Origin: Chiloscyllium plagiosum
Taxonomy: Eukaryota
Length of the DNA stretch: 64,000 nucleotides
Reading direction: 5' to 3'
Assembly (NCBI RefSeq): GCF_004010195.1
Contig: NC_057718.1
Coordinates: forward strand, 91,473,145-91,537,144
This document shows, piece after piece, positions 1-64,000 of this stretch. The notes under the pieces are model-generated. The model was not told where the DNA came from and did not search any database. It saw only the letters and a list, made by a program, of their open reading frames with translations. The translations under genes and the position numbers were made by a program. Each line of letters begins with the position of its first letter. Within the stretch, counting starts at the first letter, position 1.

Positions 1-129
1 AAAAAAGAAGAGCCTTTAATTCAATGTTTCTCTTTTTACGGTAACTATGGTTTCAGAGTTACTGTTTGAGAAGCTGCCATGGAATTGTTGGATTATGATA
101 ACTCCAAACACAAAATCGTTTCTCAGTCA

Positions 130-232
130 GTCATAGAGTCAAACAGCATGGAAACAGACCCTTTGGTCCAACGAGTTCACGCCAACCATAATCTCAAACT
201 AAACTAGTCCCACCTGTGTGCACCTGGCCCAT
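130..232 (-). mobile_element. CR1 LINE 3' tail fragment
   Basis: gtcatagagtc...acagcatggaaacagaccctttggtccaac matches the reverse-complement 3' UTR of the CR1 copy at 18475-21505. Confidence 0.6.
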
Positions 233-2074
233 CATTACCAATTATATGAAGGTAGTGTTGAGTGCAGTATAAAACTATATAGATCAGTCTCAAGCTTGGA
301 TATAATGTTCTCTGAGCTGAAAGAGTATCCGAATAATCCTTGGATAGGTTTCTCCTTAAAAGTGAGTTACTTGGTTTTGCTCCTGGAATGCCAGTTGTGG
401 TCAGTTCCTCAGATTAGGATGGGAATTCTTTAGAAAACAACTAAAACTGTCTGGCAGGACTTGACAGTACCTTTAAAAGACACTCCAGTATGTGACAGGG
501 TGACTGTCACCACTTCAACTTGGGAAGAAAGCTTGAAAGCTGAAAAAGATATGGTAGAGGAGACTCTCAATGGGAATGGTGATTAAATAAATGTGGACAT
601 AAATTTGCTTTGTGCCAAGAACTGATACATAGGAGGTAAACAGAAAAATATAATTTCCATATCCACCTTCAGGCTTGGACACTACAGGGATTGCCTATTA
701 TTCATGCATATCTATAATTGTGCCTAAATTACTATTTTGTGGTTTGTTCTTAAAAAAATGAAAGTAATAATTTCTAAACTAAAATTTTGTTTCAACATGA
801 TATAGCAGTGTAGTCTTCAATTAGTGATAACTACCAGAGAACTCTCAGCGCAGAAATAATGTGCCAGATGATATTCACCAGGGAAAAATACCACTGGAAA
901 AATACAGCTCAAAAATCATCCAGTTAGACAAATGATCTAGCTCCTTTATAAGACCATATACACATGTATAAACCTTTAGCTTTTTATTATGTAAAACACT
1001 TATTTTTAAAACTCAACTGAATTCCAGTCAGCATTGAAAGATAGCATCCTTATTCTCCTCTTATTTAAAACAGGCTAAAAAAATAAACAAATGTACAATT
1101 AATAATTGCATGTTGTAATAAAGAAAAGGCTGTTTCTGCATTTCACAGGCCTGTCTGTGTGCCTGCAAGTAGCAATAGGAGAATATTGATCAAATTCACT
1201 ATGCTACTCACTTATGTTGTGTTTTGAGTACGTTGTATTCAATTCTCCTGGTCATTGAATTTGATTAGTTAGTTCTGGGTGTGGACTCAAAGAAGTAAAT
1301 TCTTTGTTTGGGATATGGTATTGAGGTAGATGATCAGCCAGTATTTAGAAAGGGTGAATGACCTATTCCTGCTCCTGTGCATATTTTGGAACCTTCAGTT
1401 GAAAATTTGAGAAGGTGTGATGTGTGATCCATGCTCAACAAGACAAGTAAATTGTACAAGTTGCTCGAAGCTGCAGCTGTCAATATGGAGCAGACATTTT
1501 AAATCATGTGAATAAAAATTATATATGTAGAAACTAGAGTTATCTCTGCATAGCTGAGATACAAAATATAAACCAAATGTAGCAAAACAATCTTGAAGCT
1601 AATGACGTAGAAATTCTTGACAAACAATGTTAATACCTGCCTTAAGAAGTGGGTTTAAGATGAGTGGCAAGCAGTTATGGACAGTTGTCTTGAGTGAAAG
1701 GAGTAAACTGACTCCTGGGATCTGACATTCTCAGGGAGGTTCAAACAACAAGTCCCCTTAGAAGTGTAGAGATTAGAGAACGATTCTCATGTTCCAAATC
1801 ACGCTCATTGAACTCAGTTGGAGAGAATTGGAGGTTTGCCACTGGACCAATTTCAAACTTGTTAGGTCCCAGAACTCAACTAGCGTGGACCAAGCCCCCT
1901 TTTACAAACCGATAACTCATCCAAACTGGCACCGCACTTCAACTTCCAGCCAGCCAGGCCCCAGCTTTTACACAGACAGCCACCCCCAGACTCAGACCTT
2001 TGCAACTGGCCAGATGGCAGTCTTAAACTTACTTGGTTCAGATTCAGTCCACTGCTCGACCTACCATTAAAAAA

Positions 2075-2240
2075 AAATCTGCATTTATGTTTGCTTTTCA
2101 TGACTAATGCACATCTCAAAAAGCTTTGGTGTTATTTAAATACTTGAAAAGTGTCATTATTATAATATAGGAAATGTGGCAGCCAATTTGCGCACAGTAA
2201 ACTCTTACATTCAACAATGAGAGAACATATAATTCCTGAA
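2075..2240 (-). mobile_element. Deu-domain SINE fragment (SacSINE1/AmnSINE-like)
   Basis: taggaaatgtggcagccaatttgcgcacag is the reverse complement of the Deu-SINE core also seen at 41760-42070. Confidence 0.55.
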
Positions 2241-3912
2241 GTCAGTCAGAAGTTTCTTGTATGCATGTTTACACTGTAGATGCTTTGTACTGCACATATG
2301 CAGTTTTTCCAATCCATATTGTTGTAAGAAGACATCTTTCTATAGCACAGTGGTGCCAGTAAGAATGCGAACATGTACATATCAGCAGCCAGGAATATCT
2401 GTTGTCATCAGACAGTGGCAGTCATATGATGTCATCAGACACTAATTATTGGGATTTTTGAAACTTTAATATCGCTTTGGTAGAGCCTCCAAATTGAAAG
2501 TTTGGAGATTTTAAGTTAACTTCAACCCAGAAACTCATTTCAGATGCAAGTATTTGGGAATGCACCTGTTAGTTATTAATTTATAATTTATTGTACTTAC
2601 TTAAAAGTCAGAACTTGCTATTTGCGAGAGGTCCCTTGCCTTAGGACCGTTGTTGTGGACCTGAATCTCAGTCAATCTCTCATGCTGCTTCATCTCAAAT
2701 TGCTTCACTGTCACTCTCAAAGCTTCTCTGGTTCTAATTATGTGCATGCTTGAATTATATTTAGCATTTTAATGTTACTTCCACTAAACATGTCTACACA
2801 TCCACTGCTTTCCATCTCCTGACCATGTGCTCTGGCTTACCAGATGTATCTTCAACATCATGCGTCATGGCCAGGAATTGATATTCCTGCATTAGAGTTC
2901 AGTTCCCTTTCACCCCTAGAGCTGATGTTGATCCCCAAATTCTGCATTGTTTTTGTTCATTTAATGCTTCCCTTGTGGTCTATCTGTGGTAGACCTGAGT
3001 TGCCGATGTCCGTGATTGAACCACTGACAAATGCAGGACCAAGAATGAAGTTCTGTTGACGGTTTGAAGAACTTCGCAGCAAACTTGAATACAAAACCAC
3101 TCAGATTTTAAATACCTGGACTGTTCATTGACTTTCCACCTTATTTGTTAGATATTGTGTCATAGGCTCTGAGACAGTTTTAATTTCAAAATGCCATGTG
3201 ACTAACAACAGACTGTATCAATTTGCAACATTTTGTACATGCTATTAATGCTCTGGATTCAGAATGTTCACAATTCTGATGCCAGGAGACAGACCTCAAC
3301 CAGAATGAAATGCAAAAGGTAGAAGAGTTGGTCAAGATGCAAACCAGGAACAAGCCACAATTATATATTGTAGACACTCTATAAGTCAAGCAAATAACAT
3401 CCAGTTTATTACACTCATGACACGGACAATGAAATCCCATTTGGAGACCTTTCTTGAATTGTTGCTGTGGAGCGGGTGCACAAAATCAACAAAGATATCA
3501 ATTGGTGACAGGGTGGCAAAGTTAAACTTGCTGCCTCCAAATCAGGTTCTGGGACACCACCATCTCACTTAATTATTTTAGCTTTCTGCTTCTAGGACTG
3601 GGAGATTACATCCAATCTATTAAAACACAGCCAGATTATCACTCACAATATTCCCAAATTAGAGGATCATAAGCTCTTATTTCCCCCAACAAGCAGTCAG
3701 AATTTTAAATGTTTCAATAAGATTATCTCTCACTCTTCTAAATGGGAAGGTGCATCGACCCAAAGGTTAAACTGTTAACCTTTCCTCATGAGACAAATCC
3801 CTCATCGCAGGAATCAGACTAGTTATTCGTTGTTGAATTGCTTCCAAAGCAAGTATGTCTGGTTTTAAGGAAGGTGACCAAAATTATACATAGTATACCA
3901 ACTGTGGTCTTA

Positions 3913-6900
3913 AGACTAAAGAGGTAAATGTATCACTCAAAGATCGGTCTGGGAGAAAAGGATTTGAATTCATGGGACACTGCTGCTGGTACTGGCGAAG
4001 GAGGAATTGTTTGATGGGTTGGATTCCACCTGAATCATGCCGGGATCAGAGTCCTGTCAAATTGAATATTTAGGGCTGTGGTCAGGGCTTTAAATTAAAT
4101 AGTGAGGAATGGGTTCGGTTGGATGGAAACTTATGGAAAAATTTTAAGTGGAAAAGGCAGAGGTTTTTAAAGTATTCAGAACAAGTAATAGTACAGAGAG
4201 TATAGAAAGGATCAGGAATCTAGCTTTAGGCAGGGCAGATAGGAGGACAATCATGAGAAGGGGGCAGTCACCACAAGTCTGAGGGTGTTGTACTTATATC
4301 CATGCAAAGTACGAAACAAGGTAACTGAGCTTGTAGCACAGATGGAAATCGACAGGTGCAAAGTGGTGGGTATCAGAGAGATGTGGCTGCAAGGGGATCA
4401 GCGCTGGGAATTAAATATAAAAGTATACACATTCCACTGAAACGTCAGGAAAATGGGCAAAAGGGGGCAGGTTGCCTTGTTCGTAAGAAGTGAAATTAAA
4501 TAGATAGCAAGGATTGATATAGTTGGACAGTGAAGAATCCGTGTGGGTCGAGTTGAGGAATAGCAAAGGAGGAAGGACCCTGATGGGAGGGATGTATAGG
4601 TCTCTTAGTTGTAGTCAGGAGATAGAAAAGACATGCAAGCAAGGCTTTATTACAATAATTACAAGAGACTTCAAAATACAGTTGTATTGGGAAAATGTGG
4701 TTGATTGTGGATCTTGAGGCACAGAATTCATGGAATGTCTACAAGATTTTTTTTGGAGCAGCTTGTGGTAGAGCCCACTGGGGAACAGGAAATTCCGGAT
4801 TTCGTGATATATAATGAGGCAGGTTACCATAATGTGATAGAATTCACCCTGCAGTTTGAGATGGCGGAAGCTAGAATCAGATATAACAGTATCACAATTG
4901 AGTAAAGGTAACTATGAAGACGTGAGGGAGGAGCTGGCCAGAGTTGATTGTAAGGGGAGCCGAGCAGGGAAGAAGGTAGAGCAGCAATGACAAGAGTTTC
5001 AGGGGGTAGTTTGGGAGGCATGGCAGGAATTCATCCCAAAGAAGAAGAAACATACTAAGAGGAGGATGAGACAATCGTGGCTGATAAAGGAAGTCAGGGA
5101 CAGCACAAAAGCAAAATAAAAAGCATCCAATGTGGTGAAGATTAGTGAGAAACCAAAGGATTTGGAAGTCTTTAAAAACTAGCAGAGGATAACTAAAAAA
5201 AAATAAAAGTGGGAAAAGATAAAATATAAATTTAAGCTAGCAAGATATATAAAAGAAAATTACAAGAGTTTTTTATTTGAAGTATCTAAAAAGTAAGAGA
5301 GAGGCAAGAGTGGAAGCTGGACCAATGAAAAATGAGGCTGGAGAAGTAGTAATGGGGAACAAAGAAATGGCAGAGGAACTGAATAGATAGTTTTCACAGT
5401 GGAAAACATCAGCAGCATATCAGAACTTCAAGAGAGTCGGGGGCAGAATTGAGTGTAATGGCCATCAGAAGGTGCTGGGAAAGCTGAAAGGTCTGAAGAT
5501 GGACAGATCACCTGGACTAGATGGACTACACTCCAGAGTTCTGAAGGAGATAGCAAAGGAGATTGTAGAGACATTGGTGATAATCTTTCAAGAATCACTG
5601 GCGTCAGGGAGGGTCTCAGAGGATGAAAAATGGCTGATGTAACACCCTTGTTTAAGAAAGGAGGGAGGGAGAACTCAGGAAACTACAGGTTAGTTAGCCT
5701 GACCTCAGTCATTGCTAACATTTTAGAGTCCATTATTAGGGATGAGATTGCTGAGTACTTGAAAGTGGACGGTAAAATAGGGCAGAGTCAACTCAATGTT
5801 GTCAAGGGGAGGTCATGCCTGCCAAATCTGTTAGAATATTTTGAGGAGGTTATGAGCAAATTAGACAAAGGAGTGGACATGATCTATTTGGATTTTCAGA
5901 AGGTCTCTGACATGGTGGGACACACAGGAGATTGCTAAAAAAGAGCCTGTGGTATTAGGGGCATGAATTGGCTGACTGGCAGAAAGCAGAAAGTCGGGAT
6001 AAAGGAGTTTTTTCAGGATGGCAGCAGTGACTAGTGGAGTTCTGCAGGGGTCTGTCAGGGCCTCAATTATGCATATTAAACATTAATAATCTGAACGTGA
6101 GACAGGAATTGGGAAGCTGCAGAAGGTGTTGGCCAGGCTAGGAAAGTGGGCGAAGTAGCAGATGGAATAGAATGTGGGGAAGTGTCAGGATATGCATTTT
6201 GATAAGAAGAATAGATGTGTAGCCTATTTTTTTAAACAGGGAAAAGGCTTTGAAATCTGAAGCACAAAGGGACTTGAGAGAGCTTATTCAGGATTCTCTG
6301 AAGGTTAGCATGCAGGTTCAGCTGGCAGTTAGGAAGGCAAATGCAATCTTTATATTCATTGCGAGAGGGCTAGAATACAAGAGCAGAGATGCATTACTGG
6401 GGCTGTGTAAGGCTCCGTCAGACTGCATTTGGAATATTGAGAGTAGTTTTGGGTCCTGTATCTAAGGAAGGATATCCTGGCATTGGAGAGGGTTCAGAGA
6501 AGGTTTTCAAGAATGACCCCAGGAATGAAGGACTTATCATATGAGAAGTGAAAGAGGGTTCTGGGTCTATATTGGATGGAGTTTAGAAGGATGGGGATGG
6601 AAGGTTGGTGTGGTCTCATTGGAACTTACACAATTCTGAAAGGCCTGGATAGAGTGGACGTAGAGAAGATGTTTCCACTAGTGTGAAAGACTAGCATCTG
6701 AGGGCAGAGCATCAGAGTGATGGGACTGCCCTTTAGAACTGAGTTGAGGAGGAATTTCTTCAGCCAAAGCATGGTTAATTGGTGGAACTCATTGTCGCAG
6801 AAGATTGTGGAGACCAAATCATTGAGTGTATTTAAGACAGAGATAGATAATTATTGATTAGTAAAGGGATCAAGGATTATGGTAGAAGGCAGGAAAATGA

Positions 6901-6980
6901 GGTTGAGAAATATACTAGCCACGATTGAATGGCGGAAAAGACTCAATGGGCCGAGTGGCCTAATTTTGCTCCTATTTTTT
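3913..6980 (+). mobile_element. Long decayed CR1 LINE: ORF1 esterase end, ORF2 endonuclease and reverse transcriptase, 3' UTR
   Basis: Frame remnants ESVWVELRNSKGGRTLMGGMYR (endonuclease) and ADVTPLFKKGGRENSGNYRLVSLTSV...DMIYLDFQK (RT); many stops and frameshifts; tail ...gggccgagtggcctaattttgctcctat. Confidence 0.9.
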
Positions 6981-7104
6981 AATGACCTTTTTAAATTGTC
7001 TTACTAACATAGATAGCTTTGTTTATTTTCTCTTTTTGCACCATAATTTTGTGATTTATTGTTAAAACATTTGCAGCCTCATGTGAATATGACTAACCAG
7101 CTTA

Positions 7105-8040
7105 GAGTCATACAGCATGAAACAGGCCCTCTGGCCAAAACTAGTTCATGCTGACCACGGTGCCTACTCAGCTAGCTCCAACTGCCCGCATGTGGTCCAT
7201 GTCCCTCTAAACCCTTCCTATCCATGTACCTCTCCAATTTTTTTTTTTACATGTTGCTATGTTTCCTGCCTCAACCATTTTCTCTAGCAGCCCATACCAT
7301 ACAGGCACCACTCTCTGCGTGAAGAAGTTGCCTCTCAGACACTTCTTAAATCTTGCCCCTCGCCTTAAATCTATGCCCTCTAGTTTTCAATTCCCCACCG
7401 CTGGGAAAAAGTCTGTATGTAATCTCCTATCTATGCCCCTCATGATTTTATACACCTCAATAATGTCACCCCTCATTCTCCTACATTCCAAGAAATATCC
7501 TGGCCAACCTCTATAACTCAGGCCTACCAGCCCTGGCAACATTCTTGTAAATATCTTTGCACTCTTTCCACTTTAACTATGTCTTTCCTATAACAGGGTG
7601 ACCAAAACTGTACACAATACTCCAAGTGCAGCCTCACCAACGACTTAGACAATTGTAACATAATGTCCCAACTCCTTACTCAATGCCTCAAACAATGAAA
7701 GCCAGCATGCTAAATGCATTTTTCACCACCCTGTCTACCTGTGATGTGCTTTCAAAGAACCATGTACTTGTACTCCTAGGTCCCTCTGTTCCATAACACT
7801 CCTCAGGACCTTAACCATTTACTGTATAAGTCCTACCTTGGTTCGACTTTCCAAAGTGCAATACCTCACATTTATCGATATTGAATTGCATTTGTCAATC
7901 CTCAGTCCACTTCCCTATCTCATCAAGATTCCGCTGTAATTTTTGATAACCTTCCTCACTATCAATGATACCTCCTAATTTTATATATACTAATTATGCC
8001 TTGTACATTCACAGCCAAATCATTTATGTAAATATCAACA
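7105..8040 (-). mobile_element. 5'-truncated CR1 LINE (RT C-terminus and 3' UTR)
   Basis: Begins gagtcatacagcatgaaacaggccct; body resembles the reverse complement of CR1 55300-56160. Confidence 0.85.
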
Positions 8041-8349
8041 TGGCAGTCATGTAGCAAAAACTCATCACACCTCAAACAAGATTTCACTTTGAGATATGAC
8101 TTGTCTCATATTACCATCAGTGAGGATCATCACAACACAAATAATGAACCCTGAGTAGCCCTGCTACTTCCAAACTGAGACCATACGTCAGGTCTCAAAC
8201 TGGGAAAGACTGCATCGACCTGCATAATCATTGTTGGAGTTGCAGGTAGCTTTGTCATTTTGATGGTTGCAGAACTATGAAATGGAAAAATTCTGAGACA
8301 TTTGTAACCCAACTTTTGGTACATGTTCATTGTTTAGACACCACAAAGG

Positions 8350-8622
8350 ACGGTTAAAAGTCTTCCATGCAAGTGTGGGGTTGGTGTCACATATAGGCCA
8401 GGCCAGCAGGTTTCCTCCCTGGAAAGGTATTATTGGCTTCTAGTCAGGGTTTGATAATAATTCAACATCTTCATTATTATTGATGTTGCTTTTCATTTCT
8501 TGATATTTTAAGAAAAGTGATCTCAAATTCTCAAACTGAAGTTTGAATTGAACTTCCTTTAAATTAATAATCAAGGATTCTGGATTATTAGTCCAGACAT
8601 ATATCACCTACACCACCATATC
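8350..8622 (-). mobile_element. tRNA-derived SINE, decayed
   Basis: ctggattattagtccag...tcacctacaccacc; similar copies at 37895-38225 (-) and 50320-50490 (+). Confidence 0.5.
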
Positions 8623-8807
8623 TCTAACACCTGCCTTAATTGCTGCTGTAACTGCCTAACATAAAACTTTGTTGCACGCTACTTGTGCTCCTTAGGTACA
8701 ACAATTTTACATCAATTTCTATTAATGAAATACTTACATTTCAGAACACACAGGAGGTTGGCTGAATCATTTGGAGCGAACGCATGTAGGCGTAGGACCA
8801 TCATACA

Positions 8808-9352
8808 GATTAGATTAGATTAGATGCCCTACAGTGTGGAAACAGGCCCTTCGGCCCAACAGGTTCTGTAGTTGATTAAGTGACAGTTGCATCTGGTCAT
8901 CTCTTGCCTGACACTGTTGAATACTCTCCATGTGGCTCAATCAGTTCAGCTGCAAAAACACTCAAGAGGTTTGACACCATTCAGGATGAAGGAACGCACT
9001 TAAATGTTACTTCAACAGTAGCAGCACTGTTCACCGTATACAAAGTACACGCCAGCAATTCAACAAGGCTCTTTTGACAACTTCTGCCAGTTAGGATGAA
9101 AAGGACATCAGATGCACAGGACCACCACTGGCAGCAAGATTCCTTTAAACCATGCACCATCCTCACTTGGAACTACATTGTTGGTTTTTCACTATTGCTG
9201 AGTCAAAATCCCGAAACTCCCTTCTCAACAGCACTATTGGCAGACTAATAGTAGAATGGGCATACCTACACCACATGGATTCAGCTGAAGCTTCTAAATA
9301 ACCTCTCAAGAACAGTTAGGGACAGGCAATAAATGTTGGCCTGTCAGTGATG
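8808..9352. mobile_element. HE1-like SINE tail (ttaga repeat, -) followed by a CR1 3' fragment (+)
   Basis: (ttaga)n ccctacagtgtggaaacaggcccttcggcccaaca, then KTLKRFDTIQD and tail ttagggacaggcaataaatgttggcc. Confidence 0.6.
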
Positions 9353-9729
9353 AAAAAATAATGAAAAACTAACATCCTGATTTCTCAATATCTTCAATGC
9401 TTGAGCTCTATTCAACTATTACCACTTCCACCTTTTTTTCACCATACTTTTTCGATCACCAAGAGCCCTGGATTGTAAAATAACCATCAGGCCTCAGGCT
9501 TTACTCAGCCTTCTCCATCATAATTGTACATAACTATGTAACTCAAGTACTACTTTGTGTCTATTATATGTGCATTTTGGCTATTTTCCTGGAACAGCCA
9601 CAATTAACCTCCTTCCTTTTTTTGCATATTGCCTCTAATTCCTGTTCTCTATCTCTCTTCCTGTTCTTAATTCACTCATTGCTACACTGCTCTGACTTTC
9701 TCTTATGCTACTTCTGCACAATTCAGTCC

Positions 9730-11710
9730 ATGATTTTATCATTTATTGCAAGGGAAAAGATTTATAAAAGTAGGAATGCTTTGCTAAACTTGTACAGGAC
9801 ACTGGTGAGACCACATCTGGAGTATTGTGCAAGTTTTGGTCTCTTGCTTAAGAAAAATTAAAAATACATTGGAAGCAGTTAAGCAATGGCTTTAGGATTG
9901 GGTAGCAGTATACTATCTTAGGAAATGTAGGACAGTTGGGCCTTTATCCACTGAAGTTTGGAAAAATGAGAATCGATCTAATTGTTTCTAAGAGAACTTG
10001 ATCATGTAGATGCTTCTTGTGGTAAGGACTGAAGCCAGCAATACAATTTAAAAATAACAGGTCATCCATTTAAGATGGAGATGAAGTAAATCATTTTTCT
10101 CAGAGTATGATGGACATTTTTTCAGACAGTGGTAGGTAAATTTTTGAAGCACAAGGGAGTCAAAGGTTAACAGGGTAGGTCAGAAGTGAAGTTGGGTCTC
10201 AATCAGATCAACATAGTAGTGGGAAGTTGCATGTGGAGACTGAAGAGATTGGGGAGACACTGAATGAATACTTTTCGTCAGTATTCAAAGTGAGGACTGC
10301 AGATGCTGGAGATCAGAGCTGAAAAATGTGTTGCTGGAAAAGCATAGCAGGTCAGGCAGCATCAAAGGAGCAGAAGAATTCTTCTTCAAGAGCTTATGCC
10401 CGAAGCGTCGATTCTCCTGCTCCTTTGATGCTGCCTGACCTGCTATGCTTTTCCAGCAACACATTTTTCAGCTCTGATCTCCAGCATCTGCAGTCCTCAC
10501 TTTCTCCTCCTTGGTCTGATAAGGGGCAAGTAACATTCATGCCACACAAATATCAGACTATGACCATCACCAATAAGTCACAATCTAACCACTGCCCCTT
10601 GGCATTCAATGGTGTACCATCAATGAATCCCCCACTCCAACTCCAAAACAACTCCAACCACTCCAATCTCCTCATAGCTACAATTCTCCAGCCTTGGCAA
10701 TACTGTAGTAAATCTCTCTGCACTCTCTCCAGAGCAATTATGTCCTTCCTGTAATGTGGTCAACAAAACTGCACACAATACTCAAGTTGAGGTCTTATAC
10801 GGACTCATAAGTATCTTATATAGTTTCATCATCTCATCCCTACTTTTGCATTCTATACCTATGCCAATGAAGGACAGCATTCCAAATGCAATCTTTGCAA
10901 CCTTATCTACCTGTACTGTTCCCTTTAGGGACCTGTGCACTTGCACACCAAGATCTCTCACTCCATCTACCCCTCTCAGTATATTCCTATTGATTGGGCA
11001 TTCGCTTTTATTGTCTGACCTCCCCAAATGTATTACTTCACACTTGTACACAGATCTTTGAAAGTTGCCACCCAGGTAAATAGTGCGGTGAAGAAGGCAT
11101 ATGGCGTACTGGCTTTTATTGGTAGAGGAATTGAGTTCTGGAGTACTGAGGTCATGTTGCAGTTGTATAAGACTCTGGTGCGTCCGCATCTGGAGTATTG
11201 TGTGCAGTTTTGGTTGCCATACTATAGGAAGGATGTGGAGTCACTGGAACGGGTGCAGAGGAGGTTTACCAGGATGTTGCCATTATGGTAGGAAGATTGT
11301 ATGAGGAAAGGCTGAGGCACTTGCGGTTGTTTTCATTGGGGAAAAGAAGGTTTAGGGGTGACTTGATAGAGGTGTATAAGATGATTAGGGGTTTAGATAG
11401 GGTCGACAGTGAGAATCTTTTTCCACGTATGGAGTCAGCTATTACAAGGGGGCACAGCTTTAAATTAAGGGGGGGTAGGTATAGGACAGATGTTAGGGGT
11501 AGGTTCTTTACTCAGCGAGTTGTGAGTTCATGGAATGCCCTGCCAGTAGCAGTGGTGGACTCTCCCTCATTATGGGCATTTAGGTGGGCTTGGATCGGCG
11601 CAACATCGAGGGCCGAAGGGCCTGTACTGCGCTGTATTCTTCTATGTTCTATGATTTAATTGGGGAGCAGAGCGGGCTCAAAGGGTCAAATGGCCTACTC
11701 TAGTATGGGC
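9730..11710 (+). mobile_element. Old CR1 3' end split by a composite insertion (10214-11654) that ends in a young CR1 3' end
   Basis: LLNLYRTLVRPHLEYCA at 9780-9830; old tail ...aatcagatcaacat resumes at about 11652 as atgatttaattggggagcag; young CR1 at 11044-11654 has nearly open RT frames (VHRSLKVATQV...RHLRLFSLGKRRFRGDLIEVYK). Confidence 0.85.
10288..10510. mobile_element. Penelope-derived palindromic unit, family A
   Basis: aaagtgaggactgcagatgctggagatcagagctg... is a near-perfect inverted repeat of ...cagctctgatctccagcatctgcagtcctcacttt; degenerate hammerhead remnant (gagcttatgcccgaagcgtc) at the centre. Confidence 0.85.
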
Positions 11711-12394
11711 TTTCTAGCACTGTATTTCAGACTACTTTGCTGCAAACAAGATAGTTTTCTTGCTCTGGGAAATAACTCTGTAATCTCAACCCTTCTCTGT
11801 CTCTCACCTCCCCTTTCCTTTCAAAATACATCTGCTATTTATCCTTCTTTACATTTCAAATCAGCCTTTGGTCTTGAAAAGAATGAATGCTTTTACTAAT
11901 ATTCTTTCTGATATATTTTCAAAGCTCCCAAATTCCCATCTTTTGGTATTCTACACATCTTAGCAAATCTATTACATTCAGAAGGGGAATTACTTCACCG
12001 GCCTTTTTTTCTAAGCTTCTCAACATCTTCCATTCCCAATATTTTCCTCAAAACAAGTCTGGCCTCTCTGTCTTTTAGTGGATGACTGACATTGAAGTGC
12101 ATTTAATCCACAACTGACTGCATGGGTTGATTGTCTAAAAAATGTGCTGCTCACCTTTCTTCATGAAGATTTACAAACTATTCTTGGAAGAGCCGCAGCA
12201 GGAGGTAGGCAATGATAATCCCAGGTTTCTATTCCTAACAATAATCAATTCCTCCAAAACCTTTCATTTTGATTTCATCATTTTAACCTCAAATACCAAA
12301 TGCGAAGTTCTCACAGAGTTCTCCATCTCAACGGTCAAAATTAACTGTTAAGCCGAGTCCTACCCCTAAATCTTCTAATTGTCTTCATTACTTG

Positions 12395-12668
12395 CAGAAG
12401 ATACAGAAGCTTCAACACATGCACCAGCAGGTTCAGGAACAGTTCCTTCCTGGCAGTTATTAGACTGATGAATGGACCCTCTAATGGCAAATAATGCTGA
12501 TCTTGCTACAAATAATCTTAGTGCACACCCTGCGCAATGTAACCTGTATGCCTTTGCTCAAATTTTTTTGTCACCCTTTGATCTACATATCCTTGTTTAT
12601 TATATTCTGCCTATACTGCTCGTAAACAAAGATTTTCACTGTACTTAGGTATACATGACAATCAAACA
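12395..12668 (+). mobile_element. Rex-Babar LINE 3' end
   Basis: gcagaagatacagaagcttcaacacatgcaccagcaggttcaggaacag (RRYRS...RFRNS); same family as 49755-50125. Confidence 0.65.
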
Positions 12669-13215
12669 ATCTCTCCCAAGATACTTTTGTCCAATCCTAA
12701 ATTCATGTACAGCCTATTCACTATCAATGACTTCATACTTATTTTGAATCAAGTTCCTAATTCTTATCTTTGCCTTACCCCTCTGCACTTCTGAAATATC
12801 ATTCAGCTCCATACCATGCCTGCCTGTAAGCATATTTCTCTTTATTTCTGTTTCAACCACACAGTCTTCAGCCTGCTTTATCCACAGGCCAATAGGCCTG
12901 TGCCTTTGTGTGGTGATTTCCCTCTGTTGATTCCTTCAAACCCCTCGTCAAACACTATCTCTTTGATCTATTTGTGGTCAGCATTCCTCAACCTTTATTG
13001 TTTGGTGTCAGAAGTCCTATATAATTGATAACTTTTTGAAACCATCTCTTGGAGAATACCGTACAGAATGAATATATTTATGCTTCCATGCAAATATATT
13101 CAGTGATAGTACTATTTTATGGAAAAGTGATTTTAGCAGAGCACTGTTTGTAAATGAAAAATCATGGAACATGCACTTTTACATCTATTGTTGTACGCAA
13201 ACTCATTACTGGAAG

Positions 13216-13734
13216 ATTTGGGATGTTGCAAATGTTCTTCTAAGTGCACTTATTAATTGCTAGCTCTGGACTTGTTCAGAAAAAGCATGTAATCATATCT
13301 CAAGAACTGAAACTAAAACATGTTTGTACCGTGTGCCAGCTGAGAGTATATTCTCTGATGAGATCTTGTGAAACATTACCCTAAATGTAAAGCAAAAAAT
13401 ATGTAAAGGTAATCCAGAAAATGAAGCAATCTCAATCAATTTAAAAAAAAATACAGTAAGTTAATTGACGCCCTTTTGGTGGTGATTCTGACTTGAAATT
13501 ATCTTTTTCTTGCCAATAGTTATCAACTTGCAGTATTTTCTGTGAGATGGAATAAAATATCAAAATTCTACAGTTAGTTATTTCATGGCATGTCAGTTTC
13601 TGTTCAATTTATTAATCATAAATAGAAAGTTTTTACCTATTAAACCTTTTAGCAGTCTACTTTATAAATAACAATCCAGATGTTTCGTATAAGTATATAC
13701 CCAAGCTTCATTTATCTTAATCTCAGAATAATAA
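13216..13734 (+). repeat. Left arm of long inverted repeat
   Basis: Read base by base as the reverse complement of 14605-15134: about 17 substitutions plus one 11-nt indel over 519 bp. Confidence 0.97.
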
Positions 13735-13934
13735 TAATAATAACAACAGGTGCTGCAGTGATAAAAGGGTCTATTTTATCTTGCTGCTTGTGCCATGTTG
13801 TTCAAATTTGTCACAGATTTCAAAAGGAGTTGCTTGAATTAGAGGCTAAATTAATAAGTAACAATTATCACACCCTGCGATATAATTCATAAAAAAAATT
13901 AAACAGCTGGGATGCAGTGCACCTTAATCAGTAC

Positions 13935-14415
13935 AGAGGAATCAAGAAAACAAAACTTTATTGATGCTATTTGCTGTGCATGCTGACTGAAGTTAAGACT
14001 GAAAACTCTTGATTGCACTCATCCATATCCTAAAGATTAGGCTTTTAAGATTTAAGGTTCTCTTTTCATCCATTACGCTGAGCATCTACTTGCCACTCAG
14101 TGCAAAAGCACTGACCAAGTTCACTCTGCTGTTTTTGGCCTGTTAGGTCCTGTACTTAATAGGATGGCAGATGGTCCGAAGAACACCGATTCACCCCCAC
14201 CAGGCAAGCACAAGCAACTTCCATGCAAGATCCTTCACAACAAAGAGACTGATTGCACTTAGAAGCATGTGGCACATACAGGCAAGTATATGTAGCACAG
14301 CCACACCTAGTTAGTTCTAACCGCCCACAACATTCCATCAGCCTTTTATATTTGCACATTCCAACAGTCAAACTTCCCTTCTGGCTACTCATGCCATGCA
14401 ATCAACCTTGAAACA
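13935..14415 (-). other. Candidate 3'-terminal exon
   Basis: Minus strand: ccCTAAC branch (14441-14445), ctctttttttt tract, cacAG acceptor at 14416-14417; AATAAA at 13957-13962 followed by a U/GU-rich tract. Confidence 0.4.
14147..14281 (+). other. Candidate 135-nt internal exon with GC donor
   Basis: Branch-like ctgac at 14111-14115; acceptor ctctgctgtttttggcctgttAG; donor CAG|GCAAGT at 14282; phase-0 frame open (VLYLIGWQMVRRTPIHPHQASTSNFHARSFTTKRLIALRSMWHIQ). Confidence 0.35.
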
Positions 14416-14604
14416 CTGTGAACCAAAAAAAAGAGTGACTGTTAGGGTAACAGCTGCACAATAGACAAATGATAACCACAAACTGATAAATGCTTCCTTT
14501 CATAAAATATTATAATTCCACCTGCAATCTGCCTTGTACAAACTCTAATTACTCAGCCTCTTTGTTACACGACATTAGGCGGTGAGGTTTAGATAAACAT
14601 ATTT

Positions 14605-15134
14605 TTATTATTCTGAGATTAAGTTAAATGAAGCTTGGGTATATACTTATATGAAACATCTGGATTGTTATTTATAAAGTAGACTGCTAAAAGGTTTAAT
14701 AGGTAAAAACTTTCTATTTATGATTAATAAATTGAACAGAAACTGACATACCATGATATAACTAATTGTAGAATTTTGATATTTTATTCCATCTCTCAGA
14801 AAATACTGCAAGTGCACAGCAAGTTGATAACTTTTGGTAAGAATAAGATAATTTCAAGTCAGAATCACCACCAAAAGGGCGTCAATAAACTTACTGTATG
14901 TTTAAAAAAATTGATTGAGATTGCTACATTTTCTGGATTACCTTTACATATTTTTTGCTTTACATTTAGGGTAATGTTTCACAAGATCTCATCAGAGAAT
15001 ATACTCTCAGCTGGCACACGGTACAAACATGTTTTAGTTTCAGTTCTTGAGATATGATTACATGCTTTTTCTGAACAAGTCCAGAGCTAGCAATTAATAA
15101 GTACACTTAGAAGAACATTTGCAACATCCCAAAT
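14605..15134 (-). repeat. Right arm of long inverted repeat
   Basis: Reverse complement of 13216-13734; carries an extra gcaagtgcaca near 14808-14818. Confidence 0.97.
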
Positions 15135-15439
15135 TTGTGCAAACGTCAAATTATGGCCAAATTATGGCTATGTTATTATTTGTGACCAGTTATGTTAAAC
15201 ATATTTAAGACCAAGATTGGGTGCATTCACAATGGATGCAAAATAAATAGGTACACATCAAAAGTGATCTATAATACACCAAGTGAATCACGGAATACCC
15301 ATTTATTGTACCTAGTAAAAACGCAAGTTTATTTTTTCAATAACTCTAAGCAAGTGGTGCAAGTACAGACAGAGTGCAATCTCAAAACACGTTAAAATTC
15401 TCACATTAAAAATCAGAATTTGGCATCTCTGACATTAAC

Positions 15440-16046
15440 TGTATAAGTATTGAATATAATTAAGTATATGGTTAAGGGCCTTACTGAAGAAGGGTAAGGA
15501 GGATAGGGGAGCGTAAAAAGGGAAAATACAAGGAAAGGAGCGGAAAACTGTGAAACATAATAGACAATAAAAAATAAGCTTGGACATGCAATAGAGAGTA
15601 AGCTCAGAATGAAATACATTCAGAGAAGGAAATAATGTAGCGTGAGCAACTTAACCCAGAAACGTAGAAAGGGAACAATTAGCAGTTAACTGAAGACTGT
15701 TATTTTTGTTGGGCAAGATGGTCATTGTATGTGACCCCAAGACCACAGGTCATGAGCATTGCACAATGCTGTCAGCTATGTAGAGGAATGTAAGATGTGG
15801 AGGACAGGTGGTGAAAACAGTTGGCAAAAGCAGAGTAGCCTTGTAAAGGAAACAGAGGGACTGGTGGAAGTTTAAAAACTGCAATCAGTAAATGACAAGC
15901 AAATGATTGGTATAAATATGTTGTTTTGAGTACGAAACCAGAGTCTCTGAGCTAAACATAGAGACACAGTACACGTGGTAGAAGCTTGAATAAATTGGCC
16001 TTGTTGTGATCGACCCAGGTCTGAAGAGTCAAAGATCCACTATAAC
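15440..16046 (+). mobile_element. Possible solo LTR
   Basis: tgt start; gattgg followed by tataaata near 15904-15918; aataaa near 15989; end ...ccactataac; no clear target-site duplication. Confidence 0.35.
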
Positions 16047-16079
16047 TCCCATTGGATGATAGCTAATGCACCATTTTAT

Positions 16080-17110
16080 TTACTGCAAATGATCTTCTTT
16101 AACAGCTCTCCCTTGCAACTCGAACAGTAAGTGTAAAGGCTCATAAACATCTTTGTCACTAAACTCAAGACCATCTTTTCTCTATCCCACCAAGCCAAAG
16201 CTCTTCTAAGGGACCCCTCTGCCTTAACCCCAAATTTTTCAGTTTCTTTTCTGATGCACTCTCCAGGTTCATTTTCTCTCAGAGACCCACATGCTGCTGT
16301 CTTAATCAAATTCCTACAAAACTTCCGCCTGACTTCCCTTCATGAATGTACCAATACTTCCAAATACCCATTTTTCTCAGAACTTTAGATCTGTATCCCT
16401 CCAAATAAGTTTCTGTCCCTGTCACAACATCAAAATACTTACCTTAGTCACAAGTGACATTTTATATGACCATGACTGTAATGAAACACAGTGTGTTTTG
16501 ACAAGGTTGACCATCTCTTCCAGTGGTTCTCCTCAAGCTATGTGGGATTGTGCTCAATTAGTTTAACTTTTATCTAAGCTGTAATGGCTTCTCTTGCAGT
16601 TTCTACATTTCAAGGCCCAAGTGCTTCTCATTTGCCCCTTTGTGACCTCATCTGTAACATATTTGCTGCACATATACAGGGACAATATATAATTTCACTG
16701 CATCACCCAATTCCTCTAATGTGAGTTAATCATCAGACTATTTGTCTGATATCTACTGCTGGATTAGAAGAAATTTCTTTTGAACAAATTTTGGGAAATG
16801 TGAAGAACTTGTGCTTGCTCCTGGCCTTTAACGTGGTTGTCTAACTACTGATTTTATGCCTCACCCGGGTAATTGTGAAATTGAAACAAACTGTTCATAA
16901 TCTCGGTGTTGTATTTGTCCTGTGCCAAGTTTCTGACTCCATCCAATACTCTGTTTTTCTCTGTGTGTGGACCTCCAAGGTCCATATGAGAGATCAACTT
17001 CTGAACCCAAAAGTCAATGTGTTGGTATGCTGCACAGCTTAGAGGGAATATCGTCCATATCCTGATCATCACTAAACCCACCTATTTCCACTTCCATTAC
17101 AAATCAGGGA
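16080..17110 (+). mobile_element. Highly decayed L2-like LINE
   Basis: Pyrimidine-rich sequence resembling L2 ORF2 (catctttgtcactaaactcaagaccatc; gtcacaagtgacattttatatgac). Confidence 0.45.
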
Positions 17111-17659
17111 TCCTTTAACCAAAAACCTTGGGACTAACTGGTTTTTGGAGGAAAGATGCTTCATGTCCATTTGAGTCATTTTGGGAGAAAAATGTACTTA
17201 AACCGAATGGAGCTAAAATAGCTGTTTTCTCAAAGGGCTGATTTGAACTTAGATGCAGTAAGTTCAGTGCTTTTTTAGGGGGGGGGGTTGCTTTTCTAGG
17301 GTCTGCATCCAAAATGACTTTCAGTTTTAGGATACCAAACCTGCAAACTGCTCTTTTTTGCAATTTGGCTAAGTACAGCAATTCAAACATAAACCATTGT
17401 GGAACAACAGTCATCTTTCCAATCTTAGAAATGTCTTTGATATTTGGCCTCTGACAATCTATCTATATGGTCAAACTTTCCTCAATTCCACTTTCTTGTA
17501 ACCTGATTTATTTATTATGTGGTACTTCTTCAGTATCATTGAATGGCTGATGGCACTGGATACTGCAAAAATTACAGGCCCTGATAGCATTTAACAGAAT
17601 GGATGACTTGGGGCCCATTCCCCCCCCACCTCCTTTGTCAAGCTATTCAATACAGTAAC

Positions 17660-18412
17660 AACACTAGCATTGAACTGACATTGTAGGAAATTGCCCAGGT
17701 ATGCCCTGTCCACAAAAAGAATGGCAAATCCATCCTGATCAACGAACACTTTATCAGACTACTCTAGATCACCTAACAAAGTGAAAGAATGGTTGGCTAC
17801 AGCTGTAGCACTTGCTAAAGGACTGAACTGCACATTGATGCTTAGCTTGGGTTCCACCAGGACCACTTAGTTCCAGACCATATTACATGGGATAAAAAAA
17901 ACTGACGTCCGGAAATAAGGTGAGAGTAGCAGCATTTGACTGAATATGGCATTGAGAAGCCCTAGCAAAAGTGTAAACAATGGAAATCAGAGGAAAACTC
18001 TGCACTGGTTGGAGTCATATCGAGCACAAAGGAAGATGGGTGTGGTTGAGTTGGAGCTCAACCACCTTAGTCCAAAGCCATCACTACACAGGACTTCCTC
18101 AGGGTAGTGTCCTTAGTCCAACCATCTGGGAGCACACTTTTCAGGAAGGGTCATTGGACCAGAAACTTTAATTCTGATCTCTCTTCACAGATGCTGCCAC
18201 ACCTGCAGAGCTTTTCCAGCAATTTCTGTTTTTACATCCTTCATTGTCATTGAGTCAAAATCCAGAAATTCACTTCCTGACAGCACAGAGGGGGTCCCTA
18301 CACTGAAATTACGACAGTGGTTCAAGAAGGCAGTCAGCATCTTTCCAGGATGATTAAGGATGGATAATAAGCGTTGGCCTAGCTAGTGATGGCTACACTA
18401 CATGATGAACAC
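17660..18412 (+). mobile_element. CR1 (second lineage) RT fragments with an inserted PLE family-B half unit (about 18140-18232)
   Basis: GLPQGSVLSPTI; tail ggatggataataagcgttggcctagc; insert caggaagggtcattggaccagaaactttaattctgatctctcttcacagatgctgcc. Confidence 0.65.
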
Positions 18413-18474
18413 ATCAAAAAAATAAAGGCTTGCCCTTTAGAAATCCACATAACCTTCAAGTCTTTTTCCATAGT

Positions 18475-21400
18475 TAGAGTCATAGAGATGTACAGCACGG
18501 AAACAGACCCTTTGGTCCAACTCGTCAATGCCGACCAGATATTCTAACCTAATCTGGTCCCATTTATCAGCACTTTGCCAGCCCTTATCCCTCTAAACCC
18601 TTCTTATTCATATACCCAACCATATGTTGTAATTATACCGGCCTCCACCACTTCCTCTGGTAGCTCATTCCATACATGCACCACCCTCTGCATGAAAAAG
18701 TCGCCCCTTAGGTCCCTTTTAAACTTTTCCCCTCTCACCCTAAACCTATGCCCTCCAGCTCTGGACTGACCCACACAGGGAAGAGACCTTGACTATTTAC
18801 CTGATCCATGCACCTCATGATTTTATAAACATCTATAAGGTCACCCCTCAGCCTCTGACATTCCAATCTTTTCAGCCTCCCCCAATAGCTCAAACTTTCC
18901 AAACCTAGCAATATCCTTGTAAACCTTTTCTGAACTCTTTCAAGTTTCACAATATCCTTCCAATAAGGAGACCAGAATTGCACGCAATATTCCAAAAGTG
19001 GCCTAATCAATGGCCTGTACAGCTGCAACATGACCTCCCAACTCCTACCTACACTCAATGCTCTGACCAACAAAGGAAAGCATATCAATTGCCTTCTTCA
19101 CTATCCTATCTAGCTGTGACTCTACTTTCAAGGAACTATGAACCTGCACTCCAAGGTCTCTCTATTCAGCGACACTCCCGAGGACCTTACCATTAAGTGG
19201 ATATGTCCTGCTCTGATTTGCCTTTCCAAAATGCAGTACCTCACATTTATCTAAATTAAACTTCATCTACCACTCCTTCGCCCATTGGCCCATCTATGCA
19301 AGGTACTCTGAGGTAACCTCCGCTGTCCAATACATCTCCAATGATGGTGTGTTCTGCAAACTTACTAACCATACTTCCTATATTCACATCCAAATTTATA
19401 TATGACAAATGGCAGAGGACCCAGCACCAATCCTTGTAGCACACTGCTGGTCAAAGGTCTCCAGTCTGAAAAGAAACCCCCCATCACTACGCTGTCTTCT
19501 ACCTTCCAGTCAGTTTCGTATCCAAATGGCTAGCTCTCCCTGTATTCCATGAGATCTAACCTTGCTAATGAGTCTACCATGAGGAACCTTGTCGAACACC
19601 TTACTGATGTCCATATAGATCATATCCATTGCTCTGCCCTCATCAATCCTTTGTTACTTCTTCAGAAAACTCAATCAAGTTCACGAGACATGATTTCCCA
19701 TGCACAAAGCCATGTTGACTATCCCTAATCAGTCCTTGCCTTTCCAAATACATGTACATCCTATCCCTCAGGATTCCCTCCAACAACTTGCCCACCATCG
19801 ACATCAGGCTCAGTGGTCTAGAGTTCCCTGGCTTTTCCTTACCACCTTTCTTAAATAGTGGCACCATGTGAGCCATCCTCAATCTTCCAGCACCTCACCT
19901 GTGACTATCAATGATACAAATATCTCACTAAGATATTTGTAATCACTTCCCCAGCTTCCCACAGAGTTCTAGGGTACACCTGATCAGGTCCTGGGGATTT
20001 ATCCACTTTTATGCATTTTAAGACATCCAGCACCTCCTCCTCTGTAATATGGACATTTTTCAAGATGTCACCATCCATTTCCCCACATTCCATATCTTCC
20101 AAGTTCCTTCTCCACAGTAAACACTGATGCAAAATACTTGCTTAGTGTCTCACCATCTCCTGTGGGTCGACACAGAGGCTGCCTTGCTAATCTTTGAGGA
20201 GCCCTATTCGCTCCCTAGTTACCCTTTTGTCCTTAGTATATTTATAAAATCTCTTTGGATTCTCCTTAACCTTATTTCATGTCTTCTTTTTGCCCTCCTG
20301 ATGTCCCTCTTAAGTATATTCCTACTGCCTTTATACTCTTACAAAGATTCACTCCATCTCTCCTGCCTATACATGACATATCCCTCTTTCTTTTTCTTAA
20401 CCAAAACTTCAATTTCTCTAGTCATCCAACATTCTCTATATCTACCAGCCTTTCCTTTCACCCGAACAGGAATGTACTGCATTTGGACTATCATTATCTC
20501 ATTTTGAAGGCTTCCCATTTTCCAGCCATCCCTTTAACTGTGAACATCTGCCCCATATCAACTTTTGAAAGGGCCTGCCTAATACTGTCAAAATTGGCCT
20601 TCCTCCAATTTAAAACTTTAACATTTAGATCTGGTCAATCCTTTTCCATCATTATTTTAAGACTAACAGAATTATGGTTGCTGGCCCCAAAGTGCTTCCC
20701 CATTGACACCTCAGTCACCAGCCCTACCTTAGCTCCCAAGAATAGGTCAAGTTTTGCACCTTCCCTGGTAGGTACATCCACATACTGAATCAGAAAATTT
20801 TCTTATACACACGTAACATCTAAACTCTTAACACTATGGCAGTCCCAGTCTATGTCTGGAAAGTTAAAATCCCCTCCCATAACCACCCTATTATTCTTAC
20901 AGATAATTAACAAATTTGTTTCTCAATTTCCTGCTGACAATTGGGGGAGGTCTATAATACAATCTCAAGAATGTGCTCATCCCTTTTTTATTCCTCAGTT
21001 CCACTCAAATATCCCCAGGAATACCCTCCTTAAGTACGGACATAATGCTAGCCCTTATCAAAAATGCTACTCCCCCTCCTCTCTTGTCCCCCTTTCTATC
21101 CTTCCTATAGCATTTGTATCCTGGAACATTAAGCTGTCAGTCCTGTCCATCCCTGAGCCACATCTCTATAATTGCTTTGATATCCTAGTCCAATGTTCCT
21201 AACCATGCCCTGCGTTCATCAGCCTTCCCTGTTAGGCCTCTTGCATTGAAATAAATACAGTTTAATTTATCAGTCCTACCTTGTTCTCTGTTTTGTTCCT
21301 GCTTGCCCTGACTGTTTGACTCGCTCCTTTTCCAAACTGTACCAGTCTCAGATTGATCTTTTTCCTCACTATTTCCCTGGATTCCCCCTCCAAATCTTGC

Positions 21401-21505
21401 TAGTTTAAATCCTCCCGAGCAGCTCTAGCAAATCTCCCTGCCAGTATATTCGTCTCCTTCCAATTCAGGTGCAATCCGTCCGCTGGTACAGGTTACTTCT
21501 ACCCT
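18475..21505 (-). mobile_element. Long CR1 LINE (ORF1 end, endonuclease, RT, 3' UTR), decayed
   Basis: Minus-strand frames VPLFKKGGKEKPGNSRPLSLMSMVGKLLEGILRDR, VDKSPGPDQVYPRTLWEA, EVMLQLYRPLIRPLLEYCVQFWSPY. Confidence 0.92.
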
Positions 21506-21507
21506 TT

Positions 21508-22528
21508 GTATGATGGCTTTACAATTTCTGTATTGTATTGACCGTGCCTTTTTTATTTTTGTGCTTTTAAATTTGTGGACTGAAATGCGAAAGAACTGCT
21601 TTTAAAACCAATGTTTTGCAAAGATTGCTGAATGATTTTTAAAATAGTAATTCATGGCAAGGATAACTTATACATCTTTTGGATCAAGCAGTAATTGAAC
21701 TGTGGTCAAACTGGGAAAATGGGTTCTAAACTCACATGGAGCTTTGGGTGGCAACAAGAAGTTGATTGGTCTATGGATTAGCGGCCAGTTTTTGATGACA
21801 AAGCTATTTGCCTGCTAACAACAATGGGATTGGTTCTCATATATCTAAGCAGCTTGGGGCTAGGAACAAGAAACAGGGAAGTAACCAGATCTCAACCAGC
21901 TCGTGAGCCGTTCCTGTTCTCTGTAGTAAGCCACTTTAACTGAAAGAACTGCGGATGCTGTATATCAGAAACAAAAACAGAAGTTGCTGGAAAAGCTCAG
22001 CATACCTGGCAGCATCTGTGAAGAGAAATCCAAGTTAATGTTTTGGGACCACCTCAGAACTTAAAGAAAACCAGTTTATCTTTCTTTCAGCAGTTACTGC
22101 AAACTATGACTTAATTGATAAATCAGAGACCTTTTACAAGTGAATTAGCCACCCTCTGCCTCTTACAAACTAGTGGAAGCATTTGGAAAAGAAAAACGGA
22201 GAAGAAACCTTCTGATCAGCAACAGCCAACCCAATAGATCTATTAAACAGAGATACGGATTTGTGCCATTTTCACTTTGTCAATATTTTATTTTCCCATT
22301 TACATGGGAAAGAGTACTCATGTTATATGCCAAAGTTTACAACTGTTTACCTGCAATTAGAGTCTAATGGCTTGTAACAAATAGTAATTCTTGTTAAGTA
22401 CAGAAACCTGGCCTATGCTGGTCTGAAATCCAGGTAAATTGGGGAGTTTACAACCTTTTAACTTTTGCGATGAAACCTGGAATTACAGGGCTTGATTTCC
22501 AGCATGCTACCCTCGTGACCAGTGACAC
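21508..22528 (+). mobile_element. Probable solo LTR with an inserted PLE family-B half unit (21938-22060)
   Basis: tgt... start and ...gtgaca end; insert aactgaaagaactgcggatgctg...ttaatgttttggg. Confidence 0.4.
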
Positions 22529-22911
22529 TGTCCTATTTTCAAGCGAAATATTTGTTATCCATTGACAAGTGCCTTGACTACCTTAATACTGTTAGTACAT
22601 AGACACTTTATTTATTGTCTATTTGAAATGAAAGCGGCCAAACAGTGGATGCCATGTCAAGTAGGGCAACCAAGTGTTGGATGGACAGTGGAGTTAAGTG
22701 TTGGGAAAGATAGAGATTGAGGGAAGATAAAATAGTATCATTTATTTTATACGGCCTTTCCCAATTTTGTTCAAACTTCTCTGCGTTAAATATATTCTCC
22801 CCTGTTCTTATTTCCTCTTTGTAGTTTGCCCAAATTTAAAAAAAAAAATTGTCTAGGTTTTCACATTCATTAAATATCTTCTAAGTGTTAATTTTCTTTT
22901 GTTTTGAATAG

Positions 22912-22920
22912 GATGAAGAG
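22912..22920 (+). other. Candidate 9-nt microexon (GATGAAGAG; DEE in phase 0)
   Basis: ttttcttttgttttgaatAG|GATGAAGAG|GTGAGT: strong polypyrimidine tract and consensus donor, frame-preserving, in repeat-free flanks. Confidence 0.55.
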
Positions 22921-23944
22921 GTGAGTCAGGATGACTCTGTGGGTGTCACGTTTCAATTGTCCAAAAGCCCCAGCACACCAATATGCTGGACTCTCACAAA
23001 CTCAATGTTCAATCCACCATAAAGCACCATTGTTTAGAAGAATGGTCTGGAAGAAGGAAGAAAACTTAAGTCAAAAAGGATGGGCAGTAATGGACACTCA
23101 TCTTTGCAGATGAGTGTTGAGTTTACGCTAAATCAAGTAAATCGAAAAGAGGTTCACATTGAAGGAAAACATTTTACCAAAGCATACTATGCAAAAGGAC
23201 CAGCTTTGGGCAGATGCATGATCATGATAAACACTGGATTAATAGCTTTGAATTCGAACCAATGTTTAACATTTCAGAATGGAGCACTTGAAATTATGGC
23301 TAATTGTTCGGGCTCCTCAACAATAATTTACTTATTATCACAAAATTTAGGTCATAATTGTTGATTCATGTTTAATTTATTATACTTGCATCAGTATTTA
23401 ATACATCAGAATGAGTTGCAATGTGCTGCATAGAAAGAAATCTTAGATTATGATGCATTATTTCTTCCAGAATTGACCACTGATAGTATAAATATGCAGT
23501 TACTCAATCCACCATATGTAATATATTCAGAATACTGGCAGAAATTAGAGGACGATCAAGATTATTAACAATATGTAGCTCATATATAATTGATTTTAAT
23601 AGATTTTCTAAAATTAACTAGTTAAATTATGTAAAAAAATTTCATCAGTATATACTTTTAATAATTATTCCAACAAAATTCCTAAGTTCACATTTATAAT
23701 GAAAACATACAGAATATGGATTTAATTGGCAAATTAACATTAAGTAATTGTAACAGATAAAACATTTTGGTAGGAAGAATAAGGTCACATACACCTTGAA
23801 ACATAATTGTCCTGTGGGAAACAGAAATATAGGAATCAAGGAGCGAAGATAGATAAGTCATTAAAATCAACAATGGAGGTTAAAAAGACCACAAAAATGC
23901 AAACTGATTCTTTTTGATGGAATAGAATTAACAGGTAGCAGTTA

Positions 23945-24462
23945 TAGAACATAGAAGAATACAGCGCAGTACAGGCCCTTTGGCCCTCAATGTTGCGCAG
24001 ACCCAAGCCCACTATCCTCCATATGCCTATCCAATGCCCGCTTAAATGCCCATAAAGAGGGAGAGTCCACCACTGCTACTGGCAGGGCATTCCATGAACT
24101 CTCGACTCGCTGAGTAAAGAACCTACCCCTAACATCTGTCCTATACCCACCACCCCTTAATTTAAAGCTATGCCCCCTCGTAATAGCTGACTCCATACAT
24201 GCAAAAAGGTTCTCACGGTCAACCCTATCTAAACCCCTGAACTCCATTCCTCTACCAATAAAAGCCAGTATGCCATATGCCTTCTTCACCGCACTATTTA
24301 CCTGGGTGGCAACTTTCAAAGATCTGTGTACATGGACACCAAGATCCCTCTGCTCATCCACACTATCAAGTATCCGACCATTAGCCCAGTAGCCCATCTT
24401 TTTGTTACTCTTACCAAAGTGAATCACCTCACACTTAGCTACATTCAACTCCATTTGCCACC
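23945..24462 (-). mobile_element. Young 5'-truncated CR1 with an internal deletion
   Basis: ORF RWQMELNVAKCEVIHFGK...FIGRGMEF|RGLDRVDRENLF; close match to 11044-11654 but lacking about 250 bp. Confidence 0.9.
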
Positions 24463-25344
24463 TTATGTTGGACAGAACTGCATGTGGGAGACTGTGAACA
24501 GCTCTGCTCTCCATATCACAAAAAGGATCGAGACACCAGTGACGGTGAAAAGTAATGTATTATAATGAGTTAAAAGGAAATATTAAATAGATCAGTGCCT
24601 TTTAGTTTAGATAAGAGGAAAGCGAACATAGCCTGATAGCTGTCTTTAGAAATAAGGAAGATGTTTGTTTCTTTTTGAATGTAAGCCAATATAAAGTAGT
24701 CACTAACAAATATAATAGAGAACTCAGAAGAAACTGTTTTATGCAGGGAAAATGGTTAGAACATAGAACTCACTAGGTGTAGTTGAGGTGATTATCACAG
24801 GTGGACTTAAGCAGAAGCTGGATAAATCATGAAGATGAAAGGAACAGAAAGACTTGTAACTGGGTTAGGAGAAAGAGGCCAAAGGTGGCTTAATTGAGCA
24901 AAAGCATTATCGTTGATAATTTGGGCTGAACAGCTGATTCTGACATGTAAACAATTTATAATACCACATCATTCAGTAATTTCATTCTTCTCTGCTGTTA
25001 GTACTTGCTGTGCTGTAGTGCCAGACAGGAGCTTTTAAATCTGGAAGAATTGCAGGGGATACCACAGATTGCTAGCAAGAAGCACAAATCCTGGAATATG
25101 GAAGCACTGGGGTAGAGAAGAGTTCAGCAGCACTGATTGGAAGAAGGGCACATTGGAGAGGGAAAGTCTTTGGAATTTGGCAGAACCAAGAAAAAGACAA
25201 TAGGGCAGGTTAGATTTGGAAAAGGAGTAGTTCTGATGAGGGCCACAACTGTCTAATGGGCCCATCAGTATTCAGGTAAGAAAATGAATGCAGTGACATT
25301 TTGGAATAAGAAATTGTCATCATAATTAAAAGTGTGAGAAAATA

Positions 25345-26225
25345 CATACACACACCAAAAATGGGAATAGACCTTTCAGCCCCTCGAGTGTATTCTAACA
25401 TTCAATGAGATTACAGCTGATCTGTGGCCGAACTCCATTTATCTGCCCTTGGCCTATCACCCTTAACTGTTGCTTAACAAAAATTCAACTCAGCTTAAAA
25501 ATTAACAATGGATCCACAGATGTGCAGGTTAGGTGGATTGGCACGCTAAATTGTCCAGAGATGTGCAGGTTGGATGATTAGCCATGGGTAATGCTAGGAT
25601 ACAGGAATAGGGTAGCGGGTTGGTATGAATAGGATCCTCTTCAGAGAGTCAGTGTGGGCTTGATGGGTCAAATGGCCTGCTTTCGCATTTAGAGACTCTA
25701 TGATCTAGCATCAACTAATGTTTGTGGAAGACTGTTCCAAACCTCTACCACCTTTTATGTGCAGAAATCTTTCCTAACATCTCTCCTGAACTGTCTGGCC
25801 CTAGCGTTTAGACTGTGCCACCAATTTTAGAAGCTACAAAACATTGGAAACAGTCTATCCTTATCTATGCTGTCTTTCCTTGTTAACATCGTGAAGATTT
25901 TGATCAGATAACCCCATAATCTTCTAAATTCTAGAGAAAGCAGGATTAATTTGCATATTCTGCCCTTGTAACTTAACCCTAGAAGTCCAGGTATTATTCT
26001 TGTAAAATTACATTATTCTCCCTTCAAGGCAATACATTCTTTCCAAGATGTGATGACCAGATCTGCTCACAGCACTCCCAAGTGGAGTCTAATCAGGGTT
26101 TTGTATTGCTGCAGCATATTGCATCATTATACTCCAGTCCTCTGCAAATTATAAAGGTCAGCATTGCTTTAGTGGTCTTGATTATTTTCTGCCTTTTTTT
26201 GTAGCATTTTAAAAATCCATGCATC
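25345..26225 (-). mobile_element. Old CR1 3' part with an HE1-like SINE fragment inserted (25517-25705, +)
   Basis: ccattcagcccctcgag-type tail; insert gatgtgcaggttaggtggattggcacgctaaattgtcc. Confidence 0.65.
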
Positions 26226-27242
26226 ACTGGAAAGTTTGGCAAGGAGCTTTTCTGATGATAAAGTACAAGTTAAAATTTGAATATGCAAGCAAGTACTTCA
26301 AATTAGTCTCAGGCTATTAACACGAGAATTGAACGTTTTCAGAAAACATTTATCAATTTTTTTCCTAAAAGTAATAGAGTAAACATCTGTATTTTATTTT
26401 CAACTGTTCACTTTTGAGTTATATTATAAATGTTATTTTTCCAATAAATCTTCACAAACTAGAATGCAGATTGCTAAATTGCAATATAATTCGATTTCAC
26501 CAAAGATTCCTGGTCTTCTCTTTATATTAACATGGTAACCAAATCACTCACTCTGTCACAATAACTCTAACAGGTATTTGGCTATTTAACAGATCATGCC
26601 TCATTTTAATCAATCACTATATTTTGCCCTTTGGACCAACAATGCTGAAAAGGTGTAACGCGTGATCAATGCAATTTGTATAGCTTGGAAAAAGAAAAAA
26701 TAAAATAAATGGGAAAGGGACAGTCCTGCAGGCTTTGTGAACGTCAATGTCAGTGTTCCGTGCTCATTACTCAGCAGATTTATCCGAACAGTATCTTTAC
26801 TGAAGTGCCTATGAAATCATTGCTTCCAGTATGTTTGTGACATGATAGAGGTCACATGACGATGAGAGATCAAGGAGGACATTCGTACCCAATTATATTT
26901 CAACCCAAACATTCACCCTTTTCACCAGGCCGTTCTCCTGGTTGATGTTTCATTTCTGGGGGTGGGGGGTGGGGTGGGGAAGGGTGGTATTGTTCCCATA
27001 TCCTTTTTGTTCTTGCTATGGTACCTATGGTTACTCCATTTCTGTTGTTGGGTAACTGTGATCTCTGAGTCTGATGGTTGATTTGCAGATTGTGCAGGTA
27101 ATCAATTCGCATCTTCCTGATCAGCTTCACCATGTGGTTGCAAAGGTATAACTGATTGTTCAATTCCACTCATTGAGTGTGTTGGAAGTTTGTACTCTGG
27201 CTTTCAAACGACAAATTCCTTGTCCGATTTGTTAGATAGTTA

Positions 27243-27570
27243 AGAATCATAGAATCCCTGCAGTGTGGAAGAAAACTGTTCAGCCTATTGAGCCCACACC
27301 AATCCTCTGAAGAGCATCCCACCTAGACCCATCCCTCCCACTCTGCATTTCCCAGGACTAATCCATATAGTTCATACATCCTTGGACACTACGGGGCAAT
27401 TTAGCAAAACCAATCCACATAACCTGCACATTGCTGGTCTATGGGAGCCATGCAGATATGGGGAGAATGTGCAACTCCATGCAGACACCCTTGCCCAAGT
27501 GTGGAATTGAAATTCAGGTCCCTTGCTCTGAGGCAGCAGTGCTAACCACTGAGCCACCATGCCGCCCCAC
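27243..27570 (-). mobile_element. HE1-like tRNA-derived SINE
   Basis: Minus strand ggcggcatggtggctcagtggttagcactgctgcctc (A box) with a CR1-type tail. Confidence 0.85.
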
Positions 27571-28431
27571 TTAATGAATATGGCACTCAAATGTTGAACT
27601 GTTATCATTGCACAGCTTTTGCATGTTAGAGCTGCATCACTGCTAAAGCTCTTAACATTTTGGGATCCAGGCAAGGAACTTCTGCAGTCAGTACAGTGCT
27701 TATGTTCTTGACTTCAGGCATTTCTAGTTGCAACTTATATTGTTCAGCTTCAGATTGATCTGGCAAGCTTTGCATAGAAATTATGATAGATTTCAACAAT
27801 GGTCAGCAACGGCTTCTGTCATGTGTTTCTGCTTCCAACCACTGAAGCTTCCATTCTGAGAAGATCACTAATTAGCTCATGGTGTCTGTGTTGTTATTCC
27901 TCTGGAGCTATGAATATGGCAAATGACAAGCATAACCATCTGCAACTCTCAAAGTCTGTCCAGAATGTAGTTAGAAAGTTACTGCTTTCTCCAACTCTAC
28001 TTGTTAATAATTATTTTTCGCACCAATGTAGTGAAGATTTTTCCAGTGCAAGTTGTGGAAAATTCCTTAGAAGGTTGGCTTGAGAGTAATACGACCGCTT
28101 CAGAGTTTTGGTTTGATGCATACTCTCAGCTTACCAGGTTGTTTCACTGCTATCATGCTACTAATCCACGCTGTAGTAGTTATCACTTTCCTGATTACTT
28201 CCCTTCTTTTCTGGATCTTCTGTTTTGTCTTTGAGCCTGGCTTTTTGGGGCAGCTGGAACTTTCCTTGGTGAATACTGAACTGATTTTACACTCTGTCTG
28301 CTTCAAGATGATTGTCTTTTGTCTATCTCAACTCGTTAAACACAGACTTGCAGCCAGAGTCATACAGCACAGAGAAAGACCCTTTGGTCTAACTTGTCTG
28401 CACCGACCTGACATCCCAATCTGACCTAGAT

Positions 28432-28651
28432 AATAACCGAAAGAACTGCAGGCAAATCAGAAGCAGAAATTGCTGGGTAAGCTCAGCACGTCTGGCAGCA
28501 TCTGTGGAGAGAAATCAGAGTTAATGTTTCAGGTCCAGTGACCCTTCCTCAAAACTAGAAGGGTCACTCGACCCAAAACATTAACTCTAATTGCTCTCCG
28601 CAGATTCTGCCAGACCTGTTGAGCTTGTCCAGCAGTTACTGTTCTTGTTTC
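28432..28651. mobile_element. PLE-derived palindromic unit, family B
   Basis: Inverted arms ...ctcagcacgtctggcagcatctgtggagagaaatcagagttaatg / cattaactctaattgctctccgcagattctgccagacctgttgag; flanked by ccaatctgacctag / ccagtctgacctgg. Confidence 0.8.
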
Positions 28652-29283
28652 CAGTCTGACCTGGTCCCATTTGTCAGCATTGCCGCATATCCCTCTAAAC
28701 CCTCCCTATTCATGTACCCATCCAGATTCCTTTTAAAATATTGTAATTGGACCTGCATCCACCAATTCCTCGAGCAGCTCATTCCATGCACGGACCACTC
28801 TCAGCATGAAAAAGCTACTGCTCAGGTCTTTTTAAAATCTTTCCCCTTTCACCTTAAACTTATACCCTCTAGTTTCGGACTCCACCACTCCGAGAAAAAG
28901 ACCTTGGCATTCTATCCATGCCCTGCAAGATTTAATAAATCTCTCTAAGATGTCCCAGTAACACTCCAGTCGCAGCAACATCCTTGTAAATCTTTTCTAC
29001 ACCCTCTCAAGTTTAACAATATCCTTCATATAAAGGGTGACCAAAATTGTTCGCAGTGTGCGAAAAGTGGCCATGCCAATATCTTGTGCAGCTGCAACAT
29101 AACATCCTAGCTTCTATAGTCAATGTTGTGACCAATGAAGGCAAGCCTATCAAACGCCTTCTTCATCATCATATCGACCTGCAACTCCACTTTCAAGTAA
29201 CTATGCACCTGCACCCCAGGTCTTTGTTCAGGGCTCTTACATTACTGTATAAGTCCTGCCCTCGTTAGTTTTAGCAAAATGCA

Positions 29284-29410
29284 TTCCTGATGAAGGGTTT
29301 ATGCCCGAAATGTTGATCCTATTGCTCCTCAGATGCTGCCTGACCTGCTGTGCTTTTCCAGCACCACAATCTCATTTCTGATCACCAGCATCCACAGTCC
29401 TCATTCTCGC
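29284..29410 (+). mobile_element. PLE family-A single arm starting at a hammerhead core
   Basis: CTGATGA-agggtttatgccc-GAAA-tgtt at 29287-29314; direct repeat caaaatgca at 29275-29283 and 29411-29419. Confidence 0.8.
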
Positions 29411-30404
29411 CAAAATGCAATACCTCACATTAATGTAAACTAAATCCCATATACCACTTCTCAGCTCACCTGATCAAGGTCTTGTCGTACCCGGAGATAA
29501 TCTTCTTCACAATCTGCTACATCATCTATTTTGTGTCATCTTACTAAGTCAAATTTACTAACCATACCTCTTATATGCACATCCAAATCATTTATATAAA
29601 TGACAAATCACAGTGGACCCAGCACCGATCGTTGGAGCACACAGCTGGTCAGATGTTTCCAGTCAAAAAGCAACCCTTACCACCACCCTCTATCTCTTAC
29701 CTTCAAACCAATTTTCTAAAAATAAGATCCTATGTGATCTGACCTTACTAACCAGTCTACCATGCAAACCCTTGCCAAATGCTTTGTTGAAATCATAGAC
29801 AATGTCTACCACTCTGCCTTCATCAATCTTCTTTGTCAGCTCTTCAAAAACCTCAAGCAAGTTCATGAAACATAACTTTCCAAGCATGAAGCGAGCTGCC
29901 TATTCATAATGAGTCTTTGCCTTTCCAAATGCATGTAAAGTTCTGTCCCTCAGAATGCCCTCCAACAACTTCCCCATTCTGTAGCCAATGGTTTAGTGTG
30001 CTGCAACATACTGCAATGTTTGCTGGCACATTGAGCATTACCAATTCAACCTTTAAGCTGTGGCTGATACAAGTGTTTTTTTTTCTTGCTATCTAAAATC
30101 TGGAATTCCAGATCTTTGTTCATGTTACTATAGTGGGCTTGATAGTGTTCTCTTGATATGAGTGTGCTACCATACTTTCAAGGCCTTCACTTTTGGATTG
30201 CCATGCTGAGGCACTTTACACAAATTTGTGAAGGTCAAGGTGTTGTCTGACGCACTAGTACCTATCTTTTACTACATGCTGACATGATGTTCTCCTTCTG
30301 CAGTCCTCATTCCAAAAGTCACAAACCATTTATCACCTTGTGGCCTTATTGAACCAACCTGTTGTATGGTATAGAGTGATTGATTAATCAGAATGTACTT
30401 ATTT

Positions 30405-30603
30405 AAACATAAAATATTGTGGATGCGAGAAATTTTAAACAAACAGAAAATTCTGAAGAAACATAGCAGGTCTGGCAGCATCTGTGGACAGAGAAACAGA
30501 ATTCTGAAGAACAGTCACATTAAACTTGAAACGTTAACTCTGTTTCTCTGTCCACAGATGCTGCCAGATCTGCTGAGGTTCAACAGCATTTTCTGGGTTT
30601 GTA
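30405..30603. mobile_element. PLE-derived palindromic unit, family-B-like
   Basis: cagcatctgtggacagagaaacaga / tctgtttctctgtccacagatgctg inverted arms; central ctgaagaacagtcacattaaacttgaaacgtta. Confidence 0.75.
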
Positions 30604-31429
30604 TCTGTACTAACTTGTTGTGCTTCCTTCTAGCCATACACATGCATGCAAAATGATTCAGATTCCTGTATTAAAAACATTGCACTCCTTTTTGCACAAT
30701 GTCCTCTGCAGTAATTGCATTCTGCCCTTCGTCTGTGATTGCTCTGTGGGCCTGGAGTAGTATCAAAATCGTAGAAGACCTGCTCAATCCTGTCAGGAAT
30801 TTGCTCTCCCTGCTGATTTACAACCTCAGCATTCCTGTCCATCAATTGATTTCTTGATAATAGATTTATCTTAATTAGATTGCTTTTTAGTTGTCTAAAT
30901 TTTCAAAAATCACATATTGAACAAAGGACTCTTTTTCACCTTGGTACCCAATAATGATCAGCCATATAACGGCCAAAAGGTGGAATGGCAAGCTCTCAAA
31001 ATGGGAGAATGAATCATATTGCAGCTTGGAAATAATAGCAGGCTGCAATGAAAAAGTAATTCAAATGGAGGATGTCTCTTTTGAACTTTCTAAAAGTTGG
31101 AATTCAAAAAATAGCTTTTTCAGCCAGACCACCATTGTGAAGGAATGGAGAGGAGCAGGGAACCCCTCGACAAAGTCAGGCTGTGACTGCTACTGCCCAA
31201 GCAGAGAGAGCTTTTAAACCTGCATGGAGCAAACTCTTGGTCACTCCCAACAATCTCCTCAACCCAGGCTGCCATTATGGCTCCCGCTAACCTGCTAGAA
31301 ATCCCAGTTGGTCTTTGCAATTGGTTAAATTAGCTGCCTACAGGACCCTCATCCCACTTCTGAGAAAATGGCCTGGAGACAAGCTAGAGGAGAGGAAAAG
31401 AGAATGTAGTTGACAATTCCAATTTTCAG

Positions 31430-31641
31430 GAGAAAGTGAGGACTGCAGGTGCTGGAGATCAGAGCTGAAAATGTGTTGCTGGAAAAGTGCAGCAGGTCAG
31501 GCTGCATCCAGGGAGCAGGAGAATCGACGTTTCGGGCATGAGCCCTTCTTCAGGAATGAGGAAAGGGTGCCAAGCAGCTAAGATAAAAGGTAGGGAGGAG
31601 AGACTTGGGGGAGGGGCGTTAGAATTGCGATAGGTGGAAGG
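31430..31641 (-). mobile_element. Penelope-like element 3' end (family A) running into the assembly gap
   Basis: Same terminus ggagaaagtgaggactgcag as the family-A palindromes, extending further into internal sequence. Confidence 0.8.
31522..31557 (-). ncRNA. Minimal hammerhead ribozyme motif (PLE type)
   Basis: Minus strand attc CTGAAGA a GGGC tcat GCCC GAAA c GTC gatt: intact core, perfect 4-bp stem II, palindromic ACGT stem III, GUC cleavage triplet. Confidence 0.75.
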
Positions 31642-32141
31642 NNNNNNNNNNNNNNNNNNNNNNNNNNNNNNNNNNNNNNNNNNNNNNNNNNNNNNNNNNN
31701 NNNNNNNNNNNNNNNNNNNNNNNNNNNNNNNNNNNNNNNNNNNNNNNNNNNNNNNNNNNNNNNNNNNNNNNNNNNNNNNNNNNNNNNNNNNNNNNNNNNN
31801 NNNNNNNNNNNNNNNNNNNNNNNNNNNNNNNNNNNNNNNNNNNNNNNNNNNNNNNNNNNNNNNNNNNNNNNNNNNNNNNNNNNNNNNNNNNNNNNNNNNN
31901 NNNNNNNNNNNNNNNNNNNNNNNNNNNNNNNNNNNNNNNNNNNNNNNNNNNNNNNNNNNNNNNNNNNNNNNNNNNNNNNNNNNNNNNNNNNNNNNNNNNN
32001 NNNNNNNNNNNNNNNNNNNNNNNNNNNNNNNNNNNNNNNNNNNNNNNNNNNNNNNNNNNNNNNNNNNNNNNNNNNNNNNNNNNNNNNNNNNNNNNNNNNN
32101 NNNNNNNNNNNNNNNNNNNNNNNNNNNNNNNNNNNNNNNNN
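31642..32141. other. Assembly gap (500 N)
   Basis: Run of N. Confidence 1.
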
Positions 32142-32614
32142 TTACATTGGCAGAATTGGTAATGAACAAAAGTTTAATAAATGTAATCAGTTGCACAACT
32201 CAGAATGCATTTAATAGTTCAGCAGTCTTTGTTCATAGATGAATAGTTGACATTATCCTAGCTTGATACCAAAATTACATTCTGGCTTAATCTAGCAATT
32301 AATTAAGTTGTATCATTCAATTTGCTTTTTTGCTAAAACTTACTAAAATATTTTTTATTATGATAGAAATGATTTTTCAATAAGTGGGGCATTCATGGCT
32401 TGCTCCAGTCTGGGTATCATTCCTTCCCACTATGCTGTTAATGGGTCAATTGGAGTAGCAAAAATTACACTGATGCTATCTTTTTTGTCAATACCCCATG
32501 GACTTAGTAGGTAGAAGATCAATCAGGCAAGAATAGTCTATTCACTTGTAGTCCATTCACTTGTAACCAGTCCATTCACTTGTAACCAGTGCCCCATACA
32601 GAGGTAATGTCAAC

Positions 32615-33800
32615 AGTACAAGTACCAGGCAATGACCATTTCCAACAAGACAGAATCTAGTCTTTGCTCCCTGACATTCAATGGTGTTACCATTGCTGAA
32701 ACCCCACTGTCAACATCCCAGGGGTTAGCAATGACTATAAACTGAACTATTCATTTAAGTATTGTGGACACAAATGGGTCAGAAATTAAGAATCCTGCAG
32801 CGAGGAACTCATCTACTGAGTCCCCAAAACATGTCTACTACCTCAAGGTACAAATCTGGAGTGCAATGGAATACAGATGAACCTCGATTATCCAAAGGAC
32901 ACAGGCGGGGAGTATTTCATTCGGTTAATCGAAGTCTGGATAATTGAATTCTGGATAACATGGTTTAGCCAAGCATCGGGACTTTGCGATCTTGCCGGAT
33001 AATCCGATATTTGGAAAATTGAATGCTGTATAATCGAGGTTTCTCTGTACTGTCCAATTGCCTGGATGAGTGCAGTTTCAATAACATTCCAAGAAACTTG
33101 ACATCATTCACGATCAAACAGCATGCTTGATTGGCACCATAACCATGGGCATTCACTCCCTCTACCACTGACATAGAGTAGCAGATGAAGTGCAGAAATT
33201 CACCAAGGTTCCTTTGACAGTGTCTTCCAAACCCACAACCATCTAGAAGGACAAGGGCTGCACCTACCAATCACCACCCTGATTTGGAAAAATATTACTG
33301 CTCCTTTAGTTTTTTTTTTATAGAAACCCCAGTGTGGAAACAGCTCATTCGGCCCAACAGGTCCACATTGACCCTCTGAAGAGCAGCTCACCCAGAGTCA
33401 TCCCTGTACTCTATATCTGCACTGCCCATGGCTAACGCATCTAACTTACACACCTGGACACCATGGACAATTTAGCATGTCCAATCCATCTAACTTGCAC
33501 ATTTTTGGACTGTGGGAGGAAACCCAGAAAAAGCTCATGCAGACATGGGGAGAATGTACAAACTCCACACAGACAGTCGCCCAAGGGTAGAATTGAATCT
33601 GGATCCCCGGTGCTGTGAGACATCAGTACTAACCACAGAGCTACAGTGCTGCCCATATTATTGGGTCAACTTCCAAGAGTTCCCTTGCTAACACCATTAT
33701 GAATGTACATACACCAAATAAACTGAAGTGGCACAAGATGAAACCACGATGGGATGGGCAGTAAACATTGGTCCAATCAGCCAAGCTAACATCCGAGGAG
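32615..33800 (+). mobile_element. CR1 (second lineage) 3' part, interrupted by a MITE and an HE1-like SINE (33320-33654, -)
   Basis: gtaccaggcaatgaccatttccaacaag...; tail gggatgggcagtaaacattggtcc. Confidence 0.7.
32874..33047. mobile_element. Tc1/mariner-pogo (Tigger-like) MITE
   Basis: TA|cagatgaacctcgattatcc ... gtataatcgaggtttctctg|TA: terminal inverted repeats and TA duplication, inserted inside a CR1. Confidence 0.85.
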
Positions 33801-33935
33801 TGAATAAATAAAACCCAGCAGCAACAAGGAATTCTGTTGCGATTTAGTGAACAAATTAAACCCATAAAAAGTCTTGATGATTACTCAAATGATTTGCATC
33901 ATTTTTAAGAAAACGGAATACATTGCCCACAAATA

Positions 33936-35832
33936 CCATATATACTCATGTAGAAGTTGAGCTTTTTAGACCACTTAAGGTTAGATTTATGGTGTCTACA
34001 ATTACATGGATACTACTTTTGAGCAGCTGAAATTCATGCTCAGTCCAATTGATCTCTAAATGAATAAAACACAACAAATTATGCTAATTATTGGACAAAA
34101 ACAATAGAAACAAAAATGAGTTAGTAAGCTTTTATTTATAGATGCAAAAAGTGAAGTAGAAATATTACATGGCTTTAAATCACAATAACATGTTACATCT
34201 TAAATTAAACCTGTCAAACACAAAAGTTCATTAAATCCTGCAAAATCACATTGTTCAATATCTTCAGCATTGAATAAAGCTTCATAATCATCAGGATGAA
34301 TGATATCATCGCATGGATCCTCTTCATCTTCACTGCCCAGTTAGTGGTAGCACATCATCCACTTCTTCTTCATCTATGTCATCGCAATGATAATTGTCCT
34401 CTGTACCGCCCAATGCATTTGAAATTCCACATTTCTTGAAGGATTTGAAAATAATGTAAGCTTTCATTTCCTTCCATGAATCAAGAAGCCATTTACAGAT
34501 CAGTGGCAGTGATGGAGCCTACATACTGCCTCATTTCATGTATATTTTTTCTCCATCACGCGTCCAGTTATTCCACTTCATTCTCATCGTGTCCTTAACT
34601 GGCTGATTGATACCAAGACTGGTTGGCTGCAAAACACTTGAGGGTCTGCGAGGATTTACAGCTACATCAGTGTGATGTGATCAGATGTTATCAATAAAAT
34701 TCTTCACTAAATGTGATTTAAACTGGTCCCAGGCGAGCAAACTCTTTTCATTGTGTAGTCCACCAGGTCATAACTTCCAAACTTCCTTTATCCATTTTCT
34801 ACATTCATCTTCATCCACCCAGCCTTGTTGACGTATCTGGACAACAATTCCTTTTGGAAATTTCTACTTTGGCAAAGTTTTTCTCTTAAAAACAGCCATC
34901 GGTTTTATCTTGGTGCCATTAGCCATACAAGAACAAAGTACACCTACTTTTCTCATAGCCAATGGTTCTCACTAATAATGTTTTTTTTCTCCTTTTTGGT
35001 TCACAGTTCGATTCTCTCGCATGTTGAGAATAATAGGCATTTCATCCATGTTCCCAATGCATGATGACTTGTAACCTCCCTTCTGCCAATTTTTGATTAC
35101 AAACTGGTGAAACTGTAATATCTCATCTTATAGTTCAGCAGGCAGCTTTTATGCAATCTTAGTTCTCTGCTGAAGTACTAAGATATGCCTTCTCATGAAC
35201 ATTGTGCACCATTCAGCACGTGCCTTAAAATCCGAAATTCCATCCTTCTTTGATTTGTTTCCTGCATGAATTCAGATGGCTTCATGACTAACACATTTTC
35301 CATTTTGACAATTTTCAAGTACCCACTCAGCAACTTTTTCCTCTAATTGTGGCCATTTATGAGGTCTACCTCAATTGGCACACCTTGGTTTGATATCTTT
35401 CTCCACCCTCCCAGAAGTTTCTCCAAAACACAAAACTCTCTTGTTGCTACACAGTTATTTGACTTCTCTGCAATATCAATAACTTTCAGTTTAGCTGCTG
35501 TATACTTTGTTTATTGGAGGGCATTTTTAAAATGATAATAAATTTCAAAACCTCAACTAGGTATATGACTGTATTCCACAAGGTTGGTTGACATCTGACA
35601 CTTTCGTGCCAAATCGGTGTGGATTGTACATCAAATCACAGAAAAACACACAAAAAAATTCCTCATCACAACATTTATGTACACGACAATATCTTAACAC
35701 TCAAATGTTGAACTGTTATCTGTGAAGAACTAGGGTCGAACCTTACACGGGATATATGTAAAATTCCAGATTATTTGGCCAAAAATAGAGGGTTGACTTT
35801 TACGAGATCAACATTTACTTGAGTATATACAG
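33936..35832 (-). mobile_element. pogo/Tigger-family DNA transposon with a decayed DDE transposase
   Basis: TIRs ccatatatactcatgtagaagttga (33936) and the reverse complement ctgtatatactcaagtaaatgttga (ends 35832); minus-strand remnant FPKGIVVQIRQQGWVDEDECRKWIKEVW...SLLAWDQFKSHL; acidic C-terminus. Confidence 0.85.
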
Positions 35833-35911
35833 TTGTTAATAGCAATTGTTTTATACATGAAAGAAATGAAATAAGTAAGATTTATTTCGTAATTTTTCTG
35901 GATAAATTTTT

Positions 35912-36458
35912 TAGATTAGATTCTCTACAGTGTGGAAACAGGCCCTTCGGCCGAACAAGTCCACACTGACCCTCCAAAGAGTAACCCACCCAGACCCATT
36001 TCTGTTTGACTAATGCACCTAACACAATGGGCAATTTAGCATGGCCAACTCACCTGACCTGCATATCTTTGGCAAAAGTGAGGACTGCAAATGCTGGAGA
36101 CCAGTGTTTAGATCAGAGTGGTGCTGGAAAAGCACAGGTCAGGCAGCATCCGAGGAGCAGCAAAATTGACGTTTTGAGCAAAAGCCCGAAAGTTTCCTGA
36201 TGAAGGACTTTAGCCCGAAACGTCAATTTTTCTGCTCCTTCGATGCTGCCTGACCTGCTGTGCTTTTCCAGCACCACTCTGATCTAAACCATGCACATCT
36301 TTGGAGTGTGGGAGGAAACTGGAGCACCCGGAGGAAATCCTCGCAGACATGGGGATAATGTGCAAACTCCACAAAGACAGTCACCCGAGGCTGGAATTGA
36401 ATATGGGTCCCTGGCGCTGGGAGGCAGCATTGTTAACTACTGAGCCACCATGCTGCCC
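35912..36458 (-). mobile_element. HE1-like SINE split by a PLE palindrome
   Basis: ttagattagattctctacagtgtggaaacaggcc tail; head ...tgagccaccatgctgccc. Confidence 0.85.
36073..36291. mobile_element. PLE family-A palindromic unit with a hammerhead core (36197-36224, +)
   Basis: CTGATGA a ggactttagccc GAAA c GTC; flanking duplication tgcatatctttgg / tgcacatctttgg. Confidence 0.85.
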
Positions 36459-36942
36459 TTGATTAATTTGCCCAACTCTGACACCATTTCTTTCTCCTGT
36501 CATTCTGATTCCTTTCTGGAAGATATTCCTTTCGCAACTGAAAGGTTGAGCTCTCAGACCTAATTCTAAGTCAGCCTTTAGGTTGGTTACTGGGGATGCG
36601 CAACTGCACAGCAGTCAAGGTCTAAGCAGAATTTTAAAACATCCAGTTTGGCAGAAAAGAGGCCTTTGACAGTATTTTCTCCGAGTTCTAAATGAAGTGC
36701 TCATGTGGCTATGACGCTAGGCAAAGCTGTCATAAAGTTAGTAAAAACCATCAAAAGTCAGTGAAGGCAGAACGTCACGAGTGCCTGGTTCTTCACTGTC
36801 CTGATTTACTCCTCCTCTTCCAGTTGCAAGACTCTTGGAACAATCCTTGTTATTTAGTTTATTGCCAATAGTCTTTCCTGAATGCGAGTGGCCTCTTGGT
36901 CATCCACTAGCTGCTCAGCTGTCCCGTTCCATCCATATTATT

Positions 36943-38408
36943 TGTTATGACCAGACCATGAGTGACGTTATTACAGTTTGAGTCAGGATACCCAAAATTG
37001 TTGGGATTTTAAGCGAGGAATAATGGACTGACTCCTCTTTCTTACATTCAACCATTCCCCTTGGTGGGTCACAAGGTTATTTTTAAAAGGAAAACTTCAC
37101 ATGTGGATGCCTTTTTTTCCCCAGACCAAATTAACGTTTTAAAAGGAGCCAATTTAACCAGGCCTTGAGTTAACAAAAGAGTGAGTTTATTAGTTACTAC
37201 ATATGTAAATAATAATACTATGCACATGCACAAATTAGAAATGAAGTATGAATCCAAAAAAGATAAAAGTTAAAAGCTATATGGGTCAGTCTCTGGATTG
37301 GTCATGCAGTGTAGAAACTGGAACATTGATAATTAAGTAGTTGATTAATTGGTGGCTTTGCAGGACAATTCAAATTCTTTTGACAGTGGCTGGCTGGCAT
37401 CATTCACATGGCAATTCCTCTTGTGCCCTATTTCCTTTTGACTGGCATGCTGGCTTTTAGCATTCAGACAAGCGAAACATCTACTTGTAATGCTGGGGTG
37501 ACTAAGTAAGCGTCTTTTGGCTTTGACCTTCACCTTCACAGCACACCAACACAAATATTCAGGGTCAAAAAATGTGGTCCTGGTTGATTACAATCTTATT
37601 GCAAAGCCTCTTTCAAGGATGCCCAACTTGAAGAAGTTTCTTTCTCCAACGCTGATACTCGGTCTAGTACACGTAAGTACTCAGTCCATAGGTGCACATC
37701 AACTGCTCAGCCCACTCATACAGCTTCCATTAGCCACAGACCCACTGGGGATCAACTGACTTCCATTCCCCATTTTTGTGTATTCTTGAAAGGGAAATAT
37801 GCCTCAACTGTTGTTTTTTCTTCTATCATAGTCACAGTCTGGGATAACTCTCAGGAGATTACAGTTCAGTTCGCAGTGCATTTCTTCCTTTTAAATTTGC
37901 ATTCGTTCATGAAATATGGACACCACTGCCAAGCCCAGAATGTAATAAAGGGCTGTTAAGAGTCACCACCTTGCTATGTATCTAGACCAAACCAGGTAAG
38001 GATGGCAGATTTCTTCCTGAAAAGAAGGAAATTAAAGAACCACATGGGTTTTTCCAACTATCAATAGTGATTGTTACATGGTTGCGTTAGGCTAGGTTTT
38101 TATTGCAGATTTTACTGGATTCAAATTTCATCATCTGCTATAGTGAGATATAAACTCTTTCACCAGAATAGGAGTCTGGGATTCTGTATAACTAATCCAG
38201 TGAGATTACCACAACATTATCATTTCTCATTTGAAACTCCCTTGAATTCTGAATCAGATGTGACTTTCCAGGGTTTCTCTATTTCCAGAGAGTCACTGAA
38301 GTTAAATCTGCAGTCACCTTTTGGCTGTCATTTCTTTCAAAAAAAGGCATTTTGTAATTAGAACGTCAATACATTCACATATACTTTGAGCTTCCTCTGT
38401 CATCACGA
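36943..38408 (-). mobile_element. Probable solo LTR with a SINE inserted at 37895-38225
   Basis: tgttatga... left end; tttatt (minus-strand AATAAA) near 37186; ...catcac right end; tRNA-SINE insert. Confidence 0.4.
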
Positions 38409-39110
38409 AAGAGTGAACTGACCGGTGGCATTCAGCTGAAACCTGGCTGCCAAAATCTGCTGGTTCTATGAAACAGACGTCCAAGACAAATCAACAAGTA
38501 ATTATATAGTGCCTGTAACAAACTAAAGCATCCCAAGGAGCTTCACAGGAGTGTTATAAGACAAATAAAAGCCCTTCTCTTCCCTCAGTAGAATCTCTGT
38601 TTGCCTTCTCCACATAAAGCCAGGTCTGAAATTGAAAATTCTGCTGTGTGGCAGATTACGCCCATGCGCTGTGGTTATGTGACACAGCACATAGTGGCTT
38701 GTTAGACTTTTAAAATTAACTTAAAGCTTGAAATGCAATGAAGCTGTGTGAAGTATCTCCTTTTGTCATGCTTGTCTTACAAAACATCAGCTGAGGAACT
38801 GCTACTTGAAAAAGGATTTTCCTCTTATCCTGCATCCCTGCTCAGGTGAAAGAGCCTAGCAATGGCAAAGTATAATCTGTTCCATTATCTTTCCAAACCA
38901 ATTAGGATCTCTGTAATTCAAATGATTTTCCACAAGAACAATTGGAACAGTGAATATGAATGCTCAATATCAATGGTACAAAATGGCACGGTACCAATAG
39001 ATATATCTGAGAAAACTTAACATTTATAAAAAGATCCTTATATGAATAGAGTCAAAAAATGCTGCTGGCGACAAATAGTACTTAACAGCTGCAGCTCTCT
39101 TCTTGCCCAG

Positions 39111-39115
39111 TCTGA
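39111..39115 (+). other. Candidate 5-nt microexon
   Basis: tacttaac...ctctcttctTGCccAG|TCTGA|GTAAGT. Confidence 0.25.
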
Positions 39116-39369
39116 GTAAGTGGATTTTATTGCACAGATCACAAAGCCCAAGCTCTATAATGATGTGAACACAGTTATCGCGAATTCTTATTCCAAATAC
39201 TGCTTTAAGTTTCCTATAAACTTATTGTCTTTGTTGCTTGGAGTATTTTTCACCCAGTAACATCTGCGATATGGTTTCAGCTACTAAATTAAGCATGATG
39301 AATATTGCAGAAAACGTCAACGTAGCATGAAACACATTACCATCGTTCAAAACTCCTACACCTGTCATG

Positions 39370-39840
39370 CTCCTAGATAAGGTGCTAATATGCTAATACA
39401 GTCCTTAGAGGGTTAATCAAAGTAGTCCATCAGCTTCAGCCAGACTCCTCCTACTTCTGGCTGCAGCAAGCAGCCTGTCACATTCCTCATTTCTATCAGT
39501 GAGTTTTAAATTGCCCAGACAAACAAGCAGAACCAATGAGCTAGAAAAGGTCACACCTGGCGTGTGGTCGGCCTGCTCCCTGTGTCCAAAGCCCCACCCA
39601 CAATTCTGCAGGTTTATGCCACTCTGTCTACTTGTCTTTTGTGTTTCCTTCCTCCCCCAGCTGTTCCATTCAAAAAGCCAGGCTCAGCAATCTGCCCTCC
39701 TGAAACTACTTATTAAGCCAAGCTGGCTCAAAAGACCGGCTCAGCACGTGCCACTTCTTATCTATCCTGTTTCAAAATCCAATTGCGTGGTGCTTAAAGA
39801 ACAAAACATAAATGGACTTAGCTCTCATTGGCTCCCTGAA
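39370..39840. promoter_or_regulatory. Candidate enhancer or promoter motif cluster
   Basis: AGATAA 39375, CCAAT 39533, CCCCACCC 39592, CAGCTG 39658, CACGTG 39745, TTATCT 39758 and ATTGG 39827, in locally GC-richer, repeat-free DNA. Confidence 0.35.
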
Positions 39841-40188
39841 GCAATTCAAACAAAAGCATGAGTGACAAAGACATTCTCCAATATGGCAGGTGTTAGTGTC
39901 AGATTCAGCCTCAGGCACACAGGCAAAAGTATTAGCTTTCAGTTAAAGCTCAGACATGCAGAAACAGGGAAGTACCATTAGTACAGCAGTATTGTTAGTG
40001 CAGCTACCTAGTCAGGTGTTAAATCCCAGCACCACTTGTTTTAAAGCACATCACTTCTAATTAGGAGCTGTGATAAGGAATAGCAAAGCTACTTTTTCTC
40101 ACAGAATAAAGAACAAGCTTTATTAATAAAGTGCAGTGAACAAGCTGGCAAGATGAAATCTTTGAGACCAATGTAACAACAGTCTTAC

Positions 40189-40228
40189 CTTGAATAATAA
40201 CTGTAATCAGACCTTTAAATATTTAAAT
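40189..40228 (-). other. Candidate 40-nt noncoding exon
   Basis: Minus strand ttttgtctttttctttctctttcttcAG|atttaaat...attcAAG|GTAAGA; stop codons in all three frames. Confidence 0.55.
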
Positions 40229-41759
40229 CTGAAGAAAGAGAAAGAAAAAGACAAAATACAAAATGGATTGAATACTAACATAACAATTCTGATCATAAAC
40301 ACTACAGAAAATTTTTGGAGGATTTAGACTTGGTGGTTTGGGAACAAAATAAAACCATCTGATTTAAATACTGCTGTTTACAATTGAAGAGTTGTTAATA
40401 TTTGACCACAATTTTCATCAAGAATTCAATCTCTAATGTATATCTTCACATAAGCTCATAATTAAAGTTGTAACACATTTATAGAAGTTTTTATAATTAG
40501 ACGTAACAAAATAATTTAGATTTTAAAATTCCTGCCACATACTCCCAGTCATGAGAGCTGCCATTCTTTTTTTCAGAAGATTAATTCAGAACAAAGCATG
40601 TGAATTAAAATTACTTAATGTACATGTAAACTGATAGTATCAACTTTATATGATGTAATAGGATAGACTTTACTCTGTCTACATAACATTAGTTTTCTAT
40701 TAAGTATTTTCTGAAAAAGATTAACAATCAAAAAGCACAAAAAGTTGGGCAACTCACATCAACATATGTACAGTTACATATCTAACAGCATTGTCTGAAC
40801 TTTCAAAAGGAAACTGTTTTAAAATTTGAATGCTGTACCATATTTCTAACTTGCTGGAGAGAGATAGTTCCGATGCTAGTTTAAAAAAAACTGTCACATT
40901 TGAAAGCATATGAAAATAACACATGCGACTTCCAGATAAACAATTAAACAGGGTACTGTGTTATGAAAAGAAAGTGATAATTAATAATACTTGTCAGTTG
41001 CAAGCCATCTTTCCTCTTGGGAATAGCAGTGGAACACTGCTGTGTAATTTCAGCACTCTCCAATCTGAGCAATTGTGAAGAAGGCTTTTGTAATGCCAGA
41101 GTATAATGATTTCTACTGTGCGCTGTTAAAACTTCATAACAACAACAGTAATTAGGCATTTTAATCAACAGAGGACTGTTTTTCTTTGCTCTTTATGCTC
41201 TATGCTACAAAAAATTATAATTTTGAATCATCTGTTTTTGGTAAAACACATCGGTAGCACCAGAACATCTGAAAATGGATTGGCTTTGTTTTCTACTAGC
41301 TACAGCTTTCATACATACATTATTGATGAAGCACAAATAATTGTAAAAACAAAACTTGAACAACAAGCTGCTATTGTGGTTAAAATGCATTGAAAAGTAA
41401 CGAACCATGATGCTCAATGATGTAGGATTAACCCTTCAGCAATGTATAACACATCACAAATAACCAGCAAAGTGCAACTTTCTTGTTAGCTACTCAATTA
41501 ACTTGTTTATTTGCAACAATTATAATAGTTACAAAACTTTATGTAGGTTTTTCTTTTAAGCTTTTAATAATGATCCCTTAAACTTTCATCAGACATTGTT
41601 TAAAGAAAAGCATATACTAAAACTAAATAGCACTAGTTAAATATAAGGCCAGCTTTAAACAAACATATTTGCTTTAATCTGAAACTATTAGCAAAAGAAT
41701 TTAGCTCTTTTACAGTTCAGTGCTCAAATATTAACTTGCTTCTGATTTAATAAGAAATT

Positions 41760-42072
41760 AATGCTGGATGTGAAACCATTGGTTTTTCAGATGAGATATT
41801 AAGTTGAGATTCAATTTGCTTTCCAGTACTATATGAAGAAGCAAGAATAGCACTCTGTCATAGCCAAATCTTACTCCTCAACTATCAATAAAAACATAAT
41901 ATCTAGTTATTTAATTTCATTTGTTTGAGTGATGTTGCGGTGCACAAATTGTTTGGCACAGTTACTACATTACGATAGTGGCAACACATTAAAAGTATTA
42001 CAATTGGGGTGCAACACTATGAGATATCCTAAGGTTGTGGAAATGTACGATCTCGAAATACAAGTTCTTTGC
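41760..42072 (+). mobile_element. Deu-domain SINE, decayed
   Basis: tttcagatgagatattaa...tgcacaaattg...tacattac...aaaagta...caagttcttt follows the Deu-SINE layout. Confidence 0.6.
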
Positions 42073-44055
42073 CTTGATGTATTTTAGTACAGAGGATACA
42101 CACTTTAAATCACCTCAGTAATTAATACATTAGCAAGTCAACAAAATCCCTTATGTACCATGTGATGCTTGGGAAATTGGGGTTAGGCTGCAAGTTAGTG
42201 AGAATATGTCCATTGACTTGGGTTGTCTGCCTAAACTCAAGTGTTGACATAACAATGAGCAGGTATAACCAATTCTATCACCATTAATAAAAAATCAGTA
42301 ATTGTTCAGTATAATGAAAATATCAATACAGTGTAATGTACTTATCCCATTATACTGGTTTTCCAAGTTGGTTACTGATTCAGACAGAAGTGAGTTCTTC
42401 AGACTTCATATCTTCCAGTTTGTAGAAACCTACACAGCAGTCTGAATTGTTCAACAAATGACAACATAACTCTACCATAATCCATGCTCTAATGATCTGA
42501 ATCATCATATAATGTGTATTCTTAGCAACAATGTTTGACATGTAGAGGTGCCATTATCTCTCTTCCAACTATACATTCAAAACAAGTGACCAAATATTAC
42601 AGATTTTATGATTATCAAACTTGCATTATAAACTACATTTCCTCAGAACACCATGCTCGAGTACCAATTTCATTTTCTAGTTTTTATTTTTTTCAAGAAA
42701 GCTACGTTAAAACTCACTTTTAAGTTTATTGAAAAACAGGAACACAAAATGACTTATCATAAAATTAACTGTAACTTCTCTAATTCTGTAGTGCATAAAT
42801 GCACCAGTTGGTGTGATATTGAGCTACAGAGTACAGACAGATTCTTGATTTGAGCAGTGCTCTGCACTGAAGTGTAAGTCAGTCATTAATGCCAAGCAGG
42901 CTAAAATGGTTTCTAGTCCTGGTGACTGCTGGAATGGTTTGCTTGGATGTCAGGTGAAGACACATTTGAGCTCAGCTGTTGTTAGCTGTTTTGTTAGGCT
43001 GGTGAACTATAAAATGTCCAGATTTTAATAGGATGAAAAATAACTTGAATACGATGACCACCATTTCCAGAATGGAAAAATGGCAATATATTTAAATGAC
43101 TGTTTTATATCTATACTAAATATCAAAAACAAAAGGCAGAAAAGCTTATCATCAATTTACAAAAATACATGAAGGAACACTGCCTGGTTGTACCTAATGA
43201 AATTCATGTTGCTAAGGTTAAAAAAGTCCTTCATTTGTCAAGCTAAATATGTCAGAGCAAGTTAAGTAACCAAGGAGATTTCTACAACAGTTACCCAAAA
43301 AATGGAAATGACTGGGTTGGGAAATGGTAGGATCAGTGCAGCAAAATTAAAAAAAAAAGATTTTTCCTTAGCTAGTAGTCACAGGGGAGACACTGCATCA
43401 TAATTCTCCAGCTAATGTCTAGGCCATAGACTTTTCCATGATGAGTTCAGAGCCGTTCAATGAAGAGCCAAAACTCTACCTGTGAGAATTGAATGAAGTC
43501 AAAGCGCTCACTCCCTTGAGGAGGAATGCTTGAGCCAGGTGTTCACAGTAATTTTAACAAAGCTATGCAAAGTGTTTCAGAATGTGGAATACTTTAAAGC
43601 AGTTCTGTGTAATTATTGCATCGTTCTAATCAGTTTACAAACAGAAAGTTGACAAACAGAAAACATCTGCTGCTTGTTTCTCCCTCCACCCACGCACAAG
43701 TAGCAATGCCAGATAGATTATAACTGAACTGATATGTTCTGGTTTGCAGAAAACAAAGTTATATTTTTATGTCATGTGGTTGAAATGCTAACGAAATGTT
43801 AAAACTTTAAACAGAGCAATGGCTGTATTTACTTCCATAAGCTTTTGTTATCGAGACTGGACATACTCCAATAGCGGTCATTTTATCCTAACCTATCTTG
43901 TAGAAACTGAAGTTAATGCAAACAATTTCCAGCAGGATCTAAAATGTACAGCTGATTCCATCCCATCCACATCCTACAGGGAGGTTTGGAATAACATTAC
44001 TGAATAGGTGCATTACTGCACAGTGATAAGACCTGAGAATACAACCTGTTATTCA

Positions 44056-44390
44056 CAGAATCACTACCATTTGGAAAGAGGCCATTCAGCTCATCAAGTC
44101 TCACCAACCCTCGGAAGAGCATTGCATCAAGACACAGCACCCCAACCTATTTTTGAAACCCGCATTTACCATGGTCATTCCACCTAACCTACACGTCCCT
44201 GGATATTATGTAACAATTTATTATGGCCAATCCACCTTGCCTGCACATCTCTGGACTGTGGGAGGAAACCAGAGCACCCAGAGGAAACCCATGCAGATAT
44301 GGGGAGAATGTGCAAACTCTACAAATCGTCCAAGGGTGGAATCCCTGGTGCTGTGGGGCAATGGTGCCAATGACTGAGACACCATGTTGC
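44056..44390 (-). mobile_element. HE1-like SINE
   Basis: ctgcacatctctggactgtgggaggaaaccagagcacccagaggaaacccatgcaga. Confidence 0.85.
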
Positions 44391-44789
44391 AGGAAAATAG
44401 AGAAACAGTACTTTTAAATGCATTTTCCCCAGAAAAATCTAAAATAACCCAACAAAACTAAATGGTTGAAAGCTCAAATACTTTATCAGATTTTTGGAAG
44501 CAGTAGTGTCTGAAGTGCCCAGTAATATGTTTCTAAGCATTGAGCCATGAAACTGACGAGAACAGAAATTCTAGCACCAAAACACATATTTTAAACAAGT
44601 ATAAAACTTTTATTTTAATAAATCCAAATGTTACTGTTTGGTTTAAGCTACTTGTTCAGACTAAACTCATCTTGTTAAGTGAGGACACCTTATTTCCACA
44701 TTCTATCCATCACAGTCATACTGTAGCAGTAGATTGGTAATGGGAGAAAACTAATGCAGAATTGCTTAGAAGAAGCATTATTGACTTTT

Positions 44790-45092
44790 TGAATTCAAAC
44801 TCCACAGCAGGACTTGACTGTATATTCTAAGTTGGCACCCCTGTGCAGGTATGAGGCTGTGAGGCACCGTTTTTCAGTTAAACTCTAAACTAAGGCAGCA
44901 TCTGTCTGTTCACATAGACAAATGATCCAATGGAAGTTCTTCTGAACACATCTTTTGTCAACACCATTCAAACAGATTAATGAGCCTTTTATTTTATTAC
45001 TTGCTGTGTGAAAATTCGTTGCTACATTGCCAATTAAATGTTTTGAGAAATCAATTGAAGTGACAGGTGCTATATCAATGCAAGATTGTTCT
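44790..45092 (+). mobile_element. Deu-domain SINE, decayed
   Basis: gaggcaccgtttttcag...gatccaatgg...gtgctatatcaatgcaag tail. Confidence 0.45.
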
Positions 45093-46629
45093 AATGCTTC
45101 ATTAGAATCTGCACACAGGTGGATGAGGAATAGATGGGAATTACCAACTGCAATGATTACTGAAAGCAAAATGCACCATCTCTTTAAATCTCCCACAATG
45201 GATCACTGGCTGACACATGATTCAGATATTCCAACGGCTAGAGAGTCAATGGAGTATTTCAGAATGGAGTTGTATATCTGGACCATGTGGAATTTATAAA
45301 TGCAACTGACTCTTTGGGAATTAGCTGGAAACTGAATTTTTTTGATGGGCAATCCCCCTTATCTGGAATTCTCCAAAAGAGTCCATTAAGTTTGGAGAAC
45401 TTGGAGGATTCTAACTCATTTAAGCTCAATAATTATCTAGGAAACATTAATTAAAACCTAGTAATTCCTACGTCACCACAAAATTAAACCCTCAATTAAC
45501 CACGCATTTGACCTTCCTGCAACTGATAACCATTAACTCCTTGCCCTGCTGCAAACAGCAGACATCCCCAACCAACCTGAACCCTCAACACCCTAAACAA
45601 CCACCTGACACATCCCTTATCTACCCACCAAGCAAACTAATCCCTCCCTGACTTACACTTTTATCCTTTCTCTGTCACTATCGAAGTGTCTTTGGGATTT
45701 TGCACTCCGGCTGTGAGAAAGGGGTGTGTCTTGATCTGCAAGGCTACCCCTGACAGGAGTGGTTTTCTCCGATGGATGTATTTGGGACAGGCTAGACTTG
45801 GAAAACAAAATCACTGACAGGCGAGTTGGTAATTTTGAATTGGTCAATTCTGTTCCAACCATTATCCAGATATCTGGATTGCACCTTTTTAATGTTGCAC
45901 TATGATTTGTAACTGTGGTGAAGGATTCTAAAGGTAACTTAAAAACAACTAACTATTCAATAATAGATAGCAATGCAAAATGATCCTAGGATTAACAGTC
46001 TTTCAAATTGGCTAAGTGGGTCAGGGCATGCTGCAGCAGAGTCACCTTACATTGAACAGATGCAGAGCAATATGACAGAGATTAAATCAGCTTCTCCACA
46101 AGACAGGCAACAGCATAGGTTATGCATAAAATGACAATTTTTGGGATGTAAGACTTTTCAGGTCCTCTACTGAAGGCTGCTCTGTTTTTGCATAATATAT
46201 ACTGTAAATTGCAATTTCAAAATAATAACGTTCTGTACAAAAACAAAGCTTCAATTATTTTCATTACCTTAGCAATACCAGATATAACAAAAGGTTTCAG
46301 GATCAAAATAAACCCATAAACCCCTCTCAACATATTGCACTCTGGAGGCCAGTTGCTTTCTATAAAGAAATGTGACTACAAGTTGAAATTTATTTATCCC
46401 ACTTAACCTAATTTGCTTTCATTTGAAAATCCCCAATGTGTTCTGTATGACCTCTTGAATAGGAATTCAACACCAGAGACTGTTAATTTCCTCTACTGTA
46501 CCAGATTTAAGGGATGAACCACAAGTAATGAAGTATCCCAAGCCTATTTTGAAATCTTTTTTAAAACAAGTCTTGTTCCGGTGAAGTGCCAATTTGAAGT
46601 AAAAACTGCTTCCACAGTGACATTAACTA

Positions 46630-48062
46630 TTAACCCTTCCTATTCATGTACCCATCCAGATACCTTTTAAAAGTTGCAATTATATCAGCCTCCACCTCTT
46701 CCTCTGGCAATCATTCCATACACATACCACCCTCTGTGTGAAAAAGTTGCTCCTTAGATCTCTTTTAAATCTTTCCCCTCTCATCTTAAATCTATAACTT
46801 ATAGTTTTGGATTCCACAACCCTGGGGAAAAGGCCTTGGTTATTCACCCTCTGCTCCTCATGATTTTATAAACTTCTAAAAGGTCACCCCTCAACCTGAA
46901 CACTCTAGGGAAAATAGGCCGAGCCTATTCAGCCTCGCTTTATAGCTCAAACCCACAAAACCCTGGCAACATCCTTGTCAATCTTTTCTGAACCCTTTCA
47001 AGTTTCACAACATCCTCCCTACAGCAGGAAGAACAGAATTGCATTCCAAAAGTGGCCAAACCAGTGTCCTGTACACCTGGAACATGACCTCTTAACTCCG
47101 ATACCAAATGCACTAATCAATATAGCAAGCGTACCAAACACCTTCTACACTATCCTGTCCACCTGCAACTCGACTTCCAAGGAACAATGAATGTGTACTT
47201 CAAGGTCTCTTTGTTATGCAACACTCCCCAGGACCATATGCAGTAAGTCCTGTCCTGATTTGCCTTTCCAAAATGCAACACCACACATTTATCTAAATTA
47301 AACCCCATCCACCACTCCTTGGCCCACCTACCCATCTGATCAAGGTCTCATTGTACTCTGTGGTAACCTTCTTGGCTTTCTCCCTCTCCACCAATTTTGG
47401 TGTCGTCTGCAAACTCATTAACTATATCTGTGTTCACATCCAAATCATTTACTTAGATGACAAAAAGCAGTGAACCCAGTGATCCTTGTGGCACATCACT
47501 GGTCACAGGCCTCCAGTGTGAAAAATAACGGTCCATCGCCAACCTCTATCTTCTACCTTTGAGCCAGTTCTGTATAAATTTGGCTAGTTCTCCCTGTATT
47601 CCATGTAGACTAACCTTGCTAACCAGTCTTCCATGAGGAACCTTGTCGAATGCCTTACTGAAGTCCAAATAGATCACATACACCGCTGTGCCCTTATCAA
47701 TCCTCTTTGTTACTTCTTCAAAAAACTTAATTTAGTGAGACACGATTTCTCACATGCAAAGCCATGCTAACTATTCCTAATCAGTCCTTGCCTTTCCAAA
47801 TACATGCAAATCCTGTCCTTCACCGTACCCTCCAACAACTTGCCAAGACTGATGTCGTGCTCACCGGTCTATACTCCCTGGCTTTTCCTTACACCTTCCT
47901 TAAATAGTGGCACTACATTAGCCAGTCTTCTGGCATCTTAACCTGTGACTATCGATGATACAAATATCTCAGCAAGGGGCCTTGGAATCATTTCCCTAAA
48001 CTCTCACAACATTCTAGGGTACACTTGATCAGGTCTCGGGAATGTATCCACCTTTGTGCACC
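46630..48062 (-). mobile_element. CR1 LINE RT region
   Basis: MGRWAKEWWMGFNLDKCVVLHFGKANQDRTY; collinear with 18600-20010. Confidence 0.9.
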
Positions 48063-49754
48063 TTTATAATAATTTATTTTGTTGTTTCTAAAAATGACTG
48101 AAATGAACATTGAGGAATGAAACACATTTTTATTTTAAATACTGTAAATTTACTTATAATAGGACATTCCTAGTATAAACCCAAACATATACCGTGTTAT
48201 TGACTTGCTTGAACTTCATTTCTATTCGATTACCACTGGTAGCTGAGTACAATTTATTATGTCCACCATTAATTAATTTGTGAGCACCGAAGTGTTTTCA
48301 TTAAATTTGAGAGATTTTTTCGCAGCTCAGTTGCCTTGAATTTGAACCAGAATCACAAATGAAGGGACAATGTGATAAGTCATACACTTAATTGCCATCT
48401 AGTCAATAATTTTGAAAAACATATTTGTTCATGGAATGTGGACATCACTGGCCCAGTCAGCCTTTATTGCCCACCTATAGCTGCTCGTGGTGACCTACTT
48501 TCTTGAACCTTGGCAGTCCATTTGGCACAGGTATTCCCACAATGCTATTAGGGAGGATTTTGACCTGGTGACATGTTGCATAATGTACATTATGATAAGT
48601 TGGATAACACTGTACAAATTGATTGAGGTCTTAATTACATACAAATTGTTTCATTACATTTTAACCCCATTAATTTTGTCTTTAGAAATCACATCACTCA
48701 GGATGACATCATTGATTAGTGATTTGTAGACTGACTTTGCACATGCAAATCATGCCCATTTAAAAGTACATTTTGCAACAAATCAAATGATTTTGCTTCA
48801 TGAAAATTTGAGCATACATCCGCAAAGCTTTGGGGATAATATAGTGAATTATATAAATTACAGTGAATATATAATTATGTAATTAGATGTAATTACATGT
48901 TACTTGATAAAAAGTATGAATGCATTAGAGAGGATTACTAATAATTTACTCTAATGGTTCTTAAAAATATCTCCAGCGTAGAATTTGAATCGTCTCGCAT
49001 AACAATTAAGTTTTTAACAGATACTTGTACCTAAAGGTTTATGTGACCAAGGTCTGCAGTTACTGAGCAGGTGCTATCATAAAAATATATTTTATTACTT
49101 TTTTTTAAAAGAACTGTGGACAACAAGCAGTACTTTGTTGTTTAAGTGTCACACTTACATTGAGCATAGGTACCAGAATGCGCTAAATACAACACCTTTG
49201 TGCTGCAAATAATTTCTAATTTTTTGCTAATATAGTAATGGATTAGAACTGTAATCAGACAATAAGTTCTAGAATCACAGAAGATCATGTCAGGATAAAT
49301 TTCTGCAAATTTTACAAACTTATGCAAATTCTTATTATTGTTTATCTTACTTTACAGATACTGGCAGCCCTCTGGTAACTGACTCACTTAATCATGTGAG
49401 AGATGCATTCTTTCCTTGTCTATTAGCCACCATCCATTCACTAAGTTAAGGACAAGAATCAAAAACTTGGAAACTTAGCTGGAAACTTGACTGACTTTCT
49501 TTCTCCAAAACAGATGTGTGACACTTGGTGGATGCTAGAAATCTCAAATTAAAATAGAAAATATTGGAATTACTTAGCAGGTTTTGCAGTTTCTGGGGAG
49601 GGAGGAACAGAGTTAACTGATCAGATTGATCACCTTTCTCATATCTGTGGAAATCACTGCTGCAGAAGGCTGTGAAAGCCAAGTGATTGAATACATTTAT
49701 GGTAGAGATAGGCAGGTTCTTGATTGGTAAAGGGATCAAGGGTTATGGGGAGAC

Positions 49755-50125
49755 CAGCCTTCCAGCCATTGACTCCATCTGTACTTCCCACTGCCTCAGG
49801 AAAGCAACCAACTTAATCAAAGATCCCTCCTACCCTGGTTATACTCTCTTTCACCTTCTTCCATTTGGCAGAAGATATAAAAGTTTGAATATATGTATGA
49901 ACAGATTCAAGAACAGCTACTTCCCCACTGTTATCTAACTTTTGAATGGACCTCTCAAATGTTAACCTTGGTTTCTCTCTCTCTGCAACTTCTCTGCGGC
50001 TGTAACACCATATTCTGAACTCTGTTCTGCTACCTGATGCACTCTATACAGTATGATTTGCTTGTAGAGCAGGCAAAATAACACTTTTCAATGTTGCATG
50101 TGACAAGAATAAATTTAATCTAATC
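49755..50125 (+). mobile_element. Rex-Babar LINE 3' end inserted into a CR1 tail (49640-50230)
   Basis: LPAIDSICTSHCLRKATNLIKDPSYPGYTLFHLLPFGRRYKSLNICMNRFKNSYFP; the CR1 tail resumes at gagaaggcaggagaatgagg. Confidence 0.8.
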
Positions 50126-51279
50126 TGAGAAGGCAGGAGAATGAGGTTGAAAAACATATCAGCCATGACTGAGTGGCAGGGAAAAGTCAATGGGCTAAAT
50201 GGTCTAATTCTGCTCCTGTACTTTATGTTCGTTCTTCAGAACTGTGCTGCTATGTAAAACTCAACATTACACTAGTCAGTCAATTAAATAGCAATGTATT
50301 CATTCCACAAATAAGGAATGGTGATATAGTGGTTATGTTATTAATAGTTCAGAGGCCTGACCTAATGATCAGGTGACATAAGCTCAAATCTTGCTACTGC
50401 AGCTGGGAAGTTTAAAAAGAGCCAATAAACAAATCTGTAAAAACTAATATTGGAATTGTGATCATGTATGAGGAAAGTAATGGATTGTCAGTTTATCCAT
50501 TCTATTAACATTCCAGCTATAACCTCAACAGTTGTTCCTGAAGTAATTTTAGGGTTTGCAACTGTTGTCCCTGACTATTGATAGGATTTTTCCTTGTTGG
50601 CTTTATAGTTCTTACCTTGAATTGGTTGCCATACCTTAATATCTCCCTTGCATCTCTGTGACTAAGGCAGGTTATTAGTTATGGCCTGATCACAGCATTC
50701 TAGTGTATATAAGATTTCCTCCACTTGGAACTTGCACATGGACTGCTCTCACTGCATAGTTCATCATTCTACCTGCTTTGTTGATCATTATTTGGTATTG
50801 ATTGGACATTGTGAATCTCAACACTTCTGTGGCTATCTATTTTTTATAGACTTATCCCTAGCTGTTACTATACCATTCTGAGAGCATGTCTACTTTTGCT
50901 TCTGATGTAAAGATCTTCAATCTTATTCCAATTGGATTTTACATGACACTGTTGTGTTGACTTTAAATCAATCAATCATTTCGTAAGCATCACTCTCAGA
51001 ATCAACGGTGCCTCCTAGATTTTATGAACACATTTGTCCAATTCTAATTATTGATTGAAAGTTGAAATAGTACTGGCTCTACTATCAATCCTTGGGGCAT
51101 TCAAGGCAGAATTATCCTCACTCTGACGTAACTCTTATAAATCATATCCAAGTATACTGTTCAGCTGAATTCTTACCTGCTCCAACTTTTTATTGTGAAG
51201 CCCCAAAGACAGTACCTTATTTCTTACACTGCGAACATACATGAATATTCATTTCATATTTACGGAAAGCCATAAATGT

Positions 51280-52460
51280 ATTACATAGGATTTGTGGCAC
51301 AAAAAGAAGCCATTTATTTCAATCCATTCATATCAGCACTTATGCTTCAACTGAGCCGTATCATATGTTTCCTCATTTAAATCTGTACTTCTTGTAACTA
51401 CTGGGTTTCTTGGTGATCTGCTTATACTAATACTCTCTGAACATGCTCTTCCCCACAAGACAAAACATTCTCTCTATTCATTCAATCAAAACGAATTTTG
51501 AGAAGATTTATAGCTCAAGTTCAGGTTCTGGATATAGGTTTGCTCGCTGAGCTGGAAGGTTCATTTTCAGACATTTTGCCACCATACTAGGTAACATCAT
51601 CAGTAAGCCTCCGGCTTCATCCGGATGATGTTACCTAGTATGCTGATGAAATGTCTGAAAACATCCAACTCAGTGAGCAAACCTGCATTCATTCAATCAA
51701 AATCTTTCAACATTTTTGAATATTCCTGTTTATTAGGTCATCCCCTCAGAGTTTTTTTCCTCAAGAAAAAAAGAGACCCAAGCTGTCACTTATTACCTGA
51801 TATTTATAACCACATATTCCTGGCATTATCCTTATAAATGACTATATTCTTTCAAAATACATTATCCAGAACTGCACAAATACTTTGTGATTAAACAATG
51901 TCTGGTGAAGGTTTAGCATAATTTCCCTACTTTTCATTCAACTCGAAAAATCAAGCCTCATGCTTGTTTGCTTTTGTTTCAAAAACAAACCGTGGTAACT
52001 TACGCAATCTTCACGGATGATGTATTTGTATCTAAGATTCCTTTATTTCTTCACCTCACATGGATTTGCAACTCCCATGCAATAAGTGACTTTGCCATTT
52101 CTCATAGCAAAGTATTCTACCTCACATTTACACTTTATATACCAAATATCCACCCATTCTACTGCTTTATTAATGTATTCCTGTAATTTGCTGCAGTCCT
52201 TCCTTCGTATTGATTATATCCTCAATTTCATGTTATCTGCAACTTTAGAAATTATGTCTTGATTTGAAAGGCCAAATTGTTAACGTAAATTGAGAATAGC
52301 AGAGACCCAAGCACTGATCTTTGCGGAACTCCAGTTCTCACCTTCTGAACAACTAATCTTTACTACCACTACCTACTCTTTGGCTTGAAGCTACCGAAGC
52401 AATCTATATTACCACTTAACCTCTGGCTTCACATACTTCAGTCTGATTCATTAACCTATA
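51280..52460 (-). mobile_element. Old CR1 fragments
   Basis: Decayed similarity to CR1 RT and 3' regions (ttatctgcaaac-type and cccaagcactgatc motifs). Confidence 0.5.
51492..51686. mobile_element. PLE family-C palindromic unit
   Basis: ttcagacattttgccaccatactaggtaacatcatc / gatgatgttacctagtatgctgatgaaatgtctgaa inverted; terminus resembles the reverse complement of 58660-58682; 16-bp duplication attcattcaatcaaaa at 51476 and 51687. Confidence 0.8.
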
Positions 52461-52464
52461 ATCT

Positions 52465-53200
52465 GTCACTTATTTTGTTGAGTTGAAACAAATGCACATG
52501 TTCTGTCTGCAAATATTAGGAATGTCTTGATTACTATATGTAGCTGTAAAGTGCCTAGAATATCACTGATTACCTTGGAAGGGAAAGACATCTCAAAGGC
52601 TTGAGCAACAGGTGAAATTAACTGTTTTAAACTTCTACGCTGCAGCAACAATGAATCGTGTTTACCAAGAACATGATATTGCTATCAAACCAACAAAAAA
52701 TTGGCCTATCACACAAAGTAGTAATCTGGTATATGAATGTCAGTGCCAATGTGATGTCATGTCACAAAGAGTGGTACATCATATCAAAACATCTGTTTGG
52801 CTGTTCACAACAAACGAAGTATTGACCAAATGCAACCAACTTGTACTTGCAAAATTTGCACACCAGTATCTAACATTAAATGTGATTCCACAACTAACTG
52901 GACAACATTTTCTCCATAATCCAGAGGATGCAAAGAACTACACTGACAACCAATTTAGGATAGTCAGTTGGTGTCTCAGTATGGTGTATTCATGTGTGTT
53001 GAAATTACATATATTAGTACACAGAGCCTTGTTCTTTGCAAGCAGATAGAACATGCTTACGCACTGTGCCCGTTTCAACCATCAAAATAGGTGAAAGCCA
53101 TTTGGTGCTTAATTTCCCAGGGCAACAGCTGACGAATTATGTTAACCTGATTTAAAATTTAAACAAATCTGGAAATTACTGTCAATCATCAAATGGTACA
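52465..53200 (+). mobile_element. Decayed Penelope-like element, GIY-YIG endonuclease region
   Basis: PITQSSNLVYECQCQCD...SQRVVHHIK resembles the PLE SNVVYEFQC..YVGRTSQRL motif. Confidence 0.65.
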
Positions 53201-53233
53201 CTATCTACTGCTTTGCCTCTACCTAGAGTGCAC

Positions 53234-53522
53234 AGAATCCCTACAGTGTGGAAACAGGCCATTTGGCCCAACAAGTCCACATCGACCCTTTGAAGAGTAT
53301 CCCACCCAGACTCATTCCCCTACCCTATTACTCTACATTTCCCCTAACTAATGCACCTAGCCGACACATCCCTGAACACTATTTAGCACGGCCAATTCAC
53401 CTAACCTGCACATCTCTGGACTGTGGGAGGAAACCGGAGCACCCGGAGGAAACCCATGTAGACGGGGAGAATGTATAAACTCTACATACGCAGCTGCCCA
53501 AGGGTGGAACCGAACCCTGCTA
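53234..53522 (-). mobile_element. HE1-like SINE
   Basis: agaatccctacagtgtggaaacaggccatttggccc...taactgagccaccgtgccg. Confidence 0.85.
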
Positions 53523-54179
53523 ACTGAGCCACCGTGCCGTACCGTGCACTTGCCAACCATTCAGCAGTTCCCTTCCATATTGTATAAATGCTGATTTTCT
53601 CTTAATTTGGCGTTCTTCTGAACTGTACGTTTAAGTGCAAGATGAAAGATTCACCAAAATATCTTTGTTTCAGCAAAGTTAAGTTCTTTACCACCAATTG
53701 ACTGTTTAGAGCCAAAATGTTGATGGCAAGCCTCAGAGTGCTACTCTTGTTTTAGTGCGTTAGCCTCCCCTGAAGCACTCCAACAGTCTTCATCCTCCAA
53801 GTGTACCATATGAACATAGCAATGCTAGTTCTGATTCATGATGAAAACATTACTGCCAGTGACATTTGCACTTAAATTGTACAGGCAACAATCAATTTAT
53901 CACACTATTCTCAACAAAGCCATGGACGTGAAAGAGTGAGGGCAGTGCCTTTAAAATTGCACGGTATTTTGTGATCAATGTCAAATGATGCAAAGCGTTG
54001 CTTTCAATATAATCGAATCTATGTTTTGATCAGTCTTAATTTATGCATGGCAACCAAAAGAATAGGAAAATATTTTTGCTGAGAAATATGACATATGAGT
54101 TAGGAAGGCAAATACAATGATAGAATTCATTTTGAAAGGGCTTCAAAACATCTACAGCTGAGGCTGTTGAAGGCTCTGG

Positions 54180-54652
54180 TTAGATTTCCTTTGGAATGCT
54201 GAGAGCGGTTTTGGCCCAGTATCTAAGGAAGGAGGTGCTGGCCTTGGAGGGGGGTCCAGAGAAGGTTCACAAGAAAACCCCCCAAGATTAAAGTAGTTGA
54301 TTAGGACTCTATATTCAATGTAGTTTAGAAGGATAAGAATGGACATGGAGAAGATGTTTCTACTCAGAGAGACTAGAACCTGAAGGCACTGTCTGAGAGT
54401 GAAGGGATGACCCTTTGAGGAATACTTTCTTCAGCTAGAGTGTGGTGGATCTGTAGTATTTATTGCTGCAGAAGGCTGTAGAGGCCAAGATATTGAGTCT
54501 ATTTAAGACAGAGACAGGTTCTTGAATAGTAAGGAGATCAAAGAGTTACAGGGAGAAGGCAGGAGAATGGAATTGAGATACATATAAGCCATGATTGAAT
54601 GGAAGGGCAAACATGATGTGCCAAATGGTTTAATTCTACTCCTATATCTTAT
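54180..54652 (+). mobile_element. CR1 3' end
   Basis: Collinear with 6430-6975. Confidence 0.8.
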
Positions 54653-54721
54653 AGATATTACAGATGCACAATTACCATTTCATACAATTTGAACTGGTTT
54701 CAAATGTGCTTTGCATAACTC

Positions 54722-56165
54722 CAAATCATCAGTAGTCACAGGTGAGGTGCCAGAAGACTGGAGGTTGGCTAATGTGGCGCCACTGTTTAAGAAAGGTGGC
54801 AAGGAAAAACCTGCAAACTACAGATCAATGAGCCTGACATCGGTGGTGGGCAAATTGTTGCAGGGAATCCTGAGGGACAGGATTTACATGTATTTAGAAA
54901 GGCAAGGACTGATGAAGGATAGTCAACACGGCTTTGTGCGTGGGAAATCATGTCTCATAAACTTGATTGAGTTTTCTGAAGAAGTAACAAAGAGGATTGA
55001 TGAGGGCAGAGCTGTAGACATAATCCATATGGTCTTCAGTAAGGTGTTCGACAAGGTTCCTCATGGGAGACTGGTTAGCAAGTTTAGATCTCATGGAATA
55101 CAGGGAGAACTAGCCATTTGGATACAGAAATGACTGGGAGGTAAAAGACAGAGGGTGGTGGTGGTTGAGGGTTGATTTTCAGACTGGAGGCTGGTGACCA
55201 GTGGTGACAAAGAATGGTGCTGGGTCCACTTCTTTCCATCATTTATATAAATGATTTGGGTGTGAACATAGGAGGCATAGGAGTAAATTTGCAGATGTTA
55301 CCAAAATCGGAGGTGTAGTGGATAGCGAAGGAGGTTACTTCAGAGTACAAGGGATCTTGATCAGATGGCCCTATGGGCTGAGGAGTGGCAGATGGAGTTT
55401 TGCATTTTAGAAAAGTAAATCAGAGCAGGACTTATACACTTAATGGTAAGGTCCTAGGGAGTGTTGCTGAACAAAGGAACCTTGGAACCCAGGTTCGTAC
55501 TTCCTTGAAAGTACAGTTGCAGGTAGATAGGATAGTGAAGGAGGCATTTGGTATGCTTTCCTTTATTGGTCAGAGCACTGAGTACAGGAGATGGGAGGTC
55601 ATGTCACAGCTGTACAGGACATTGATTAGGCCACTTTTGAAATATTACAATTCTGGTCTCCTTCCTAAAGGATGTCGTGAAACTTGAAAGGGTTCAGAAA
55701 AGGTTTAAGGATATTGCCAGGTTTGGAAAGTTTGAGCTATCGGGGGAGGCTGAAAAGGCTAGGGCTGTTTTCTGTCCAGCGTCAGAAGCTGAGGGATGAC
55801 CTTATAGAAGTTTATAAAATCATGAGGTACGCGAATAGGATAATTAGACAAAGTGTTTTCCCTGGGATGGGGGATTCCAGAACTAGAGGGCATAGGTTTA
55901 GGGTGAGAGAGGAAAGATATAAAGGAGACCTAACGGGCAACCTTTTCACACAGAGCGTGGTGCTTGTATGGAATGAGCTGCCAGAGGACCTGGCGGAGGC
56001 TGGTACAATTACAATATTTAAAAGGCGTCAGGGTGGGTATATGAATAGGAAGGTTTCAAGGGATATGGGCCAAGTGCTGGCAAATGAGAGTAGATTAGGT
56101 TAGGATATTTAGTTGGCATGGACCAGTTGGACCGAAGTGTCTGTTTCCCTGCTGTACATCTCGAT
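54722..56165 (+). mobile_element. 5'-truncated CR1 LINE (RT and 3' UTR)
   Basis: TGEVPEDWRLANVAPLFKKGGKEKPANYRSMSLTSVVGKLL...FDKVPHGRL; frameshifted downstream. Confidence 0.93.
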
Positions 56166-56500
56166 CACTCGATGAAGCAAGAACTGCAAATAAATCCACC
56201 AACTAATTGAAGCCATGTGCCATCATCAACCTTTGCTCAGGGTGGTGTTCGACTCACCATTTCTCATCTCAGCAAATGGCTACTATTAAAAGTAAACATA
56301 CAAAATCTGTTTTATAATAAGTTATATTAGGCAACCCAGCTTTTGTTCCAAGTACAAATCGCATAAATTCAGTACTTTCAAAATAAATAACAATTCTAAA
56401 TGAATTTTCGATATGTCTTTATTTGGCATGGATTGTGGTAAAATCTAACTATGGAATTTGCAGAGGGAAAACAACTTGGCTTTGCATTGTTAATGAGGGA

Positions 56501-56730
56501 GGAGAAAGTGAGGACTGCAGATGCTGGCGATCAGAGTTGAAAAGTGTGATGCTGGAAAAGTACAGCCGGTCAGGCAGCATCCGAGTAGCAAGACAGTCGA
56601 TGTTTCGAGAGTGAGCTCTTCATCAGGAATCATGATGAAGAGTTCATGTTCAAAACGTCAACTCTCCTGCTCCTTGGATTCTGCCTGACTGCCTGTGGTT
56701 TTTCAACACCACACTTTTTTCAACTCAACG
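56501..56730. mobile_element. PLE family-A palindromic unit
   Basis: Inverted arms meeting at cttcatcaggaat|catgatgaag; perfect 15-bp duplication attgttaatgaggga at 56486-56500 and 56731-56745. Confidence 0.85.
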
Positions 56731-56988
56731 ATTGTTAATGAGGGAATCAGTTTCTAGGGTTGTAGTCTCAAGCACTTCTTTGTTCATTTTATCTTTGTTC
56801 ATTAGATTAATACAGTATAGGGCTCCTCTTTCCGTGCAAACAAATGGCCAGGACTGAGTGTTGCAAACATGCACATTTGATGTTCAGAAATACATTCTGA
56901 GTGGTGTACTAAACAAGGGGAAGCAACCACAATATTCAATGAGGAAAGGCTTATCTGCTATAGCATATTGAGGGGTTGAAAGTCAATA

Positions 56989-57648
56989 GGTCCAGTAGTT
57001 TGAGTATGCAGTCTTTGTTGATAGGTTCCCCGTCTTGTTGTCTGTTCTGTACATACAGCAGGTTGGCTATTGTTCCTCTGGCTAGGGTTTTGTCGATAGA
57101 GGTGAACAGTGTCGTTACATCGAATGAGACCATAGTTTCTTCCTTGTCGATGTGTATATTTCTGATGATGTCCAAAAATTCCTGTCTTGACTGTAGAGAG
57201 CGTCTGGATCCGCTGATCAGGTGTTTCAGTTTCTGTTGTAGTTCTTTAGCCAGTTTGTGTGATGGTGTCCCTGGTAGTGATACGATGGGTCTGAGTGGGA
57301 CATCTGGTTTGTGCACTTCAGGTAGTCCATAGAATCTGGGGGGTGGTGTTGCTTTCAGGTTTCACTGCTGTAGTTCTTTAGCCAGTTTGTGTGATGGTGT
57401 CCCTGGTAGCGATACGATGGGTCTGAGTGGGACGTCTGGTTTGTGCACTTCAGGTAGTCCATAGAATCTGGGGGTGGTGTTGCTTTCAGGTTTCATTGTC
57501 TGTAGATCAAACCTGGTTATCTGTCCATTCGTTTTTTTTCCTCAGTGTGTTGTTTATCCTATTGGTGAGCTGTGGGGTGGGGTCAAATTCCCTCTTTTGA
57601 TAGGTGCTGGTATCTGCAAGTAGTTGTTGCACTTTCTGGATGTACTCT
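56989..57648 (-). mobile_element. Penelope-like element RT, inverted 5' segment with an internal tandem duplication
   Basis: HKPDVPLRPIVSLPGTPSHKLAKEL...MVSFDVTTLFTSI; tandem copies at 57233-57364 and 57365-57495. Confidence 0.92.
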
Positions 57649-58682
57649 GCTGGACATACAGAACAGACAACAAGACGGGGAACCTATCAACAAAGACTGC
57701 ATACTCAAACTACTGGACCTGTGCCTCACAACACACTTCACATTCAACAACCAAATATATGAACAAATCAACGGTACACCTTTGGGCTCACCCATCTCTG
57801 GACTCATTGCAGAAGCTGTAATGCAAAGATTAGAACAAACAGTCTTATCGCAAATGCAACCCAAACTCTGGATCAGATATGTGGATGACGCCTTTGTAAT
57901 CATTAAAACACAGAAATAGAGAACACACACCGGGTCATCAACGCCACACTCACAGGAATCAGATTCACTAGAGAGGAAGAAAAGGACAACCAACTCCCAT
58001 ACCTCGACGTGATGGTACAGAGAACACCGAATGGAGAATTCACCACAAAGGTATACAGGAAAGCCACACACACAGACCAAGTCCTGAACTACGAAAGCAA
58101 CCACCCCAACACACACAAAAGAAGTTGCATCAAGACACTGTTCAAAAGGGCCACAACACACTGCAGTACACCAGAACTGCAAAAAGAGGAAGAAGAACAC
58201 CTATACAATGTATATGCCAAAAACAGACACCCCTGCAATTTCATCAACAGATGCCTAAGGGAATGAGGACATGCCACAACCCAAAGGACTAGCCACGTTA
58301 CCATACATCAAGAACATTTCTGAACTGACAGCCAGACTACTACGATAACTAGGACTAATAACAGCACACAAACCAACAGCCACTCTCAGACAACTACTCA
58401 CCAGGACGAAGGATTCGATACCCAGCATGAGCATATCAACAAACACATCGACCTGGACCCAATATACCGGCCACTGCAGCGGACAGCTGGAACGGACAAC
58501 CGGAAGCGGCAGAGACAAACCACTATAAATGCCGGAGGAAATAACACAGAAGCGCTTCACAGGAGGCTCCCAAGCACTGAGGATGTCACCTAGACAGGGG
58601 ACGAAATGTCTGCAACTCAAATTCCCAGCGCGGCGAACAGAAGCACAACAACGAGCACCCGAGCTACGAATCTTCTCACAAA
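57647..58682 (+). mobile_element. Penelope-like element RT C-terminus and 3' end, GIY-YIG core apparently deleted
   Basis: YEQINGTPLGSPISGLIAEAVMQRLE...WIRYVDDAF; VYRKATHTDQVLNYESNHP. Confidence 0.92.
58574..58613 (+). ncRNA. Minimal hammerhead ribozyme motif at the PLE 3' end
   Basis: gca CTGAGGA t gtcacc tagaca ggggac GAAA t GTC tgc: gca/tgc stem I, stem II with one bulge or mismatch, GUC triplet; stem III shows a CpG-type C>T change. Confidence 0.65.
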
Positions 58683-59339
58683 CATTATACATTTCTTACT
58701 GTACTCCTCTACTTTTCTACTTGAGTATGGTGACATTTAAAATCTAAATCTAATGAGTTGTACTGTCAGCTAACATCTCTCTGTATAAATGTGTGTTGTG
58801 TCATACTTAGCAGAATCATATCTGCAAGGGATTTAGAAATTTATTGAGAATCAGAAGGTCACAATGTCAGATCATCCTCACTCAGTAAGTGTTTTACAGT
58901 TATACTGGTCTTTACCATCACAATGATTAAGCCCAGGAATGGTGGCTATGTGGACAGCTACTTGGTGAGGTAATGGGAAAAACAAAGTTGAAATCTACTC
59001 ATCCATGAGACTGTCTGGTCTTCTTTCATCTTTCACATCTTAACATAAATCTTGTTCTCGGATTTATCACCATTTATTTCCCTTACAGAAAGGATTTTGA
59101 GTTGAGTTATATATTTTTGTTAAATGATAAAGTGATTACCGAGTGACAAGTTAGTAACTGAGATGCAGTGAAGTGTGAATTGTTAGCAAGCCATTCAGTG
59201 AAATAGTATCTCCATCATATTGGGCTGATCACTTTGTGGAACATTTATATTCCATCTGCAAAAATGACAGCAAGTTTCCAGCTGCTTGCCACTTCAACAC
59301 ATCACCATGTTCCGACGTCAACATTTCTGCCACAGGCCT

Positions 59340-60880
59340 GTTCCTTCATCGCACCACTCATGACACCTTCCTTCACACTACTGATAATCGAGAGTAGATC
59401 GATTACCGGACAGCAATTGGATGGGTTAAATTTGTCCTGTTTTTTAATGTACAGGACATACCCAGGCAATCTTCTGCATTGTTAGATTGATGTCAGTGTT
59501 GTAGCTGTATTGGAACAACTTCGCTAGGGGCGTGGCAAGTTCTAGAGCACAGGTCTTCAGTACTATTGCCAGAATGCTGTCAGGGTCCGTTGATGTTGCA
59601 GTATCCAGTGCATCCAACTATTTCTTGATATCATGTGGAGTGAATCAAATTGGCTGAAGACTGGCATCTCTGATATTGGGGATTCACTTGGCACTTCAGG
59701 TTGAAGATTGTTATATATCAGCCTCATCTTTTCCACCAATGTGCTGGGCTCTTCCATCATTGAGGCGGGGATATTTGTGGAGCTGCTTCCTTCAATGAGT
59801 TGTTCAATTATTTACCATTCATGACTGGATGTAGCAGAACTGCAGGGCTTAAATCTGATTTGTTGGATGTGGGATCACTTAGCTCTATCATTTGCTGCTT
59901 ATGTTATTTGCCATCCAAGTTGTTCTATTTTGTAGCTTCAGCAGACTGTCACGTCATTTTAGGTATGCCTGGTGCTGCTCCTTGCATGCTTTCTGGCACT
60001 CTTCATTGAACCACAGTTGAGGATATAGGCAGACCAGAGGAATATGCTAGGCCATGTGTTTGCAGATTGTATTGGAGTATGATTCTGCTGCTGATTGCCC
60101 ATAGTGCCTCATGGAAGGCCTGTCTTGAGTTGATAGATCTGTTCAAAGAGTGTCCCATTTCGCAAAGCAACAGTGCCACCAAACACAATGGAGAGTATTT
60201 GCAATGTGAAGGCTGCACTTCATTTTGATAAGGACTGTATGGTGGCCACCCTCACTGCAACAGGCGGATTGATAAGGATCAGATCATGTTTTCCCTCTTA
60301 TTGGTTGCCTCACCACCTGCCACAATCCCAGTTTAGTAGCTATGCCCTTCAGGATACCACCAGCTTGATCAATAGTGCTGCAGTTGAGCCATTCTTTGTG
60401 ATGAACACTGAAATTCTCAAACCAGTGTACATTCTGCACCCTTGCCACCCTCAGTGATTCTATCAGCAGAAAGCTTCCTTGCCAATACTTGATCTGATGC
60501 CATTAGACTTCATGGAATCAGTGTTGAAGACTCCCAGAACAATTCCCTCGACTATATACTACTGTGCTGCCACCTCTCCTGCGTCTGTTCTGAAAGTGGA
60601 ACACCACATAACCAGGGATGGTGATGTCTGGGATATTGTCTGTAAAGCATGATTCCGAGAGTGTAACTGTGGTTAGTCTGTGAGACAGCTTTCCAAATTT
60701 TGGCACTCATCCCCAAAGGTTAGTAAGCAGGACCTTTCAGGGTCAACAAGGCTGTGTATGCGGTTGTTATTTCTGGTACATGGGTTAACGCCAAGAGGTC
60801 CATTTCTTTGTTGAGATTTTGTACTGATTATTACAACAGAGTAGCTTGCTTTGCCATTTCAGAATGCAGTTGAGAGTCAA
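59340..60880 (-). mobile_element. CR1 (second lineage) endonuclease to RT N-terminus, decayed
   Basis: PKFGKLSHRL..LSESCFTDNIPDITIPGYV...RRGGSTVVYSR on the minus strand. Confidence 0.75.
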
Positions 60881-61289
60881 TCACACAGCAGATTGGGGCC
60901 CTGAATGTTTGGGCAGAAGTCATCAAATCTCTGCAAGAGCATTAGCTGTCTTTCTTCTCTGCACTTTTGAGCCTGGAGAAAACCTGTTAATTTTTCCCTC
61001 AACAGTTGCTGTAAGCTGTGGCTCTTAACCAGCAAGCCAGAGACTTGAGGCATTAGCCAATCTTCCATACCTTCTTTAAGCAAGTGAAAGTATCCAGAGA
61101 AGGAGAATCAAGAAACAGCATATTTTGTCAAGCCAAAAGGATCGTCAACAAACCCTGTGAACAGGGACAACTAAACCACCTTCCCAGTCTTTCCATCTCA
61201 TCACACCTAACTTTTTTTCGTCCGTGCCTGTCTCTGAGAGAGAGATTTTCTGGTCATAACAGAGATCTGGCTCAATAAAAACAGGCAAG

Positions 61290-63920
61290 GGTATGCATGT
61301 TCCTGGATACAAGAGGTTCAGGGGTAAAAAAGAGAAAGAAGGTTGGCTGACAATATGATTAAGGCTAATATTACCATGCAAGAGAGAAAGGATGTCCTAG
61401 AATGATCAATGACAGAATCCTTTTAGTTAGAGTTAAGAAATATAAATGACATTACACTGCTGGGTGTATTGTGAGAAGGGAAAGATATGGAAAAACAAAT
61501 TTGCAAGCAGATATTAAAAAAACTAGTGATAATGGATACTCCAATTACCTTAGTGTAGACTGATACTATTAAAATAGTTTAGATAGCTGTAGAAAGAAAC
61601 AAGGAGCAATCTGGACTGAAAATAATTGAACAGGGACCAATTTAGAGGAAACTAAGAATGGACCTGGCCTAGGTATATTGGAATCAAGGATTAGCAAGCA
61701 AACTGCAATATATCAAGGGGTTTTTGAATAAGAGATTGTTTGAGTAGAATCAGGGTACATTCCCAAGAGGACGAAAGACAAGGCAACCATGATAAAAGCT
61801 CCCTGGATTTTGAAGAATATATAGACTAAATTGAAGCAGACAAAGGCAGTGTATGATGAATGTCAGGTTGATAATATGACTGGCAGCAAGGCTCAATGTA
61901 GAATGTTCAGATGGCAAGTGTAAAATGAAGAAAGTGGGTCAATAAGAGAACATGAAAATAAACCAGCAATGAACATAAATCAGAATCTAAGAGTCTTTTA
62001 CAAATGTAAATAACAGAAGAGCAGTAAGAAGAGGTTTGAACAATTAGAAACCAAAAAAATAGAATTATTGTGGAAAGGGCATTCCTGAGAAACTAGTTAA
62101 ATACCAAGAAAGAAGATACTGTCCGAGTCATGGTGAAAGAAAAGGTTGGTTAGATACAGGATGGACTAAAAATTGATAAAGAGAATGCAATGAACTGTAT
62201 TAAAGTAGATAAGACACAGGCGCATGTGCGTGATTCTTTGGTTACTTGAGTCAGTTGGAAATTATGAAGGTACTGGTCATCAGATTTGGAAATGGTGCCA
62301 GAACATGAGAGAGTTGTAAATGTTACACCTTGGTTAAAAAAAAAGTCGAGAATGTAGTGCTGGAAATACAAAACAGGTCAGGAAGCACCTGAGAAGCAGG
62401 CAAATCGACGTTTCGGCCATAAGCCCTTCATTCGTATTTCTGCTGCCTGAAACGGCAATTCTCCTGCTCCTTCGATGCTGCCCGACCTGCTGTGCTTTTC
62501 CAGCACTACATTCTCGACTCTGATCTCTCGCATCTGCAGTCCTCACTTTCTCCAAAATAAAAAGAGGCAAGGATAAACCCAACAACTGCAGACCAGTCAG
62601 ATTAACCTTTGCAAAGGGAATGCCTTTAAAAATGATAACTTGGGACTTGGCTAAATTAGATTAATTAAGTAAAGGTAGCACAAATATCTTAAAGCCCACT
62701 CGTGTCTAACTAAGTGGAGATTTTAGATAAGGTGACAGACAGCATTCAACAGGATAATGCAGCTGATATGGTGTATAGGGAATTTAAAAAAAAAACGATT
62801 TGATAAAGATTTTACTTATTCATTCAAGTGATATGGTGCCACTGGCTTGGCCAGCATTTATTGACCATCGCTGGTTGCCCCCGAGAAGGTGATGGGGAGT
62901 TGCTTTCTTGAACCACTGCAGGTAATCTTGTGCAGGTAGCCCCCTTCATGCTATTAGGAAGGGAGTTCTAAGATTTTAACATCTCGTCAGCAAATTGAAA
63001 GCCCATGAAAAACGGCAGAATGCATACAAAATTGGCTCAAGTACACGAACAAAAGAGTAGTGGTGAATTTGTTTTCCAGACTCGTGGAAATGTTGGAGTT
63101 CTTCAGGGCCCAGTTGGGACCAATGCTTTACAATGATATATATTAATTTATTTGGCTTGTGTGTACAAGACACAATTCAAATCTGCATATGACTCAAAAC
63201 TTTGAAGTGTCGGGAAGTAAAGATGCTGAAAATAAGGCTTCAAGAGGACACAGACACAGTGAACCAACTACAAATGACTTATAATGGAGAGAAGCACTAA
63301 GTGATACATTTGGAACAGAAAGATCTGTGCACAAATTGTTGAAGGTGACAGGACAGATCCAATTCTGGACACTACACTTTAGGAAAAACGTGAATGCCTT
63401 AGACAGGGTGTAGAAAGGATTTACTACAATGTTTCCAGGGAAGAGGATCATCAGTTACATGAATGTATTGGAGAAGTTGGGGTTGTTCTCCTAATGGCAG
63501 GGAAGGTCGAATGGAGTTTTGAAGGAGGCAGTCAAAATCATGAGACAGAATAAATAGAAAGAACTTTTGGCAGAAAGGTTTAAAACTAGAACACCCTAAT
63601 GTGAGATGATTGGCAAAAGAACTGAAGAACACTTAAGACATAAATCATTTCTACACAGGAATTTATCATGACCTACAATGTACTGCTTATGCATTTAACT
63701 ATATTAAAGGTGCTATATAGATGAGTTGTTGCTGTTGAAATCAGGTGCAATCAGAAAGTTTTGTTTTTAAAAGAGAATTAGATAATTGCTTGAAAGGGGA
63801 AAAAACATTGGAAGATACAGGGTAAAGGGTGAAAGTGTGGAATTGGCTAGCTTCCTTTTACAGTGAGCTGGTACAGTCTTGATGGGCTGATTGGCATCAT
63901 TCTGTGCTGTAATCATTCTT
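61290..63920 (+). mobile_element. Old, heavily decayed CR1 LINE with inserts (PLE palindrome 62343-62553; CR1/SINE tail 62815-62975)
   Basis: gttcctggatacaagaggttcagg (endonuclease), ttgtaaatgttacacc, gaccagtcagattaacc (RT); tail cttgatgggctgattggcatcattctgtgctgta. Confidence 0.75.
62343..62553. mobile_element. PLE family-A palindromic unit
   Basis: agtcgagaatgtagtgctggaaa / tttccagcactacattctcgact inverted arms; degenerate hammerhead cores on both strands. Confidence 0.85.
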
Positions 63921-64000
63921 TAATTCTAACTTCCTTAATTTATATTATTTTCACTATTTGAATAGGCCTCCTCTGATTTTCCATGTTTTCATATCATGAA

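Follow-up and report, generated by a model that had tools for sequence, protein, structure and literature searches.

Is the long inverted repeat at positions 13216-15134 of this shark DNA an invertible splice switch, a structured piece of pre-mRNA, or the by-product of a local copying event? The stretch that was analysed, here called the window, comprises 64,000 nucleotides of the Chiloscyllium plagiosum genome. The original prediction had described a non-transposon repeat whose unique spacer carries exon signals on both strands, and had proposed that flipping the spacer would exchange one kind of exon for another. We consider a simpler reading probable, at roughly two chances in three: a single-locus inverted repeat in the final intron region of RALGAPA2, formed when 0.5 kb was copied backwards, later affected by gene conversion, and functionless.

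Geometry and uniqueness of the inverted repeat

Alignment placed the left arm at 13216-13739 (plus strand, 524 bp), the unique spacer at 13740-14599 (860 bp) and the right arm at 14600-15134 (minus strand, 535 bp), the right arm carrying 11 bp more than the left, aligned as one 11-bp gap. The arms agreed at 506 of 524 aligned bases (96.6%; 94.6% by BLAST with the gap counted), a resemblance far beyond chance. The repeat had been rightly recognised, with arms given as 519 and 530 bp and about 96% identity that are corrected here, and the 870 bp previously assigned to the spacer give way to 860 bp. No target-site duplication was met at the repeat ends, and the flanks ctggaag / ttgtgca are those described before.

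Counting copies of the arm throughout the genome, a check proposed with the original prediction, gave 2 matches, both at this locus. The spacer matched only its own locus (1 match), and a search with the 22-base terminus, tolerating up to 2 mismatches, found both arms and 1 further genomic site; an own-genome DNA search of this kind may overlook diverged copies. Rfam at its gathering score gave 0 matches within the window. Among 32 long frames, Pfam recognised only reverse-transcriptase fragments, plus one match below the cutoff, and the one arm frame among those 32 had no match. A literature search, covering sources other than subscription journals, found no paper on this locus.

When each record was searched individually for inverted pairs with separate arms of at least 60 bases at 85% identity and at most 4 kb apart, the window and its 200 kb flanking stretches yielded only two other close pairs, of 73-74 bp. 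At 56951-58292, reverse-transcriptase fragments occur with the 74-bp inverted pair and a 132-bp tandem; at L007:8104-8922, similar fragments occur with the 73-bp pair, which resembles the one in the window. From their appearance, we take the fragments at both places to be Penelope-like. Head-to-head pairs of a short interspersed repeat at 10287-10503 and 28455-28650 form hairpins of 93 bp, their arms separated by 31 and 10 nt, and a scaffold gap, a run of 500 N, lies at about 31640-32140.

Origin and divergence of the arms

Sequencing runs from three organisms, A, B and C, matched part of the stretch in 20 of 24 cases, and four of them (X1, X5, X13 and X18) were compared with positions 11700-14599, that is, the left flank, the left arm and the spacer. 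Run contigs were built from 31-mers, and the arm in organism B (X13) cannot be phased with them; difference counts from the runs are among the 40 differences listed of 158. Contig depth over the arm was 1-2 times single copy, compared with thousands over the neighbouring repeat.

In organism A (X1), positions 13476-13619 were present in two contigs, one matching the left arm and the other the right, the latter carrying seven right-arm letters and the 11-bp insert, and contigs branched at the outer arm end. Two arm versions in these contigs mean that both arms exist in organism A. In organism B (X13), positions 13263-13678 formed a single contig with a depth of 21.8, while its neighbours had depths of 13.2 and 12.4, and 30-base overlaps were found at both breaks; this contig is a collapsed two-copy repeat. 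That the repeat is an assembly artefact has a negligible probability. The window does contain a 500-N gap, the reference lacks 43 bp found in 4 of 4 runs, and among the contigs listed none covers the entire structure; the separate contigs for each arm version in X1 and the doubled depth with branching in X13 nevertheless speak against it.

Organism C differed from both. In X18, one contig ran on the same strand from 12624-13202 through 102 letters into 13788-14559. Of these letters, 34 are an insertion common to the four runs, and a further 57 would belong to the beginning of the spacer, which leaves about 11, against 13 flank bases expected without the arm. A second X18 contig contained the arm at a single-copy depth of 8.85, followed by 2149 further letters that presumably represent the right flank. 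Organism C has the spacer in reference orientation and the right arm only. The left arm, not present in C's contig, is likely the derived copy and the right arm likely the original. The common insertion lies at 13788-13796, where all four runs carry 34 extra letters and a second copy of a 9-mer; the reference, 43 bp shorter, likely reflects a microhomology deletion or an assembly slip. In X5, contig depth reached 18.4 over 13868-14347 and was 5.5-10.5 nearby; its reading as a chromatin peak was rejected, as the library type is not on record.

A single arm in X18 against two arms in X1 and X13 is the gain of a nearby inverted copy that a local inverted duplication by template switching would give, the direction of change being an inference. 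Over 11700-12349, the differences listed include about 10 changes specific to A, 4 specific to B and about 19 specific to C, and C is likely the outgroup because it has the longest branch there. Since the absence of the arm in C is almost exact, which an insertion produces and a random deletion seldom does, a gain in the ancestor of A and B is likelier than a loss in C, a polarity based on one run (about 64% read) of one outgroup species. Because C keeps the middle and one end of the structure, insertion as a transposon is excluded, and because its spacer is unflipped, so is a staggered-break inversion with a duplicated breakpoint, a candidate rejected on the collinearity of X18 from the left flank into the spacer.

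Interpretation as a foldback or TIR DNA transposon, non-autonomous and with long terminal repeats, is extremely unlikely. Long terminal inverted repeats do flank a non-coding middle here, and diverged copies may have been overlooked, but organism C retains the spacer and the right arm and hence offers no empty site, the flanks lack a target-site duplication, and matches to the arm (2), the spacer (1) and the terminus (3) do not make a family. Organism C has already largely refuted this reading, and the view of the repeat as non-transposon, unique DNA is upheld.

According to PMC2583991 and PMC7025897, serial template switching copies a nearby segment in inverted form, with copy gain. Under the preferred reading, 0.5 kb of intron would have been copied in reverse orientation and inserted 0.9 kb from its source in the ancestor of A and B, by two replication or repair template switches of the FoSTeS/MMBIR type, giving the left arm. 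Judged from the reference sequence, overlaps of AT and of an AAT repeat are possible at the junctions. After duplication, the arms would diverge, with short conversion tracts now and then; rare recombination flips between them would be possible and close to neutral.

Long inverted repeats stimulate deletions, and arms of mammalian inverted repeats can stay similar over long times through conversion. The repeat might accordingly predate the split of A, B and C, its arms kept similar by conversion, with the left arm lost in C. We regard this as unlikely, even though with one outgroup a gain and a loss are one event each, and human inversions recur across species (PMC3961182). At C's junction the arm is missing to within about 13 bases on either side and the spacer is untouched, and the arm-to-arm divergence in A corresponds to independent change since about the A/B split.

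Duplication in the ancestor of A and B, the reading that we prefer, would make the repeat a young one and also leaves room for exchange between the arms. The 18 arm mismatches amount to 15 events when four adjacent ones are counted as one micro-inversion, which likely explains these 4 of 18: the 10 bp at 13440-13449 (plus strand) are the reverse complement of their counterpart in the other arm. The arms are identical over 176 bp at 13248-13423 (plus strand), a tract with P = 0.03 under 15 evenly placed events and likely the result of gene conversion. Inside this tract, both reference arms and X1 share T13327 and G13344, positions at which X5, X13 and X18 read C and A. From the tract and these two sites, partial arm-to-arm gene conversion is likely, on thin evidence; the sharing of T13327 and G13344 could also be a bubble collapse in the reference assembly and the X1 contig.

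Among the differences listed, eight single changes in the right arm and four events in the left arm were derived relative to B and C. Their total approximates independent change since the A/B split, and the divergence between A's arms is close to double the length of A's branch, the value predicted if no conversion had occurred. The near-identity of B's arms was reached in 1.9% of simulations at 2.9% divergence, in 12% at 2% and in 44% at 1%; it is therefore improbable at 2.9% and quite possible at 1-2%, which fits B's shorter branch. The doubled-depth X13 contig was dropped as proof of conversion, as contig building removes small bubbles and the B branch is short. An X5 contig showed right-type letters behind the left flank; it was not accepted as proof either, since it could be a merged path.

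A<->T changes made up 8 of the 14 single-base arm differences (P 0.003-0.03 for expected shares of 0.21-0.30). Over 13424-13735, they follow a pattern of left A/right A in the outer half and left T/right T in the inner half, and at all five transitions the left-arm base is G or C. Our best explanation does not account for the A<->T excess.

Host gene and splice signals of the spacer

The gene context of the repeat was built from annotated proteins, and homologues of the neighbouring genes carry the names RALGAPA2 and INSM1. RALGAPA2 is on the minus strand. Its Rap_GAP exons were located at C9:91.74 and 91.71 Mb and a near-terminal exon at L016:8264-8135, and the terminal coding exon (L013:1204-1050, or G000:C9:91464348) falls outside the window, 8.8 kb to its left. 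A 40-nt cassette exon at 40189-40228 (minus strand), which encodes (D)LNI-stop, marks the upstream end of the repeat-bearing intron; this intron measures 48,983 bp, of which positions 1-40188 lie in the window. The repeat is located 25 kb after the cassette exon and 22 kb before the terminal exon. Since coding exons of one isoform are annotated on either side, both arms would fall within one transcript, and it is very likely, judging by this annotation, that a minus-strand RALGAPA2 transcript crosses the repeat.

All 51 residues of the terminal exon (51/51) are identical to Chiloscyllium plagiosum isoforms P0242, P0246 and P0248, and the exon is also present in records of the epaulette, whale and zebra sharks. 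Shark RALGAPA2 has two annotated C-termini, DLNI via the cassette exon and the 51-residue terminal exon when the cassette is skipped. From the strong donor of the cassette exon, we infer that it also splices to the terminal exon. An intronless INSM1 was found on the plus strand 41 kb left of the repeat by a looser exon scan, a stricter scan having missed genes. The otherwise repeat-rich intron region also contains long repeat-free stretches at 36460-44049 (7.6 kb) and 12672-17930 (5.3 kb), which are possibly constrained.

Splice signals were indeed found on both strands of the spacer. On the plus strand, antisense to RALGAPA2, an acceptor before 14147 and a GC donor after 14281 delimit a 135-nt cassette pseudo-exon (14147-14281). 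This exon had been called frame-preserving, and it is open in phase 0, and in phase 0 only; after a flip it would meet a phase-1 donor, and in that host phase it runs into a stop at codon 39. On the minus strand, sense to RALGAPA2, an acceptor-stop-AATAAA pseudo-exon spans 13957-14415, with the acceptor at 14415 and AATAAA at 13962. Following the phase-1 donor, it would add VFQG and then a stop, resembling the natural DLNI end, and if used would be an alternative last exon rather than a knock-out.

The signals do not clearly exceed the background. Acceptors with AATAAA within 500 nt, the minus-strand one of the spacer among them, numbered 28 of the 71 acceptors scoring at least 7.4 in 40 kb of intron. 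Among non-overlapping 860-nt windows, the two-faced pattern was seen in 5, 9 and 19 of 162 at score thresholds of 6.5, 6 and 5; the threshold of 6.5 was chosen so that the spacer passes, and the pattern is then uncommon (3%). When the windows were allowed to overlap, 3 of 144 had the pattern, the spacer itself included. The splice-site matrices are rough approximations with poor discrimination, which scored real acceptors at 12.6, 6.1 and 2.5 and the spacer acceptors at 6.9 and 7.4. Weakness of the sites was rejected as an argument against the pseudo-exons, as real acceptors cover the range 2.5-12.6, and because the matrices discriminate poorly, the argument rests on site density and phase instead.

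Because RALGAPA2 is read from the minus strand, the supposed gene-trap face is already the sense face. It is sense in organism C too, in the absence of the left arm, and annotated shark isoforms splice past it to the conserved terminal exon. The proposed exchange of a read-through exon for a terminator by flipping is therefore not supported on either face, the plus-strand exon stopping at codon 39 and the terminator being present and, in annotated isoforms, bypassed. Spacer orientation was that of the reference in X18 and X5, and contigs of X1 and X13 do not allow phasing. Run contigs of this kind can barely reveal a flipped allele, and none was observed.

We accordingly consider it highly improbable that recombination between the arms flips the spacer and so switches between the two exons. 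The probable conversion indicates that the arms do recombine, and 31-mer contigs cannot phase B across the arm; the geometry permits inversion (PMC2583991), and human inversions between inverted repeats recur in 11 of 16 cases (PMC3961182). Nevertheless, the plus-strand exon has a stop in the host phase, splicing of annotated isoforms bypasses the terminator, between 5 and 19 of 162 random windows show the two-faced pattern, and both C (X18) and X5 have the reference orientation. The longest perfect tract, 176 bp, is shorter than the 300-500 bp that have been estimated for meiosis in humans, although shorter tracts can work at close range, and the arm/spacer ratio of 0.61 compares with values above 16 for strongly recombinogenic repeats (PMC5414712).

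Predicted hairpin, spacer conservation and related systems

Since a RALGAPA2 transcript very likely crosses the locus, it is reasonable to predict that the arms pair in pre-mRNA. The predicted energy of the arm duplex was -818 kcal/mol, and minus-strand pre-mRNA would fold into a stem some 520 bp long and a loop of 860 nt. ADAR editing is expected of long intronic double-stranded stems, and this one would be a substrate like other intronic inverted repeats, to be removed along with the intron. As no annotated exon lies between the arms, back-splicing is without a known substrate.

The stem might alternatively be under selection as an RNA structure, either masking the minus-strand acceptor and AATAAA within its loop or adjusting which C-terminus RalGAP alpha-2 receives, DLNI or the long one. 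Both arms are inside one host intron, the loop contains the sense-strand pseudo-exon, the repeat is retained in two species and the spacer is modestly conserved. We nevertheless find such selection decidedly unlikely: the same spacer is present in organism C, where the left arm is missing, 28 equally good host-strand acceptor-plus-AATAAA sites are found in 40 kb of intron, the closest real exons lie at distances of 22 and 25 kb, and both C-termini are annotated in several sharks.

The spacer differed from organism B at 15 of 812 positions and the flanking contigs at 52 of 1411 (P = 0.014), the flank count including some repeat and arm bases; for organism C, the values were 15 of 772 and 49 of 1229 (P = 0.013), and the two tests are not independent. 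The spacer is about half as divergent as its flanks, and being more conserved than these it suggests that the locus is not simply neutral. Five E-boxes, one of them CAGATGG, were found in the spacer, a number reached by 4.9% of windows. On these sequence features, the spacer may be a candidate enhancer, perhaps of INSM1. A human NEUROG3-bound enhancer located in a RALGAPA2 intron, more than 180 kb from the INSM1 start, is linked to INSM1 (PMC8387919); at that distance, it need not be the same element as the spacer. An enhancer role, if true, would tolerate spacer flipping. We consider it very unlikely that bamboo sharks maintain a flip-flop through conversion, in which orientation or pre-mRNA stem sets the use of an alternative last exon, and with it the C-terminus and 3' UTR of RalGAP alpha-2, and the flipped segment also carries a conserved INSM1 enhancer.

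With functionless duplication as the most likely reading, the locus is useful rather than surprising. It offers a clean, roughly datable case of an inverted repeat arising from non-repeat DNA and beginning to homogenise in a vertebrate that evolves slowly, and C, the one-arm relative, provides an internal control against which hairpin formation, editing and inversion can be judged. HsInv0389 is the FLNA/EMD inversion, and the arms of human inversions are mostly many kilobases long. Human inversions of this type (PMC3961182) resemble our locus in the unique segment between near-identical arms, in conversion and in possible flipping; both orientations are proven there, whereas the arms here measure 0.5 kb at 96.6% identity and one orientation was seen. 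The species-specific intronic long inverted repeats of Wang and Leung (PMC5414712) are likewise long, imperfect, lineage-restricted and located in long introns, while ours is from a shark and its arm/spacer ratio lies far under the strongly recombinogenic range. Similar in mechanism are FoSTeS/MMBIR and serial replication slippage, with gain of a nearby inverted copy and no target-site duplication (PMC2583991), and local two-jump clusters, with inversion of a nearby segment and copy gain (PMC7025897); in contrast to these template-switch duplications, the event here would be a germline one common to two species.

In its predicted long double-stranded intronic stem, the locus is comparable to inverted Alu pairs that are edited by ADAR, but its arms are unique DNA, its loop contains no annotated exon and the stem is a prediction only. 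Inverted Alu pairs are edited by ADAR in that form, and engineered FlEx/COIN gene traps and bacterial invertons carry different signals on their two faces. The latter, invertible segments with two signals, are the model behind the original prediction; in our locus, neither a recombinase nor short recombination sites were seen. If the spacer did flip and alter the last exon of RALGAPA2, it would be a natural vertebrate counterpart of these systems, an invertible RNA-processing switch, and far weightier than a duplicated piece of intron.
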